Assembly (NCBI GenBank): GCA_963666275.2 | Contig: CAXXOA010000003.1 | Location: forward strand, 1 to 64,000 | DNA: 64,000 nt | Direction of reading: 5' to 3' | Origin: Oceanispirochaeta sp. | GTDB lineage: Bacteria > Spirochaetota > Spirochaetia > DSM-2461 | Shown: in pieces, positions 1-64,000 of the stretch | How positions within the stretch are numbered: the stretch's first letter is position 1 | Layout: each line of letters starts with the position of its first letter | Made by a program: the position numbers and the translations under genes | The notes under the pieces: model-generated | What the model was told of the DNA's origin: nothing | Seen by the model: only the letters and a program-made list of their open reading frames with translations | Databases searched by the model: none

Positions 1-1854
1 CACAAGCCGGGACAGTTCCTTTCCGGATAACATCTCCCTCATCTGGTGGTCTACACTCTCCGAGTGGACCGCCTCTCCCATGACTAGGAACTTGTGCAAT
101 AATGCTTCATCGGGAAGGTAGTTCAGGGCCTGGTCGGATAGGCTGGTCATGGAAATCACATCCTCTTCGGGCATCAGCTTTTTTACCGTATCGATCAGAA
201 AGCTTTTCCCGGCGGCGGACTGGGAAATGACGATTACGCTCACAGGGTCGGCCATCAGACGGGAGGAAGCGGCCAGGTACATAAGGATCTTGTTTTCCTC
301 TTCTCCCACATACCCCAGAGCTTCCGTGTCCTTCACAATCCTGCCAAACAAGTTTGGATCTTTTAAAAGGGCCAGACCTGCCTCTTCCTCTTCCGCAGTC
401 AGTGCCCGGACATCCGCGGAGGGCGATGAAAGCAGGCTGGCCTGCTCCTCCAGGTAGTCCAGGATGTCTAATAGATCCTTTTCTATCCTGGCGGATTCCT
501 CACCGAACCGGCGGGCCACAGCAACAGAGAAAAGCGTCCGGCTCCGGGCGGAGAAGAGATCCACGTTATCTATGAATTTTACAGAATCATCCTCCGGTTT
601 CTGACAGCGGACATTCACCTTCAAAGAGCTGACGAATCCTTCCTTTACACCGATGATCCGATAATCCAGGGAAGAACAATGAAACAGGTATTTACCTTCA
701 GATCGTGAAGCAAAGGGCTTCTCTTTCGGTTTTGGGGTCTGCAGAGGGGCGGCATCTATGAGTTTATGGATTTCTTCTTTTTTAAGATGGGTCAGCGACT
801 CATTCCAGTCTTTTTCCGGAGGGAAAATAGTTCTCACCGAGTAGCCGGATTTCAGCAGTTCTTTGGCTGTACCTTCTGCAGCTTCCTGACCCGGATTGTC
901 ACTGTCGAAGGCAAGGATAACCTCCTTTGTACGGTTCTCTTCCAAAGCTTCCATGAGGTGGCTGGTCACTCCGTTGGTACCGTAGATGCAACTGACGTTT
1001 TCCAGGCCCAAAATCATCAGCGAAAAGGCATCGATCACGCTTTCAGCCAGGATCATCCGGTCAGGGTAAACCTTGAATGCCTGGTGATTGAACAGGCCTC
1101 TATGCGGCCCTTTCAAATAAAGGTGTTTTACCCTGGATCTTTCATTTATCTTCCTGCCATAGAATCTTTGGATCTTCCCGTCAGAAGAGTAAAGGGGAAA
1201 GACGATGCAGTCCCGGAAGGTTTCAAGGTTCTTTTCATTAAAGAGGCCTGTCTCTTTCAGTTCCTGAAACCGGGATTCTGAGAGTTTGTCTTTCAGGTCT
1301 CCGGGGCAGTAGCCGACCTTTAATCTTCCAAGGAGCTCGGGAGCATAAATCCCCCGTTTTTTCAGGTAGGAAACTGCTTCCGGATGGGAGAGCTGACGGT
1401 GATAGTAGTCTGCCGCATCTTCAAAGTCCCCCAGAGGGCTTTCATTAATGGCAGGGGAATCTCTCTTGTCCGTGACAGTCTTTGAAGGCTGCGCCTCCTT
1501 CGACTTTACAGGGGCTGCCGGTTTGGGAGAAAGGTCTCCTCCCTTGAGTATGGCCAGGGCTTCTTTAAACTCCACGCCCTGCTTCTTCATCACGAAGTCG
1601 AAGACATCCCCTCCGGCCCCGCAGCCGAAACAGTGAAAAAGCCCCTTGGATTGATCCACCGAAAGGGAAGGATTCTTGTCCTCATGAAAGGGGCACAGCC
1701 CCATAAAGGAAGTGCCTTTTTTCTCCAGGGCAATACCGTAGGAGGTAATTACGCTGACAATATCGGTTTGAGACTTGATCCGGTCTTTTTCAAACTCGTC
1801 CAGCAGGGAAGCCCCCTTCAAAGGACTCCTGCCTTTCAGCTTTGAAGAAGTCAT
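1..1854 (-). CDS. DNA primase/helicase fusion (CHC2 zinc finger + Toprim + P-loop ATPase), 3' end beyond window start
   Basis: Absent from the ORF track; manually translated as open from ATG 1854 (overlapping the parA stop, ATGA) to base 1. Motifs: CPFHEDKNPS...FHCFGCG; Toprim ILAESVIDAFS, ILAFDSD, KDWNE; Walker A-like SQSAAGKS. Confidence 0.93.
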   Translation of the reverse strand, partial: MTSSKLKGRSPLKGASLLDEFEKDRIKSQTDIVSVITSYGIALEKKGTSFMGLCPFHEDKNPSLSVDQSKGLFHCFGCGAGGDVFDFVMKKQGVEFKEALAILKGGDLSPKPAAPVKSKEAQPSKTVTDKRDSPAINESPLGDFEDAADYYHRQLSHPEAVSYLKKRGIYAPELLGRLKVGYCPGDLKDKLSESRFQELKETGLFNEKNLETFRDCIVFPLYSSDGKIQRFYGRKINERSRVKHLYLKGPHRGLFNHQAFKVYPDRMILAESVIDAFSLMILGLENVSCIYGTNGVTSHLMEALEENRTKEVILAFDSDNPGQEAAEGTAKELLKSGYSVRTIFPPEKDWNESLTHLKKEEIHKLIDAAPLQTPKPKEKPFASRSEGKYLFHCSSLDYRIIGVKEGFVSSLKVNVRCQKPEDDSVKFIDNVDLFSARSRTLFSVAVARRFGEESARIEKDLLDILDYLEEQASLLSSPSADVRALTAEEEEAGLALLKDPNLFGRIVKDTEALGYVGEEENKILMYLAASSRLMADPVSVIVISQSAAGKSFLIDTVKKLMPEEDVISMTSLSDQALNYLPDEALLHKFLVMGEAVHSESVDHQMREMLSGKELSRLV

Positions 1855-2606
1855 AGACCGCACCGGGATAGAAGTTCATTCCCCAGGGCCCTCACTTCCT
1901 CCGCCGACCTTTTCCACTGGTTCCCGGACAGCTGGACCAGGCCCTTCCTCTCGGCAATGGCTTCCTCGATCCGGATAGAACGGCTGATCACCGTATCAAA
2001 ACAGGTTCCTCCGAAGAACCCGGTCAGTTCGGCTTTCAGCTCCCGGCCGATCAGGGTAACCGGGTTGTAGCTGTTAAGGACGACTCCCAGGGCGTAAAGA
2101 GTCGGGTTCAGGCTCCGCCTGATCTTCTCCATGGTTTCCAGAAGGTCCGAAGCTCCCTGCAGGGCGTACTGACTGGCTGTAATGGGCATCACAAGGTGAT
2201 CGGCGGCTACAAGGGCATTGCCCGTGAGGATTCCCAGGGAAGGGGGAGTATCCATCAGGATAAAATCGTAGGATTCGAACTCCTCCCGTTCGAAAAGCTC
2301 CTTAAACCGTACATAGCCGTCGAACTCTCCCACAAGCTGTTTTTCCAGCAGGCTGAGATAGATCGATCCGGAAAGGATCTCAAGATTCTCACTGACACTT
2401 TGAACGTGAATTTCATCTTCTGTAATGGCCTCGTACAGTCCTTTTCCCGGCTGGTCGAAGAAACTTCTGGAAAGGTTGCCTTGGCTGTCACAGTCTACCA
2501 GAAGGGTTTTCAGCCCTTTATCATGGGCCAGGTAACAGCCCAGTTCTCTTGTCATGGTGGTTTTGCCGACCCCGCCTTTCTGGTTGGTAAATACGATCTT
2601 AGTCAC
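1851..2606 (-). CDS. parA: ParA/Soj family ATPase
   Basis: NQKGGVGKTT deviant Walker A, DCDSQGNLS, DTPPSLG. Confidence 0.93.
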   Translation of the reverse strand: MTKIVFTNQKGGVGKTTMTRELGCYLAHDKGLKTLLVDCDSQGNLSRSFFDQPGKGLYEAITEDEIHVQSVSENLEILSGSIYLSLLEKQLVGEFDGYVRFKELFEREEFESYDFILMDTPPSLGILTGNALVAADHLVMPITASQYALQGASDLLETMEKIRRSLNPTLYALGVVLNSYNPVTLIGRELKAELTGFFGGTCFDTVISRSIRIEEAIAERKGLVQLSGNQWKRSAEEVRALGNELLSRCGL

Positions 2607-2859
2607 ACTGGGCCTCCTCTTCCTTCTTCCAGAGGAGGTTCCGGATCACTTCCAGAGTCTCGGGGATCTTCTTCAAAGGAGTCCGGCAGGTACCCAGAAA
2701 AAGTTTACGGTCCCGGGTAATGTTCTCTCCTTCCAGGGTAAAGAGCAGCTCTTCCGCTCCCAGGTTTCCCATGCAAAGATTCACATCGACAAGGCTATGC
2801 TTCTGGTCCAGGAGGTAGGCGACTTCGGCCAGGTTGGCTGTTATGAGGCTGTCTTTCAC
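2599..2859 (-). CDS. Small hypothetical protein, paralogue of 2856-3140 (DUF5659-like)
   Basis: GTG 2859 overlaps the upstream stop (GTGA). TANLAEVAYLL...FTLEGE aligns with TSDLYEAAYYL...FYFEGE. Confidence 0.7.
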   Translation of the reverse strand: MKDSLITANLAEVAYLLDQKHSLVDVNLCMGNLGAEELLFTLEGENITRDRKLFLGTCRTPLKKIPETLEVIRNLLWKKEEEAQCD

Positions 2860-3140
2860 TGGCGGCCCCCTTTCATGCTTTTCCGGTAGTCCCGCTTGGC
2901 GTTGTTGGCGTAGTTGTTGATCTCTCCGTAACAACGGCGGAAGAGAACCAGATTGACAACCGCTTCACTTCTCAAAAAGTCGCTTTGAAGATGAGGAATG
3001 ACTTCTCCTTCGAAGTAGAAGTCGCAGATGATATCTTTGGTGACGTTCCCGGCCAGAAGGCGGCAGGTAACCAGGTGGGGCGTTACCCCTTTAGTCAGGT
3101 AGTAGGCGGCCTCGTACAGGTCGCTGGTGCGGATTTCCAT
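2856..3140 (-). CDS. Small mobile-element protein (DUF5659-like)
   Basis: RBS GGAG before ATG; TSDLYEAAYYL motif; first full gene of the coupled operon. Confidence 0.75.
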   Translation of the reverse strand: MEIRTSDLYEAAYYLTKGVTPHLVTCRLLAGNVTKDIICDFYFEGEVIPHLQSDFLRSEAVVNLVLFRRCYGEINNYANNAKRDYRKSMKGGRQ

Positions 3141-3211
3141 TCTTTACTCCAAATCCAGGAGCAGAACGGCATTTGCGGGGAAGGTAAATTGTGATAGAAT
3201 TGTTGGTGCAT
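3095..3211 (-). CDS. Putative 38-aa leader peptide (uORF) MHQQFYHNLPSPQMPFCSWIWSKEWKSAPATCTRPPTT
   Basis: AGGAG 9 nt before ATG 3211; overlaps the start of 2856-3140 out of frame. Confidence 0.4.
   Translation of the reverse strand: MHQQFYHNLPSPQMPFCSWIWSKEWKSAPATCTRPPTT
3173..3200 (+). promoter_or_regulatory. Sigma70-like promoter of the antisense RNA
   Basis: TTGCGG-N16-TAGAAT with extended -10 TG (TGaTAGAAT). Confidence 0.55.
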
Positions 3212-3283
3212 GGAGTTCTACTCCTATGTGGTTTTAAGCCTGTTTCCGAATGTTTGGCGACGTACGGGAAACGGGCTTTTTTA
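3207..3283 (+). ncRNA. Putative cis-antisense RNA (~77 nt, SymR/CopA-like)
   Basis: Lies between the promoter and hairpin AAGCCTGTTTCCG...CGGGAAACGGGCTT + T-run; the loop contains TTGGCG; complementary to the uORF RBS/ATG. Confidence 0.55.
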
Positions 3284-3344
3284 TTGCCGACGGCAATATT
3301 TCAAAAAGTGTGTCAAGAAAATAGTAACACTTTTTACAAAAACT

Positions 3345-3373
3345 ATTATGTGTTATCATAACACCTATGTCAA
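3345..3373 (-). promoter_or_regulatory. Replication-operon promoter with candidate XRE operator
   Basis: TTGACA-N17-CATAAT on the minus strand; palindrome GTGTTAT-C-ATAACAC (3350-3364) over the spacer. Confidence 0.65.
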
Positions 3374-3406
3374 GCAATAATAGAAACATCGTTTAAAATA
3401 ATAACC

Positions 3407-3799
3407 ATGCCAAGAAAAATGACCGTTGAACTCCCGCCTATTCAAAATAAGGACGATAACAACATTGGGAAGAGAATAGCAAATATTAGAAAACAGCAAG
3501 GATTGTCTCAAAAAGAGTTGGCCGACAAAATCGGTATCAAACGAACTCTTGTAACTGATTATGAAATTGGAAGACTCCATTTAAATGATGAGATGATCAT
3601 AAGGTTTGCACTGGCTATGAATGTTTCATCTGATAAAATTCTTGGCCTTGATGGATCAAACCTTGGAAAACAGAATCTCACTATCACAAAACGCCTGAAA
3701 GAACTGGAAGAACTCCCACCGGCAGACCAAAAAAAAATCCTTGAACATATCAAGGATTTGAGAGCCATGAATGAACTAAAGGAAAATCAATCCAAATAG
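3407..3799 (+). CDS. XRE-family HTH repressor
   Basis: IGKRIANIRKQQGLSQKELADKIGIKRTLVTDYEIGR HTH; divergent from the replication operon. Confidence 0.92.
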   Translation: MPRKMTVELPPIQNKDDNNIGKRIANIRKQQGLSQKELADKIGIKRTLVTDYEIGRLHLNDEMIIRFALAMNVSSDKILGLDGSNLGKQNLTITKRLKELEELPPADQKKILEHIKDLRAMNELKENQSK

Positions 3800-3837
3800 A
3801 TATTCTTTCGATATCCGGCTATTACAAAATAAGAAAC

Positions 3838-4134
3838 CTAACCCTGCTTACTGCATTCCATATTCATCTCTTTTCGAAGTAAATCATTCAGCAAAGTCTG
3901 ATACCCTTTGCCATGACTTTTCAGCCAGAGAAGAATGTCCGCGTCGATTCGGGTGGTTATCTGCTCTTTCCTGGGCTTGTAAATATCGTGAAAAGGGACG
4001 GCCCTGGAAAAATCCTCATCAGACCACTCTTTTATGTCTGATGTATCAATTTCAGAGTCGGGTAATTCGGCAAGCTTGGCGAGTCTTGCCTTTGTGTCTT
4101 CATCCATAGGGCTAAAACCATTTTCCTGCTTCAT
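3838..4134 (-). CDS. brnA: BrnA antitoxin
   Basis: IDTSDI...YKPRKEQITTRIDADILLWLKSHGKGYQT; downstream of and overlapping brnT. Confidence 0.9.
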   Translation of the reverse strand: MKQENGFSPMDEDTKARLAKLAELPDSEIDTSDIKEWSDEDFSRAVPFHDIYKPRKEQITTRIDADILLWLKSHGKGYQTLLNDLLRKEMNMECSKQG

Positions 4135-4399
4135 ACTTCCTCCTCTCTGCCGTTGTCGCTTTTCTGGCAGATATTATTCTGAAAACGTCTTCATCCTGCT
4201 GATTTCTCATAGTGTAAACCACAAGCACCAGCAGAATGCCGCCGATATGCCCCATAATTTGCTGACGGGGCTCTGAATCCGTGTAATCCTCACGAACCAG
4301 GGCAAACGGGTCGGCAAAAACATACTTGGCGTCTTTGAATGACAATCCGTGTTTCTTTCGGTTGATTATGTCTTTTTCTTCATCCCATTCAAAGGTCAT
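4112..4399 (-). CDS. brnT: BrnT toxin (RNase)
   Basis: MTFEWDEEKD..NRKKHGLSF...RIISARKAT..ER. Confidence 0.93.
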   Translation of the reverse strand: MTFEWDEEKDIINRKKHGLSFKDAKYVFADPFALVREDYTDSEPRQQIMGHIGGILLVLVVYTMRNQQDEDVFRIISARKATTAERRKYEAGKWF

Positions 4400-4405
4400 A
4401 ATATA

Positions 4406-4434
4406 ATTATACTATTGTAACTACAATTTTGCAA
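4406..4434 (-). promoter_or_regulatory. brnTA promoter with operator; probably a leaderless transcript
   Basis: TTGCAA-N17-TATAAT, 6 nt to ATG; palindrome ATTGTA-AC-TACAAT (4414-4427) in the spacer. Confidence 0.65.
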
Positions 4435-4878
4435 AGACAGAGAGGCGCCAACACAAAAGCTTTTACGCTTCAATCGGTAGAGGAAAGATTTTCAAAACGG
4501 AATTTTTCGGAATTTATCGAGTAATAACGGGAATGAAACAATGAAACACCGGTCCCGGCCAGAGCTGATTCCGAAGAAAAAGCTCCATAGGCAGTAAACG
4601 CAAGCCCACTCCCTGCGGTCGTTAAACAGAACAAATCTTATCCTAAGCACGCTTCCGATAAGATCTCGTTCTGTTCACTTGCTATAACTCTACCACTAAA
4701 AGCAGGTGAACAGAGAATTCGTTATATGGCGAATGCGGACAGCTGCCAGGGACGGCAGCTGCAGATAACGGATTTTCTGATCAGAACCGGAGCCACGACG
4801 GCGGAGGTTCGGCCTGCGATTACTGCCGGAAAAACTTCTTCACGTGAGAAAAGTCATTCCGGCGAAAAATAAATCCTG

Positions 4879-4937
4879 TCATAACAAGTATGTTGCTGCC
4901 GTTTCCCTTCGGTCACAGCAGAACAATGGTGTTATGA
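4879..4937 (-). repeat. attC-like (59-base) imperfect palindrome
   Basis: TCATAACA...TGTTATGA ends; inner arms TGTTGCTGC/GCAGAACA with one bulged base; the stop codon of the 4932-5456 ORF lies in the TCATAAC core. Confidence 0.55.
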
Positions 4938-5456
4938 GCTTTTAACAAATTGTAGAATACTTCTTATTAATAGAAAACCTAGATTTGAAAGAACAATAAA
5001 ACTAAGAACAAATAAAATAGATTTAATAATATGGACTGTAATTTTTTTGAAATGAATACGATTCCTTAATACTAGTAATGTTATAAAAATGGTCAAATAC
5101 CAAAACAATAGTAAATAAAGACTTCCTGAACCCAATAAAAAGTTACTTATCAGAAATGCAATTACTTCATATATAATTCTAGCAATTAGAATTACGCTAC
5201 ACACAAATTTAAAGGCTTCATTTCTATTAAAAAAAAGAAAAGAAAGAAGCACTATTACTCCCGTTATTACAAGTAGTTTTCCTATCAGGAAAAGAACAGT
5301 AATAGAAAGAATAGCTTCATTAATCTGATAAATACCAATTACTTCGAAGATAAGCAGCGTAAATTGAATAATAAAATATGTAATTAATACAAATTTAAAT
5401 TTATTCCCAATTTCATTTTTATTAATCTGCGAATTGCTGTTTTTTAAATTATTCAT
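4932..5456 (-). CDS. Multi-pass membrane protein, putative Rhs immunity protein
   Basis: About 5 hydrophobic segments, very AT-rich, overlaps the toxin-tip stop by 8 nt. Confidence 0.7.
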   Translation of the reverse strand: MNNLKNSNSQINKNEIGNKFKFVLITYFIIQFTLLIFEVIGIYQINEAILSITVLFLIGKLLVITGVIVLLSFLFFNRNEAFKFVCSVILIARIIYEVIAFLISNFLLGSGSLYLLLFWYLTIFITLLVLRNRIHFKKITVHIIKSILFVLSFIVLSNLGFLLIRSILQFVKSS

Positions 5457-6155
5457 TCACATCATCCTCACTCTTATCCTCTCCTGATTCATTATTAGAA
5501 TCATCTTTTTCAGAATTATTTTTTTCTGTATTTTGATTTTCATGGATATCATCTAATAAGTCACGAGCGCCTTCTGCTCCATTTTCATACATATTGTTTT
5601 CTTTTTTCAAATTGAAAATTTCTTTAATTCTTCCAAAAATCTTTTTATTCTCCTCTGACAAATCTAAATTATAATCTAGAGGTTCCAACTGAGAATCAGC
5701 AACGAATTCAGCAATATCTTGAAAAGATCCATTATCAAATGTAATTCCCAGCTTAGCAATATCTCCAAAATTCTCAGCAGCTTTAGATCTTTTTTCTATT
5801 TCAGTTGATTGTATTTGACCTTTTAATTCATCTATTCTTTTTTCATTGTTCTCGATTTTTAATTCACTGCTCTTTTCTATATGTTCAAGCATTTTAGAGA
5901 AATCTTTGTAATCATATTCATCACGAATATAAGTATGACCATATTGACTATCAGAGTTTTCAATATCCAGTCTTGTTTGTGCTGCTGCAAAAGCGGCTGA
6001 ATCACTCATCATACCGGTTGGGTCAATGTATTTTAGCGGATTGTTTGAAACGTAAACATACCAATTTTGCCCGTCCCGGGCGGGGTCTTCTGAGATGAAT
6101 CTACCGGTAGAAGCATCATACCACCTGGCATTAAAGTAATACAAACCAACCTCTC
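5449..6155 (-). pseudogene. Orphan Rhs core-end + C-terminal toxin tip (no N-terminal Rhs body)
   Basis: GLYYFNARWYDASTGRFISEDP...NWYVYVSNNPLKYIDPTG then a variable domain; the listed TTG start sits in a terminator U-tract without an RBS. Confidence 0.85.
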
Positions 6156-6156
6156 T

Positions 6157-6188
6157 AAACAAAAGAGCCCATCACAACAGATGGGCTC
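6157..6188 (-). terminator. Intrinsic terminator of the LysM lipoprotein gene
   Basis: GAGCCCATC-6nt-GATGGGCTC followed by TTTTGTTT on the minus strand. Confidence 0.85.
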
Positions 6189-6207
6189 CTATAATTTAAT
6201 CTTAAAT

Positions 6208-7662
6208 TTACTTTTCAACCGGCGGTATAATCAGCACCTGGCCGGGGTAGATCAGATCCGGGTTGGGGATCTTTTTCTGGTTCCGTTTCCAGATCTTGGG
6301 CCACAGGAAGGGGTCGTCGTAGATGCCGTCGAATCCGGCGATTTTCCACAGACAGTCCCTGTCGTCGGGGTTGTACTGAACCGTGTAGGTCTGGCCTACC
6401 GCGTTGGCCCGGTAGGCTTTGATATAGGCTTCGGCCTGAACAAAGAGCTCTTTGGACTTTTCGTATTCCCCGTCATTCCGGGCCTGGACGCCCTCCTGCC
6501 AGAGGGTTTTCGCCTTTTCCAGAAGGGCGGAAACGCTGTTGACCGAGCCGGCCATCTCTTCTTCCTCTTCTTCTACAATCTCCACTTCCTCATCCAGAGA
6601 CTTGTCCAGATCATAGTTGAGCAGGCTGGAATCTTCGCCTTCGTAGTCTTCGGCTTCCACATCCAGAAGGGGGTTTTCGTTCAGGTATTCGCTTCCCGAC
6701 CAGGGATTGCCGTCCAGGATTTCTCCCTCTTCACTTTGAACCTGCAGGGCCGAGGCCTCTTCCAGGTCCTGCTGAATCTGCAGCAGTAGCTGATCAGTGG
6801 CGCTCTGTTCTTTTCGTTTTTCCGCCAGATAGATGGCGTTCCGGGCTTTGAACTTGGCCTCTTTCAGAGTGGCTTCACTGGCTTTCAGATCGTACTGACG
6901 GAAACTTGTCATACCGACTGACAGAAGATCACTGGCTTCCAGGAACTCCTTGTCCGCCCAGATATAGGCTTCCGCTTCTTCAGCCTCTGTCAGATAGGTG
7001 TTGGTATCCCTTTCCAGGATTTTTACCCAGCGGATATTTTCGGAAAGCTGTCTGTGAAGGTTTCTGGCTTTCAGGGATGAGAGATTGTAGGACTCTCTGG
7101 CTTTTACAAGGTTGCCCTGATCAATCATTCTGTTGGTATCGTCAAACTGGGTTTTTACGGCCTGATAGGCTTCGGGACTGAATTTGTCTGCTTCAATTTC
7201 GAGCAGGGCCGCATCGAGTTTTGCCATATTGGCACGGGCCTCGGCTATGAGTCCCTGTTTTCCCAGTTCGAAGGCTCTGTCGGCTTTTTCGATGACTCCG
7301 GCCAGAAGGGCCCGGGACTGTTCGGGATCGCTTTCTGCCAGATCGGCGGCTTTCTGAAGGTCCGCATACCCGGCTTCCATAAGATCCGGTGCAAAACGGG
7401 AGGCCTCCGCCTCTTCCGCTCTCAGCAGAGCCTGACGGGCCAGCTGCAGTTCTTCCCGGCTGACCGGTTCAATCTGCGGTTCTTCTACAGGTTCAGGAGT
7501 CTCTACAGGAGCTTCGCTGATGCCTTCCTCTATTACCTCTTCAGGCGGTGCTTCTTCTTCAATCTGTTCTTCTTCCACCACTGGTTCTTCCGGTGTGGAT
7601 TTACAGGATGCAATAACAAATACAGAAAGGATTAAGAGTATTAAAAATGCTTTTTTGTTCAC
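6208..7662 (-). CDS. LysM-domain lipoprotein (spirochaete BB0323-like)
   Basis: Lipobox VIASC, long helical middle, C-terminal DCLWKIA...WPKIW..N...IPNPDLIYPGQVLIIP. Confidence 0.85.
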   Translation of the reverse strand: MNKKAFLILLILSVFVIASCKSTPEEPVVEEEQIEEEAPPEEVIEEGISEAPVETPEPVEEPQIEPVSREELQLARQALLRAEEAEASRFAPDLMEAGYADLQKAADLAESDPEQSRALLAGVIEKADRAFELGKQGLIAEARANMAKLDAALLEIEADKFSPEAYQAVKTQFDDTNRMIDQGNLVKARESYNLSSLKARNLHRQLSENIRWVKILERDTNTYLTEAEEAEAYIWADKEFLEASDLLSVGMTSFRQYDLKASEATLKEAKFKARNAIYLAEKRKEQSATDQLLLQIQQDLEEASALQVQSEEGEILDGNPWSGSEYLNENPLLDVEAEDYEGEDSSLLNYDLDKSLDEEVEIVEEEEEEMAGSVNSVSALLEKAKTLWQEGVQARNDGEYEKSKELFVQAEAYIKAYRANAVGQTYTVQYNPDDRDCLWKIAGFDGIYDDPFLWPKIWKRNQKKIPNPDLIYPGQVLIIPPVEK

Positions 7663-7746
7663 GAAGGTGTTCCTCCCTGATCCTATTTTAACACAGCCCT
7701 GCTTTCCTGAAAAGCACGGGCCGTGAATCTTTGTTCATTAGAACTG

Positions 7747-8061
7747 TCAGGGCAGGTAGAATACCTCTTTTAAAGGGATGGATACGGGGGAATTGTCGGG
7801 GTTTGTCTCCATTATATCCGCCATGAATTCCCACCATTTCTGTACCACCGGGTTGGATCCCAGATCCTGGGATCCTCCCTCTCCGGAAATTTTCTGAACC
7901 GCGAAGAGTGTATTTGTCTCTTCATCCAGGAATATGGAATAGTCGCTCACACCGGTACTGCGGATCAGCACCTCCAACTCGGGCCAGATCTCGTCGTGCC
8001 GCTTTTTGTACTCGTCGGCAAATCCGGGTTTCAGGTGCATTTTAAAGGCAAACCGTTCCAT
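7747..8061 (-). CDS. rhaM: L-rhamnose mutarotase
   Basis: [22 protein letters not shown]...YSIFLD...[10 protein letters not shown]. Confidence 0.95.
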
Positions 8062-8095
8062 AATATTTTCTCCTTATGACAATCTCCGGATCTTC

Positions 8096-9133
8096 CTAAC
8101 TCAGCTGCTGTTTTTTCAGCTTTCTCTGGGCTTTCATCATTTCCAGCATCTCCGGAATCAATACAGCCATTATAAGCAAAAAGCCTGTGGTAATCACCAT
8201 CACTTTCGCTGAAAGATTCATAAGTCCCATACCGAACTTCAGGTATCCCAGTAGAAAAATTGCCATGATCACTCCGAAGATATTTCCTCTACCGCCTGTG
8301 ATAGAGACGCCTCCCAGGACGACCAGGGTTATGGCTTCCATTTCCCAGCCGTTGGCTATGTTGGGTCTGGTACTTCCGATTCTGGATGTCAGAAGGATCG
8401 CGGCGATTCCGGCAAACAGGCCGTTCAGCGCCAGGTTGGTAAAACGGATCCTTTCTACGGGCACTCCGGAAAACCGGGCGGCTGTACTGGAGTTTCCAAT
8501 GGCATAGACCTTCCTTCCGTAGGATGTTTTGTGCAGAACAAATCCCATTATGCCCGCCAGTATCAGGAACAGAACCAGTTCGAAGGGGATGATCGTATTG
8601 CCGATGTAACCCTGTCCGAAGTAGCCGAAGTTTTCAGGGTAATGGGTAAAGGCTTTGTCTCCCAGAAATGCCTGGGAGATTCCTCGGAAAAAGGAAAGGC
8701 TTCCCAGAGTCACCGCAATGGCGGGGATCTTCAGACCTGTCACAAGGAGTCCGTTGAAAACACCCGCTGCCAGTCCCACAACCAGTCCGATCAGGATCAG
8801 CGCCGGTGTGTCTGCGCCCCGGGAGGAGGCCAGCCCCATAAAGAAAGAGGACAGAGCCATGGTGGATGCCACGGAAATATCAATATCACCGCACATGATT
8901 ACAAAGATCATGGGCAGGGCCAGGATGGCTTTCTCCATAAAGTTGAAGGTCGTATTCAGAAGATTGAAATAATCCAGAAAGTACTGGGTGGTGGAAGAGA
9001 AGAAGACGACGACCCCCATAAAAAGGATGACCAGGATAAACTCCCACTTGGTGGCAAGACCTATCAGTTTTTCTTTTAAACTTGTTTCGTTAAGCAGCCT
9101 AGTCTGGCTGACATGTTTCATGGATGTGCTCAT
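8096..9133 (-). CDS. rhaQ: Rhamnose-type ABC permease
   Basis: RbsC-type IDISV; VVLGGVSITGGRG; operon context. Confidence 0.85.
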   Translation of the reverse strand: MSTSMKHVSQTRLLNETSLKEKLIGLATKWEFILVILFMGVVVFFSSTTQYFLDYFNLLNTTFNFMEKAILALPMIFVIMCGDIDISVASTMALSSFFMGLASSRGADTPALILIGLVVGLAAGVFNGLLVTGLKIPAIAVTLGSLSFFRGISQAFLGDKAFTHYPENFGYFGQGYIGNTIIPFELVLFLILAGIMGFVLHKTSYGRKVYAIGNSSTAARFSGVPVERIRFTNLALNGLFAGIAAILLTSRIGSTRPNIANGWEMEAITLVVLGGVSITGGRGNIFGVIMAIFLLGYLKFGMGLMNLSAKVMVITTGFLLIMAVLIPEMLEMMKAQRKLKKQQLS

Positions 9134-9136
9134 TGG

Positions 9137-10120
9137 TTACCGTCTCCTGTTAAGCAGTTTTTTCTCGTTTCGCATTTCCATCAGCACATTGGCTACAATG
9201 GCTGCCAGGACGACAAAGCCCTGTATTCCCATCTGGTAGAAGGGGGAAAGATTGACAACGGGAAGGGCATTGTTGATGATTCCCAGAAAAAGGGCACCCA
9301 TCACGACTCCTGTCAGGGCTCCGGCTCCACCGGAAAAACTGACTCCTCCCAGAACGCAGGCCGCTACAGTCTGAAGTTCAAACCCCGTGGCAGTTTCGTT
9401 TACCGCGGCGGCATACCGGGCCGTCCACATGACTCCGGCCAGACCGCTCAGGGCACCGCTTATGGTAAAGATCATCAGATTGACCTTTTTTTCGCTGACT
9501 CCGACAAACTTCGCCGCTGTTTTATTGCCGCCGATGGCATAGATTTCTCTGCCGCTGCGGGTGTAGTTGGTAAAGTAGTACATAATAATGAAAACAAGGA
9601 TGGCAAAGATGGTCAGATTCGGTATCAGCAGGAGCCGTCCTTTGGGGATGTTCATATAGGCTTCTGTCATTTCATGGGCCGTCACCCACTGGCCTTTGCT
9701 CATAACGAATGTGAAACCCCGGAAGATACTCATGGTTCCCAGAGTCGTAATGACCGGGGGGATTTTGCCGAAGGCAACGCACACGCCGTTGAATGCTCCC
9801 AGAAGGGTTCCGATCAGGATTCCGATAGCCAGGATCAGAAGAACCGGCATGGATGGATTGTACTGATTTATCATGCTGGCGGCCATTCCCGAAAAGGCGA
9901 TGGTTGAGCCTACGGAAAGGTCGATGCCGCCGGTCAGGATGACAAGGAGCTGTCCTGCCGCCACCATGATCAGGATAGCCGTATCGTTTACAATCCTCTC
10001 AACATTATCCAGATCCAGAAAATGCGGAGCCCTGGTCAATACGACTATCAGTAGTACTGCAATCAGGATTATCAGGTTGAATTCTCTATTCTGAAGGAGT
10101 TTTTCCCATTTTTTTTTCAT
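9137..10120 (-). CDS. rhaP: Rhamnose-type ABC permease
   Basis: GGIDLSVGS, ACVLGGVSFSGG. Confidence 0.85.
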   Translation of the reverse strand: MKKKWEKLLQNREFNLIILIAVLLIVVLTRAPHFLDLDNVERIVNDTAILIMVAAGQLLVILTGGIDLSVGSTIAFSGMAASMINQYNPSMPVLLILAIGILIGTLLGAFNGVCVAFGKIPPVITTLGTMSIFRGFTFVMSKGQWVTAHEMTEAYMNIPKGRLLLIPNLTIFAILVFIIMYYFTNYTRSGREIYAIGGNKTAAKFVGVSEKKVNLMIFTISGALSGLAGVMWTARYAAAVNETATGFELQTVAACVLGGVSFSGGAGALTGVVMGALFLGIINNALPVVNLSPFYQMGIQGFVVLAAIVANVLMEMRNEKKLLNRRR

Positions 10121-11646
10121 TACTTTTTACCTCTGTCATTGGCTTTATCCACTACGTGGCCTGTCGCTGCCAGGATAATGTTGTCGCTGTTGGCTTCCTC
10201 TCTGCTGAAGGTTTCTGTAATTTTTCCCTCGTGCATCACGACAATACGGTCGGCCATTCCCAGAACTTCTGGCATTTCCGAAGATACCAGGATTACCGCC
10301 AGACCGCGGGAGGCCATTTCAGAAACGAAATTATGCACCGCCGCTTTGGTGGCCACATCGATTCCCTTGGTCGGTTCGTCCAGAATAAGGATTTTGGGAT
10401 CCGTAGCCAGCCATTTGGCCAGTACCACTTTCTGCTGGTTTCCACCGGAAAGAGTATCCGCATTCACCTTCCAGCTGGCCGCTTTTATCTCCATTTTATT
10501 TCCGAATTGTTCGGTTATTTCCTTTTCCTTTCGGGAGGATATCACGCTGAATCTGCTGATGCTGTCAATCTGGGGCAGGGTGATATTATGGGTCAGGCTC
10601 ATCTCGAGGATGGCCCCCTGTTCCTGTCTGTCTTCCGGAACAAAGGCGATTCCCTCTTTCATGGCAATCCGGGGAGAACTGATATGAATCTCTTTCCCGT
10701 TGAGTTTGATGGTACCTTCTGATTTTTTATCTATTCCGAAAATGGTCCGCATCACTTCCGAACGGCCTGCACCGACCAGTCCGAAGAAGCCCAGGATCTC
10801 TCCCTTGTGGAGGGAGAAGGAGACGTTTTTGAAGTATCCCGGAAGGGACATGTTTTCCACTTCCATGACTGTTTCACCGATTACAGCTTCCTGTTTGGGA
10901 AACATCTGATCCAGAGACCGTCCCACCATCATGGTGACGATTTCATCAATCGTGGATTTAGCGACCTCTCCTTCGCCGATATACTGTCCGTCACGGAAAA
11001 CCGTATAATGGTCACAGATATCAAAGATCTCTTCGAACTTATGAGAGATAAAAACGATGGCTTTTCCTTCTTTCTTCAGCTGCCGGATAATCTTGTAAAG
11101 CTCTTCCACTTCTTTCATGGAAAGGGCGGATGTGGGTTCGTCCATGATCACGACTTTGGCATCAACCGACAGGGCTTTGGCAATTTCAACCATATGCCTC
11201 TGGGCGGTTCCCAGATTCTTGATCAGTGTATCCGGACTGATATCCAGCTCCAGACGATCAAGCAGCTCTTTCGTATGACGTCTCATGGTTTTCCAGTCCA
11301 GAGGGGAGAAGGCCCCGCCTTTTTTGGTATGATGTCCCATGTAGATGTTTTCTGCTACGGAAAGTTCAGAAAACATGGACGCTTCCTGATGAATAGCCAC
11401 AACTCCAGCCGCCTGGGCATCATGAGAGGTCCTGAATACCTCTTCTTTCCCGTTCATCAGTATCTGTCCCCTAGTGGGGTGGTAAATCCCCGTCATAATT
11501 TTTACCAGGGTGGATTTTCCCGCTCCATTTTCACCTATAAGGGCATGAACCTCTCCGGTCCGAATGGTAAAATCCACATTGTCCAGGGCTTTGATCCCGG
11601 GAAAATATTTTGCTATACCTTTTAATTCCAATATTGTTTCTTTCAA
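10120..11646 (-). CDS. rhaT: Sugar ABC ATPase (two domains)
   Basis: GENGAGKST, LSGGNQQKV; TTG 11646 follows AAGGAGA. Confidence 0.9.
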   Translation of the reverse strand: MKETILELKGIAKYFPGIKALDNVDFTIRTGEVHALIGENGAGKSTLVKIMTGIYHPTRGQILMNGKEEVFRTSHDAQAAGVVAIHQEASMFSELSVAENIYMGHHTKKGGAFSPLDWKTMRRHTKELLDRLELDISPDTLIKNLGTAQRHMVEIAKALSVDAKVVIMDEPTSALSMKEVEELYKIIRQLKKEGKAIVFISHKFEEIFDICDHYTVFRDGQYIGEGEVAKSTIDEIVTMMVGRSLDQMFPKQEAVIGETVMEVENMSLPGYFKNVSFSLHKGEILGFFGLVGAGRSEVMRTIFGIDKKSEGTIKLNGKEIHISSPRIAMKEGIAFVPEDRQEQGAILEMSLTHNITLPQIDSISRFSVISSRKEKEITEQFGNKMEIKAASWKVNADTLSGGNQQKVVLAKWLATDPKILILDEPTKGIDVATKAAVHNFVSEMASRGLAVILVSSEMPEVLGMADRIVVMHEGKITETFSREEANSDNIILAATGHVVDKANDRGKK

Positions 11647-11712
11647 AACACAGCTCTCCTTAAGGGTTTGCCTCAAAAACCTGATGTCCCAGGTTGTTCA
11701 GGGAAGCCCTTT

Positions 11713-11797
11713 CCCCCCTTTGGCTCCGCTCAGGGAGCGAAAGGCGGGTCATTGTCTCCCCTCGCTCGCCCGGTCCCTGAGCGGAGCCGAAGGGGGG
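11713..11797. repeat. REP-like inverted repeat
   Basis: CCCCCCTTTGGCTCCGCTCAGGGA ... TCCCTGAGCGGAGCCGAAGGGGGG. Confidence 0.75.
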
Positions 11798-11837
11798 GGT
11801 GAGGATCGAAAATGCTTTTCTGATCCTCACCTTTTTT
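11798..11837. terminator. Stem-loop downstream of the binding-protein gene
   Basis: GGTGAGGATC...GATCCTCACC with a T-run on the + side. Confidence 0.6.
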
Positions 11838-11851
11838 GTTTAAAATGTTTC

Positions 11852-12868
11852 TTAGAAAATAGAAGCGAAGTCGGCGATGTTGTCTTTGTTGAATACAAAG
11901 GGTTCGCCCATGATGGAGTTTCCGTCAGGTCCGATAGTGATGGTTCCCATTCTTCCGGCGTCAACTTTGTCGCCGGGTTTGCCTTCGATATCTCCGGCAA
12001 TCATTCTTTCCAGAATATAGGTGGCAGAATAACCAAGATCTACAGGATTCCACAGAGCCATCTGTCCACAGGTTCCATTTTCAATGTAGTGCTGCATTTC
12101 AGAGGGAAGTCCCAGACCGGTGATCTGAACCTGTCCCTGAAGTCCTTCGTCTTCAATCGCTTTGGACGCTGCCAGGATACCTACGGTTGTGGGAGAGATA
12201 ATACCGGCCAGGTCGGGATATTTTTTGAAGAGGCCAACAGCTTCTCTGTAGCTCTTATCTGCTGCATCGTCACCGTAAACAACATCAACCAGTTCCATGT
12301 CTTTGTATTCGGGAGCTTTGATAGCTTCTTTCATAACAGCGATCCATGCATTCTGGTTGGTTGCCTGAGCTGTGGCGGAAAGGATGGCGATTTTTCCTTT
12401 GTAGTCGCAGAGTTCTGCAATGAGTTTGATCTGCTGGGCACCGATCAGGTCTGTATCAGAAGGAGCCAGAGCGACTTCCCGGCCGCCGGAAGAGATATTG
12501 GAGTCAAATGAGATGACCCGGATACCGGCTTTCATGGCTTTCTTGGTAACAGGAATAAGAGCATCAGGGTCATTGGCGGAAATAGCGATACCGTCAACTC
12601 TCTGAGCTATCAGTGTTTCTATAATTTCAATCTGACCTTCTGCTGTGGCAGTACTCGGTCCCATATAGATGGATTCAACATTTCCCAGTTCTCCAGCAGC
12701 TTCGACCCCTCCGTCCGCTACTGCTTCAAAAAATCCATTACCGAGGCTTTTAACAAGAAGGACAATTTTATGGTTGTCATCAGCTGCGGCTTCCTGCCCG
12801 CCGGCGGCATACAGGAATCCTGAGAAAAGGCTCAGAATCAGTAAGAAAAGAATTGCTTTGGATTTCAT
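11852..12868 (-). CDS. Rhamnose ABC substrate-binding protein
   Basis: Signal peptide ending AGGQE; VKSLGNGFF, LWNPVDLGY; linked to rhaM. Confidence 0.88.
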   Translation of the reverse strand: MKSKAILFLLILSLFSGFLYAAGGQEAAADDNHKIVLLVKSLGNGFFEAVADGGVEAAGELGNVESIYMGPSTATAEGQIEIIETLIAQRVDGIAISANDPDALIPVTKKAMKAGIRVISFDSNISSGGREVALAPSDTDLIGAQQIKLIAELCDYKGKIAILSATAQATNQNAWIAVMKEAIKAPEYKDMELVDVVYGDDAADKSYREAVGLFKKYPDLAGIISPTTVGILAASKAIEDEGLQGQVQITGLGLPSEMQHYIENGTCGQMALWNPVDLGYSATYILERMIAGDIEGKPGDKVDAGRMGTITIGPDGNSIMGEPFVFNKDNIADFASIF

Positions 12869-12939
12869 TCTAGAATCTCCTTTTTGATTGATCTGAATTT
12901 ATGGTACACCCTGTTTCTGAAAGTGCCATAGGACGGAAT

Positions 12940-12967
12940 TCTACAATAAGGGGCTGAAATCTACAAT
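12940..12967. promoter_or_regulatory. Direct repeat TCTACAAT x2 (20-bp period), candidate AraC-type activator site
   Basis: Upstream of a minus-strand -10 (TACCAT at 12901-12906) with a poor -35. Confidence 0.4.
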
Positions 12968-13117
12968 TTCCTTTTTGCTTTTCCTGTGCTTAAGATATGC
13001 TTTCGTTTTTATTTTATCGGGGTTTTGAAATGCCGGATTATCTCTTTGACTTCCTTTTTATTCCCAGCTGTTTTACAATTCTAAGCACATTTCATTGATA
13101 TAAAAGGCAGGCCCTGT

Positions 13118-14479
13118 ATGGTATATGATATTGTTATTAAGAACGGAAAAATTGTGACAGCTTCCGGTTCCTATTATGCGGACCTGGGTATTTCGGGAGA
13201 GAAAATCACAGCCATCGGCGAAAATCTGGAAGGACAGCGCAGCATTGATGCATCAGGCTGTCTGGTGACTCCCGGTGCTGTGGATACCCATGTCCATCTG
13301 GAAATGCCCATAGGGAAATACACGTCCACCGATGATTTCCTTTCAGGATCCAGAGCCGCCGCAATGGGCGGAACAACCACTTTTATTGACTTCGTGGAAC
13401 CCGAAGAGAAAGAATCTCTCCTGGAGGCTCTGCAGAAGAGAAAAGCGGCGGCGGAGAAAAAGTCCGTCATAGACTACCGGTTTCATATGACCATAGGCCC
13501 CCCCGAACTGGATAAACTGGACCAGGTTCCCCTTGTATATGAAGAGGGCTGTCAGAGCTTCAAACTCTATATGGCCTACGGACTCAAGCTGAATGACGGA
13601 GAACTCTACAAAGCTCTGGAGGCCATCGGTCAGGCCGGGGGGCTGCCAGTTGTCCATGCGGAAAACTGGGACATCATCACCACCTTGATAGAGAAGAATC
13701 TGGCCCTGGGAAATACGGAACCCCGCTGGCATCCCCGGAGCCGGCCGGCTGAGTTTGAAGCTCAGGCTGTGGCCCAGGTCATATCCATAGCCTCCTATGT
13801 GGATACTCCGGTTCATATCTTTCATATTTCCTGCCCCGAAGCGATTGAACAGGTCGTGGCGGCAAAGGAAATGGGCCACCCTGTCACCGGGGAAACCTGT
13901 CCCCAGTACCTCTTTCTCAACTGGGATCTCTTTGAGCGGGAAGGGGTGGAAGGGGCCCTACCCGTCTGTTCTCCTCCCATCCGCAGCCAGGAGGCTCAGG
14001 ACGGATTGTGGGCCTATATGAGCGGCGGTTCCTTTGATACCATCTCGACAGATCACTGTCCCTTCTGCCGCAGCGAAAAAGAGGCGGACATGAGCCAGTT
14101 CAACAGGATTCCCGGAGGAGTCCCCTCCATTGAAATGCGCTTCCCCGCGATCTATTCCAAAGGAGTGGGCGAAGGATTTATAACAGAAAATGAATGGGTG
14201 AATCTGTGCTGCACCTCTCCTGCAAAGCTTTTCGGGCTGAAGGAGAAGGGAGATATCCGGGTCGGAATGGATGCGGACATTGTGGTCTTTGATCCTGAAA
14301 AGAAGAAAACCCTGTCTACTGAAACCCTTCATGAGGAAGCGGACTGGACTCCCTATGAGGGACTGGAGATCACCGGCTGGCCTGTATTCACCCTCAGCCG
14401 GGGAGAAGTCATTGTGGAAAATGAGACTTTTTCAGGAGAACAGGGACGGGGCAGATACCTTAAGGATTTTGCCCGTTAG
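13118..14479 (+). CDS. hydA: Dihydropyrimidinase/D-hydantoinase
   Basis: PGAVDTHVHL, SFKLYMAY, VHAEN, STDHCPF. Confidence 0.92.
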   Translation: MVYDIVIKNGKIVTASGSYYADLGISGEKITAIGENLEGQRSIDASGCLVTPGAVDTHVHLEMPIGKYTSTDDFLSGSRAAAMGGTTTFIDFVEPEEKESLLEALQKRKAAAEKKSVIDYRFHMTIGPPELDKLDQVPLVYEEGCQSFKLYMAYGLKLNDGELYKALEAIGQAGGLPVVHAENWDIITTLIEKNLALGNTEPRWHPRSRPAEFEAQAVAQVISIASYVDTPVHIFHISCPEAIEQVVAAKEMGHPVTGETCPQYLFLNWDLFEREGVEGALPVCSPPIRSQEAQDGLWAYMSGGSFDTISTDHCPFCRSEKEADMSQFNRIPGGVPSIEMRFPAIYSKGVGEGFITENEWVNLCCTSPAKLFGLKEKGDIRVGMDADIVVFDPEKKKTLSTETLHEEADWTPYEGLEITGWPVFTLSRGEVIVENETFSGEQGRGRYLKDFAR

Positions 14480-15891
14480 ACCCTGTACTTCCTGATATAC
14501 TCCGTCGGAGTCAGGCCGGTTTCCTGACGGAACAGTCCGGAAAAATGCCGGCTTGAGTGATATCCGACCTGCTGGGTTATCTCCTTTATGTTCAGATTGG
14601 TCTCTTTGAGAAGCTGACGGGCCTTGTTCATACGGATCTCGGTTATGTATCTGGTAAAGGGGATCCCTGTGTGTTTATGAAACAGGGAACTCAGATAGTT
14701 CGGGGTGACCTGGAGCTTATAGGCAATCTGGGCGATCCCTGTCTCTTTATTGTACTCCTCCCGGATGATTCTGAGGGCCTGCTGCACCAGTATGGAGGAG
14801 CCGTCCTGGGGATCCTCCTCTCTTTCTCCCGAAAAGCTCTGGAGCAGATCCTGAAAAGAGCGGATTTCCGCCAGATCCGGCAGAAGGGAGAGGAAGAAGC
14901 TGCGGGCATGCTCCTCCTGCGGCCCGTTCAGGGGAGATTCCATCTCTTTCAGTTCCTGAAGCAGTTCATTCAGCTCTGTTTTCCGGGCGGACCCCGCCAG
15001 GTTCAGCAGGTTTTCCAGTTTACCGCTGTATTCGAGAACCTCCTGACTCACCGGGTCAGACAGATTCTGAGGGGAGGTCAGCAGGCGGAGGGACGCTGTG
15101 GATTCGGCCTTTTCCAGCGCTTGAGTGTACTCCCGGAAGGAGTGTTTTTCTTCAACTGGGATAAAGGTCAGTTTCAGTTCTTTCCGGGAGAGTTTCATTT
15201 CCTGAAGAATCTTTGTCATCCCGGGAACAGGAGAGGCGCTTTCCCCCTCTCCGAAAACTGTTATTTCCAGTTTACCGCTGTCCGTGGTGGTTAATGCCCC
15301 CCGGCATCCCCGGTTCAGAGATGAAAGGAACTCTTCTCTGAGGGATATGCTCAAACGGGTCTGTTCCTTCAGAGTCTCTTTCTGGCTCAGTCCGCTGTCC
15401 AGGCAGACCAGCCAGCCGTACCAGATGCCTTCCTCCGTAAAAAGAGGATCGTATTCGGGAGCGCTTGTGTTATTGAATACCCAGGTCAGCTTCCGTTCAA
15501 AATCAATGTGCCGGGCCTGCCTTTTCTCTTTGATCTTATCCGCTGCCTTGTGAAGGACCTTTGCCAGTTCCTCCGGTGAGGGCGGTTTCACAAGATAGTC
15601 TTCTGCGCCGAGCTGCAGTGCCTTCCGGGCAAATTCAAAGTCCGCATGGCCTGTCAGGATAATCCACAGTGTCTCAATATCCGAGAGTTCCTCCATGGCT
15701 TCCAGTCCGGATTTACCGGGCATTTTTATATCCACAAGCGCCAGGTCCGGAACCTCCTCCCGGCACATTTCGATGACCTGATTTCCAGAGGCGGCTTCTC
15801 TTATCCCGGAGAAGTCGATTCCGCTCTCCCGGATCATGTCGCGAATGGAGAAGCGGATCAGTTGTTCGTCATCGGCAATAAGCAGAGTCAT
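14476..15891 (-). CDS. Response regulator, receiver + AraC HTH (YesN-like)
   Basis: LIADDE, DIKMP, C-terminal AraC motif. Confidence 0.92.
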   Translation of the reverse strand: MTLLIADDEQLIRFSIRDMIRESGIDFSGIREAASGNQVIEMCREEVPDLALVDIKMPGKSGLEAMEELSDIETLWIILTGHADFEFARKALQLGAEDYLVKPPSPEELAKVLHKAADKIKEKRQARHIDFERKLTWVFNNTSAPEYDPLFTEEGIWYGWLVCLDSGLSQKETLKEQTRLSISLREEFLSSLNRGCRGALTTTDSGKLEITVFGEGESASPVPGMTKILQEMKLSRKELKLTFIPVEEKHSFREYTQALEKAESTASLRLLTSPQNLSDPVSQEVLEYSGKLENLLNLAGSARKTELNELLQELKEMESPLNGPQEEHARSFFLSLLPDLAEIRSFQDLLQSFSGEREEDPQDGSSILVQQALRIIREEYNKETGIAQIAYKLQVTPNYLSSLFHKHTGIPFTRYITEIRMNKARQLLKETNLNIKEITQQVGYHSSRHFSGLFRQETGLTPTEYIRKYRV

Positions 15892-17852
15892 AGTATCTCC
15901 TCCCGGGGGGGCTGGATGGTTAAGGTTATTTTTGTTCCCCTGCCGGGTTCCGAGCTGATCTGGAATTCCGAACCGGGATAGGTCATAGAGAGCCTCTCTG
16001 TGACATTTCTGAGTCCCACACTGGAATTCAGCGGGCTTCGGGGCTGATCAAAGCCGATTCCTGTATCTTCCAGAATCAGAAGGATCCTGTTCTCTCCCCT
16101 CTTTCCCTCCAGAGTCAGGGATCCTCCCTCCTCCAGTGGCTCCAGCCCGTGGATAATGCTGTTTTCCACAAGGGGCTGCAGAAGGAGTTTTGGGATTCGG
16201 AAGCTCCGTATCTCTTCATCCAGGTTCAGGCTGTAGTTCAGCCTCTCCCCGAAGCGGATTTTCTGAAGTTCGCAGTAACTTGTCAGGAAATTGAACTCCT
16301 CCTCAATGGTGGTCCAGCGATTCTGATCGGTCACATAGCGGAGCATCTCCCTGAGAGATAGGATAGCCTTTTCCAGACGGTCTTTGTACCCCATCCGGTT
16401 CAGACCGATAAAGCCGTTGAGAACATTGTATATGAAATGGGGCTGCACCTGAGACTGCAGGGCATTGTATTCGGCCTCTCTTTTCTCAAGGAGCTGAATG
16501 TACTGGGTGTGGTTATCCAGCGAAAGAGCCACGTATTCGGCAAAGTTCCGCATCCTTGTGATTCCCAGGTCGGAGAAGCCGCTGCCGGGAGTGAATATAA
16601 ACGCGGCCAGAAGGCCCCGGACCTCTTCCCGCATGATAAGAGGAATGGTCATGGCCGCTGTAGGATGAATCCGGGAGTCGTAAAGGTCTTTTTCAAGGAC
16701 CTCTCTGCCGGATCTCTCTATCAGAGGTTTCTGTCTTTTGGTCGCTGAACCCGTAATGCTGGAGCCGCTGAGACGGGGAACAAGGCCGGTCTCGGTTCCT
16801 TCTTCCGCCTGGAGCAGGAACTGATCCTCCAGGGGGTCGTACAGGTAGATCGCCGCCGTTTCCGCTGCGGTGTCGTTGATAATGGTCCGGGTGATCAGAT
16901 TCATCATCTCCTCCCGGCTGCTGCCCTCCGCCAGAGTATGTCCCATATCTCTTGTGAGGTTCAGGATGCTGTTGACGTTTTCTTTCAGATCGACCGAAAG
17001 GGCATTGATGTGGAGGATCAGCGAGGACAGTTCGTCCCTGTCTTCCGGAGCATGGCTGGCACTGAAATCCCCCCGGGATATTTTTCTGAAAGAGTGTTCC
17101 ACCAGGGAAATCTTACTTATGATCTCCCTGGACAGCAGTGTGGAATAGATGACCGATACCAGGCCGGAGGCAAGGCTGACAATCAGGAAAAGGATATAAA
17201 GCTGCCGCTCCAGCCGGAGACTCTGCTTCTGAAAGGACGTGAAGAAGTGGTTCATGAAACTTTCAAAGGTATTGGTGAAATAGTAGGAGGTTTCCCTGAA
17301 TTCCTGAAAAAAGGGAACCAGAGATTCATCCTTCTGCATGGCGTTGTAGAGGCTCTCCCCTTCCAGGTTTATCTCCTGAAGTTTCAGAAGAATCGATGAC
17401 ATGGTGTCCAGTTTCTCCCGGGCTTTCTCATTCAGGGTCAGCGCTGTGGTATAGATGTCCTGGAGTTCCTCGTCCTGGAGGATCCTTAGTTCCCTGGCAC
17501 TCACAAAATCCAGGAAGGTTCTCTGGTATTCATCCACAGCCTTCTGGAAGGTTTTATAGGTGGCAACAGAACGGGGCGAGTAGGTGAGGGAGCGGATCTG
17601 GTTGTACATATTGTGGGAGAACAGATCAAAAATGATATCCTTCATCAGCCCCATAACCCTCTGGGACTGGTTCAGAAGTTTCTGTCCTTCGATGGTTGTC
17701 TGATGAAGTCTCTGCATGCGGTTCCAGTTCCACAGGGAGAGACCGATGATAGAAATCAAAGTGAAAAATAACATTAATGTAAGAATTGATAACTTTTTCC
17801 GTATTTTCATAGATTTTACCCGGTTGAAAGGTCGTCTCTGATTTTTTTTCAT
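15888..17852 (-). CDS. Sensor histidine kinase (YesM/LytS type) with HAMP and GAF-like domains; start may be 17810
   Basis: 2 TM segments, LQSQVQPHFIYNVLN, LQPLVENSIIHG. Confidence 0.9.
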   Translation of the reverse strand: MKKNQRRPFNRVKSMKIRKKLSILTLMLFFTLISIIGLSLWNWNRMQRLHQTTIEGQKLLNQSQRVMGLMKDIIFDLFSHNMYNQIRSLTYSPRSVATYKTFQKAVDEYQRTFLDFVSARELRILQDEELQDIYTTALTLNEKAREKLDTMSSILLKLQEINLEGESLYNAMQKDESLVPFFQEFRETSYYFTNTFESFMNHFFTSFQKQSLRLERQLYILFLIVSLASGLVSVIYSTLLSREIISKISLVEHSFRKISRGDFSASHAPEDRDELSSLILHINALSVDLKENVNSILNLTRDMGHTLAEGSSREEMMNLITRTIINDTAAETAAIYLYDPLEDQFLLQAEEGTETGLVPRLSGSSITGSATKRQKPLIERSGREVLEKDLYDSRIHPTAAMTIPLIMREEVRGLLAAFIFTPGSGFSDLGITRMRNFAEYVALSLDNHTQYIQLLEKREAEYNALQSQVQPHFIYNVLNGFIGLNRMGYKDRLEKAILSLREMLRYVTDQNRWTTIEEEFNFLTSYCELQKIRFGERLNYSLNLDEEIRSFRIPKLLLQPLVENSIIHGLEPLEEGGSLTLEGKRGENRILLILEDTGIGFDQPRSPLNSSVGLRNVTERLSMTYPGSEFQISSEPGRGTKITLTIQPPREEIL

Positions 17853-17941
17853 CCTTCGTTTTTTTTGGCTTGCCTGGCTTTCCCGGTCAGTATACCATTT
17901 TATCCCGAAAGAAGAATATTTTAAAAATACAAAGGAAAATC

Positions 17942-19207
17942 ATGGACCAGAAAAAAAGGACAGACAGCATATTTAAAAATATTTTCCGGCAGATGGTGAA
18001 GGTCTCTCAGAGTGCTTTCGGTCTGAAGGAGAATGTGGAGGTTCTCGGAAAGAATATTCAGGTACAGACCGTACAGGCGTCGCGGGTAAAGGAGGAAAAC
18101 CGGGAAACCATGGCGGATATCAGAAAGATTCTGGAGAAGACATCCTATCTGACCGAAACCGCTTCATCCGCTGATGATGCCTCCCGGCGGGGAAGGGAGA
18201 AGCAGCAGCATTATCTGGAAGAAGTTGATCAGCTCTCCAATTCCATAGGACGGGGGGCCTCTTTTCTTAAAGAGTTCCGTAAAAGTTCAGAAGATATCGC
18301 CCGGATGACTCAGCTGATTATGGATCTTTCGGGTCGGCTCGATGTCCTGGCTATCAACGGCGCCATTGAAGCCGCCCGGAGCGGAGATGCCGGAGCGGGT
18401 TTCGGTGTTATTGCCAGGGAGATGAAGAATCTGGCTCAGGAAACCTCTGTTTCCGCGGAAAAAGTCAGCAGCATTGTCAGAAAATTCGAAGATTCCTCCC
18501 GGGAGGTCCAGGATCTGTTTGAACTCTCAAGCGGGTCTCTGGATAAGAGCCGTCAGGAGGCCAAAATCATCTTCAATGTTTTTGAAGATCTCCAGAGCAA
18601 GAACCGCCATATGGCCGGCGAAGTCAGCGAGATCAATCAGCTCATTCAGTCCCTGGAGGACAGAAATGAAAACAGGGATCAGTCCATAGGGAAGATCCTG
18701 AGCGAAGCGGAAGCCTCAGGCAGCCAGGTTCAGCAGGTCGGCAATCAGTCGGCAGATCTTCTCAAGGTTGTTGAGACCATTCTGGAAAGCACAGGTGAAA
18801 TCCGCCTTGACTGGCATGACAGAGCTCTTGAGTCTGTGAGAACCCTTCTGCCTGAACTGGAATCCGGCAGCCGGTCTTTCAGTTCGGTTCTGCAGGAGGC
18901 ATTCTCCAGCCACAACTACATTGAACTTCTGTATGTGATGGATGAAAAGGGGATTCAGGTTGAGAATAATGTGGTTCATCCCGATTTTGCCGGGCAGATA
19001 GCCGCTGACGGTGCAGGAACAGACCGGAGCAGCCGCTCCTACTTCAGGGAACTCCAGGGAGAGGCAGACTCCTATATTTCCGGGCTCTACCTTTCCACCG
19101 CTGTGAATCATCTGTGTCTGACCATTTCCGTTCCATTCCTCCGGGATGGACGACGCTATGTTCTGGCGGCAGATATGAATCTTCAGGCCTTTGTGAATCA
19201 GAGCTGA
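17942..19207 (+). CDS. Soluble methyl-accepting chemotaxis protein with C-terminal Cache-like domain
   Basis: LAINGAIEAARSGDAGAGFGVIAREMKNLA; no TM segment; C-terminal DRSSRSYF...YLS...LTISVP. Confidence 0.85.
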   Translation: MDQKKRTDSIFKNIFRQMVKVSQSAFGLKENVEVLGKNIQVQTVQASRVKEENRETMADIRKILEKTSYLTETASSADDASRRGREKQQHYLEEVDQLSNSIGRGASFLKEFRKSSEDIARMTQLIMDLSGRLDVLAINGAIEAARSGDAGAGFGVIAREMKNLAQETSVSAEKVSSIVRKFEDSSREVQDLFELSSGSLDKSRQEAKIIFNVFEDLQSKNRHMAGEVSEINQLIQSLEDRNENRDQSIGKILSEAEASGSQVQQVGNQSADLLKVVETILESTGEIRLDWHDRALESVRTLLPELESGSRSFSSVLQEAFSSHNYIELLYVMDEKGIQVENNVVHPDFAGQIAADGAGTDRSSRSYFRELQGEADSYISGLYLSTAVNHLCLTISVPFLRDGRRYVLAADMNLQAFVNQS

Positions 19208-19254
19208 GAGGTTCCGTATGGAACGCATCGGTTGTATCAGTATGTAAAATTTGA

Positions 19255-19304
19255 TTGACAGATCCGGATATTGAAAGTAATATCAATGATGTTAACCGGT
19301 TAAC
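19255..19304 (+). promoter_or_regulatory. Promoter and LacI operator
   Basis: TTGACA-N17-TAATAT, then perfect palindrome GTTAACCGGTTAAC (19291-19304). Confidence 0.75.
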
Positions 19305-19337
19305 TAAGTAGTTAACTAACCTTTCAAGGAACGGATC

Positions 19338-20366
19338 ATGGCAAGTATCAAAGACATAGCCGATAGAGTCGGTGTCTCTAAAGCGACCATCTCAATCTAT
19401 CTGAAAGATAAAGAGACGAAAAGGGTCGGGGCCTCTACTAAAGGGAAAATAGAAAGGGCTATAGAAGAGCTGAACTTCCGGCCGAATACAATTGCCCGCA
19501 GCCTTTCCACCAAGCGCAGTTTCTCAATCGGTATCATGGTTCCCTACAATGGATCGATCTATCAGAGCACCTTTATCAATGAAATTCTTTCGGGACTCCA
19601 GTCTGTCCTGTTTCCCAGGCAGTACAGTATGGTTTTTCTTCCCACCACCGGTGAAGGATCCCGGAGTATGGTAAAAAATCAGCTCGCCAAAGGGCAGGGG
19701 CATGACGGTTTGATTCTTTTTGGTACAAGATACTGTACTCCCCGGGATATGGAACAGAATGTGGAGGAGCTGAAGAATACAGGCACTCCCTATGTGGTTC
19801 TTAATATGCCTCAGATGGAAAATGCAGTGAATCAGGTCGTATTCCGTGATCCCCCTGCTGCCAATCCCGTCAAGTACCTCAGGGAGCTCGGGCATCGCCG
19901 GATTCTTCTCATGGCGGGACGGGAAAATGACTCGGAAAGTCAATCCAATATTGATCTGTTCCGGGAGACCATGGGCGATGATTTTTCTGGCTCGGAAATT
20001 GTATGGGGTGATTACGAGAAAGAGAATGCCAAGTCAGCCCTTCTTCAGTATATAGAATCTTCCGGAGTGGATTTTACAGCTATCTATGCCCTTTCGGATA
20101 CCATGGCACTGGGAATCTATGAGGCTCTGAAGGAAAAAGAAGTGAAAATCCCCGATGATGTTTCTGTTATAGGGCGGAACGATTCCTTCTTTTCAAGTTA
20201 TATGGCACCTCCCCTGACAACTGTGAAACGGCAGGTATTCAATGAAGGGAAAAAAGGAGCTGAAATTCTATTGAATGCTATTGAAACAGGCAGATCCGAA
20301 CAGGTGATCATCCTGGACAGTTCTCTGATGCTCAGAGAATCAACTAAGCCTCTACTGAGTTTGTAA
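19338..20366 (+). CDS. LacI-family regulator
   Basis: SIKDIADRVGVSKATIS; PPLTTV. Confidence 0.93.
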   Translation: MASIKDIADRVGVSKATISIYLKDKETKRVGASTKGKIERAIEELNFRPNTIARSLSTKRSFSIGIMVPYNGSIYQSTFINEILSGLQSVLFPRQYSMVFLPTTGEGSRSMVKNQLAKGQGHDGLILFGTRYCTPRDMEQNVEELKNTGTPYVVLNMPQMENAVNQVVFRDPPAANPVKYLRELGHRRILLMAGRENDSESQSNIDLFRETMGDDFSGSEIVWGDYEKENAKSALLQYIESSGVDFTAIYALSDTMALGIYEALKEKEVKIPDDVSVIGRNDSFFSSYMAPPLTTVKRQVFNEGKKGAEILLNAIETGRSEQVIILDSSLMLRESTKPLLSL

Positions 20367-20406
20367 ATTACGGGATAATCACCCGTTAAAATAAAAGGAG
20401 TTTTCT

Positions 20407-21762
20407 ATGAGAAAAGTTCATTCTGTGCTTTTGGCTGCTCTGCTGGCAGTCTTGACTGTCCTTCCCGTTTTCTCCGGTGGGCAGGGAGATACGGCTGCTG
20501 CAGCCGGTCCTGTCGAATTAAGCTGGTGGCACCTCTGGGGAGGATCGAGGACTGAGTTGATCGAGGATCTCGAAGCGTCTTATACAGCCGAAAATCCCGA
20601 TGTCAGTTTCGAGGTTACCTTTACCCCCCCCAATGAGTTGATGAAAAAAGTCATCCAGGCTGCGGGTACGGGAACGTTACCCGATATCGTTCAGATCCAC
20701 AGCGGATGGTATACAAATCTTATGCCCGAAGAGACTCTGGTAGATCTCACACCCTATCTAGAAAGAGACGGTATTGATCTGTCCTCTCTCCTTGTTGATG
20801 CCGAGTATCAGAGAAGCATGTGGGATGGCGGAATATACAGCCTTCCCAATGTGAATGCAGGGGCTCAGGGGCTGTTCTTCTACAACAAGGATCTTATGAG
20901 AGAAGCCGGTCTGGATCCCGTTGCTGATGCTCCCACCAACTGGGCCGAATTTGAAGAGGTCAGCAGGATCCTTGTGGAGAAGCTGAATGACGGAAAAGAG
21001 CTTGATGTTATTGCCTGGGATCCCAACCAGATGGCCGGTCAGCCTTCGGTCATTGTATTCAGCTATGGGGCCGGTTATCCAACCGTTTCCCGGGACGGGA
21101 CCGAATCCTATATGGATACTCCGGGCGTCATGAAAACAGCCGAAGCCTTTGACAGTTATATGAATGAGATCTACGGCAGCTACGGTGGATACCGGGGGGT
21201 CATGGAATGGAACAGCAGAGTGGCCGGTGCCGATACCGGAGCTGCCCAGGTCCAGGCTTTCATCAATGGCAAACAGGTCTTCTATGTGTCCGGTTCCTGG
21301 ACAATCGGTCAGGTTAAAAGCGGCAACCCCGATATGGATTTCGGAATACTTCCTGTTCCCGGATTTGAACGGCAGCACGGGGGGACCGCGAAAAACGGCT
21401 GGTCCTACAGCATCAGCAAAAACAGCAAAAACAAAGATGCCGCCTGGGAATTCCTGAAGTACATTACCATCGATCCCGCCGGAAACGGAGAGTTCTGTAT
21501 TGCCCAGGGGCGTCCCAGCCCCATTGTTTCCGTCAACAATGATACCCGTTATCTGACAGAACTGGGTGATGATATGTGGACCAACCTTGTGAACTCCATG
21601 AACACAGACATTGTTCCCGAAGCGCTGGACATACATCAGGACGTTCTTAAGCCATGGTTACGGGACATCCCTTCACGCAGAATCTCCGGAGAGAGTATCG
21701 ATGACATTATGATGGATATTCACAGCCGGTATCAGGATTATCTGGATGACATCAACGGATAG
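20407..21762 (+). CDS. Carbohydrate ABC substrate-binding protein
   Basis: Signal peptide, LPDI, LFFYNKDL, AAWEFLKY. Confidence 0.9.
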   Translation: MRKVHSVLLAALLAVLTVLPVFSGGQGDTAAAAGPVELSWWHLWGGSRTELIEDLEASYTAENPDVSFEVTFTPPNELMKKVIQAAGTGTLPDIVQIHSGWYTNLMPEETLVDLTPYLERDGIDLSSLLVDAEYQRSMWDGGIYSLPNVNAGAQGLFFYNKDLMREAGLDPVADAPTNWAEFEEVSRILVEKLNDGKELDVIAWDPNQMAGQPSVIVFSYGAGYPTVSRDGTESYMDTPGVMKTAEAFDSYMNEIYGSYGGYRGVMEWNSRVAGADTGAAQVQAFINGKQVFYVSGSWTIGQVKSGNPDMDFGILPVPGFERQHGGTAKNGWSYSISKNSKNKDAAWEFLKYITIDPAGNGEFCIAQGRPSPIVSVNNDTRYLTELGDDMWTNLVNSMNTDIVPEALDIHQDVLKPWLRDIPSRRISGESIDDIMMDIHSRYQDYLDDING

Positions 21763-21856
21763 TCTTCCGGGAATCTTTATTCAACATTTCTAACTATTCA
21801 TTTCCCTCCGCTTGTATTCTCAGGCGGCGGGAAACAAATCAATGAAGGATATCTCA

Positions 21857-22762
21857 ATGAGTTTTATTAAAACAAGGGCAGCCATAAATAAGGGGCACGG
21901 CTGGAATGTATTTCTGTTTCTTCTGCCCTGGCTGTTTTCGCTTGTTGTTTTCTGGTATGGTCCTATTTTCTATACTGCTGTTCTGAGTCTGATGAAATAC
22001 CGACTGATTGGGGGAGGACACTTTATCGGCCTGGATAATTACGTAAAGATATTCCAGGACGAACTGTTCTGGATCGGAATCCGGAATACATTTATTTTCA
22101 TCCTTATGTATGTCCCGGCCAATCTTGTTCTGGGGCTTTTCACCGCCTACCTTCTGAATCTGAAAATCAGCCTGAAGGGGCTATGGCGTTCTTTCATATA
22201 TGTCCCGGCCGTTCTTCCGGTTGTTGCTGTGCTTGTATTGGGTAAGTTCATGTTCTACCCTAACGGCTTGATCAACTCATTTATTGAAATTTTCGGTATC
22301 AAAGGACCTTTGTGGCTGGCCAATCCACACCTGATCAAACCCGCTTCAGTCATACTGATGGTTTGGCAGTGCGGGACCGGAATGGTTGTATACCTGGGTG
22401 CACTGCAGGGAGTCCCCGGTCATCTTTATGAAGCTGCAGAGATAGACGGCCTCGGTAATACCGGGCAGTTTCTTAACATTACCATTCCCATGATTTCACC
22501 GACAATTCTATTCCGTATGGTTATCGATGTGATTTTCGGTCTTATGATTTTTGTCCCCGGCCTTATCCTTCCCGAAGGCAATGTTCAGGGAGGCCCCGGG
22601 ACCTCATCCCGTTTTTATGCCCTCCATATCTATGAGAAGGCATTTCAGAGATTCAGTCTGGGAGAAGCGTCCGCTTTAGCGACGATCCTGATTATCATAA
22701 GCATGCTTATTACCTACATGATAATGAAAACAAGCAACCGATTTGTGTATTACGAGGCATAA
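21857..22762 (+). CDS. Carbohydrate ABC permease (MalF-like)
   Basis: LYEAAEIDG EAA motif. Confidence 0.9.
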   Translation: MSFIKTRAAINKGHGWNVFLFLLPWLFSLVVFWYGPIFYTAVLSLMKYRLIGGGHFIGLDNYVKIFQDELFWIGIRNTFIFILMYVPANLVLGLFTAYLLNLKISLKGLWRSFIYVPAVLPVVAVLVLGKFMFYPNGLINSFIEIFGIKGPLWLANPHLIKPASVILMVWQCGTGMVVYLGALQGVPGHLYEAAEIDGLGNTGQFLNITIPMISPTILFRMVIDVIFGLMIFVPGLILPEGNVQGGPGTSSRFYALHIYEKAFQRFSLGEASALATILIIISMLITYMIMKTSNRFVYYEA

Positions 22763-22764
22763 AT

Positions 22765-23601
22765 ATGAAAAAAAGTAATAATATCCATACAACCCTCAGC
22801 TATGCAGTCGTTATTCTCGTCTGTGCTGTGTTCTTTTCACCTTTTGTCTATCTGATTTCCACAGCTCTGAAAGACCAGTCTCAGCTGATAACCCATCCCA
22901 GGACTCTGTTTCCCTTTCCTCTGCATTTTGAAAATTTCAGAATTGTTATGGAGCAGTACCCCATAGGGCGATATTTCAGAAACACCTTCACTGTCGTTCT
23001 GTTTGCGATTTTAGGCAATGTTCTTGTCAGTACCCTTACAGGATATGCGCTGGCAAGGATGGAATTCAAGGGACGGGAGCTTCTGTTCAATCTGACACTG
23101 GCCTGTATGTTCATGCCCCTTTTTCTTATCATTATTCCCCGGTTTCTTATCTTCAAAAGCTGGGGGATGATCGGGACTCTTCTACCGCTGATCCTGCCTT
23201 CGGCTTTCGGCTCTCCCTTCTGTATCTTTCTGATGAGGCAGTTCCTCCGGGGAATTCCCATGAGTCTGAGTGAGGCCGCCAGGATTGACGGCTGCGGAGA
23301 GTTCAGGATCTACTGGCAGATCATCATGCCCCTGGCGGGACCGGCGGTTGCTACCATTGTGATTTTTACAACCCAGTGGCGCTGGAATGAGTTTATAGAA
23401 CCCCTCATCTATCTGCAGAGCGAAAAGCTCTACACCATTACAATGGGACTGTATACAGTGATCGGAATGGCGGCGGAAGAGATCAACACCCACCTTGTCA
23501 TGACCTTTGTGATCCTCACTGTGCTGCCGATCCTGCTGATTTTTGTTGTGGCTCAGAAATGGTTTGTAGAAGGGATTTCCTCATCAGGAATCAAGAATTG
23601 A
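22765..23601 (+). CDS. Carbohydrate ABC permease (MalG-like)
   Basis: LSEAARIDG. Confidence 0.92.
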   Translation: MKKSNNIHTTLSYAVVILVCAVFFSPFVYLISTALKDQSQLITHPRTLFPFPLHFENFRIVMEQYPIGRYFRNTFTVVLFAILGNVLVSTLTGYALARMEFKGRELLFNLTLACMFMPLFLIIIPRFLIFKSWGMIGTLLPLILPSAFGSPFCIFLMRQFLRGIPMSLSEAARIDGCGEFRIYWQIIMPLAGPAVATIVIFTTQWRWNEFIEPLIYLQSEKLYTITMGLYTVIGMAAEEINTHLVMTFVILTVLPILLIFVVAQKWFVEGISSSGIKN

Positions 23602-23616
23602 AAAGAGAGATGCACA

Positions 23617-24930
23617 ATGGAATATATTAACGAGCCGTCCAGGGATATCCCTGTCAAATATGATACCGATGTCCTTATTGTCGGCGGGGGACCTGCCGGT
23701 TTTGCCGCAGCGGTGAGCTGCGGAAGACTGGGGTTGAAAACTCTCCTTCTGGAAAGGACGGGAACTGTGGGAGGTGTCGCTACCGCCGGGCTTATGAGCC
23801 ATTGGACCGGTGATACCGAAGGGCCCCTTTATGAGGAGCTCCTTGAAAGGGCGAAAACCGCTGTCAGCGATGTGAATTACTTCGGCAGCAAGGTCCTGAA
23901 AGCGGAACAGATCATTGATCCCGAGAATACCAAACTTGTTATGCTGCAGATGCTGCAGGAAGCCGGAGTCCTCCTCAGGCTCTACAGTTATGCCGTAGAC
24001 GTCATTATGGATCAGAACAGGGTCACTGGCGTTGTGATGGAGAATAAATCGGGCCGTTCCGCCGCTCTGGCAAAACTTGTCATCGACTGTTCCGGTGACG
24101 GGGATATAGCTGCCCGGGCGGGTGTAGAGTATACACTGGGAAGAGAGAAGGACGGGCTTATGCAGCCGGTGACTGTGATGTTCAAAGTGGCCGGAGTCGA
24201 TACGGAGACCGCCGTGTATCCCGGTGAGTTTGAGGATAATATTGATGTTCCCGCCGGCAAACTGCAGGAACTTGGCAGACAGTACCTTCCCCCTCCCATT
24301 GGGCATGTTCTGCTTTATCCCGGATCTGTCCCCGGAGTGGCTACTGTGAATATGACCAACTCACTGGGGGTAAACGGTCTGAAATCCTCGGATCTGACAA
24401 GGGCGGAAATTGAGTGCCGGAGTCAGATTCCCGAGATTATCGCTTTTCTGAAAAAGTATGTTCCCGGGTATGAAAAATGCTATCTGATTGCCACTTCTTC
24501 TGTCATCGGCGTCAGAGAAACAAGACACTTCAAAGGGATGTATACTGTAACCGAAGAGGATATTGCCGCCGCCAGGATTTTTGATGACTGGATTGTGACC
24601 AGAGCTTTCTTCAATTTTGATGTTCATGGCCTGGAAGGTCCCGGTCTTGATCCGACGGGAGAGCAGAAGACGTTTCCCACAAAAGAGAAATACACTATCC
24701 CCCTGGGCTGTTTCATTCCTGAAAAGATTGATGGACTCTTTCTGGCCGGGAGGAATATTTCGGGAACCCATAAAGCTCATTCCAACTACAGGGTTATGCC
24801 TATCTGCATCAATATGGGGCAGGGAGTGGCCGCTGCCGCGGCTGTGTGTCTGCGGGAAAATCTCCAGCCCCGTCAGATTCAGGCGGAGGAGGTTCAGAAA
24901 ATTTTAAAGGAGCAGGGTGTACACACCTGA
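23617..24930 (+). CDS. FAD-dependent oxidoreductase (FAD_oxidored-like)
   Basis: VGGGPAG, IDCSGDGD, GVRETR, RVMPIC..MGQ. Confidence 0.88.
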   Translation: MEYINEPSRDIPVKYDTDVLIVGGGPAGFAAAVSCGRLGLKTLLLERTGTVGGVATAGLMSHWTGDTEGPLYEELLERAKTAVSDVNYFGSKVLKAEQIIDPENTKLVMLQMLQEAGVLLRLYSYAVDVIMDQNRVTGVVMENKSGRSAALAKLVIDCSGDGDIAARAGVEYTLGREKDGLMQPVTVMFKVAGVDTETAVYPGEFEDNIDVPAGKLQELGRQYLPPPIGHVLLYPGSVPGVATVNMTNSLGVNGLKSSDLTRAEIECRSQIPEIIAFLKKYVPGYEKCYLIATSSVIGVRETRHFKGMYTVTEEDIAAARIFDDWIVTRAFFNFDVHGLEGPGLDPTGEQKTFPTKEKYTIPLGCFIPEKIDGLFLAGRNISGTHKAHSNYRVMPICINMGQGVAAAAAVCLRENLQPRQIQAEEVQKILKEQGVHT

Positions 24931-24943
24931 AGGAACGGATTCG

Positions 24944-27232
24944 ATGGATATTCATAATTTACAACAGCCCCGGAAACTCCATGAAAGCCGTATAGACTGT
25001 GATCTGACCATTGTCGGAGGAGGGCTTTCCGGAGTCTGTACGGCTATCACAGCAGCCAGGGAGGGACTGACAGTGGTTCTGGTTCAGGACAGACCTGTTC
25101 TGGGTGGGAATGCTTCCAGCGAAGTCAGGTTATGGGCCCTGGGGGCTACCAGCCACATGGGAAATAACAACCGCTGGGCCAGGGAAGGGGGGATCATTGA
25201 TGAGATCATGGTGGAAAACCTTCACCGGAATCCCGAAGGGAACCCCGTCCTGTTTGATGCGGTACTGCTTGATAAAGTTTTTGCGGAAAACAATATTACT
25301 CTACTTCTTGATACCGCCGTTTTCAAAATCGATCAGGATAAAGAATCTCTGGAAATCCGGGGGCTCTGGGCTTTCAGCAGCCTGAATGAATCTCTCTTTG
25401 AAATACGGTCTCCTCTGTTTTGCGATTCTTCCGGGGACGGCATCCTCGGCTATCTCTCCGGAGCGGATTTCAGAGTCGGGGCGGAGGGAAAAGAGGAGTT
25501 TGATGAACCTCTGGCACCGGATGAATTCTATGGGGAACTGCTGGGGCATACAATCTATTTCTATTCCAAAGATACGGGAGCCCCTGTTGAGTACATCGCT
25601 CCGGATTTCGCCTTAAAAGATATCACAGAAATTCCCAGAATGGACCGGATCAAAGCTTCCGATACGGGTTGTTCCTTCTGGTGGCTTGAATACGGCGGAA
25701 GATTGGATACAGTTCATGAAAATCAGGAGATAAAGAAAGAGCTCTGGAAAGTCAGTTACGGGATCTGGGACTATATCAAGAATTCCGGAAAATTCCCGGA
25801 AGCGGAAAACCTGACTCTGGAATGGGTCGGTATGATCCCGGGAAAAAGAGAAAGCCGCCGGTTTGAAGGGGACTATATGCTGCGTCAGAGCGACATCATC
25901 GAGCAGCGCCTTTTTGATGACGCCGTCTCGTATGGCGGATGGGCTGTAGATCTTCATCCGGCTGACGGTCTCTACTCGGAACGCCCTCCCTGCAACCAGT
26001 TTCACAGCAAGGGAGTCTATCAGATTCCCTACCGGTGCTATTACAGCCGCAGCGTTCCCAATCTGTTTCTGAATGGCCGCCTGATCAGCGCCTCTCATGT
26101 GGCATTCGGCTCCACCAGAGTCATGATGACCGGCGCTCATGGAGGTCAGGCTGTGGGAATGGCTGCGGTCTGGTGCCGCCGGAAATCTCTGCTTCCGAGA
26201 GAGCTTCTCAAAGAGACCTATTTTGCCCCCTTCAGGAATGCCCTGATACGCACGGGCCACTACATCCCCTTTCTGCCTGAGCTGGAGGATCCGGATGATC
26301 TGGTCGCTCAGGCTGTCATTTCCGCGACCTCAACCCTTGCCGTAGAGGCTGTAAGGGGGAATGGGACTTTCGAATCTCTGGAGCAACCTGCGGGGATGCT
26401 GCTGCCTCTTCCAGCCGGAAGTCTTCCTTCTGTTTTTATTAAGGTGATGTCCTCCCGGAAGGGGAAGCTAAAAGTTCAGTTGAGAAAATCTGTCAGACCC
26501 GGGAATTTCACTCCCGAGCAGGTGCTGGAGGAGATTGTCTGTTCCCTGCAGGAAGGGGAGAACAGGATTACCATTCCCTTTACCCATCAGGAGAAAGAGC
26601 CGTTTTTCGGAGTCATTGCTCTGTTGCCTGATTTTCCTGTCAGGGTGGAATGTTCAGATCAGAGACTGCCCGGGTTTTTGAGTCTTTACCATGAAATGAA
26701 TGAGAAGGTCGCCAAATCTGTCGTTCAGGAAGCACCGGAAGGTTCGGGTATTGAGAGTTTTGAATTCTGGCTGCCCAGGAGACGGCCGGATGGGAAGCTT
26801 CTTGCCATGACATTCGATCCGCCCCTTCTGCCCTATACTCCGGATGCGGCAGGCAGGGGAGAGGAGCGTCCGGCTGTCAGAAATACAGCCTGGGTTCCGT
26901 CACCGGATGATCCGGCTTCGACTCTCTGTTTCAGTTGGGCCGAGTCAGTTTCAGTAGCAAAAATTATGCTCTCTTTTGATACAGACTTTGACCATGCCAT
27001 GGAGAGTGCCCAATGGAAACACCCGGAAAGGCATATCCCGTCTTGTGTAAGGCATTTCAGGGTATTCGACGGCAATGGCAATGTCCTGGCAGAGTTGGAT
27101 AACAATTATTCTACCAGGCAGGTCTTAAATCTGGGGCGGGCAGTGATGCTGAAGACGCTTTCTGTTCAGATCGTTTCATCCTGGGGAGCTGAGGCCGGCA
27201 TTTTCAGAGTCAGGATCTTCTCTTCAGAATGA
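24944..27232 (+). CDS. FAD-dependent oxidoreductase (FAD_oxidored-like) with C-terminal extension
   Basis: VGGGLSG, DRPVLGGNASSE, GKRESRR, GSTRVM. Confidence 0.88.
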   Translation: MDIHNLQQPRKLHESRIDCDLTIVGGGLSGVCTAITAAREGLTVVLVQDRPVLGGNASSEVRLWALGATSHMGNNNRWAREGGIIDEIMVENLHRNPEGNPVLFDAVLLDKVFAENNITLLLDTAVFKIDQDKESLEIRGLWAFSSLNESLFEIRSPLFCDSSGDGILGYLSGADFRVGAEGKEEFDEPLAPDEFYGELLGHTIYFYSKDTGAPVEYIAPDFALKDITEIPRMDRIKASDTGCSFWWLEYGGRLDTVHENQEIKKELWKVSYGIWDYIKNSGKFPEAENLTLEWVGMIPGKRESRRFEGDYMLRQSDIIEQRLFDDAVSYGGWAVDLHPADGLYSERPPCNQFHSKGVYQIPYRCYYSRSVPNLFLNGRLISASHVAFGSTRVMMTGAHGGQAVGMAAVWCRRKSLLPRELLKETYFAPFRNALIRTGHYIPFLPELEDPDDLVAQAVISATSTLAVEAVRGNGTFESLEQPAGMLLPLPAGSLPSVFIKVMSSRKGKLKVQLRKSVRPGNFTPEQVLEEIVCSLQEGENRITIPFTHQEKEPFFGVIALLPDFPVRVECSDQRLPGFLSLYHEMNEKVAKSVVQEAPEGSGIESFEFWLPRRRPDGKLLAMTFDPPLLPYTPDAAGRGEERPAVRNTAWVPSPDDPASTLCFSWAESVSVAKIMLSFDTDFDHAMESAQWKHPERHIPSCVRHFRVFDGNGNVLAELDNNYSTRQVLNLGRAVMLKTLSVQIVSSWGAEAGIFRVRIFSSE

Positions 27233-27239
27233 CATGACT

Positions 27240-27267
27240 CTCCCCGGCAGGGAATACTGCCGGGGAG
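27240..27267 (+). terminator. Hairpin after the operon
   Basis: CTCCCCGGCAG-6nt-CTGCCGGGGAG; no clear U-tract. Confidence 0.55.
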
Positions 27268-27416
27268 GATTTACAACAAAAGGAGACGGGGTCTGGCCAT
27301 GTATGGGGCAATCATGAATGCCCCATACATGAAAAGGCAGCGGTTTCTCCATTTACTCCCGTTATTTTCAGGGTTTTGAATTCCCATTCTCTTTTCTTCT
27401 GTAAGAAAAAATTGAA

Positions 27417-28010
27417 ATGAAAAACAGAAAAATGATCAGGTTGAAGAATAGAGATTATTCGCAAAATGGTTTTTATTTCATTACGATCTGTACCCAATAT
27501 CGCGGATGGGTTTTCGGTACGGTATTAGATGGAAAATGCCGTTTGAATAAAACGGGAAAAATCGCCCTGAAGTGTTGGCAGCAGATCCCCCGCCATTTTC
27601 CGGCAGTCATCATTGACGAATATATCGTTATGCCCGATCACATCCACGGAATCATCCAAATCCCCGGGCCAACCGGCAATGTAGGGGACGCAGATCTGCG
27701 TCCCGATTACCACCCCCGAATGATACGTCCCGATAACCCCCGAATGATACATCCAGGTATACAAAACAATAGGAATCGCAATATTCCAAAATTAGAGAAA
27801 AAAAATACAGACCGGACAAAATTGGTAATCCCCAAAATAATCCAGGCATATAAATCATCGGTCAGTAGAATTAATAATCAGGCAGGTATGCAACAATTCA
27901 GATGGCAAAGGTCTTATCATGATCATATTATCCGGAACTGGAATGAATTAATGCGGGTCAGAAAATATATCAGGAATAATCCTGTGAATTTTTCCAATCG
28001 TAATAAATGA
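27417..28010 (+). CDS. REP-associated tyrosine transposase (RAYT, Y1 HUH)
   Basis: YFITICT, MPDHIHGII, WQRSYHDHIIRN...YIRNNP. Confidence 0.92.
   Translation: MKNRKMIRLKNRDYSQNGFYFITICTQYRGWVFGTVLDGKCRLNKTGKIALKCWQQIPRHFPAVIIDEYIVMPDHIHGIIQIPGPTGNVGDADLRPDYHPRMIRPDNPRMIHPGIQNNRNRNIPKLEKKNTDRTKLVIPKIIQAYKSSVSRINNQAGMQQFRWQRSYHDHIIRNWNELMRVRKYIRNNPVNFSNRNK
27681..27704 (+). repeat. REP inside the RAYT gene
   Basis: GTAG + perfect palindrome GGGACGCAGATCTGCGTCCC. Confidence 0.85.
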
Positions 28011-28102
28011 ATTGGATTTGCGGTATTCATAAAAATCGGGGTGACCAAGGGGAACATTACATGGATCTGGATTAGAGGTGTTTTGATCCGGGTGATTGAA
28101 AA

Positions 28103-28126
28103 GGGACGCAGATCTGCGTCCCCTGC
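28103..28126 (-). repeat. Second REP copy, inverted, GCAG variant
   Basis: Identical 20-bp palindrome followed by CTGC. Confidence 0.8.
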
Positions 28127-28169
28127 GGGATTTTATACGGGATGATAATCCAATCCGGTTCAAACCATG

Positions 28170-29384
28170 TTATTTCAGATTTTTGAATTCCCAATCCGCC
28201 GCCATTGTGACGGATTTGCCGTTATATCCTGTCAGGATCAGACCGCCATCGGTCCCTTCCACCGATTTGACTCCTCCGTCCAGGGCGTCTCCTTCATAGG
28301 GCTGGAACAGGGTGGCATAGTACTGGGTTTTGGTCATTCCCGGCTCCAGATTCTGGAATGTGGGGTTTCCCATCAGTTCCGGATGCTCCAGGGCCTGTTC
28401 CAGGCCGTTTGCGAAGTATCCGGTGGCATTTTCCGCTCCCAGACAGAATGTCTGATCGCTCTGGCCGTCCTGAACCGCCCAGGGCTGATAGTTCCTTCCT
28501 CCGTAGTTGAGCCAGAGGTCATAGAAATAGAGTCCGATCTCATCATCCGCCAGAGCGGAGGGTCCAGTGAAAAATGACAGGTATACAAGCCTGAGCCGGG
28601 GATTCACAATGGTGCTCCATCCCAGAGTGCTGTCCAGAGGAACAGCGCCTGTAATAAAATCCGCATACCCCGTGACCCCTCTCACCTGGCGCATATCTTT
28701 GAATCCCCCCCTGCGGAGAGGCATTTTCTCAAGAGTCTCCGACTCCTCTCCGAATGCCAGTTCTCCCGTAGGATCAAACTCGCCTCCCTCCGGGGGGATG
28801 GCATAGGACCGGGCGCTGTTGTCGATAAGGCATCCGCTTTCCAGGAATGGGGAACCTGTTGTATTGTGCCATCCAAAGTTAAAGGGTTCTTCCCGGTTCC
28901 CTGTGTTTGTCACGTCTACCCGGGTGTAATGCACATTATGCCCCTGCAGGAGCATGTCGGTTTTTTTATAGGAAAAGGGATGGCCTTCGGACTTGAGAGT
29001 GCTCACCACTGAGACTCCCTTTTCCAGAGTTTCAGGCTCCTCCTGCTGCCAGGTTTCATAGGCTGTGAATCCGTGGGGAGGCATGCTGTATCCGCCGGCT
29101 TTGTTGTCCGGGCCGAAGTTGGGGACACAGGGGAAATTCCCTGCTAAATCGTAAAGAAGGGGCACTTTCCAGAAACTGCTGTGTTTTGCCTCATCCCATT
29201 TCTCTCCGCTGTTGGCTCTGAACCAGGGCTGCCAGTGGGCATTGATCCAGCCGTCGCCGGACTTGGCGCTCAATTCGGGAGTCATTCCTTTTTCCGCATC
29301 TATCATGACTCTGAATGTATCCTGTTTCAGCAGCACTGCATCTCTGTTTCCGGCACCTTTTAACTTGGCTCCTTCCATATTCAC
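28170..29384 (-). CDS. Galactose-mutarotase-like hypothetical protein
   Basis: FPCVPNFG..PPHG, FGWHNT, CLGAEN resemble aldose-epimerase motifs. Confidence 0.55.
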   Translation of the reverse strand: MNMEGAKLKGAGNRDAVLLKQDTFRVMIDAEKGMTPELSAKSGDGWINAHWQPWFRANSGEKWDEAKHSSFWKVPLLYDLAGNFPCVPNFGPDNKAGGYSMPPHGFTAYETWQQEEPETLEKGVSVVSTLKSEGHPFSYKKTDMLLQGHNVHYTRVDVTNTGNREEPFNFGWHNTTGSPFLESGCLIDNSARSYAIPPEGGEFDPTGELAFGEESETLEKMPLRRGGFKDMRQVRGVTGYADFITGAVPLDSTLGWSTIVNPRLRLVYLSFFTGPSALADDEIGLYFYDLWLNYGGRNYQPWAVQDGQSDQTFCLGAENATGYFANGLEQALEHPELMGNPTFQNLEPGMTKTQYYATLFQPYEGDALDGGVKSVEGTDGGLILTGYNGKSVTMAADWEFKNLK

Positions 29385-29389
29385 TCTCC

Positions 29390-30397
29390 TTATGTATTTT
29401 CCAGGGGCAGATCCAGAACTATCTGGGTCTCTTCCACCTCTTTGTGGTTTTCTATTATATCAAGCAGCAGGGATGCGCCCTGTTTTCCCATTTCATAGTG
29501 GGGTTGCGGGATGGAAGCCATTCCGCTGGAAAATCCTCTGGGATCGCTGCCGAAACGGATGATTCTGTACTCTCTGTTCTGACTCAGACCCATGGATGCT
29601 AGTATTTCATTTACCCTCAAAGATAAACCCGTGGTTGTCACAAATATTCCGATAGGCGAATCTTCAGAGGGGATAATACGGGATATGTGGGCTTCCAGAG
29701 CGTCTTTCAGGTCGGAGGAACCGGGATTCTGTTCTTTCAGGAGTATCTCCTCAGCCTGAGGCAGGATATCGGAAAATCCCCTGAGTCTGTCTTTTATAGA
29801 GGACGCTGTCAGATCCAGAGATACGCTCAGGTAGGAAGCCGAACCCGCATTCCGCAGATATCCTGCAGCAGTTTTTCCGCCTTCATAATCATTCTGAACA
29901 ATAGAGGATCCTGTCCAGAAGTCAGGAACTCTATCGAGCATAATGATATTCCGGCTTCCTTCCATCAGGCTTTTCAAATGGGTCCGATCTTCCTTTTCAC
30001 CTGCATAATGGCAGGTTGGTATAAGAAGGATACCATCAGTTCCTCTATGAAGGAGGTTTTCCAGATTTTTTTTTTCGTTCCTGAGGCGGAACCGGCTTGT
30101 CATCAGGAGCATTGTATAGTCCCGGGGTGCCAGGACATCCTCAATACCCCGGACCATCTCTACCATGAACGCTTCAAAAAGGTCGGGAAAGACAATTCCG
30201 ATGGTCTGGGTTCTGTTCCGGTTCAGAGCCTGGGCAAAATAGTTGGGTCGGTAATTTTCCTGCTCCACAAGCTGAAGGATTTTATGCTGGGTTTCTCTGC
30301 TGATCCTGTACTGATCGCCTTTTCCTTTGAGAACCAGAGATATGGTTGTGCGGGAGATTCCGAGGACGTCTGCCAGTTCCTTCATAGTTTTCTTCAT
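29390..30397 (-). CDS. LacI-family regulator
   Basis: TMKELADVLGISRTTISLVL; YRPNYFAQAL. Confidence 0.92.
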   Translation of the reverse strand: MKKTMKELADVLGISRTTISLVLKGKGDQYRISRETQHKILQLVEQENYRPNYFAQALNRNRTQTIGIVFPDLFEAFMVEMVRGIEDVLAPRDYTMLLMTSRFRLRNEKKNLENLLHRGTDGILLIPTCHYAGEKEDRTHLKSLMEGSRNIIMLDRVPDFWTGSSIVQNDYEGGKTAAGYLRNAGSASYLSVSLDLTASSIKDRLRGFSDILPQAEEILLKEQNPGSSDLKDALEAHISRIIPSEDSPIGIFVTTTGLSLRVNEILASMGLSQNREYRIIRFGSDPRGFSSGMASIPQPHYEMGKQGASLLLDIIENHKEVEETQIVLDLPLENT

Positions 30398-30441
30398 GGT
30401 TTCATTAATTTAAACCTTGCGCGTTTCTAAATCAAGGTGTA

Positions 30442-30557
30442 GGATGCTAACATAGGTAAGCATCCCGTATATTCGACTAAAAATTACTTTTATCCGGTCA
30501 GTATGAAAATGAAATCTGATTCGGATAGTGCATTTTGGCATGCTAACCCAGGTTAGT
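30442..30557. promoter_or_regulatory. Two candidate LacI operators in the divergent spacer
   Basis: GGATGCTAACATAGGTAAGCATCC (30442-30465) and ATGCTAACCCAGGTTAGT (30540-30557). Confidence 0.55.
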
Positions 30558-30584
30558 CTTGAAGATAGTGAAAGGAGAGCGAAA

Positions 30585-31271
30585 ATGAAAAGAAGTGAAA
30601 TCAATACTGTTATGAGAGATGCCAGGGATCTGATGCACCATTATAACTGGTCCCTTCCCTTATGGGCGGACTGGACTCTGGAAGACTGGAAAAAGAATAA
30701 AGGGATCTGCGGCCGTCTGTTTGAGCACAAACTGGGATGGGACATCACCGATTTCGGTTCGGGAGAGTTTCTTAAAAGAGGGCTCTTCCTCTTTACCCTG
30801 CGAAACGGCAGCCCCGACGGCAGCGGGCGGTCCTATGCGGAAAAAATCATGGTTGTCGGAGAAGACCAGGAAACGCCTCTTCACTTTCACTGGAACAAGA
30901 TGGAAGACATTATCAATCGGGGAGGGGGCACCCTCTTATTCAATATTTACGGATCCACCGAATCGGGAGAGCTCTCCGAACAGGACCTTACCATTTATAT
31001 AGATGACCTGGCCTACCGGATAAAAGGGGGGGAGCAGGTCGGACTGAAACCCGGGCAGAGTCTGACTCTTGAACCCTATGTGTATCACCGTTTTTACGGC
31101 GCTTCCGGCGAGGGTAAGGTTCTGGTGGGAGAGGTCAGCAAGGTGAATGATGATTCGGAGGACAATCGGTTTTACGAGCCCATCGGCCGGTTTCCCACAG
31201 TAGACGAGGATGAGCCGCCCCTGCACTATCTCTGCAGCGACTATAACTCTCTCAGGGAGGAGCTGGCATGA
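30585..31271 (+). CDS. D-lyxose/D-mannose family sugar isomerase (cupin)
   Basis: MKRSEIN, GWDITDFG, YAEKIM, PLHFHWNKMEDIINRGGG, GEVSKVNDD..DNRF. Confidence 0.9.
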   Translation: MKRSEINTVMRDARDLMHHYNWSLPLWADWTLEDWKKNKGICGRLFEHKLGWDITDFGSGEFLKRGLFLFTLRNGSPDGSGRSYAEKIMVVGEDQETPLHFHWNKMEDIINRGGGTLLFNIYGSTESGELSEQDLTIYIDDLAYRIKGGEQVGLKPGQSLTLEPYVYHRFYGASGEGKVLVGEVSKVNDDSEDNRFYEPIGRFPTVDEDEPPLHYLCSDYNSLREELA

Positions 31272-32467
31272 TAAAGAGGATTTCCGGCGCAGGCTGCTGT
31301 CTGCTGGATTATCTTTATACGGACAGTGATTTCTCTGCGCCTGCTTTCCGTTCGTATCTCTCAAAAGAACCCGGTGACGGAGGACTGGTTCCGGGACAGC
31401 TTGTCTTTTCTTCTGGCCTGACGGCCTTTTCAGGCAGGTCGGAAGGTGCCTGTCTGAAGGATTTGACAGGCGGCAGGGCTCCCGATACGGCCAATATGGG
31501 AGGGCCCGGCGTGGTTCCCATGGTTCATGCCTCCCAGGTGCTCCGAGAGACAGAGTGGGAGGTCGCATTTACCGGCCCTCTGGGGAACGATGGAGTTGCC
31601 CGGGAGCTGAGTGATCACCTGAGCCGGTATCCTGTGGACTTTTCGGAAATCCCCATGGAGGGCTCTGCTCCAACCACCATCGTTTTATCGGACCCCCGCT
31701 ATCATCAGGGGGCAGGGGAGAGGACGTTTATCAACCGACTGGGTGTGGCCGACCGGTTTGACGGTTCCGGCCTGGATGAGGAGTTCTTCCGGGCCTCTAT
31801 TTTTCTCTGGGGCGGGACAGGCCTTGTGCCTCCCATGCATGCCAATCTTACCTCTCTCGTTAAGAAGGGAAGAGCTGCGGGCGGTCTGAATGTGGTGGGA
31901 ACGGTGTATGATTTCCTGAATGAATCGAGGGATCCCCATGGGCCCTGGCCTTTGGGAGACCCTGATGAACCGGCCTATCCCTGGATCGATCTGCTGATCA
32001 TGGATCTGGAAGAGGCTAAAAGGCTCTCGGGAACCCGGTCCCTGAAAGGGGCTTCAGACTTTATGAAGCAGTCGGGCTGCGGAAGCTTTATCATCACCTG
32101 TGGTGCCGGACCTCTATGCCTGTATGCGGGAGATAAAGGGCCCTTCCGGAAGCAGGAGGAAGTTTATCTGCCGGTAAGCCCCCTTGTGGATGAAGACCTG
32201 AAAGCTCATCCGGAGAAACGGGGTGACACCACAGGCTGCGGAGACAACTTTGTGGGAGGGGTGATTGTTTCCCTGGCCCGGCAGCTTGAAGCCGGAACGT
32301 CTCTGGATCTAGTGCATGCGGCTGTGGAGGGGATCTGCAGCGGAGGTCTGGCTCTCTACTCCAGAGGGGGCTGCCGGGTCGAGGCTTACCGGGGGGAACG
32401 GGAGGCCCTTCTGGCTCCTATCCGGGAAGACTATTTGTTCCGTACCCTTCAGGAGGTTCTCGCATGA
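31268..32467 (+). CDS. PfkB-family carbohydrate kinase
   Basis: DTTGCGDNFVGG. Confidence 0.88.
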   Translation: MIKRISGAGCCLLDYLYTDSDFSAPAFRSYLSKEPGDGGLVPGQLVFSSGLTAFSGRSEGACLKDLTGGRAPDTANMGGPGVVPMVHASQVLRETEWEVAFTGPLGNDGVARELSDHLSRYPVDFSEIPMEGSAPTTIVLSDPRYHQGAGERTFINRLGVADRFDGSGLDEEFFRASIFLWGGTGLVPPMHANLTSLVKKGRAAGGLNVVGTVYDFLNESRDPHGPWPLGDPDEPAYPWIDLLIMDLEEAKRLSGTRSLKGASDFMKQSGCGSFIITCGAGPLCLYAGDKGPFRKQEEVYLPVSPLVDEDLKAHPEKRGDTTGCGDNFVGGVIVSLARQLEAGTSLDLVHAAVEGICSGGLALYSRGGCRVEAYRGEREALLAPIREDYLFRTLQEVLA

Positions 32468-33603
32468 AAAAGGCAGTGGTTTTCGGTGGAGGGAATATAG
32501 GCAGATCCTTTCTGGTCCCGGTCCTTCAGGAGGCAGGTTATAAAGTGACCATTGCCGACATTGATGAAGGGCTTATAACACTCCTCAATCAGAAGGGATC
32601 CTATCCTCTTCATATCCTCTCCCGGGAACAGGAAACAGTTCAAATCATTCGGGATTTTGATGCTGTCAGTCTGAACGGGAAAGGCCGGATTCTGGAGTGT
32701 CTGGAGCAGGCAGATCTGGTGAGCACTTCGGTGGGAAGGAAAGGTCTTCCCGGAGTCTGCCGGATTCTGGCGGAAGCCGCTGTCCAAAGAGCCGGTAAAG
32801 GAAAAGCTCCCCTTGATGTCATTCTTGCGGAAAATATCCGTCAGGGAGCGGAACTCTGCCGCAACTCTATCCGGCCTTTGCTGCCCCATGGATTTCCTCT
32901 GGAGTCCCATCTGGGTTTCGTGGAAACCAGCATTGGGAAAATGGTCCCCCTAATGAGTCCCTCCGAGAAAGCAGAGAATCCTCTGAAGCTTAAGGCAGAA
33001 CCCTACAATACTCTTATACTGGACAAGGCGGGTTTTCTGAACACTCCTCCCGAAGGGAAAAGCATCAAACTTGTGTACCCTATTGCCCCCTGGGTGGACC
33101 GGAAGCTTTTTATTCATAATCTGGGGCATGCCGCAGCGGCCTATCTGGGAAGGGCGAAATATCCCGAGATGCAGTATATATGGGAAGTTATGGAGGATGA
33201 GGAGTTGAAAGAGGCTGTCCGGGAGGCCATGACTCAAAGTGCGGAAGCCCTGGTAAAGGAGTACTCCCGGGTCTTCTCCCGGGAAGATCTTTTTGAGCAT
33301 ATCGAAGATCTTCTGTACCGTTTTTCCAACCGGGCTCTGGGTGATACAATCCAGAGGGTGGGACGGGATCTGCCCCGGAAGCTTTCCTTTTCGGACCGGA
33401 TCGTCGGAGCCATGAATCTGGCTATCTCCCACTGTCTTCCTTATGACCGGATTTTCCAGGTCTACAAAGGGGCTCTACAGTTCGGACTCTCTCCGGATGC
33501 GGATCCGGCGGATGCTGCGGTCTGCCGGATCGCCCGGGATCTGGATATTACCTTGCTTATGCAGATGCTCAGTGTAAACGGTCTTAACAGAACAGGTATA
33601 TGA
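32464..33603 (+). CDS. mtlD: Mannitol-1-phosphate 5-dehydrogenase-like protein
   Basis: FGGGNIGRSF, RKLFIHNLGHA, RVGRDLPRKL. Confidence 0.8.
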   Translation: MKKAVVFGGGNIGRSFLVPVLQEAGYKVTIADIDEGLITLLNQKGSYPLHILSREQETVQIIRDFDAVSLNGKGRILECLEQADLVSTSVGRKGLPGVCRILAEAAVQRAGKGKAPLDVILAENIRQGAELCRNSIRPLLPHGFPLESHLGFVETSIGKMVPLMSPSEKAENPLKLKAEPYNTLILDKAGFLNTPPEGKSIKLVYPIAPWVDRKLFIHNLGHAAAAYLGRAKYPEMQYIWEVMEDEELKEAVREAMTQSAEALVKEYSRVFSREDLFEHIEDLLYRFSNRALGDTIQRVGRDLPRKLSFSDRIVGAMNLAISHCLPYDRIFQVYKGALQFGLSPDADPADAAVCRIARDLDITLLMQMLSVNGLNRTGI

Positions 33604-33628
33604 TACCCCTGTTCCGTTTTCCAGGGAT

Positions 33629-34588
33629 CTACTTCACCGAAGCCTTATAAATCCTGTCCATCACAGCCCGTCCCAATCCTTCGGTGGGAACCTTTTCGGC
33701 ATAGAGGACTTCCGTTCTGTCATCCCCATCCAGACGGTGCAGAGCCAGGAAGAGATTGGCGGCGGCCTCCACGGGATCTCCTTCGGGAGAGAGAGTTTCC
33801 ACCGCGGAAAACCCTCTGGTGTCGGGTCCCGATTTAAAAAGGAGGACTCCCGCTTTGTCACGGATCATCACATCCTCCGCTTTTTCCACAATATGCAGAG
33901 GTTTCCGGGGAGAGTAGTGCATTTCCAGCTGTCCCGGAGCTGTGGGGGATGTGGTTGTTCTGTTGAACAGCTCTACCTCTCCCAGATATTTTTGGATCTC
34001 TTCAATCGCAAGGCCTCCGGGTCTGAGAACCAGAGGAATCTCTTTCGTCAGATCCAATACTGTGGATTCTACACCTACCCGGCAGGAGCCGCCGTCCAGA
34101 ACCATATCGATTCTTTCGCCCAGAGACGCTTCCACGTGCTCCGCTGTGGTGGGGCTGAGAAAGCCGAAGGGATTGGCGCTGGGGGCGGCAATGGCTCCCG
34201 TGGAATGACGGATGAGCTCCAGAGCGATGGGATGATCGGGCATCCTGACTGCCATGGTGGGCAGGCCCGATGTGATCAGATCGGGGATGATCTCCTTCCG
34301 GGGCAGGATAACAGTCAAGGAGCCGGGCCAGAAGTGGTGGAGGATCTCATAGATTTTCTCATCCCGGACCTGAGCCACCCTGTCCAGAGTTTCCCAGTCG
34401 GCAATGTGAGTTATAAGAGGGTCGAAGGTCGGTCTGTTCTTGGCTTCAAAAATCCTGGCTACCGAACGGGGATCCAGGGCATTGCCCCCCAGACCGTAAA
34501 CCGTTTCGGTAGGAAATGCCACCAGACCGCCTCGGGACAGAATTTCCGCCCCTTTGAGAATATTTTCCTGTGTTCCTGGAACTATCAT
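33629..34588 (-). CDS. sua5: L-threonylcarbamoyladenylate synthase Sua5
   Basis: VAFPTETVYGLG, AAPSAN, GVESTV, APGQLEMHYSP. Confidence 0.95.
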   Translation of the reverse strand: MIVPGTQENILKGAEILSRGGLVAFPTETVYGLGGNALDPRSVARIFEAKNRPTFDPLITHIADWETLDRVAQVRDEKIYEILHHFWPGSLTVILPRKEIIPDLITSGLPTMAVRMPDHPIALELIRHSTGAIAAPSANPFGFLSPTTAEHVEASLGERIDMVLDGGSCRVGVESTVLDLTKEIPLVLRPGGLAIEEIQKYLGEVELFNRTTTSPTAPGQLEMHYSPRKPLHIVEKAEDVMIRDKAGVLLFKSGPDTRGFSAVETLSPEGDPVEAAANLFLALHRLDGDDRTEVLYAEKVPTEGLGRAVMDRIYKASVK

Positions 34589-34953
34589 CTTGATTGTACC
34601 TTTATTGCCCCGGGAGCCTTGATTTTTGTTGTACAGGCTTCCCTTGTCGTATTCCGGATAATCTCTCTATCCTCGTCTATCCGGGAGAAATCTCCCTCCC
34701 GGTCCTGCAGAATCCGGTCCAGCAGATTTTCTGTATCCGCCTTCAGCCGGTATTCCACCCAGCGTCCGTCTTTGACCCGGTTTATAAGCCCGGCATTTTT
34801 GAGAATTTTCAAATGACTTGAAAGAGTGCCTCCGGCTATATCCAGTACTTCCAGAAGTTCACAGACACACAGAGGGCGTATCTTCAGCATCATGACTATT
34901 CGGAAGCGGTTGGGATCCCCCAGGGCTTTCATTTGATTGATCAGAATCTGCAT
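34585..34953 (-). CDS. ArsR/SmtB regulator
   Basis: KALGDPNRFRI, LCVCEL, SHLKILKNAGL. Confidence 0.92.
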   Translation of the reverse strand: MQILINQMKALGDPNRFRIVMMLKIRPLCVCELLEVLDIAGGTLSSHLKILKNAGLINRVKDGRWVEYRLKADTENLLDRILQDREGDFSRIDEDREIIRNTTREACTTKIKAPGAIKVQSR

Positions 34954-35032
34954 GCCTTAAAATAGCAGATCACCCTTGATAATTCAATTGCAAATTTGTA
35001 TATTTAGCTAAACATCGAAATGTGGAGGATCT

Positions 35033-36001
35033 ATGCTTAAAATCTTTACTATCCTGGCCGACTGGCTTGTCTATTCGCTTATCGGGCTGGACCGGTCCAG
35101 CAGGTTTGCCGGATCGCTTCACTTTTTTATCGAAGATGTCACAAAAATCTATGTCCTTCTTGTGGTTATGATCTACCTGATCGCCCTGGTCCGGGCGGGA
35201 GTGGATACCGAGCGGGTCAGACACTTCCTGATGGGCAAAACCAGAGCCGCCGGATACGGGCTGGCCTCTCTGTTCGGTGCGGTTACCCCGTTCTGCTCCT
35301 GTTCCAGTATTCCCCTTTTTCTGGGATTCACTTCCGCCCGGATCCCTCTGGGAATCACCATGGCTTTTCTTATCACCTCCCCCATGATCAATGAAGTGGC
35401 TGTGGTCCTTCTGGGGTCCATACTGGGCATCCGTTTTATGGTCCTCTATGTTATTACAGGGATGATTGCGGGAATCCTGGGGGGATTCTTCATCGATCTT
35501 ATCAAGGCTGAACGGTATCTGACCCCAATAGGGCAGCAGGCCGCGGGGATGGACTTGGAAGACGATTATACGAAATCCCGGCTGAATCTGAAAAACCGTC
35601 ACGACTTTGCCCGTTCCGAGCTGAAGGACATTTTCTCCCGGGTGTGGAAATGGGTCCTTATCGGAGTGGGGCTGGGAGCGGCTCTCCATGGTTTCGTTCC
35701 GGAAGAGCTGATTACAGGGGCTCTGGGCGACGGTCAGTGGTGGAGCGTTCCCGCGGCGGTTATTCTGGGGATTCCCCTGTATGCCAACGCCAGCGGCATC
35801 ATTCCTGTCGCCGAAAGCCTCCTGGCCAAAGGGCTTCCCGTAGGGACAGCCATGGCTTTTATGATGAGCGTGGTGGCCGCCAGCTTTCCCGAGTTCATGA
35901 TGCTCAAACAGGTGATGAAACCCCGGCTGCTTGTGATCTTTTTTCTGCTGCTTCTCTTCTTTTTCACCATCGCCGGATGGATATTTAACCTGGTTTTTTA
36001 G
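35033..36001 (+). CDS. ArsP/DUF318 permease
   Basis: TPFCSCSSIPLF; divergent from ArsR. Confidence 0.88.
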   Translation: MLKIFTILADWLVYSLIGLDRSSRFAGSLHFFIEDVTKIYVLLVVMIYLIALVRAGVDTERVRHFLMGKTRAAGYGLASLFGAVTPFCSCSSIPLFLGFTSARIPLGITMAFLITSPMINEVAVVLLGSILGIRFMVLYVITGMIAGILGGFFIDLIKAERYLTPIGQQAAGMDLEDDYTKSRLNLKNRHDFARSELKDIFSRVWKWVLIGVGLGAALHGFVPEELITGALGDGQWWSVPAAVILGIPLYANASGIIPVAESLLAKGLPVGTAMAFMMSVVAASFPEFMMLKQVMKPRLLVIFFLLLLFFFTIAGWIFNLVF

Positions 36002-36084
36002 CGAATCCCACTGGATTGTAAAAAATAAACCTCACTTTTAAAAAGTCGTATTAAGATGAATAAAGATCGACAGGAGGGAGGTTT

Positions 36085-37788
36085 ATGCAGAAAACATTAC
36101 TGGCCGGAGTGGATTTCGGAACCGATTCGGTTCGGGTCCTTCTTTGTGATTCCCCCAGCGGAGAGGAAATCTCCTCGGCTGTTTCATCCTATCCCCGGTG
36201 GAAACGGAAGCTCTATTGTGATCCAGGGGAAAGCCGGTACAGACAGCATGCTCTGGACTATCTGGAGTCTTTCACCGAGGCATTCCGAACCGCCCTGGAG
36301 GGAGCACCTTCCGGAGCGGGAGATTGTCTTGCCGCCATTGCGGTGGATACCACAGGCTCCACCCCCTGTCCGGTGGATAGATCCGGAACCCCTCTATGCC
36401 TGCTCGAGAGGTTCCGGGAAAACCCCCATGCCATGTTTCACCTCTGGAAAGACCATACCGCCCTCAGGGAAGCAGAGGAAATCAACAGGGTATTCAGCGG
36501 CGGAGACATAGATTACACCCGGTACCAGGGAGTCTACTCCTCCGAATGGTTCTGGGCGAAGATTCTCCATACAATGCGTTTTTGTCCCGACATAAGGGAG
36601 GCCGCCTATACATGGATAGAGCACAGCGACTGGATCGCGGGCCATCTCCTGGGGCTCTCTTCCGGGGAACGCTTTTTCAGGGGATCCTGTCCGGCCGGTC
36701 ATAAAGCTCTCTGGCACAGCCGTTTCGGCGGTCTGCCCGACAGGAGGCTTCTGGAATCTCTGGACAGTTCTCTGGCCCTTGTTTCCGACAGATACGCCAG
36801 GCCTGTCACTCCGGCGGGAACGCCCCTGGGAAAGATCAGCGCCGCCTGGGCCGAGTCCCTGGGCATCAACAGGGACACTGTTATTACCATGGGCTCCTTC
36901 GATGCCCATGCAGGTGCGGTGGGAGCGGGAATTGCCGAAAGGACCATGGTCAAAGTGATGGGAACGTCTTCTGTGGATCTAGTCATCGAAAAGCCTGAAG
37001 TCCTGGAAGGGAAGGATCTCAGGGAGATCTGCGGTCAGGCGGAGGATTCGATTGTCCCCGGCTACGTGGGGATGGAAATGGGGCAACCCGCTTTCGGCGA
37101 TGCCTACTCCTGGGTCAGGGATCTGGTTCTCTGGCCGCTGAAACATCACAGCTTTCCCCGGGAGATTCTGACTGGGGAGAAAAAAGATGCTCTCACCACC
37201 TATCTGGAAAAAGAGACAATCCGTCTGATGGAAGAAGAGGCCGAGAAGTATCTGCCCCGAAGGGAACTGACAGTGGACTGGTTTAACGGAAGGCGCTATC
37301 CCTCTCTGAACGAGTCGGTCCGTTCCGTATTTACCAATATTTCCCTGGGGACGGAGCTCCCGGCCCTCTACTGTGCTGTGGTGAAGGGCACTGCATTCGG
37401 AAGCCGGAGGATTTTTGAATCCCTGATGGATCAGGGTGTGAGGATTGAAAGGATCATTGCAGTCGGGGGGATAGCTGAAAAGTCCCCTTTTATCCTGCAG
37501 ATGATGGCGGATGTTCTGAAAAAGCCTCTCTATCTCTGCCGGGACTCTCAGGTTTGTGCCCGGGGAGCCGTGATCTATGCAGGGGTCGGATCAGGTGAGT
37601 TCCGGGATATTCAGGATGCCCAGAAACGGTTCTGCCGGCATGACGACAGGCCCTATGTTCCGGATCGGCAGAGGGGCGAACTCTTTGACAGGCAGTACCG
37701 GGATTATCTGAAAGCCGGGGAACTGGGAGAGGCACTCTCCCCTCAGACCCACTGCAGGGAGGAGTCGCAGACAGGGCAGGTCTTGTAA
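36085..37788 (+). CDS. araB: Ribulokinase (FGGY family)
   Basis: GVDFGTDSVR, DTTGST, LWKDHTA, YSSEWFWAK, DWFNGRR. Confidence 0.88.
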   Translation: MQKTLLAGVDFGTDSVRVLLCDSPSGEEISSAVSSYPRWKRKLYCDPGESRYRQHALDYLESFTEAFRTALEGAPSGAGDCLAAIAVDTTGSTPCPVDRSGTPLCLLERFRENPHAMFHLWKDHTALREAEEINRVFSGGDIDYTRYQGVYSSEWFWAKILHTMRFCPDIREAAYTWIEHSDWIAGHLLGLSSGERFFRGSCPAGHKALWHSRFGGLPDRRLLESLDSSLALVSDRYARPVTPAGTPLGKISAAWAESLGINRDTVITMGSFDAHAGAVGAGIAERTMVKVMGTSSVDLVIEKPEVLEGKDLREICGQAEDSIVPGYVGMEMGQPAFGDAYSWVRDLVLWPLKHHSFPREILTGEKKDALTTYLEKETIRLMEEEAEKYLPRRELTVDWFNGRRYPSLNESVRSVFTNISLGTELPALYCAVVKGTAFGSRRIFESLMDQGVRIERIIAVGGIAEKSPFILQMMADVLKKPLYLCRDSQVCARGAVIYAGVGSGEFRDIQDAQKRFCRHDDRPYVPDRQRGELFDRQYRDYLKAGELGEALSPQTHCREESQTGQVL

Positions 37789-37863
37789 GCCGCAGGGAAA
37801 ACATAGATAATTCACTATGAAGACATAGAAGACCAGTCAGATCATAAGGAGGCTCCATTCCTG

Positions 37864-38604
37864 ATGAATAAGAATCAAGAAAAAGCCGATGGAATAAATT
37901 TAAGACCTGTAAAGACTCAGCGGGCCAGTGAAGTCATATACGGACAGATCAGGGAAATGATTACTAATGGTGAATTGAATCCGGGAGACCGACTTCCTTC
38001 GGAAAGGGAGCTTATGGGCAGGCTTCAGAGAAGCCGTCCTGTCATCAGAGAGGCTCTGCGGATGCTGGAACAGGCCGGGTTTATACAGATCATAGCCGGA
38101 GCCAATGGAGCTGTGGTTCAGGAATTGAGTACCCAGTCGGTGGAGCAGCCCCTGGAGTCGATGATCCAGATCAACAAAATCAGTCTTGAGGAGCTGTCGG
38201 AGTACAGAAGTTTTACCGATGGAGAGATTGCCGTGCTTGCGGCTCAGAGAAGAACCGCAGAGGATCTTGTTCTATTGGCTGAAACCCTGGAAAAGGCGGA
38301 AGAGGTTATTGAGAACTATACGGAGTTTATCAAATTCGATACCAAGTTCCATGGCCTTCTGGCAAAAGCCGCCAAAAATGAAGTCGCCTACATCATGACC
38401 AGGGTTTCAAGCCGGGTTATCATCAGGTTCATGGAAAGAAAAATGCAGGATCTTGATCCTGAGAGCAGACTGAATATGTGCCGTAGAATCCTGAAAATGC
38501 ATCAGGAGATCCTGGAGGCAATCAGGAAGAAAAATACAAGAATTGCCCGTAAATCCATGATCTCCCATATCAGCGCCTTTAACAATGACCTGGAGGAGAG
38601 CTGA
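37864..38604 (+). CDS. GntR/FadR regulator
   Basis: PGDRLPSEREL...REALRML + FCD domain. Confidence 0.92.
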   Translation: MNKNQEKADGINLRPVKTQRASEVIYGQIREMITNGELNPGDRLPSERELMGRLQRSRPVIREALRMLEQAGFIQIIAGANGAVVQELSTQSVEQPLESMIQINKISLEELSEYRSFTDGEIAVLAAQRRTAEDLVLLAETLEKAEEVIENYTEFIKFDTKFHGLLAKAAKNEVAYIMTRVSSRVIIRFMERKMQDLDPESRLNMCRRILKMHQEILEAIRKKNTRIARKSMISHISAFNNDLEES

Positions 38605-38639
38605 GTTTCGGGAGGTCTCAGCCTCCCTGTATCAGATCC

Positions 38640-39878
38640 TCAGACCTCGGGCTGCCAGTTTTTTGTCTGTCCCGATTCCATCATACTTTTGATGGCCCTG
38701 TCGTTGTAACCGAGTCCTTTCAGTACCTGTTCAGAATGTTCTCCCAGATAGGGCCCCCTGTTGTATTCGGGTTCTCCTGTTTCTGTTAAGATCACGGGAG
38801 GTCTTACAAGTGTTCTGGTGGCACCGGTCGGATATTCCATGGCATGGAAACAGCCGGATGCCCAGGCCTGTTTATCCTCCAGCAGCTCATCCCAGTTCTG
38901 GGCAACCGCAAAAGGTATATCCGCTTCTGTAAAGAGCTGAACCCATTCCGCAAGAGCTTTTCCGGCCATTTTCTCCCGGATAATTTCGTAAAAATCTTCC
39001 AGATTGTTCTGCAGGTTCTCCTGGGGAAAATATTTTTCATTTCCCACCAGGTCCTCTCTGCCGATGAGTTTTACAAATTTCTCATAAAAGGCATTGTAGA
39101 CGGGCATGGCAATCTGAATCCATCTGCCGTCCTTTGTCTTATGAGCCACATTCAGTGGGTTGGCCATCAGTTTTCTGGAAACAGGCCACTGGGTGGATTC
39201 ATGTTTGTACTGGGCACTCTGGAGCATAATTGCTATGTCCCAGATGGCCGCGTGAAGCAGACTTACAGAGACTTTATCGCCTTTCCCTGTATTTTTCGCT
39301 TTGTACAGAGCTGCCAGGAGTCCTGATGAGAGGAACATTCCTACCTGATGATCTCCGAAACCGGGAATCAGATTCATAGGATTGCTTCCGTCATCACAGG
39401 TGGGGCCCAGAACTCCCCCCCGGGCGGAATAGGCGGTATAGTCGAATCCCGGCAGATCCTTGTCGGGCCCTTTTTCTCCGTATCCTGTCACAATACCGTA
39501 GACCAGAGAGGGATAGCTGGCTTTGAGAGTGTTGTAGTCAAGTCTGGCTCTTTCCAGAGCGTTCTGCCGCAGGTTCGTGACGAACATATCCGCACCGGCA
39601 ATGAGTTTTTCCAGGGCTTCCCTGGCTTCCGGCAGTTTAAGGTTCAGGCATATACACTTTTTATTGGCGTTTTCCAGATCATAACTTGTGTTTTCCTTTT
39701 CTCCTGCAGGGCGGCCTTCATTAACGGCTGTGAACCGCAGGGGGTCTCCCGACAGAGATTCCACTTTTATGACTTCAGCTCCCAGATCTGCCAGATAGCG
39801 GCAGCAAGAGGGAGCGGCAACAAATGTTGCCAGTTCTATTACTTTTATACCTTCCAGGGGTTTTCGGGCTTCTCCCAT
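38640..39878 (-). CDS. fldA: Class III CoA-transferase, cinnamoyl-CoA:phenyllactate CoA-transferase-like
   Basis: GDPLRFTA.NEGRP...ENTSYDLENANKK, GYGEKGPDKDLPGFDYTA. Confidence 0.8.
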   Translation of the reverse strand: MGEARKPLEGIKVIELATFVAAPSCCRYLADLGAEVIKVESLSGDPLRFTAVNEGRPAGEKENTSYDLENANKKCICLNLKLPEAREALEKLIAGADMFVTNLRQNALERARLDYNTLKASYPSLVYGIVTGYGEKGPDKDLPGFDYTAYSARGGVLGPTCDDGSNPMNLIPGFGDHQVGMFLSSGLLAALYKAKNTGKGDKVSVSLLHAAIWDIAIMLQSAQYKHESTQWPVSRKLMANPLNVAHKTKDGRWIQIAMPVYNAFYEKFVKLIGREDLVGNEKYFPQENLQNNLEDFYEIIREKMAGKALAEWVQLFTEADIPFAVAQNWDELLEDKQAWASGCFHAMEYPTGATRTLVRPPVILTETGEPEYNRGPYLGEHSEQVLKGLGYNDRAIKSMMESGQTKNWQPEV

Positions 39879-39952
39879 TAGATTCTCCTATTTGTTGAGT
39901 AGATTGGCAGGGACCCGCAGCCTGCAGGTCCTGTTTTGATTTAAACTTCCGG

Positions 39953-41131
39953 TTAAACTGAAGGTTCCAGTTCCATAGCTTTTCCTATGGTCCCGGCTTC
40001 CTTTGTATCAAACCTTGTTACGATCATATGGATCACAAAGGGGATCATAATGATGGGGATGGTCAGATAGCCCAGATAGCTGTAGCCTCTTCCGATCAGA
40101 GGGAGCAGGCCGAACTGAGCGACGCTGAAAGCCAGCAGAGTAAAGAAAGCTGTTGTAATGATGGCTGTTTTTGAGGGTTTTCCATTTTCTGTCAGACCGG
40201 GGTGGTCGTTTTTCTCCACTTTGGCACAGACTCTCATGGATACACCGGCAATCATATTTACAGCTGTGGAAACAGCTCCCAGTATGATCAGGATGGAAAT
40301 AATCGGTGTCAGCAGCGATGAGCCGATACCATTCTGAACCAGAATCAGGACAGGCACAGAGGCTTCGGCGTATTCAGGCATATTGACTACGACCAGAAGG
40401 CCGAAGATTGAAATCAATACAAGAACCGAGTTGGTGATGAATCCGTAGATCATACTCGTTTTGGAGTCATCCGGGCTTGTAAAAGGTTTGGCATGCTGGG
40501 CATAGAGGCCTATGGCAGCCAGCTGGAATGCGGCATACACAAAGCCTTTCCACAGGGCAGATCCGAAAGGAGCCGTTGTTTCTCTCATGCCTCCAATGTT
40601 GGTGGAAATAGTGCTCCACTGGGCAATGATATTGGGGACAAAAATCAGAAGAAGTCCCGCAATTATCAGGATGGAAAGGGTAGATGCCACTTTTCTGACG
40701 ATATCGGTCCCGTAGACGGCAACTATGAAAATAAAGATACCGATAATCGCTGTACAGAGAAGGTAGGGAATCCCCAGAAGCTGGTTCATGGTCGCTCCCC
40801 CTGTGGCGAAGGCAACAGCCGGAGCCAGACAGAGCAGAACAAAAAACAGCAGTTCATAAAGGTTGGAAAAAATGGGGGAGAGTTTCCCGTAGAAACTGTC
40901 GTTGAAACTCCTGTAATCATATTTCTTGTGATTGTAGGCGTAACGGAGGGCATACCACTGATATACCGCCGCAATGGCCTGTGCGATCACAGGTGTCAGG
41001 AAACACCACAGACCGTACTTAAGGAAATACACCTTTAACTGCGCTCCCGAAGCAAATCCTCCTCCGAACTGGGTCGTGAACCAGACGAATGCTACGCCTA
41101 TTGTCACAGGCATTTTGTCTTTGTTGATCAT
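39953..41131 (-). CDS. Membrane transporter (YkvI-like)
   Basis: About 10 TM segments, WFTTQFGGGFASG. Confidence 0.75.
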   Translation of the reverse strand: MINKDKMPVTIGVAFVWFTTQFGGGFASGAQLKVYFLKYGLWCFLTPVIAQAIAAVYQWYALRYAYNHKKYDYRSFNDSFYGKLSPIFSNLYELLFFVLLCLAPAVAFATGGATMNQLLGIPYLLCTAIIGIFIFIVAVYGTDIVRKVASTLSILIIAGLLLIFVPNIIAQWSTISTNIGGMRETTAPFGSALWKGFVYAAFQLAAIGLYAQHAKPFTSPDDSKTSMIYGFITNSVLVLISIFGLLVVVNMPEYAEASVPVLILVQNGIGSSLLTPIISILIILGAVSTAVNMIAGVSMRVCAKVEKNDHPGLTENGKPSKTAIITTAFFTLLAFSVAQFGLLPLIGRGYSYLGYLTIPIIMIPFVIHMIVTRFDTKEAGTIGKAMELEPSV

Positions 41132-42273
41132 ACTCTTGATCCTCCTTTTATATGGATGATGTCCTTGAAGGTTTCAAGGATCGTCCTACCTTGTTCGAAG
41201 TCCACCATCTGACGGTCAACTTCGATAAGGGCAACAGGAATCTCTTCCCGTTCGCAGATGTTTTTGATCATGACATAATCGAATTCCTCTGGATCACAGA
41301 ATTTAGTCATTAATACTACCACACCATCTGCCCTGTGCTGTTGTGCTAATTCAGCAATATATTCAGCTCTCTTTTTATCCCTGTCATAAAGGACGGAACA
41401 GTTGTCCATCCGGCTGAACTTCCTGGCCAGATCTGTCAGGGGGGTGTCTCCTTCGGGGGTATCCACCCGATACTGACGGGATTCATGAGCCACATCATCT
41501 GCGACAATCTGGATGTTGTTTTCGTTGAACAATTCCAGGAGAGAGGGATTATCCGCAAGAATTCCTGATGTGATGATTCTTGTTTTCCGCTCCCTTACCG
41601 GGGGAAACTCCTCAATAATGGAAAGGAGTTTTTCCACTAGTGCCGTATGCTCCTCTTTCAGCATGAAATAGGCGCTTTTAAATATGGCGCTGCGGGATAC
41701 CGAATCAATCTCCGGGTAGTCTGAAAGGTATTCGCTCAAACGCCTCATACAGCGGTTATGCTCGTTATAGACTCTTATGGATTTTCCCAGAGAGTCTTCG
41801 TCAAAAGAGAGACCTGTATTCTTTTCAAGATCTTTGATGACCCGTTCGTATCCGGACTTTGTGAATGCCATACCCGCTTCGTTGCCCCTGTTCTGGGGAT
41901 AGGGCATGGGAATGAACGGGATGGAGGGAACTGCATACTTCCAGTTTTCTCCCAGTACTTTCAGAGAGTCACACAGATAGGGAATCACAATGGCCGAGAC
42001 TCCCTTATAGGCACCGATGACTCCCAGATCTGTAATGGACTGGGTTATGGAACACAGAAAGGCGGGGAAGTACTGTTTGGACTCTGTCAGCTGTCTATCC
42101 GCACCCCAGACTCCCATGGGGACAATGCCCATGGAGTGAATGATCTCTTCGGGAGTGTATACCGGTGCAACAGCTACCACTTTTTTTCCATCGGACAGGT
42201 ATTTATCCAGCTGTTTTTTCGGTGATGAGGCAATTTCTCTGAATTCTGCCAGGATTTTTTCTAAGGGCATCAT
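41128..42273 (-). CDS. fldC: 2-hydroxyacyl-CoA dehydratase beta subunit
   Basis: PEEIIH, YFPAFLCS, KFCDPEEFDY. Confidence 0.82.
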   Translation of the reverse strand: MMPLEKILAEFREIASSPKKQLDKYLSDGKKVVAVAPVYTPEEIIHSMGIVPMGVWGADRQLTESKQYFPAFLCSITQSITDLGVIGAYKGVSAIVIPYLCDSLKVLGENWKYAVPSIPFIPMPYPQNRGNEAGMAFTKSGYERVIKDLEKNTGLSFDEDSLGKSIRVYNEHNRCMRRLSEYLSDYPEIDSVSRSAIFKSAYFMLKEEHTALVEKLLSIIEEFPPVRERKTRIITSGILADNPSLLELFNENNIQIVADDVAHESRQYRVDTPEGDTPLTDLARKFSRMDNCSVLYDRDKKRAEYIAELAQQHRADGVVVLMTKFCDPEEFDYVMIKNICEREEIPVALIEVDRQMVDFEQGRTILETFKDIIHIKGGSRV

Positions 42274-43508
42274 AGGGACTCTCCTTTATTGCTTGCCATA
42301 ATCTCAGTCAGTCCCTGAACCCTGTTGTCATACTGGGCTTCGGAAAAGTTCCGGGGGTCTGCCTGGTCTCCATCAAAGGACACCACAGGAATCTGGCATT
42401 CTTCGCCGATCTGACGTCTCATTTCGGGCATGAATCCGCTCCAGAGTTTGCAGGAACGGTTGGTATGGACCAGCAATCCCTCAGTACCTGTTTTTTTGGC
42501 AATACTGACACGTTTGTCTCTGGATTTTTCCAGATTAATGGAGTTGGGGACACTGCAGTAGGCCCGGACCAGTCCGTCAAAATCGTCATAGAGGAAGCCG
42601 AAAGCATCCGCATAAATCGTGGCTACCATGTTTATACCCCTCTCTTTCAAAGCGGTGGCGGTTGTTCTCAGGTGAGGCCAGCAGGCGATTCCTTCAAACA
42701 TGATTCTGTGCTTTTCTTCTGCTCTGAAGCTGCTTGTTCCCTCTTCCGCGGCTTTTTTCCACTCTTCAATAAGGGTTTCAAAGGCTTCGGCTGCCTCGAC
42801 TGTTCCCCTGGCGCATACGGCAACAGCCATATGGTTAAGAAGGACAAAACCGTTAAAAGGGGAGGGTTTGTACTTTGAATAGGATGTCGCTTCCAGCCAG
42901 GCCCGGGATGTCCTGTTGGAAATTTCCATGACTTCCCTGAATTTGTCGTCGCTCCAGGTTTTTCCCGTGATCTCTTCAAGCTGTTTTACCGCCGCAAGGA
43001 ACTGGGCTTTTACATATTCCACATAGGCATCTGATACCTCATAATCCGGATTAAAAGGTATATCTATGAGAATGAGAGGTATATCCAGTTCTTTGGATAT
43101 GTTCTCATACCACTTGATCATGGTATTGCAGATATTATTACAGCAGAGGAGAAAATCCGGCTGCGGCATATTCTGTTCGGGGACATCTTTTACCTTTGTA
43201 TAGGCCAGGCTTATACGGGCATAGGCGCAGATATCATTGGAATATCCGTCGGCTTCTGATATTTCGCATAACTTCTGACCGGCTCCTCTTGCGGCAATGG
43301 CCGCCGCCTGATTCTCGGGATAACAAACCTTGATACCAAGAGTCTGAAAGATCTCCTGGGGAAAGTTACTGGCACACCAGCCTATCTTCTCCCCCCTGTC
43401 TTTTGCCTCCTGGACTTCCCTGTAGTGCTTTTCCACAATCGCACCCAGCTTGTATTTCGCTGAATTCGGGTCCGGTGCAGGCCTCTTCTTTTTTATTTCT
43501 TCGGACAT
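42270..43508 (-). CDS. fldB: 2-hydroxyacyl-CoA dehydratase alpha subunit (phenyllactyl-CoA type)
   Basis: GWCASNFPQEI, PDFLLCCNNIC, NRSCK, FDGDQADPRNF. Confidence 0.85.
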   Translation of the reverse strand: MSEEIKKKRPAPDPNSAKYKLGAIVEKHYREVQEAKDRGEKIGWCASNFPQEIFQTLGIKVCYPENQAAAIAARGAGQKLCEISEADGYSNDICAYARISLAYTKVKDVPEQNMPQPDFLLCCNNICNTMIKWYENISKELDIPLILIDIPFNPDYEVSDAYVEYVKAQFLAAVKQLEEITGKTWSDDKFREVMEISNRTSRAWLEATSYSKYKPSPFNGFVLLNHMAVAVCARGTVEAAEAFETLIEEWKKAAEEGTSSFRAEEKHRIMFEGIACWPHLRTTATALKERGINMVATIYADAFGFLYDDFDGLVRAYCSVPNSINLEKSRDKRVSIAKKTGTEGLLVHTNRSCKLWSGFMPEMRRQIGEECQIPVVSFDGDQADPRNFSEAQYDNRVQGLTEIMASNKGESL

Positions 43509-43519
43509 AAAATCCTCCT

Positions 43520-44293
43520 TTAAAGATTTTCCTTGTATGCATAGAGAGCCGCTCCCAGGGCTCCGGAAACCTGGGCGTAGGGAGAATGAATTATACTTAC
43601 GCCTAACGCTCTTTCCAGTGCCGTTCTGACTCCACCGTTCCGGGCGACACCGCCGCTCATATAGACCTTCTCTCTGACTCCCGCTCTTTTCGCCTGGGCT
43701 GCGACCCTCAGGGCGACGGATTCACAAATTCCGGCAACCAGATCTGTCATGGGAATGCCTCTTGCCAGTTGGGATATCACCTCAGATTCGGCAAAGACTG
43801 TGCAGGTATTGGAAATGGCCGCAGGAACTTCCGCCAGCAGACAGAGATCTGCCATATCATCAATCTCTATCTGGAGAATCCTCGCCATGACTTCCAGAAA
43901 CCGTCCTGTTCCTGCTGCGCACTTATCATTCATGATGAAGTTCTGCATTCTGCCGTTTTCATCCAGTACCAGAACCTTTGCGTCCTGGCCTCCAATGTCA
44001 ATAACTGTTCTGACACCGGGCAGAATAAAACTGCCACCCAGGGCATGGCAGGTGAGCTCGCTGATCCTGGCATCTGCTTTTTGAAAATTGTTTCTCCCGT
44101 ACCCTGTGACAACAGAAGCACTAATATCCTTTTCATCCAGTCCGGAAAGGCCTATGACTTCGTCTATGGCTTTCTGGGGTCCCTGTGTTCCTATTCCCGA
44201 GGGAACCACAACACTGGAGAGAATCCTGTCGCCCCGGTCAAGAATGACTGCCTTGGATGTGGTGGATCCAATGTCTATGCCCAATGTCTTCAC
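43520..44293 (-). CDS. fldI: Dehydratase activator (ASKHA ATPase, [4Fe-4S])
   Basis: GIDIGSTTSK, DIGGQDAK, MNDKCAAGTGRF, CTVFAESE. Confidence 0.88.
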   Translation of the reverse strand: MKTLGIDIGSTTSKAVILDRGDRILSSVVVPSGIGTQGPQKAIDEVIGLSGLDEKDISASVVTGYGRNNFQKADARISELTCHALGGSFILPGVRTVIDIGGQDAKVLVLDENGRMQNFIMNDKCAAGTGRFLEVMARILQIEIDDMADLCLLAEVPAAISNTCTVFAESEVISQLARGIPMTDLVAGICESVALRVAAQAKRAGVREKVYMSGGVARNGGVRTALERALGVSIIHSPYAQVSGALGAALYAYKENL

Positions 44294-44345
44294 TCATGAA
44301 CTTCCTTTTATTTATCGTTTTGTAAAAAAAGTATACGTAGACAAC

Positions 44346-44387
44346 TGGTAATACCACATGATATCTATGGGTTTTTGGAATTGTCAA
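44346..44387 (-). promoter_or_regulatory. fld promoter with FadR-type operator
   Basis: TTGACA-N18-TATCAT on the minus strand, then TGGT-AAT-ACCA (44346-44356). Confidence 0.55.
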
Positions 44388-44467
44388 TGAATTTTTCAGG
44401 TAAAATTAATAGTTGACTTAGTATACTAGGTGATTTAGCATGAATGTCAAAATCAACAGGCAGATCT

Positions 44468-46090
44468 ATGGAAAAACTGAAGCAGATTACCCTTGGGGAA
44501 AGTTTAAAGATTATCTCGTGCAAATATCCGGAACGGAAGGCTGTCGAGGAGTGTCATGACTCTCTGACCTATCGGGAACTGGATTTTCTCTCAGATTGTA
44601 TTGCCGCAAATCTTACAGGTATGGGAGTTCACAAGGGGGAACGGTTCCTTCTCTGGTCAGATAACTCCCTGAGGAGCATTGTCTTTTTTTATGCTCTGCA
44701 GAAAATAGGGGCCATCCCCGTCTTCTCCAGCCACAGAAGCCTGGCGGATGAGCTGATACAGCAGATCGAAACAGCGGAAGTACAGTATTTTGCCGCCGGG
44801 GAAGGGGAGTTCTCTCTTCCCCCGGAGGCTATGATCCGGACCATCCGGGGAAAAAAGGGCTTGGGGATCAGACACTATTTCTCCCTGGGAAAGTTCCCGC
44901 TGAAGGGTACTGCTGGATTCTCTTCTCTGATCAGAGAGCCGGATCCGCAGAGCATAGCAGCTTTTGCCGCCATGTCTGCTTCCGTGATTCCCGAGGATAC
45001 ATCCATGATCCTGTTTACCTCAGGAACCACCGGGGAACCAAAGGCGGTTATGACAAGCCATTTCTCCCGTTATAACAACGGTTTCCTTCAGGCCCGGGAT
45101 CTGGATGCCACGGAAGGGGATAAATTCTGTGCAGTACTGCCAGTATTCCACTGTTTCGGTATCAGCACCAATGTAATCGCCGCCATGTCTGTAGGGGCCT
45201 GCCTCCATTTAACAAGCGGGAGAAGCTCTGTGAGAGTTCTGGAATCCATTCAGGACTCCCGATGCACAATTCTCAATGCGGTACCCACTATTTTTCATAA
45301 GCTGATTACCTGCAATTCTCTGGATCAGTATGATATTTCCAGTCTCCGAACAGGGTTCATCGGAGGGGCGGGATGCCCTGTCCGATATTTCAGGGAGTTC
45401 GAACGGAAACTGGGATTGACGCTCCTGTCCAGCCTGGGAATGACCGAAACCACTGCGGGAATTACTGTCAGCCGTCCCGGCGATTCCATTGAACTGCGCG
45501 CTTCCACCGTCGGCAGGTTTATGGAGGGGGTAGAAGGTCAAATCCAGGATCCTCTTTCGAGACAGCCTGTGGGAATAAGGGTGATCGGGGAAATCTGTGT
45601 CCGGGGATATATGGTCATGCAGGGGTATTATAACAATCCCGGGCAGACCGCCCGTGTTATTGATGAAAAGGGCTGGCTGCATACGGGAGATCTGGGATAT
45701 CTTGATGAAAGCGGATATCTTCATCTGAAGGGTAGATTGAAGGAGCTTGTAATCAAAGGGGGCGAAAATATTTCACCCCGTGAGATTGAACGGGTTCTCC
45801 TCAATCATGATAAAGTACAGGATGCAAAGGTATTAGGTGTTCCCGATCCGCACTACGGCGAGGAAATATTTGCCTTTGTAGTGCCTGAAAAAAATTCTGC
45901 TGTTACCCTTAATGAACTGAATCAGTACTGCCGGGAAAGGCTTATTAAATTCAAAGTCCCCAGGTACATTGTTTTTGTTCAGGATCTGCCGAGAAATCCA
46001 AACGGTAAAGTCCTTCTGCAGGAACTGGAAAAAAAGGCTCTCTTTTTTCTTGAATCCGCCACAAGGGAAAAGGCCCGGTACTACGAATGA
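44468..46090 (+). CDS. AMP-dependent acyl-CoA ligase (FldL-like)
   Basis: FTSGTTGEPK, GMTET, HTGDLG, GGENISP, PNGKV. Confidence 0.9.
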   Translation: MEKLKQITLGESLKIISCKYPERKAVEECHDSLTYRELDFLSDCIAANLTGMGVHKGERFLLWSDNSLRSIVFFYALQKIGAIPVFSSHRSLADELIQQIETAEVQYFAAGEGEFSLPPEAMIRTIRGKKGLGIRHYFSLGKFPLKGTAGFSSLIREPDPQSIAAFAAMSASVIPEDTSMILFTSGTTGEPKAVMTSHFSRYNNGFLQARDLDATEGDKFCAVLPVFHCFGISTNVIAAMSVGACLHLTSGRSSVRVLESIQDSRCTILNAVPTIFHKLITCNSLDQYDISSLRTGFIGGAGCPVRYFREFERKLGLTLLSSLGMTETTAGITVSRPGDSIELRASTVGRFMEGVEGQIQDPLSRQPVGIRVIGEICVRGYMVMQGYYNNPGQTARVIDEKGWLHTGDLGYLDESGYLHLKGRLKELVIKGGENISPREIERVLLNHDKVQDAKVLGVPDPHYGEEIFAFVVPEKNSAVTLNELNQYCRERLIKFKVPRYIVFVQDLPRNPNGKVLLQELEKKALFFLESATREKARYYE

Positions 46091-46248
46091 CTCTCCATCT
46101 CATTAAGAGGGCCTTTCCCTGCGGCCATACCGGGTAAACTGGCCTATCTCATGACTCTTTCCAGTTTTTTTCGTTAGAATCTCTGTATTGACATTCCCAT
46201 AGACCGAACCTATTATCAAATTATTCGCATCCCAAAAAGGCAAATCCA

Positions 46249-46980
46249 GTGTTTGATAAAGTCAGAGGCAATAAAATTTCAAGTGAAATTATCTCTCAGA
46301 TCAGGAGTATGATCTTCAGGGGCAAACTCTCCCCGGGAGATAGGCTGCCCTCGGAACATCTGCTGACAGAGCAGTTCAATGTCAGCCGTCAGACCCTCAG
46401 AGAAGCACTCCGGGCACTGGAATTTATCGGACTCATCGAGATAAAGAAGGGGGCCACAGGCGGTCCCTGTATTGCCGAAGTTGACAGTGAAATTCCCCAG
46501 GAGATGCTGGCGAATTTTCTCTATTTCAAGAATCTTACTGTCAATCAGGTTTGTGATTTCAGAAAAACCATCGAACCCACAGCGGCAAGGATGGCTGCTG
46601 ATCTGATCAGTGAAGAGCAGCTGGAGGAACTCAGAAAGATTGTTGAGTCATCCAGGACACTGGATATGCAGAATCCGGCTATCTGGGAGTCAGGCGTTTA
46701 TGATCTGAGTTTTCACCGTCTGATCGGGCAGGCGACGCAGAATCCGATTTTCATCATTATCATTGATTTTCTGGAAAATGTGATGGAGGAACTCAAGGTC
46801 AATCACATCATAAAATCCGAAGAGTACGAGCAGATCTTTCAGACTCATGAGGATATTTATAAGGCTCTTAAAGAGCGCAATGCCGATCTGGCTTCCAGGC
46901 TTATGTATGATCATATCGAGTCTGTTCAGTTTTACCTGCGTGCTGTCGGGGAATCGGGAGTCTGGACTCATCCTGTATAA
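46249..46980 (+). CDS. GntR/FadR regulator
   Basis: PGDRLPSE...VSRQTLREALRAL. Confidence 0.92.
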   Translation: MFDKVRGNKISSEIISQIRSMIFRGKLSPGDRLPSEHLLTEQFNVSRQTLREALRALEFIGLIEIKKGATGGPCIAEVDSEIPQEMLANFLYFKNLTVNQVCDFRKTIEPTAARMAADLISEEQLEELRKIVESSRTLDMQNPAIWESGVYDLSFHRLIGQATQNPIFIIIIDFLENVMEELKVNHIIKSEEYEQIFQTHEDIYKALKERNADLASRLMYDHIESVQFYLRAVGESGVWTHPV

Positions 46981-47119
46981 AGGCTCTTTTCTCTCAGTTT
47001 TTTAAGAACTCATCCCAACACTATTTTTTTCATTATCTCTGGCTTAATTTGGAACTCCTGTCTGTGTACAGGTTTTTTTTTATGCTTCAAAAAAATTGGC
47101 CGAATACATTCGATTAAAT

Positions 47120-47173
47120 TTGACAGTTGAAAAAAGTAGTGCAATAATTGCAAACATTGTAAATATTGCGAAT
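47120..47173 (+). promoter_or_regulatory. Promoter with three tandem 9-bp repeats
   Basis: TTGACA-N17-AATAAT (extended TG); ATTGCAAAC ATTGTAAAT ATTGCGAAT. Confidence 0.5.
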
Positions 47174-47193
47174 TTTGAAAGGAGGCCAAAACT

Positions 47194-48666
47194 TTGGAAA
47201 GCCTGAAAGAAAAATTTATTGGAATCCTGGGCTCTCAAAACGTCATTGATAGTCCGGAAGTCCTTGAAAGCTATTCATCAGACCACAGTTTCACAAAAGC
47301 TATGAAACCGAGGCTGGTTGTAAAACCGAAAGACGCCGCACAGGTTCAGGAAATCGTGAAGCTGGCAAATACTACGGGCACCACCCTGGTTCCGGTGAGT
47401 TCAGGAGCTCCCCATTTCAAGGGAGATACCGTTCCCGGTGTCCCGGGAGCCGTTATCGTTGATTTAAGCGGGATGAACAAAATCATCAGCATCAATCGCC
47501 AGCAGAGAATGGCAGTCGTTGAACCTGGTGTTACCTATGATCAGCTTCAGAAGGCTCTGGCGGAAGAGGGACTGACTCTTGCCACTTCCATCAGACCCAG
47601 GGGGACAAAATCAGTTCTCACCAGTGTTCTGGAAATGGAGCCCAGACTGAACTGTGTTCATCAGTTCAATTACACCGAACCCCTCCGCTGCAGCGAAGTA
47701 ACCTTCGGTGACGGAAATCAGATCTTTACAGGAGAGGCCGGTAACGCACCCAAAGATCTGGAAAAACAGTGGGAGCTGGAAAAATGGCAGGTAAATTCAA
47801 ACGGCCCCAACATGATGGACCTTGTCAGGATGGTAATGCAGGCTCAGGGAAGTATGGGAATCGTAACCTGGGTGTCCCTGAAGTGCGAACTTCTCCCCTC
47901 AATCCATAAAATGTATCTTGTTCCTGCCAGAAAATCTGTTGATCTGGAGGACTTTGTCTACAAAACAATCCGTGTCAGATTCAGCGATAAACTTTACGTC
48001 ATGAACAAAGCCTACATGGCCAGCCTCATGGCTGATACGAAAGAAGACGTTGCCAGACTCAAATCCGAACTTCCCGCCTGGGTTGCCCCGGTTGGAATCT
48101 CTGGAGATATTCTTCTGCCGGAAATGAAAGTCAGCGCTCAGGAAGAGGATATTGCCGATTTTGCCCAGGAATGCGGTCTGCAGTTTCTGTCCAGTGTTCC
48201 CGGAGCTACGGGAGATCAGGTTCTTGCTAAATCTATCGGCACTTCTAAGGGGACCTACTGGAAAGAGACCTATAAAGGGGCTTTTCAGGATATTTTCTTT
48301 ATAACGACCCTGGATAAAACGTCCCAATTCATCAATGCCATGTACGATATGGCCATTGACGCGGGATACCCCACCGATGATATCGGTGTCTATATCCAGC
48401 CCCAGCATATGGGTACTTCTGTTCATATGGAATTTTCATTCCCCTATGATCCTGCCAGCAAGAAAGAAGCAAAAATGGTGAAGGATCTCTATGAGCAGGG
48501 AAGCCGTGAGATGTCCAGACTCGGAGCTTACTATGCCAGACCCTATGACATATGGTCCACAATCCAGCTGAATAAAGATGCCCAATCATACAAGCTGTTG
48601 CAGGATCTGAAAGGAATCTTCGATCCCAACAACATCATGAACACCGGCAAGCTCACAGTAAAATAA
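47194..48666 (+). CDS. FAD-binding oxidoreductase (GlcD/VAO superfamily)
   Basis: PRLVVKP, VDLSGMNKI, VEPGVT, GSMGIVT, IFDPNNIMNTGK. Confidence 0.85.
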   Translation: MESLKEKFIGILGSQNVIDSPEVLESYSSDHSFTKAMKPRLVVKPKDAAQVQEIVKLANTTGTTLVPVSSGAPHFKGDTVPGVPGAVIVDLSGMNKIISINRQQRMAVVEPGVTYDQLQKALAEEGLTLATSIRPRGTKSVLTSVLEMEPRLNCVHQFNYTEPLRCSEVTFGDGNQIFTGEAGNAPKDLEKQWELEKWQVNSNGPNMMDLVRMVMQAQGSMGIVTWVSLKCELLPSIHKMYLVPARKSVDLEDFVYKTIRVRFSDKLYVMNKAYMASLMADTKEDVARLKSELPAWVAPVGISGDILLPEMKVSAQEEDIADFAQECGLQFLSSVPGATGDQVLAKSIGTSKGTYWKETYKGAFQDIFFITTLDKTSQFINAMYDMAIDAGYPTDDIGVYIQPQHMGTSVHMEFSFPYDPASKKEAKMVKDLYEQGSREMSRLGAYYARPYDIWSTIQLNKDAQSYKLLQDLKGIFDPNNIMNTGKLTVK

Positions 48667-48690
48667 ATATTGAAACGGAGGAAAGAAAGC

Positions 48691-49965
48691 ATGGCTTTAA
48701 AAGATTTAAGACCCATGATGGAACGGTGCAGCAGCTGCGCTGGCTGTAAATTCATTCCATTTGAAAAAATAAAAAGCTTAAGATTTGCGGAAAACTGTCC
48801 CAGTATAGGTTATTACAATTTTACAACCTATTCTGCCAGAGGCCGTTTCCAGCTGAGCCAGAGTATTCTGGACGGTAGAACAGATCTTAATGACACGGTA
48901 ACCGAGACAATTCACTCCTGTACTTCCTGCGGACTTTGTGATGTGACATGTAAGGTAACAAGATACAATCTGGAACCCCTGGAACACAACATTGCTCTGA
49001 AAGCTCACGCTGTAAAGGAAGGCGCTGTCCTTCCCGGTCAGAAAGCTGTTATGGACAATCTTGCAAAAGAAAACAGCATGATCCCCGGAACAAAGAAATC
49101 CGGCAGAACCGACTGGGCCAAAGGCTTGAAAATGAAAGATCTTTTCAAGGAAAAAGGCGAAGTGGCATTCTTTGCGGGATGTAAATACAGCTATGACAGC
49201 AAGCTTCAGAAAGTGGCTCAGGATGCTGTTCGAGTCCTTCAGAGTGCCGGTGTGGATCTGGGATACCTGGGATCAGCCGACAACTGCTGTACCGGCCGGG
49301 CCAAGCAGATGGGATTTGTGGATGAGTTTGAAAAAGGTGCCAACACCAACATCAAAGCCTTCGAAAAGGCCGGTGTTAAAACCATCGTAACCCCCTGTTC
49401 CGACTGCTACCATACCTTCAAAAGAGAGTATGCCGCTCTGGGAATGGATGTTGAAGTTCTGCACGTTGTTGAATACATCGACAGGCTGATCAAAGAAGGC
49501 AAGATCAAATTCACCAAGTCCATCCCCATGACCGTGACCTACCATGATCCCTGTCACCTGGGACGACTGGGTGAGAAACATGAACCATGGGAAGGAACTG
49601 ACAAGAAGATTTTCAATCAGGTCCATATCTATGAACCCAGAAAACCCCGGTACAACGGAATCGACGGGATCTATGATGCTCCCAGAAATATCCTGGAAGC
49701 CATCCCTGGTGTGAAACTGACTGAAATGGAAAGGATCCGGGAGTACTCCTGGTGCTGCGGTGCCGGTGGCGGATGCAGCGAAACCCTTCCCGAGTATTCA
49801 TCCTGGACCGCTGGAGAGAGAGTTGCCGAAGCCAATGCGACAGGTGCTGATGCTATGGTCACAGCCTGTCCCTGGTGTAAAGACAACTTTATGAAAGCGG
49901 AAGATGAAGATGGCAACACCATTGAAGTCATGGACATCATCGAACTTGTCCAGCAGGCACTTTAA
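48691..49965 (+). CDS. Fe-S oxidoreductase (4Fe-4S + CCG domains, GlcF/GlpC-like)
   Basis: CSSCAGC, CTSCGLCDVTC, YHDPCHLGR, CCGAGGG, TACPWC. Confidence 0.9.
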   Translation: MALKDLRPMMERCSSCAGCKFIPFEKIKSLRFAENCPSIGYYNFTTYSARGRFQLSQSILDGRTDLNDTVTETIHSCTSCGLCDVTCKVTRYNLEPLEHNIALKAHAVKEGAVLPGQKAVMDNLAKENSMIPGTKKSGRTDWAKGLKMKDLFKEKGEVAFFAGCKYSYDSKLQKVAQDAVRVLQSAGVDLGYLGSADNCCTGRAKQMGFVDEFEKGANTNIKAFEKAGVKTIVTPCSDCYHTFKREYAALGMDVEVLHVVEYIDRLIKEGKIKFTKSIPMTVTYHDPCHLGRLGEKHEPWEGTDKKIFNQVHIYEPRKPRYNGIDGIYDAPRNILEAIPGVKLTEMERIREYSWCCGAGGGCSETLPEYSSWTAGERVAEANATGADAMVTACPWCKDNFMKAEDEDGNTIEVMDIIELVQQAL

Positions 49966-49980
49966 GGAAGGAGGAAAAAT

Positions 49981-51645
49981 ATGGCTTTATCAAGAGAAAT
50001 ATACCAGGCCCTTGAAGACGTAGTAGGAAAGAAAAATATTTCCGAAGACATCGGGGTTTGCGAAACATACAGAAGTATTCCCTCTCAGACTTCGGCCCAC
50101 TACGGACCTTCAAAAGAGTGGACACCTCTTCCCCAGGCGGTTGTACTGCCCGGAAGTACGGAAGAAGTTCAGAGTATTGTTAAAATCTGTAACAAATACG
50201 GAATTGAATTCAAAGCGGGATCTACCTTCTGGGCTACCATGGCCTATATCGGTGGAGACAACGCCATTCAGCTGGATATGCGCCGCATGAAAAGCGTTGA
50301 AATTGACGTGAAAAATATGCACGCTGTGGTTGAACCCTTCGCTATTGCCGCAACCGTTCAGGCTGAAGCCATGAAGGTTGGACTGAACCTGAATATTCCC
50401 GGTGTAGGATGCAGCAGCTCCGTACTGGCCAGCAGTTCCGGATGGGCCGGATTCGGTCCTGCCTCGATCTTCATGGGTGCCAACCCCGAAAACCTCCTCG
50501 GAGCCGAATGGGTGCTCCCTAACGGAGAAATCATCAGAACCGGTTCTCTCGGTTCGGGTGACGGATGGTTCTGCGGTGAAGGCCCCGGACCCAGTACCAG
50601 AGGTATCCTGAGAGGGATCTTCGGCCCTGCCGGTGCGATGGGTGTCTGTACCAAACTCGCGACAAGACTTCACCCCTGGCCCGGTCCCAAAGAGTTCAAA
50701 ACCTACGGAAAGGCTCCCGCCTACAAAGCGGACTTCGGGGATAACTTTAAATGCTATACCCTCTGCTACCCCAGCTGGGAAGCCTGGGCAAGGAGTGTAC
50801 AGTATTTCCACGAAAGTGATGTCCTGTACATCGGTCATAGACAGTTCAACATGTTCGGAAGAAACCTCAAAGCTTTTATGCTGAACATCATTACTGACGA
50901 AACCAAACAGCTTTCCGATCTGCCTGAGCTTCTGAAAGATCCTGAAATCCAGAAACACAATGACAATATGAAGCTTGACTATCAGGTTGTTATTGCGGGA
51001 ATGACTCCCCGGGATATGGAGTATAAGGAAAAGGCCATCGATTACATCCTGGAACAGACCGGCGGATGGAAGCATGAAATGATGCTGGAGAAAGATAAGC
51101 ATGACTACGCTCTGGCCTACATGACAAGACTGGGACACAAGAACCTGAACTTCGTTATGTGCGGTGCCTACGAAGGTACATTTGGTCTTTCCGGAAACGT
51201 ATGGAAAACCATTCAGGTTGTTGAAGAAGCGTCTGCACAGAAAAGAAAATGGGAAACAGAAGAGACCTGTATTGCCGCTACCGGTGGTGACTCCGCCATG
51301 GGGGGTGTCTCCGGAATGGGGGGAGGAGGAGCCACCGGTTGGGAATTCTTTACCAACTTCGACTCCTACTATCCCAAGTCTGTGGAAGGCACCTGTAAAA
51401 TGGTGGATGAAAACCAGCAGTTCCACAACAAGTATTCCTTCGGTCCTGATTTCTGCCGCTGGAATTCGGATGTCCGTCATATGAACGGTTACAACTACAC
51501 TCAGGAGGAACACGATGATATTTTCAAAAATGCTCCCCAGCCCTGGGTATTTGCCTACCAGTATAAAATCCGTCAGGCTGTGAATCCCAACAACCTCTGC
51601 GGAAGCTATCTGAGAACTCTCACTCCCGAAAAGATAACGGGATAG
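49981..51645 (+). CDS. FAD-binding oxidoreductase (GlcD/VAO superfamily)
   Basis: PQAVVLPGSTEEVQ, LDMRRM, EWVLPNGEIIRTGS. Confidence 0.85.
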   Translation: MALSREIYQALEDVVGKKNISEDIGVCETYRSIPSQTSAHYGPSKEWTPLPQAVVLPGSTEEVQSIVKICNKYGIEFKAGSTFWATMAYIGGDNAIQLDMRRMKSVEIDVKNMHAVVEPFAIAATVQAEAMKVGLNLNIPGVGCSSSVLASSSGWAGFGPASIFMGANPENLLGAEWVLPNGEIIRTGSLGSGDGWFCGEGPGPSTRGILRGIFGPAGAMGVCTKLATRLHPWPGPKEFKTYGKAPAYKADFGDNFKCYTLCYPSWEAWARSVQYFHESDVLYIGHRQFNMFGRNLKAFMLNIITDETKQLSDLPELLKDPEIQKHNDNMKLDYQVVIAGMTPRDMEYKEKAIDYILEQTGGWKHEMMLEKDKHDYALAYMTRLGHKNLNFVMCGAYEGTFGLSGNVWKTIQVVEEASAQKRKWETEETCIAATGGDSAMGGVSGMGGGGATGWEFFTNFDSYYPKSVEGTCKMVDENQQFHNKYSFGPDFCRWNSDVRHMNGYNYTQEEHDDIFKNAPQPWVFAYQYKIRQAVNPNNLCGSYLRTLTPEKITG

Positions 51646-51905
51646 TAAAAGGTAATTTGCAGGGACTATCCTCTGCATAGTAATTGTGTTGCTCTGCAGC
51701 AGCCGATTGATCATCGGCTGCTGCGTCTTTTTGTGTGATAGGAGCGTCAAAGCAATGAGCTCCGATTCTCAATTCAATCCATCTGCTGCCGGCCTTAAAT
51801 CTGATATAAGAGTCATTCATATTCTTTCTGGGGGATAGCCGTTATGCGGAGTCTGTATATCAGTGCGAATTCTTTTTTAAAAATTATGTATACCTAAAAT
51901 CTTGC

Positions 51906-51938
51906 TTGACATCCGGAGATTCCAATTTATACTGGAAT
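51906..51938 (+). promoter_or_regulatory. Promoter with palindrome over the -10 (candidate TetR operator)
   Basis: TTGACA-N16-TATACT; ATTCCA-N8-TGGAAT. Confidence 0.5.
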
Positions 51939-51964
51939 TTCAGGAGACAAAAAAGGGGGAAACT

Positions 51965-52966
51965 ATGACAGAAAAGGAGAACTGGTTCCGTCTAATCAGG
52001 AATGAGAATCCCGGGTGGATTACAACACCCTGGGAGGCTTTTGAAGGGAATTTCTATGGGAACACCTTTGTTCTGGATCCCATATACACAGCGTTCAAGG
52101 GGGATGCAGTGCTGGGAACCTATTCCGATCAATGGGGTGTAACCTGGAAGTGGATTGAAGGACACAGACCGAATCCCTATGTGACAGAAGAGAATAAAGC
52201 CATTACCGATATAACAAAGTGGAAGGAACAGATCATCTTTCCCCCTCTGGAAGGTCATGACTGGGAATCGGCCGAACAGGTTGCCTCAAAAGTCGATAGG
52301 AGCGAGAAAATCGTCGGAAACATGCTTGTTGGGGGGCTTTTCGAACTGACCCACTACCTGATGGGATTTCAGGATGCCCTGTGTAACTACATGCTCGAGC
52401 CTGATCATATGTATGATCTAGTCGGAGCCCTGGCGGACTGGAAGATAGAGCATCTGAGGCAGGTCATCAGGCATATTGAACCGGACGTTGTGCTTTTTCA
52501 TGATGACTGGGGCAATAAGGATAACCTCTTTCTTCCCCCGGATGTCTGGAGAGCTGTGATTAAACCGCACCAGAAAAGGATTGTGGACTTTGTCAAAGCC
52601 CATGATGTCATGTATCTTCACCACTCGGACAGTATCTGCGAACCTATCATAGAGGATATGGTGGAACTGGGTATTGATGCCTGGCAGGGTGTGATCCCCC
52701 AGAATGATATAGTGGGAATCCAGAAGCAGCTGAAAGGACGTATGGCTATGATCGGGGGAATTGATGCCCAGGTGATCGATATGGCCGAGGCAGACGAGAA
52801 AGTTATACGGAATGAGGTAAGGAAATGCATGGATACCTACTGTCCTCAGGGGCATTTTATTCCCTGTATTCCCAATATCCTTCCTATTTTTCCGGATGTG
52901 AATGCCATTTACGAGGATGAACTGAAAAGCTACGGCAAAACCTTCTATTCTACGGTAGGGGTGTGA
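51965..52966 (+). CDS. URO-D/MtaA-family protein (possible methyltransferase)
   Basis: DQWGVTW, GLFE...LMGF, HDDWG, HHSDS, GGIDAQ. Confidence 0.8.
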   Translation: MTEKENWFRLIRNENPGWITTPWEAFEGNFYGNTFVLDPIYTAFKGDAVLGTYSDQWGVTWKWIEGHRPNPYVTEENKAITDITKWKEQIIFPPLEGHDWESAEQVASKVDRSEKIVGNMLVGGLFELTHYLMGFQDALCNYMLEPDHMYDLVGALADWKIEHLRQVIRHIEPDVVLFHDDWGNKDNLFLPPDVWRAVIKPHQKRIVDFVKAHDVMYLHHSDSICEPIIEDMVELGIDAWQGVIPQNDIVGIQKQLKGRMAMIGGIDAQVIDMAEADEKVIRNEVRKCMDTYCPQGHFIPCIPNILPIFPDVNAIYEDELKSYGKTFYSTVGV

Positions 52967-53630
52967 TTTTCACCTGGAAGTAGTTCTGAAGTTCAACTGA
53001 AATACGATCAAAGAGGGTCAGGCTCTTTTCCATAATGTCCGATATCTCTTCCTCTCCCAGGCCTAATGACTGGAACATGAGCCTGATTCTCATTCTGATG
53101 AAATCGTCTACAGTGACCTGAAGATAGCCTTCGATCATTTTCATTGTGATTCCAAGGGTCAGAGACGAGTTGGCCACCTGAATCATTTTTATCTCATTTT
53201 CGCTGAGGGGAAGGTTGTACTCTCTTACGTGCATTTCCCAGAAATCTTTCATAAGCAGGAGTTCATACTCCATATAGACTCCCTCCAGGGATATCTCATA
53301 GATAAACCTCTTCAGATTTTCATCGGAAAATTTGATTTTTGTGTAGATAATCTGTTCCAGAGAGGTGGCGACTCTCAAATCATAGGGTTCATTCAGTTCT
53401 CTGAATAGCTTTTTTACCGCTTCTTTGATCTGTATCCGAAAGTCAGAATGGATTTCTCCGGCTATGGCTTTTTTTGATTTGAAGTAGTAGGTAATGAGGC
53501 CCTGATTCAGTCCGGTATGATCCAGAATATTCACATAGGTGGTTTTCTTATACCCCTTTTTGTAGAAGAGTTCTCTGTAGGCATTGAGGATAGTAGATCT
53601 TGTTTTCTGTCCTGTCGGATATCCGGCCAT
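52950..53630 (-). CDS. TetR-family regulator
   Basis: ELFYKKGYKKTT...GLITYYFKSK. Confidence 0.88.
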   Translation of the reverse strand: MAGYPTGQKTRSTILNAYRELFYKKGYKKTTYVNILDHTGLNQGLITYYFKSKKAIAGEIHSDFRIQIKEAVKKLFRELNEPYDLRVATSLEQIIYTKIKFSDENLKRFIYEISLEGVYMEYELLLMKDFWEMHVREYNLPLSENEIKMIQVANSSLTLGITMKMIEGYLQVTVDDFIRMRIRLMFQSLGLGEEEISDIMEKSLTLFDRISVELQNYFQVKITPLP

Positions 53631-53839
53631 ATATTATTTAATCTCTTTCACGGGTTCAAAATACTCCTGGGGAGGAGAGGGGGCAGTCATACCATAACAG
53701 AATCAATCTGCCGGTTCAATCAGCAGGCAGAAAGAAATAGACAGGGATAAATAAAATTGACGGATCCGGATTCCTGACTTAAAATAATAGAATATATTCA
53801 CCGAATAATTTCAATTTGAATGATCATTGGAACAATAAT

Positions 53840-54697
53840 ATGAATGAAGGCTGGATCAAAGACAATTACTCCATAGGCGAAATATCAGAAATCTTCGGAA
53901 TCCCGAAAAAAATGCTGCGCTATTGGGACAGCATCGATCTCTTAAAGCCCTATACAATTGATGAAATCAATAACTACAGGTATTACTCGTCCTCCCAGTT
54001 CTACCTGCTGAATTTTATTAAATACCTGAGGAATCTGGGTGTGGCCTATTCCGAAATCAAGATGAAGATGAATGAAACCCATATCAACAGCCTGGAGCAG
54101 CTCATCAAAGAGCAGATTCTGGAAAGTGAAAAGCGGATACGGGAGATTCACCGGAACAAGAAAATCCTGGCCTCCCATCTGGCAGACATAGAAATGGTAA
54201 AGGAAACCTCGGAACTGGAGGTCGACACCATCATGATTCACCATAGGGAAGAAGAGCAGTTCATCTGTCTGGAGCACACTGTGGACAGTCGGGAGAATTT
54301 TGAAATAGCTATGAGGCGTATGGAGCAGATCCTCTGCGGCCATCCCATGCTCCTTGTGTCTCAGGTCAGCCTTATTATGAGCCGGGAAAACTTCTTTGAT
54401 GGAGAGTATATCCGGTTTAAATCGATCAATGTTCCCTGCGGTTTGTATAAAACCAGAAAGAAACAGAATATTATAAGCTTTCCAGAAGGTTTGTATGCCT
54501 CTGTTAAGTTCTGGGGAAATGTGGCCAACTCCGCCCCTGTCTATGAACAGATGAGGGAGTATTTACAAAAGAAAAATTACTCTATTATAGGTGATATAAG
54601 AAGAACTCCCATTTCTGTCGGTACAAAAGAGGGGAGTCATGATCACCTTGCCGAGCTGATCATTCCGATAGAAAATAATCTTGAAAAAAGTTTTTGA
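53840..54697 (+). CDS. MerR-family regulator with GyrI-like effector domain (BmrR-like)
   Basis: YSIGEIS..LRYWDSIDLLKP...YRYYS; C-terminal FPEGLYA...ELIIPI. Confidence 0.88.
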   Translation: MNEGWIKDNYSIGEISEIFGIPKKMLRYWDSIDLLKPYTIDEINNYRYYSSSQFYLLNFIKYLRNLGVAYSEIKMKMNETHINSLEQLIKEQILESEKRIREIHRNKKILASHLADIEMVKETSELEVDTIMIHHREEEQFICLEHTVDSRENFEIAMRRMEQILCGHPMLLVSQVSLIMSRENFFDGEYIRFKSINVPCGLYKTRKKQNIISFPEGLYASVKFWGNVANSAPVYEQMREYLQKKNYSIIGDIRRTPISVGTKEGSHDHLAELIIPIENNLEKSF

Positions 54698-54724
54698 CCT
54701 TCCCACCTTGGGAAGGTCTACAAT
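54694..54724 (+). promoter_or_regulatory. MerR-type promoter
   Basis: TTGACC-N19-TACAAT with perfect dyad GACCTTCCCA-CCT-TGGGAAGGTC. Confidence 0.88.
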
Positions 54725-54758
54725 CATTTTAAGTTTCCGAAAAACAAGGATTTTCACT

Positions 54759-55685
54759 ATGTCTGAAAAAAATACTCAGGGTATGGTTTTTGATATTCAG
54801 CCCTGTTCCATTCATGACGGTCCGGGGATACGAACCACCGTTTTTTTGAACGGATGCTATCTGCGCTGTAAATGGTGTCAGAATCCCGAATCTTTTTCAC
54901 TGAAACCCGTACTTTCCTATTCGGCTGATAAATGCACCGGATGCGGAATGTGCCTGACTGTCTGTCCGAATAATGCCATTACCCTGCAGCCGGATGGAAA
55001 AACAAAAAATAACCGGGAACTCTGTGATGCCTGCGGTGCCTGTGTGACCGTGTGTCCGGCCAATGCCAGAAGTATTATAGGCAAGTCCTACACAGCTCAG
55101 GAGATCCTGGAAATTGTAGAAAAAGACAGGGTCTTTTATGAGGGTTCCGGAGGCGGCGTGACTCTGAGCGGAGGAGAGATCCTTTTTCAGAACGACTTTG
55201 CCCGGGAAGTTCTGAAGCTCTGCAGAGAAGCGGGACTTTCTACAGCTGTTGAAACCACAGGGCATGCAGACTGGGAGAAAGTCCGGGATGTCCTGCAGTA
55301 CGCCGATGTGGTTCTCTACGACCTGAAGCACATGGATTCTGATAGGCATAAAGAGGCCACAGGAGTGGGAAACCGGAAGATCCTTGAAAATATCAAACTC
55401 ATAAAACACGAGCTGAAAAAGGAGATCTATATCAGAATCCCTGTGATTCCCGGATTCAATGACTCATCAGAAAATCTGATGGAGACAGCGACTTTTATCA
55501 GGGAGGAACTGGGGCAGGATACAAAAATCAACCTGCTTCCCTATCACAGACTGGGGCTTGGAAAGTGGGAACTGCTGGAGCAGCCGGTGGTACCTTTCGA
55601 AGCGGAGCCGCCCACAGGCGAGCAAATGGAATATGCAAAAAATATTTTTTCCCTTCAGGGACTAACTGCGGGAATAGGAGGATGA
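54759..55685 (+). CDS. Glycyl-radical enzyme activase (radical SAM, ferredoxin insert)
   Basis: HDGPGIRT, CYLRCKWCQNPE, two CxxCxxCxxxC motifs, GVTLSGGE. Confidence 0.95.
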   Translation: MSEKNTQGMVFDIQPCSIHDGPGIRTTVFLNGCYLRCKWCQNPESFSLKPVLSYSADKCTGCGMCLTVCPNNAITLQPDGKTKNNRELCDACGACVTVCPANARSIIGKSYTAQEILEIVEKDRVFYEGSGGGVTLSGGEILFQNDFAREVLKLCREAGLSTAVETTGHADWEKVRDVLQYADVVLYDLKHMDSDRHKEATGVGNRKILENIKLIKHELKKEIYIRIPVIPGFNDSSENLMETATFIREELGQDTKINLLPYHRLGLGKWELLEQPVVPFEAEPPTGEQMEYAKNIFSLQGLTAGIGG

Positions 55686-55689
55686 TCAT

Positions 55690-58083
55690 ATGACGAAAAG
55701 GATCGAAAGAATGCTGGGGAATCTGAAGATTGACAAGTATCCCCTCTGCATTGAAAAATTCAGGATTGCCACGAAAACACTGGCGGAAACAGAGGGGGAA
55801 CCCAATGTCCTCCGGCGTGCCAAAATCATGAAGAATGTTCTTGAGAACATAACGATCTTCATCGAAGACGGAGAACTCTTTGCCGGCGCGGGAGCCAGTA
55901 AACCCTTTGGTCTGGAGATCGACTACGAGTATGGTACATGGACCCAGGATGAGATTGATTCCCTGAAATCTGAGAACTATACTATTACTCCCGAAGATGA
56001 GGCGGAGCTTCAGCACATCAATAACACCTATGAGATTCACAGCCTTGTGTCTACCATGGGAGCTGTCTTCTTTGAAAACAAACAGCTCTGGCCTTTTATG
56101 AAAGCCGGAATGATCCTTCCCCCCTGGAAAGGGAAAAAAGAGGGAAGCGGCGGAGGCTATGCCCAGTCTGGACTGGGACTCGGCCCCGGGTTCTTCCTGG
56201 TGGGGATGGATTTCGAGAGGATGCTGAATGACGGTTCCCTGAAAATAATCGCCGAGTGCGAAGCCGAACTGGAAGCCATGAAGGCCAGAGGGGAAGATAA
56301 CCGGGAAGGAGAGGATTTCCTCAATGCCGTTATCATTGTTCACAAAGCCATTATCAACTTTGCCGAACGATATGCCGTACTGGCAGAATCCATGGCAGCA
56401 GATGAGAAAGATAAAACCAGAGCAGAAGAGCTTCTTCGAATAGCCGCAGCCTGCCGTAAGGTCCCTGCCCATCCGGCAGAGTCATTCTTCGAAGCGATCC
56501 AGTCCTTCTGGTTCTCCTTCCTCTTTGCCTCTCCCTCTCCCACCACTGCGGGAGCCCGGTTTGACCAGTTCATGTACCCCTTTTACAGGAAGGATATCGA
56601 AAGCGGAGCCACCTCAGACGAGGAAGTTCTGGAACTGCTTGAAGTTCTGAGAATCAAGGATATGAAGCTCAACAGGGTCTCGGGAAAACAGAACAGAAAA
56701 AAGAATGCGGGAATGGCCAAATGGCATAACTGGACCATCGGCGGTGTGGATTCCCAGGGCAATGACGCCAGCAACAAGCTCTCCTATCTGCTCCTGGATG
56801 CTGCTATTGAGACCAAGGTTCCCCACCATACCATTACCCTGCGGGTTCATGACAAAACCCCAGATGATCTTATGGTGAAAGCCCTGGAAGTGGTGAAAGC
56901 CGGCCTTGGCCTGCCCGCCTTTGTGGGCGACAAGTCGTATATAAATTTCTTCAGAATGAAGGGAATGAGCCTGGAGGATTCCCGGAATTATATTATGACA
57001 GGCTGTCTGGACGGAAACATTCCTGCCAAGGCCAGAACCGTTGCGGTTGGTATGTTCCTGGTGGCGCTGGGATATGACATTTTCATGCACAACGGATTCA
57101 ACAACGGAACCGGGGAAATGGTGGGAATCAAAACCGGCGATGTGACAGAAATGGCCGACTTTGAAGAGTACAAGAGCGCTTTCTACAAACAGCTCGACTA
57201 TCTGCTGGAACTGGCTGTCGAAAAGAGCAACATCGAACTGAAAGCCGAACAGGACCTCTTTCCCGATCCCTTCCGTTCTTCTCTGATGAAAGATGCCATT
57301 AAAGAGAAAAAGGATATTCTCAGAAGGACTATGCCTCTGGAAAACGGCCTTGTTCTGTGTACCATCGGGGCTATCAATGTGGCCGACTCTATGGCCGCGG
57401 TGAAAAAGCTTGTCTTTGAAGAGAAGAAATACACCATGCAGGAGTTAATGACAGCCCTGGATTCCAACTGGGAAGGTTATGAAGTTATGCGAAATGATTT
57501 CATAGAAGCCCCCAAATATGGTAACGACGAAGACTACGTAGACCTTCTGGCTGCAGAACTCTACTCCCATATAGAAAAGAAGCTGGCTTCCATGGATACC
57601 TATTACGGAGGAAAAGCTGTAACAACAGCCATTTCCATTACGTCCCATCAGCCCGGTGGAGCCCTGACGGGAGCTACTCCTGATGGAAGAAAAAAAGGTG
57701 AGATACTGGCGGATGGAAGTATGTCTCCCATGCACGGGTACGACAAGAAAGGCCCCACCGGTGTTCTCAAAAGTGCCATGAAAATTGACCAGGATCCCTA
57801 TCAGGCAACCCTGCTCAATATGAAGTTCCATCCTTCTGCGCTCAGCAGTGAGGCGGATATGGTGAAACTGGGGAATCTGATCAAAACCTATTTCTCCCAG
57901 GGCGGTAAACACATGCAGTTCAATATTGTGGACAAAGGCCAGTTAATCGAGGCCAAGGAAACCCCCGAGGAGCATCAGGACCTGGTTGTCCGGGTGGCCG
58001 GATACAGTGCGTATTTTACAGCTCTCGGCACAGAAATGCAGGATGAAATCATCGAGAGAACAGAGTTCACAACGGTTGGTTAA
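55690..58083 (+). CDS. Glycyl radical enzyme of unassigned class
   Basis: RVAGYS (Gly771), single-Cys loop MTGCLDG (Cys439), ATPDGR. Confidence 0.93.
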   Translation: MTKRIERMLGNLKIDKYPLCIEKFRIATKTLAETEGEPNVLRRAKIMKNVLENITIFIEDGELFAGAGASKPFGLEIDYEYGTWTQDEIDSLKSENYTITPEDEAELQHINNTYEIHSLVSTMGAVFFENKQLWPFMKAGMILPPWKGKKEGSGGGYAQSGLGLGPGFFLVGMDFERMLNDGSLKIIAECEAELEAMKARGEDNREGEDFLNAVIIVHKAIINFAERYAVLAESMAADEKDKTRAEELLRIAAACRKVPAHPAESFFEAIQSFWFSFLFASPSPTTAGARFDQFMYPFYRKDIESGATSDEEVLELLEVLRIKDMKLNRVSGKQNRKKNAGMAKWHNWTIGGVDSQGNDASNKLSYLLLDAAIETKVPHHTITLRVHDKTPDDLMVKALEVVKAGLGLPAFVGDKSYINFFRMKGMSLEDSRNYIMTGCLDGNIPAKARTVAVGMFLVALGYDIFMHNGFNNGTGEMVGIKTGDVTEMADFEEYKSAFYKQLDYLLELAVEKSNIELKAEQDLFPDPFRSSLMKDAIKEKKDILRRTMPLENGLVLCTIGAINVADSMAAVKKLVFEEKKYTMQELMTALDSNWEGYEVMRNDFIEAPKYGNDEDYVDLLAAELYSHIEKKLASMDTYYGGKAVTTAISITSHQPGGALTGATPDGRKKGEILADGSMSPMHGYDKKGPTGVLKSAMKIDQDPYQATLLNMKFHPSALSSEADMVKLGNLIKTYFSQGGKHMQFNIVDKGQLIEAKETPEEHQDLVVRVAGYSAYFTALGTEMQDEIIERTEFTTVG

Positions 58084-58149
58084 TCATTCCGCACCGGAAA
58101 AAAAAGGATTAGGGATCCGGTGCGGATATAATAGAAAAAGGAGGACTTT

Positions 58150-59433
58150 ATGTCTGTTGTTCTGATCTGTCTTGCTGCTATTGTGGCTGTCATCGTTATC
58201 GGGGCTAAAACAAAAACCAATATCGGTTTATGGGCCATTGGTGCGGCTTATCTGATCGGTGTTTTTGTATTGGGTCTGTCTCCCAGGGATATCATAGGTG
58301 TCTTTCCCACCAGATTGTTCCTGCTGCTTTTCTCTGTCACCCTGTTTTACGGATTTGCTGTTCTCAACGGGACTCTGGAAGCTGTGGCAAAAAAGGTTGT
58401 CTACTCAGTAAGAGATATCCCCTGGGCTATTCCTATCGCTCTGTTCCTGCTGTCCTTCATAATGTCCGCCATCGGTGCAGGCGACGGAGCCACCGTGATG
58501 ATGATCCCCATCGGACTTTCCATTGCGAAAGTGACAGGCATGAATAATATCCTGGCGGCGGTATCCTGCGTTTCCGGTATCAGTATGGGTGGGTTCTCCC
58601 CGATCAGTACTGCCGGTATCTTCCTCCGGGAGATGGCGGAACGGGCAGGGGGACACTCTATCGCAGAGGTTAACAGCTACGGTAACCATGCCTTCTTTCA
58701 GGTCTGTTTGCTCTTTACCCTGGTATTCATTATTGCCTACTTTGTCTTCAAGGGTTACAAAATCGAAGCCCCTGTTCTGGACAAACCAGAACCCTTTGAA
58801 AAAGAACAGAAAAGGAACCTCGGTATTATCGTAGGATTTGTACTTGTACTGGTTATCGGACCTGTCCTGGGAAAGATTTTCCCCGGAAGTCCCGGAATCG
58901 TAAAAATTGCCAGAGGGATCTATCTGACATGGATCGCTTTCATCGGATCCATCTTTGCTACCCTGCTGAAAGTAGGCGACGAGAAAATGGCTTTCAAAAG
59001 GGTTCCCCTTTCTGCTCTGACCACTCTCTGCGGTATGGGGACACTGATCGGTATCGTCAGCAAATCCGGAGCAATTGAAATGGTTTCCGGTTACCTCTCC
59101 CAGAGTGTGCCCGCACCTCTGGTTCCCATCATGCTGGGACTGATCGCCGGTATTATGAGCCTCTTTGTGAGCGGATTTGTTGTGAACACCACGTTCTTTG
59201 CTCTTGTACCGACTCTTGCTATGGGAACAGGTATGGTTTCTGGCTTCCTGTACTCGGCTGTCGCTGTGGGTGGTATGTCTACTGCTGTATCCCCCTTCTC
59301 CGGATCGGGCGGTCTTGTGGTTGCCAGTGTGGAAGAAGAACATCATAGAAATAAGATCTTCAACTTCCTCCTTATCTGGCCCTTTTTCAATCTGGCAGTA
59401 TATCTTGTCATTGTAGCACTTGGTATTTACTAA
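58150..59433 (+). CDS. SLC13/IT-superfamily carboxylate transporter
   Basis: About 12 TM segments, NGTLE, duplicated SPIS/SPFS hairpin motifs. Confidence 0.8.
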   Translation: MSVVLICLAAIVAVIVIGAKTKTNIGLWAIGAAYLIGVFVLGLSPRDIIGVFPTRLFLLLFSVTLFYGFAVLNGTLEAVAKKVVYSVRDIPWAIPIALFLLSFIMSAIGAGDGATVMMIPIGLSIAKVTGMNNILAAVSCVSGISMGGFSPISTAGIFLREMAERAGGHSIAEVNSYGNHAFFQVCLLFTLVFIIAYFVFKGYKIEAPVLDKPEPFEKEQKRNLGIIVGFVLVLVIGPVLGKIFPGSPGIVKIARGIYLTWIAFIGSIFATLLKVGDEKMAFKRVPLSALTTLCGMGTLIGIVSKSGAIEMVSGYLSQSVPAPLVPIMLGLIAGIMSLFVSGFVVNTTFFALVPTLAMGTGMVSGFLYSAVAVGGMSTAVSPFSGSGGLVVASVEEEHHRNKIFNFLLIWPFFNLAVYLVIVALGIY

Positions 59434-59460
59434 GATATAACAGTTATTTATTGCTCAACA

Positions 59461-59490
59461 GGCTCCGGGATTATTCCGGGGCCTTTTTTT
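59461..59490 (+). terminator. Intrinsic terminator
   Basis: GGCTCCGGGA-tta-TTCCGGGGCC + T-run. Confidence 0.8.
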
Positions 59491-59531
59491 ACTTTTCTTG
59501 AGGGATCGCATAAAGAAATGGACTGTATATG

Positions 59532-60062
59532 CTAATTCACCATCCAGGCATCATAAATTACACCCGGTGTTCTCCTTGATATGACGCATCCGAATGCCAC
59601 TCGTTTGTTCAGCCAGCTGTATTTTACTGAGGATGTTTCAAAGAAAAGGTGCTGTTTGAAATAGTAGTTTTCGGGAGCCACAGGTTCTCTGGCAGTCCTT
59701 TTCTTAAGAATCTCTTCACTTTGAGTGGCATAACCTTTCGTATAAATGCTGATTATGGCTCCGTCATCAGTTTTCAGGATATAGCGGGTATCAATATTTT
59801 TTGTTGTTTTTGAATTGTGACTAGTCGTATTCCAGTCCGCTCCTTCCGGGAGGACTTCACCTTTTAATCGGGGCCCTTCAAAGCGGCCGCCGGTAATGGA
59901 TATAATTTTAAGAAATCCTCCATCCACAGAGCCGACTTCAATGGGTAAAGCTACATCCACAACTATTCTGTATAGAAACTCAAGATTGGGGGCGGGGGGA
60001 GCAAACCCGTTGCCTTCCTGTATAGAATACTCTTCAAATTCATTGCTTAGTGTTGCTTTCAT
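59532..60062 (-). CDS. DUF3237 protein
   Basis: ITGGRFEGPRLKGEVLPEGADW, RYILKTDDGA, FETSSVKYSWLN. Confidence 0.88.
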   Translation of the reverse strand: MKATLSNEFEEYSIQEGNGFAPPAPNLEFLYRIVVDVALPIEVGSVDGGFLKIISITGGRFEGPRLKGEVLPEGADWNTTSHNSKTTKNIDTRYILKTDDGAIISIYTKGYATQSEEILKKRTAREPVAPENYYFKQHLFFETSSVKYSWLNKRVAFGCVISRRTPGVIYDAWMVN

Positions 60063-60066
60063 TTAT

Positions 60067-60909
60067 TTATGCCTCAATAATTTCTTTAATCATTTTAATT
60101 CTTTTATCAATCAGATCGGGCCATACTGCAGGATTCTGGAACGGGTTGTGCCCGGGGGTTATGGAATCCACTTTCTCAAGCATATTTATCTGGCCCGGAT
60201 GGGATCCCAGAGTTATCTCTACGTTAAAATCCCGAACCTTGCGCATACTTTCCAGATACTCCTGACGGGATGTCTCGGGAAGATTGAACTCCTTAAGGAA
60301 ATCATCAGTCAGAGTATTGACTCCAACGCCGCCATGAAGGCCGCATTTATAGACTCTGCCTTCTTCATCCTCCGCATCGAAAAAGAAGGAGGTCGTTCCC
60401 GGTGTATGACCGGGCGTATGGACCGTATGAACTGTTCTGTCTCCCAGAACCACGGGCCTGTCATCAGAGAAAAACGCGTCTGCTTCAAAGTCACCGCAGG
60501 GATAATTTTCTGACAGGAGAAGCTCCGGTCTTTCTTTCAGCATATCAGAGTCTTCTTTCGCCATATAGAGCCTGGCACCGCTGGCTTCCAGGATTGCTCT
60601 GATACCTCCTGCATGATCATAATGGGCATGAGAGAGGAGAAGGAGTTTTATGTTCCCGGGATCAAATCCAAGCATTCGGATGCTTTCAAAAACCAGATAC
60701 ACCTGAGGCTGCATGGTTGAATCTATCAGAATCAGTCCGTCCGAGGTTTCAAGCAGGTAGGCTCCAACCCAGCTGTTTCCAACATACCAGGTACGGGGAG
60801 CCACCTTGAAAGGGGCAACGGCAACTTCCCAGGGGCGTTCACAGCCCTGTTTCAGAAAGTCATACGGATTCGTCAGGGGCTGCTGAAGTTTGGACTTATT
60901 CATATTCAA
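60067..60909 (-). CDS. Cytoplasmic MBL-fold hydrolase (subclass B3-like)
   Basis: SHAHYDH, TPGHTPG, GSHP; no signal peptide. Confidence 0.85.
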   Translation of the reverse strand: MNMNKSKLQQPLTNPYDFLKQGCERPWEVAVAPFKVAPRTWYVGNSWVGAYLLETSDGLILIDSTMQPQVYLVFESIRMLGFDPGNIKLLLLSHAHYDHAGGIRAILEASGARLYMAKEDSDMLKERPELLLSENYPCGDFEADAFFSDDRPVVLGDRTVHTVHTPGHTPGTTSFFFDAEDEEGRVYKCGLHGGVGVNTLTDDFLKEFNLPETSRQEYLESMRKVRDFNVEITLGSHPGQINMLEKVDSITPGHNPFQNPAVWPDLIDKRIKMIKEIIEA

Positions 60910-60934
60910 TATCTCCTTTTTAATTAATATTCCT

Positions 60935-61879
60935 TCAGTTCTGGATAGGGGTTTGATTATTTTTCAGCACTTTATCAAAGAATGCCAGAATCTTTTCTTT
61001 GGTCTGTTCCTGAAAAAATTCGCGTGTACCATGACCGCCGTTTATAATCCGGATAAGATCCACCCTGTCTTCCAATCCTTTTTCTGCAATTTTTTCATAT
61101 AACTCTTCACTCTGCTCGAAAGGTACCAGAGGATCCTGATCTCCGTGAAGGATAATCATGGGACACATGGAGTCAGTGATGTAATTGACCGGGCTGGCAT
61201 CATGGAGTTTGGGCCAGGCTTCCGGTCCGTCTTCACCAACAAGTGCTCCGCCATGGGTCTCTCCTATACTCTTCCAGCGGTAGTCGGGGTTGTTTTTTAT
61301 CTCTTCCAAATCCATTTCCAGCAGTTTTACTAGATTGGCGGGACCGAAGAGATTGCAGCAGGCCTGGACTTTTGATGAAAATCCGTTCCACTCATCCGAT
61401 ATATTATCCTCCAAATTCATAGAGGCCATTGTGGAGAGATAACCGCCGGCAGATCTGCCGATAATACCGATATTCTCCGGATCTATCAGATATTCATCTG
61501 CATGGGCGCGAAGGAACCGGACGGCTGTTTTTACATCGATTATCTGATCGGGATAGTGGCCCTGGGCGCTGCTGCGGTAGTAAATGGATGCAACAACGTA
61601 ACCTGCCTCTGCAAGGAACTGCATCTCGGATACCATAAGGTTCTTATCGCATCCCCGGAAACCGCCGCCGGGAACCCAGACGATAAGGGGTTTCCGGGCC
61701 GATTCGGCCTCGTCATCCAGTCCTGCGGCAAGGCGCATTTCGCTATTGCCGTTCTGTACCATAATTGACAGAAGCAGATCCATGGGATTTCCATTCAGGT
61801 CTGTGACATGGGAATAGCAGATATTGTCCAGAAAATTGATACTTCTCCTTTCTTTTCCCGGATCGAGATCATATTTCAT
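60935..61879 (-). CDS. Alpha/beta hydrolase esterase
   Basis: PGGGF, GRSAG, HGDQDPLVP, GGHG. Confidence 0.88.
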   Translation of the reverse strand: MKYDLDPGKERRSINFLDNICYSHVTDLNGNPMDLLLSIMVQNGNSEMRLAAGLDDEAESARKPLIVWVPGGGFRGCDKNLMVSEMQFLAEAGYVVASIYYRSSAQGHYPDQIIDVKTAVRFLRAHADEYLIDPENIGIIGRSAGGYLSTMASMNLEDNISDEWNGFSSKVQACCNLFGPANLVKLLEMDLEEIKNNPDYRWKSIGETHGGALVGEDGPEAWPKLHDASPVNYITDSMCPMIILHGDQDPLVPFEQSEELYEKIAEKGLEDRVDLIRIINGGHGTREFFQEQTKEKILAFFDKVLKNNQTPIQN

Positions 61880-62000
61880 AATAGTTAACTCCAGATAAAT
61901 AGTTGATCAACAGGATCTATTAAGGCAAAAAACAGGTGTATCCTGAGACAGGGGTTCTCAGATGCACCTGTTAAACAATAGGGCGGTTTCTGTATCCGGT

Positions 62001-62984
62001 TTATTTCAGACCGAGTATAGCCGCAGTTTCTCCGATTTTCCTGTCTCCTTCGACAAGACGGGTTTCACTGTCTGCCAGAGGAAGGTACCGGAGGGGCATA
62101 TGCATTTTATCAAACTGACCGGAAACGGCAGGATCTGACATAACTTCCTTAAATGCAAGGTTGACCTTTTCTGCTACAGCAGGATCTAAACCGGCGGGGC
62201 CGAGAATAAAAAAGTCCAGACCGTACACAGCGCTTTCATATCCCAGCTCATAAAGGGAGGGATAGTCAGGAGCACCCGGATCTCTTTCAGAAAAACCTGC
62301 TATGGTTGCCAGAATGTTCAGCTTGTCTGCTTCGGCATACTGAAGAGCTCCCGGTGTGTTAACAAATGCCGCATCGATGGTGCCGCCCTGAACTGCTACC
62401 AGTTTGTCCGCATCGGAACCTGCTTCGACGATTTTGAACTGGGCATCACTGTCTTTAATAAGAAGGCCTGCCATAAAGTGGGAAGAACCTTTCAGCTGTA
62501 CACCCAGTGTAATTTTGCCCGGGTTCGTTCTGGTTGCGGCAATGAGATCTTCAATAGAACTGTAGGGTGAGTCCGGGCCGACAACTAAAGAATAGCTTCC
62601 GTCTACGGGCATGACAGCACAGGTTGTAAACTCTTCAGACGGGGAGTGGTCATACTGACCTGTGTGGTAGCTGGAGAACATTCCGGAGTGGTAGAACAGA
62701 ATTGTGCTTCCGTCAGTTTTGGAATTTCTTACTGTTTCAGATGCGACGCTTCCTCCACCGGAAGGCTGATTGACCACAACAAAGGGTTTTCCCAATTTTT
62801 CCTGCAGTGCCTTTGCCAGGATTCGGGCTGCCGCATCTGTACCGCCCCCTGCCTTTGCAGGAACTACAAACTGAACACTGCCCTTGGGCCATTCCGCTCC
62901 GTTTCCGGACTTTTCAGACTGGCCTTCCGCAAATGCGGAGAGAGTCAGAATCGATAGAACTAAAATACTAATAATTTTCTTCAT
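62001..62984 (-). CDS. tctC: Tripartite tricarboxylate transporter binding protein
   Basis: VVPAKAGGGTDAAAR, VVVNQPSGGG. Confidence 0.9.
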   Translation of the reverse strand: MKKIISILVLSILTLSAFAEGQSEKSGNGAEWPKGSVQFVVPAKAGGGTDAAARILAKALQEKLGKPFVVVNQPSGGGSVASETVRNSKTDGSTILFYHSGMFSSYHTGQYDHSPSEEFTTCAVMPVDGSYSLVVGPDSPYSSIEDLIAATRTNPGKITLGVQLKGSSHFMAGLLIKDSDAQFKIVEAGSDADKLVAVQGGTIDAAFVNTPGALQYAEADKLNILATIAGFSERDPGAPDYPSLYELGYESAVYGLDFFILGPAGLDPAVAEKVNLAFKEVMSDPAVSGQFDKMHMPLRYLPLADSETRLVEGDRKIGETAAILGLK

Positions 62985-63038
62985 AATATGCTCCTTTCGT
63001 ATAACGTTAAGATCCTTTGGGATCTCTAATTCCATGGT

Positions 63039-64000
63039 TTAGGCTTTTTCTCTCAGTTTCCGGATAGCATCCTTGATATAGGGCCATACAACGCTGAAAA
63101 CGGCCGCAGCCAGAAGCAGTCCTGAAATAGGACGGGTAAAGAAGGGCATAATACCCTGGTCGGTATAGGTAAATCCCTTTCTGAGATTGGATTCCAGCAT
63201 GGGCCCCAGGATAAAACTGAGAATAAAGGGGCTTGTGGGTATCTTGACGATATCAAAGAGGAATCCCAGAGCAGCAAAACTCAGAAGCAGGACAAAGTTA
63301 AAAGCTGTGCTGGAGCTGATGAATACACCGACAAAACCGAGAACAATAATAACCGGATAGAGGTAGTAGTAGGGGATCTTCAGTATCATTGGAAAGAGTC
63401 TCATTCCGAAAAACTGCTGAAACAGTACCAGAATTGACGCAAAAAGGGCAGTTCCAAAGAGGGTGAAGACGATGGCTGGATTATTGGTGAAAAGCAGTGG
63501 TCCCGGCTGAATTCCATGGATCATCAGACCGCCCAGCAGAATCGCTGTTGTTCCGTCTCCGGGTATCCCCAGGGCAACCATGGGAATCAGAGATCCGCCG
63601 ACAGAAGCATTGTTGGAAATTTCCGATGCGAACACACCGTCAACAATACCGGTACCGAATTTTTCCGGATGTTTGGAACTGCTTTTTGCCTGGGCATAGG
63701 CCACCATATTGGAGAGGGCTGCTCCCATTCCCGGAAGGAAACCGATCCAGAGTCCGATAAAAAACGACCTGATCAGGTTCCAGATATTATCAATATACTC
63801 TTTAAGGGTAACACCGAATCCGGTGATGTTTTTCATATCCACAGGGGGAAGTTCCTTCTGGCCTTTCCCATAGTCCAGTACAATCTGTTTGATAGCAAAA
63901 AGTCCAAGCATCAGAGAGATCAGGTCGAACCCTCCGTTCAGATAAATATTTCCAAATGCAAAGCGGGGATACCCGTCAATAGGCGCAAAACCGACGGAGC
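63039..64000 (-). CDS. tctA: Tripartite tricarboxylate transporter permease, 5' end beyond window
   Basis: GFLPGMGA, SEISNNA, LGIPGDG, GIQPGPLLF; frame open to the window end. Confidence 0.92.
   Translation of the reverse strand, partial: SVGFAPIDGYPRFAFGNIYLNGGFDLISLMLGLFAIKQIVLDYGKGQKELPPVDMKNITGFGVTLKEYIDNIWNLIRSFFIGLWIGFLPGMGAALSNMVAYAQAKSSSKHPEKFGTGIVDGVFASEISNNASVGGSLIPMVALGIPGDGTTAILLGGLMIHGIQPGPLLFTNNPAIVFTLFGTALFASILVLFQQFFGMRLFPMILKIPYYYLYPVIIVLGFVGVFISSSTAFNFVLLLSFAALGFLFDIVKIPTSPFILSFILGPMLESNLRKGFTYTDQGIMPFFTRPISGLLLAAAVFSVVWPYIKDAIRKLREKA

Follow-up and report, generated by a model that had tools for sequence, protein, structure and literature searches.

The window, a 64,000-nt stretch of an Oceanispirochaeta sp. 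genome (G000), carries at positions 1-6141 the left part of a 9,163-bp unit, the remainder of which lies on contig C2. Read from its left end at 6141, the unit comprises an Rhs tip, an immunity candidate, BrnTA, an XRE regulator, two small genes, ParA, an 893-aa primase-helicase and two tyrosine recombinases (Table 1), with one tip-immunity pair accompanying the replication genes. Positions 1-6141 are 100% identical to C2:7211-1071, and the match towards the host side breaks off exactly at the YY codons; the boundary lies there, at 6141, and not at 6190, to which the original prediction had extended the element. The predicted contiguity of a replication module with an AT-rich Rhs tip and immunity candidate agrees with the gene calls and with the GC content, which is 0.29 for tip and immunity candidate and 0.52 for both the replication genes and the host LysM gene.

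Both recombinases, expected beyond the left end of the window and found on C2, match PF00589 and retain intact R-HxxR-H-Y motifs; they sit at the far end of the element, as does a second copy of the junction, which had been sought there. Against the canonical XerC and XerD profiles they score at most 191 bits (cut-offs 330-335). A helicase role of the primase gene is suggested by its P-loop; a PDB sequence search matched only the primase half, with no solved-structure match for the C-terminal half. The XRE regulator is likely the repressor switch of the element, and the sigma-70-like promoter match, divergent from it, points into the replication/recombination operon. No relaxase or conjugation gene, such as an ICE or IME would carry, was found among the ORFs of the unit, where a TraI match covers a 34-aa stretch and reaches 22 of 930 bits, and the unit contains no transfer gene.

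The Rhs fragment is not a chance match, since its TIGR03696 score exceeds the cut-off (Table 1). It had been predicted to start at (EV)GLYY about 10 nt past the U-tract of the LysM terminator; GLY indeed begins 9 nt and YY 15 nt from the U-tract, but the element itself begins at YY, and the GL codons are probably host DNA. Only 10 codons are open upstream of YY, and a start could lie only at a TTG within the tail of the terminator. The predicted lack of YD repeats and of an RBS was confirmed: the RHS/YD repeat (PF05593) occurs nowhere in G000 (97% complete), and no RBS is visible by sequence. A repeat body in frame upstream, lacking at this locus, is present in the relatives G004 and G180. Because G000 has no Rhs body, the tip would not be delivered here. 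The candidate immunity ORF overlaps the stop codon of the tip; 'toxin' and 'immunity' are positional labels for putative roles, and neither the tip nor the immunity candidate matched a family in Pfam, NCBIfam or the ESM atlas.

Table 1 Features of the window and of the remainder of the unit
Feature	Position	Strand	Basis
Primase-helicase-like replication gene (first 621 of 893 aa, cut by contig end; complete at G000:C2:5349-8030)	1..1863	-	CHC2 zinc finger, DNAG_N, Toprim, P-loop SQSAAGKS (Pfam)
Two tyrosine recombinases, after the complete primase-helicase	C2:8166-9119 and 9116-10135		PF00589
ParA-family ATPase	1851..2606	-	AAA_31, E 2.8e-42
Small conserved ORF, at most 111 aa	2599..2934	-	No family match (Pfam, NCBIfam)
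Small conserved ORF, 94 aa	2856..3140	-	No family match (Pfam, NCBIfam)
Sigma-70-like promoter match, 11/12	3345..3373	-	Consensus match only
XRE-family regulator	3407..3799	+	HTH_3, E 2.8e-13
BrnA antitoxin, variable cargo	3838..4134	-	Pfam; unmatched in G004 and G017 units
BrnT toxin, variable cargo	4112..4399	-	Pfam
Palindrome-rich spacer, common to other tip/immunity units	4681..4878	.	Sequence comparison
59-nt attC-like hairpin (TCATAAC...GTTATGA) over immunity stop codon	4879..4937	.	DNA fold z -3.1/-3.5
Candidate immunity gene, 174 aa, about four hydrophobic stretches	4932..5456	-	Position, overlap with tip, hydropathy
Headless Rhs core and variable tip, 230 aa	5449..6141	-	TIGR03696 53.2 bits, cut-off 32.5
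Rhs core part YYFNARWYD...DPTG	6141-6013	-	DPTG = residues 40-43
Inferred crossover interval, left attachment site (core nt 4-14, from the second Y codon)	6128..6138	-	
Host-side arm, reads REVGL by chance, not common to element arm	6142..6156	-	
Intrinsic terminator of host LysM gene	6163..6190	-	
Host LysM-domain lipoprotein gene, flank outside element	6208..7662	-	

Junctions, crossover site and host locus

In G000 and its congeneric relatives G003 and G004, 10 of 10 element-side arms, in five haplotypes, end at one same base, between GAGGGTGAT and TATTAC, and eight junctions in the two relatives lead into eight different tips. A short core is identical at both element ends and fixed across insertions; the sequence of the attachment site shows inverted ATTA/TAAT halves separated by a short spacer. 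One element with its tip occupies two unlinked sites in G003; over 3,671 nt its two copies differ by one mismatch, which falls on core nt 3, and the right-hand tips of this pair diverge from core nt 15/16. Crossover would thus be confined to 11 nt, core nt 4-14, falling after the first Y codon, an interval too short for homologous recombination. The predicted placing of the attachment site inside the Rhs core codons is strongly supported, with close homologues ending at one same codon.

Empty sites in relatives, which the original prediction had proposed to compare, were found: neither the Rhs fragment nor the primase has a match downstream of the LysM gene in any of 9 congeners, and no rhs stands there, with base-exact mapping precluded by divergence. 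At the place of the host-side arm, the empty sites of G003 and G010 carry the look-alike GGTTTG/GTTTGTA. The C4 insertion site of G003 is empty in G000.

Read contigs that span the element show no differences from it, and their depth is 3-4 times that of the host (element versus host, 27-29 versus 9.5-10.7 in X1, 27-28 versus 5.9-6.9 in X2 and 8-10 versus 2 in X3), giving about 3-4 copies here, although these depths come from metagenome contigs of one sample and are not a true copy number. The ratio varies between runs of one sample (about 2.8 versus about 4), which makes it too weak for a claim of free circles.

At the right end, the read contigs lead into a different Rhs tip, not host DNA, and a host-depth read contig departs from tip A after C2:10262. 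In the assembly, C2:10770-11670 is a mixed consensus in which the right-hand tip is incomplete; a reading of the second tip/immunity copy there as a decayed copy of tip A was rejected, as the read contigs show two tips mixed. The cargo on the right-hand side belongs to elements at other loci (94% to a G004 unit) and is joined to the element body in run X4. None of the 10 junctions joins the arm to plain host DNA, and no right junction with plain host DNA was seen by eye in selected stretches of C2:11560-18520; the arm-to-tip junction and the raised depth fit a tandem copy as well as a circle. Because its right end leads into another Rhs tip, the present element probably integrated into an older, already headless tip rather than into bare host DNA. 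The predicted landing at a secondary, non-rhs site that leaves the tip headless fits an older, first event, which we infer; the host look-alike is visible in only two of nine congeners.

Arrangement in relatives and the wider family

In G017, a full rhs with 2,559 open codons runs in frame into the element's tip, with another tip displaced downstream, and the fused tip recurs in a 9,336-nt repeat (99.9% identical). An Aureispira plasmid has the same layout of a body-tip fusion followed by another tip. Full-length rhs genes of this kind are the product that had been predicted for integration into rhs with in-frame fusion of a new tip. Tandem arrays lie inside contigs of G003, G004, G017 and G180. 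Among Proteobacteria and Bacteroidota, homologues show the same arrangement in Rhs and CdiA genes; Paraburkholderia has two orphan CdiA tips that join one arm at the same codon. A circular record of 11.3 kb from Lonsdalea is made only of such units and fits either a circle or a collapsed array.

The expectation that primase homologues are tied to Rhs tips at one codon held for close homologues, whereas the wider family is partly not Rhs-bound. Among 30 informative metagenome loci, several of them near-duplicates, an Rhs core or DPxG tip start follows the recombinases in 22 (15 by profile, 7 by eye) and no Rhs core does in 8; such a core is also absent after the recombinases in 2 of 14 class genomes (3 more being too short) and in 7 of 11 further spirochaete genomes. 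The wider family is thus not uniformly Rhs-bound, and the crossover position varies between its subfamilies. A single-primase scan of the genome collection gave five close loci only, none of 107 candidate stretches in a viral contig scan was confirmed as an element relative, and phage records gave recombinase matches of 29-34% only.

Interpretation and comparison with known systems

We propose, with a probability of about 0.78, that this two-recombinase element integrates site-specifically at the YY codon of the Rhs core and, in a full-length rhs, swaps the tip in frame, so that it likely exchanges the toxic ends of these inter-bacterial weapons. The proposal draws on what was observed: the anatomy of the unit, junctions fixed in position, tandem arrays, fusions in frame in relatives and a second tip at the right end. 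After putative excision, a circle (tip-immunity-cargo-XRE-replication genes-recombinases-arm) would recombine within core nt 4-14, placing its own tip in frame in a full-length rhs and pushing the old tip downstream; repeated entry would build arrays of displaced tips. XRE would repress the replication/recombination operon, and the primase-helicase and ParA would maintain or amplify the circle, for which transfer, like toxicity of the tip, is putative. The older event at this locus was likely the landing of an earlier relative on a look-alike in host DNA past the LysM terminator, after which that relative would have lost its body; the present element would then have entered that headless tip, where it stands in multiple copies.

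The element could instead be a selfish replicon for which the Rhs core is only a conserved safe landing site, with the tip and immunity candidate as an addiction module and the swap as a side effect. G000 and G003 are without RHS repeats, yet have 5 and 7 cores; units carry classic TA pairs; and in 10 of 10 junctions the element arm gives an in-frame ATG 27 codons before YY, which could allow production of displaced tips within the cell. In Salmonella, orphan Rhs tips work as internal toxin-antitoxin modules, according to the available part of one report (PMC7043789). However, inheritance may account for the open frame of the arm, which unrelated arms do not have (6 codons in L111). In G017, G180 and Aureispira, an intact body carries the leftmost tip as a fusion, and identical G003 bodies bear different left tips, which argues for fast tip turnover. 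We regard this explanation as unlikely; it leaves the recombination mechanism unchanged and thus does not remove the swap. Highly improbable, in our estimation, is RecA-type homologous recombination between Rhs cores via circles, with the primase-recombinase module as a passenger. Between cores, a stretch of about 130 nt is roughly 70-85% identical (22-41 differences per 135 nt), and the 60-150 codons of core before YY in some subfamilies are enough for such recombination, but junctions are base-fixed per lineage, and the G003 pair and the read contigs put the exchange in the first 14 core nt. The model of Jackson et al. 2009, in its accessible text, also expects variable-length fragments and notes no integrase with Rhs (PMC2935791).

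An attC-like layout follows the immunity genes in three genomes (layout and hairpin fit judged by eye), with hairpin variants of 58, 59/60 and 85 nt at the Rhs loci of G000, G003 and G004. An integron integrase exceeds its cut-off in G000 (C1:1063760, outside the unit), G003, G004 and G180, but not in G010; a strict genome-wide attC scan returned 15 matches, mostly unrelated. That the hairpin behind the immunity gene is the true site, with the host integron integrase acting on tip-immunity pairs as cassettes, is nonetheless barely credible: the hairpins have no similarity to the genome's integron region, the element moves with its left tip to two sites with its boundary at YY, and its recombinases score 89 and 103 bits against an IntI cut-off of 265. 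Tips may still be captured at the hairpin as a second entry point. Each of the two copies reaches a contig end, and the right end is partly mixed consensus, as would suit a duplication arising at contig ends over a decayed rhs locus; the chance of such an assembly artefact is negligible, and the reading is largely refuted already by the difference-free coverage at 3-4 times host depth, by the arrays inside contigs of four relatives and by the absence of rhs at the site in nine congeners.

More tentatively, and at somewhat short of even odds, these elements may form a widespread engine dedicated to the diversification of polymorphic toxins, in which self-replicating circles, the recombinases of each specialised on one conserved pre-toxin codon (several Rhs-core positions, a CdiA motif and at least one other toxin family), would re-arm the host when they enter, take up new tips by entering at the shared hairpin/spacer that follows the immunity gene, as a second door, and exit at the core. 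In that case they would supply the circular, integrase-carrying intermediate missing from the C-terminal displacement model. If the site-specific swap proposed above is true, the neighbourhood of XRE, toprim primase and 'XerC' beside rhs/cdiA tips, common in public annotations and unexplained, would be one mobile-element class; this class would edit the effector domain of a host protein instead of restoring its target gene, and would offer recombinases with natural in-frame domain-swap sites.

Phage satellites such as PICI are about 10 kb long and combine a tyrosine recombinase, a divergent repressor, small genes, a primase-helicase and variable cargo. The unit shares all of these, with divergent repressor, integrase and primase-replication module present, but it has two recombinases and ParA, no packaging or helper-interference gene was recognised in it (its two small ORFs being without a family), and no viral-contig relative was confirmed. 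Its attachment site lies in a toxin gene, to which it brings a different 3' end and does not restore the same one. Integrons use an IntI integrase and attC sites; the element resembles them in the attC-like hairpin at the end of an AT-rich gene and in its TA cargo, but its recombinases are far under the IntI cut-off and its mobile boundary is the Rhs core. XerCD/dif elements (IMEX) use the host XerC/XerD pair at dif. RIT elements have three adjacent tyrosine recombinases, in the available text on them (PMC3414803). Like both, the unit has Xer-like recombinases side by side and a site with a short spacer between inverted halves; unlike them, it has two recombinases of its own, neither three nor the host pair, and its target is not dif.

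In the portions of the sources at hand, a tyrosine recombinase likewise adjoins inter-bacterial conflict genes in the rAID systems of Bacteroidales, with conserved intergenic motifs (PMC12247911), and polyimmunity loci adjoin XerC/D (PMC3482391). Those loci gather orphan immunity genes, whereas the element joins a tip, an immunity candidate and replication genes, shows no series of orphan immunity genes following a single recombinase and recombines within the reading frame of the toxin. Each of its parts belongs to a known kind; no account of the function as a class turned up in the literature searched, mostly without subscription journals, nor in the accessible text of PMC3414803, PMC11278526, PMC3482391, PMC10011098, PMC2935791, PMC10210955, PMC12247911 and PMC7043789. 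As far as its available text goes, Jackson et al. 2009 (PMC2935791) describes a circle-borne tip that replaces the resident one and shunts it downstream, producing orphan-tip arrays, and leaves open the route of tip exchange in Rhs/CDI toxins and the source of the circular intermediate. The element is a concrete candidate for that exchange, and with recombinases that can be named, a crossover interval of 11 nt and naturally occurring before/after alleles, the question becomes testable. It is alike in that an incoming tip displaces the resident one and orphan tips form arrays; in contrast to that model, the candidate circle brings recombinases and replication genes of its own and crosses over at a fixed position.

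The complete element and its junction with Rhs cores

The original prediction had listed genes for a primase, ParA, small ORFs, XRE, BrnA/BrnT and an Rhs fragment with an immunity candidate; all were confirmed in the window, the immunity candidate being a hydrophobic ORF. The core fragment scored over the TIGR03696 cut-off in a profile search, and the GC content of the tip and immunity candidate is 29%, versus 52% in their neighbours. The core starts with its YY codons (TATTAC) at window position 6141, 15 nt past the U-tract of the terminator of the host lipoprotein gene LysM, and is preceded by an open frame of only 10 codons. A profile search of the whole genome (G000) gave no RHS repeat match.

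Features of the window
Feature	Window position	Remark
DnaG-like primase	left end	truncated by contig end
ParA; two small conserved ORFs; divergent XRE; BrnA/BrnT		element genes
Hydrophobic ORF, 174 aa	beside Rhs tip	immunity candidate
attC-like hairpin	4879-4937	after Rhs immunity gene
Sugar ABC transporter and mutarotase-like genes	7747-12868	host genes, by eye of rhamnose-uptake type; ordinary

Contig C3 begins at the window start, and its first 6,141 bases were found again on contig C2 with 100% identity. The C2 copy carries the unit onward through a complete 893-aa primase with a P-loop and two tyrosine recombinases whose catalytic motifs are intact, followed by a 98-nt arm and the Rhs core again, with a unit period of 9,163 bp. 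Both the recombinases and the second junction copy looked for at the far end are therefore present. Identity between the C2 copy and the host side of the window ends exactly at TATTAC, the last preceding bases being GGTTTG in the host arm and GAGGGTGAT in the element arm. A radical-SAM gene, which in G000 lies at C2:18479, comes after LysM in the two closest congeners, either immediately or with three genes in between, indicating that C2 and C3 start at opposite ends of a single island. The corresponding site is empty in relatives, with no Rhs fragment or primase match after LysM in any of nine congeners (one with only 2.5 kb of contig past LysM).

The proposal that the attachment site lies within Rhs core codons is supported by the element arms of G000 and its congeners G003 and G004, since 10 of 10, representing five haplotypes, stop at one identical base; the eight arms of G003 and G004 lead into eight different tips. 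G003 carries one unit twice, at unlinked intergenic positions, and over 3,671 nt the copies differ by a single mismatch, which falls on core nt 3; the right-hand tips at both sites diverge from the element's core at nt 15 or 16, which places the exchange point within core nt 4-14 (window 6138-6128). In a further relative, G180, the arm changes the first core codon to TCT at three junctions, which agrees with this interval. Scanning of 401 class genomes (E 1e-60 or better) detected the primase in 15, including G000; among the other 14, an Rhs core lies directly past the second recombinase in seven and nearby in two, while two have no core and three have too short a contig. Headless tips cut at the YY point are common relics in the genus, because 14 of 33 genus-wide core matches start at model positions 26-30, including some in genomes without a detected primase.

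Tip fusions and a proposed mechanism

The predicted in-frame fusion of a new tip to an rhs gene was found in the relative G017, where a full rhs, open over 2,559 codons, runs in frame into the element's tip, and a different tip comes next; the fused tip recurs within a 9,336-nt repeat at 99.9% identity. An Aureispira plasmid has the same layout with the junction fixed, and in G180 a full rhs is followed by a tip, elements and more tips. Identical element bodies in G003 carry different left tips. At L029:17580-18480 in G180, a tip with a start (MMSDSAAL...) similar to the window tip lies behind an element joining the core at a point further downstream.

We favour site-specific tip swapping by the element, with a probability of about 0.78. 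The rival reading, that it is a selfish element, stays alive because orphan tips can serve as internal toxin-antitoxin modules, according to the available text of PMC7043789. For tip swapping, the recombinase pair would insert a circle into the Rhs core immediately past the first tyrosine codon. The junction sequence, ATTA-TTACTT-TAAT, consists of a short inverted pair flanking a 6-nt spacer, a layout that resembles Xer-type sites. Since the circle starts with the tip that it carries itself, its integration would rewrite the toxin end and supply the matching immunity gene. XRE would keep the operon off, and the primase-helicase and ParA would maintain or amplify the circle; the ORFs of the unit include no recognisable relaxase or packaging gene. 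Tips might be gained by entry behind a resident tip-immunity pair, via an attC-like hairpin and a shared spacer, and exit through the core. Such hairpins, together with the shared spacer, lie behind immunity genes in three genomes, G000, G003 and G004.

The hairpins fall into three length classes, and in G000 the similarity matches to them map to Rhs loci, apart from a short weak match and another at C1:1669778. At 10 of 10 junctions in the genus, the element arm (L001:990-1070, on C2) has an ATG that is in frame with YY and 27 codons upstream of it. In the G180 arm an ATG occurs about as far from YY, and displaced tips may be translatable from such starts. A chromosomal integron with IntI over the cut-off is located at C1:1050000-1064710 of G000, and its cassette region contains three copies of a reverse-transcriptase-like gene (426-440 aa), presumably attC-targeting group II introns.

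Copy number and probable history of the locus

Element and flank depths were 27-29 versus 9.5-10.7, 27-28 versus 5.9-6.9 and 8-10 versus 2 in three runs (X1, X2 and X3) of one sample, which may be the one that the assembly came from; these metagenome contig depths correspond to about 3-4 copies, tandem or free. A host-depth read contig departs from the window element's tip after C2:10262 and then differs from the assembly, so the true right end has another tip and the assembly at C2:10770-11670 is a mixed consensus. The recombinase read contig stops at C2:10247, which fits the first tip-to-tip difference at core nt 15. The DNA past the right-hand tip occurs as element cargo at other places: 579 nt of it match a G004 unit at 94%, and in a run of a different sample (X4) its DUF3800 stretch is joined to the element body and IS21 is absent. 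For this reason, the right-hand tip is probably a remnant of an older element.

The Rhs fragment had been described as starting at (EV)GLYY after landing at a non-rhs secondary site. It is indeed headless and its YY codons stand, but the GL codons appear to belong to the host sequence, because the congeners G003 and G010 have GGTTTG or GTTTGTA equally far from the terminator. Secondary-site landing fits an older element, which likely landed on this look-alike behind the LysM terminator; the present element, with another tip at its right end, would have entered the headless tip left there. The first landing is the weakest step, as no junction with plain host DNA was found among the element arms. 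With these two corrections, the original observation is confirmed and its interpretation supported.

A second headless tip in G000, at C1:1483347 (L002:1848), begins exactly at TATTAC between a V-type ATPase K gene and ispG. It comes with a candidate immunity gene, an 85-nt hairpin and an IS, but with no element body, and four of four congeners compared have this site empty. The stretch C1:1785000-1795700 (in part L003) has baseplate and lysis-like genes and, after them, two Rhs fragments, a toxin-antitoxin pair and a tip with an immunity candidate; the host genes downstream are also found behind an element arm plus tip in G004:C1.

Breadth of the family and relation to known systems

Among the best 80 of 366 confirmed metagenome loci, 30 were informative (two recombinases followed by at least 1 kb of sequence), several being near-duplicates. 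Past the recombinases, 15 have an Rhs core by profile and seven a DPxG tip start by eye, so the expected tie of homologues to Rhs boundaries holds for 22 of 30 but not for the eight with neither. The YY junction also occurs in L105, L106, L111, L142, L158, L164 and G161, and other subfamilies appear to cross at different conserved codons. A phylum search gave 22 further genomes; in the 11 examined, a core follows the recombinases in four, tip-like ORFs with another shared motif in two, and neither in five. The primase matched 40 plasmid records, and in five of six examined the element lies in or beside polymorphic toxin genes, of Rhs type in Lonsdalea, Janthinobacterium and Aureispira and of CdiA type in Paraburkholderia and Enterobacter; both orphan tips in Paraburkholderia come after one arm, at one codon.

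In L173, L174, L175 and L187, homologous elements are followed by tip-like ORFs sharing a non-Rhs motif (about TGRRxPxSxQEN), possibly marking another polymorphic toxin family as target. A Leptospira-type branch (L171, L179-L184) has a primase, one recombinase and then ParA in long tandem units, with no Rhs core detected. The 11.3-kb circular record L069 (NZ_CP072857.1) contains nothing but a pair of element units, complete with Rhs tips, immunity genes and SymE, and may represent an excised circle or a collapsed array.

No description of the element was found in the literature searched, a scope without most subscription papers; for this reason, and because its gene neighbourhood is common in public annotations, it may have been described before. 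In the C-terminal displacement model of Jackson et al. 2009 (PMC2935791), which notes no integrase with Rhs, a tip arriving on a circle replaces the resident one and shunts it downstream, so that arrays of orphan tips build up. In the available text of Zhang et al. 2012 (PMC3482391), XerC/D is mentioned beside polyimmunity loci only, and rAID systems, as presented in the available part of PMC12247911, gather immunity genes only. By their class criteria, the element does not qualify as an integron, RIT element, XerCD-dif element, ICE/IME or rAID; it behaves like a satellite-sized integrative element.
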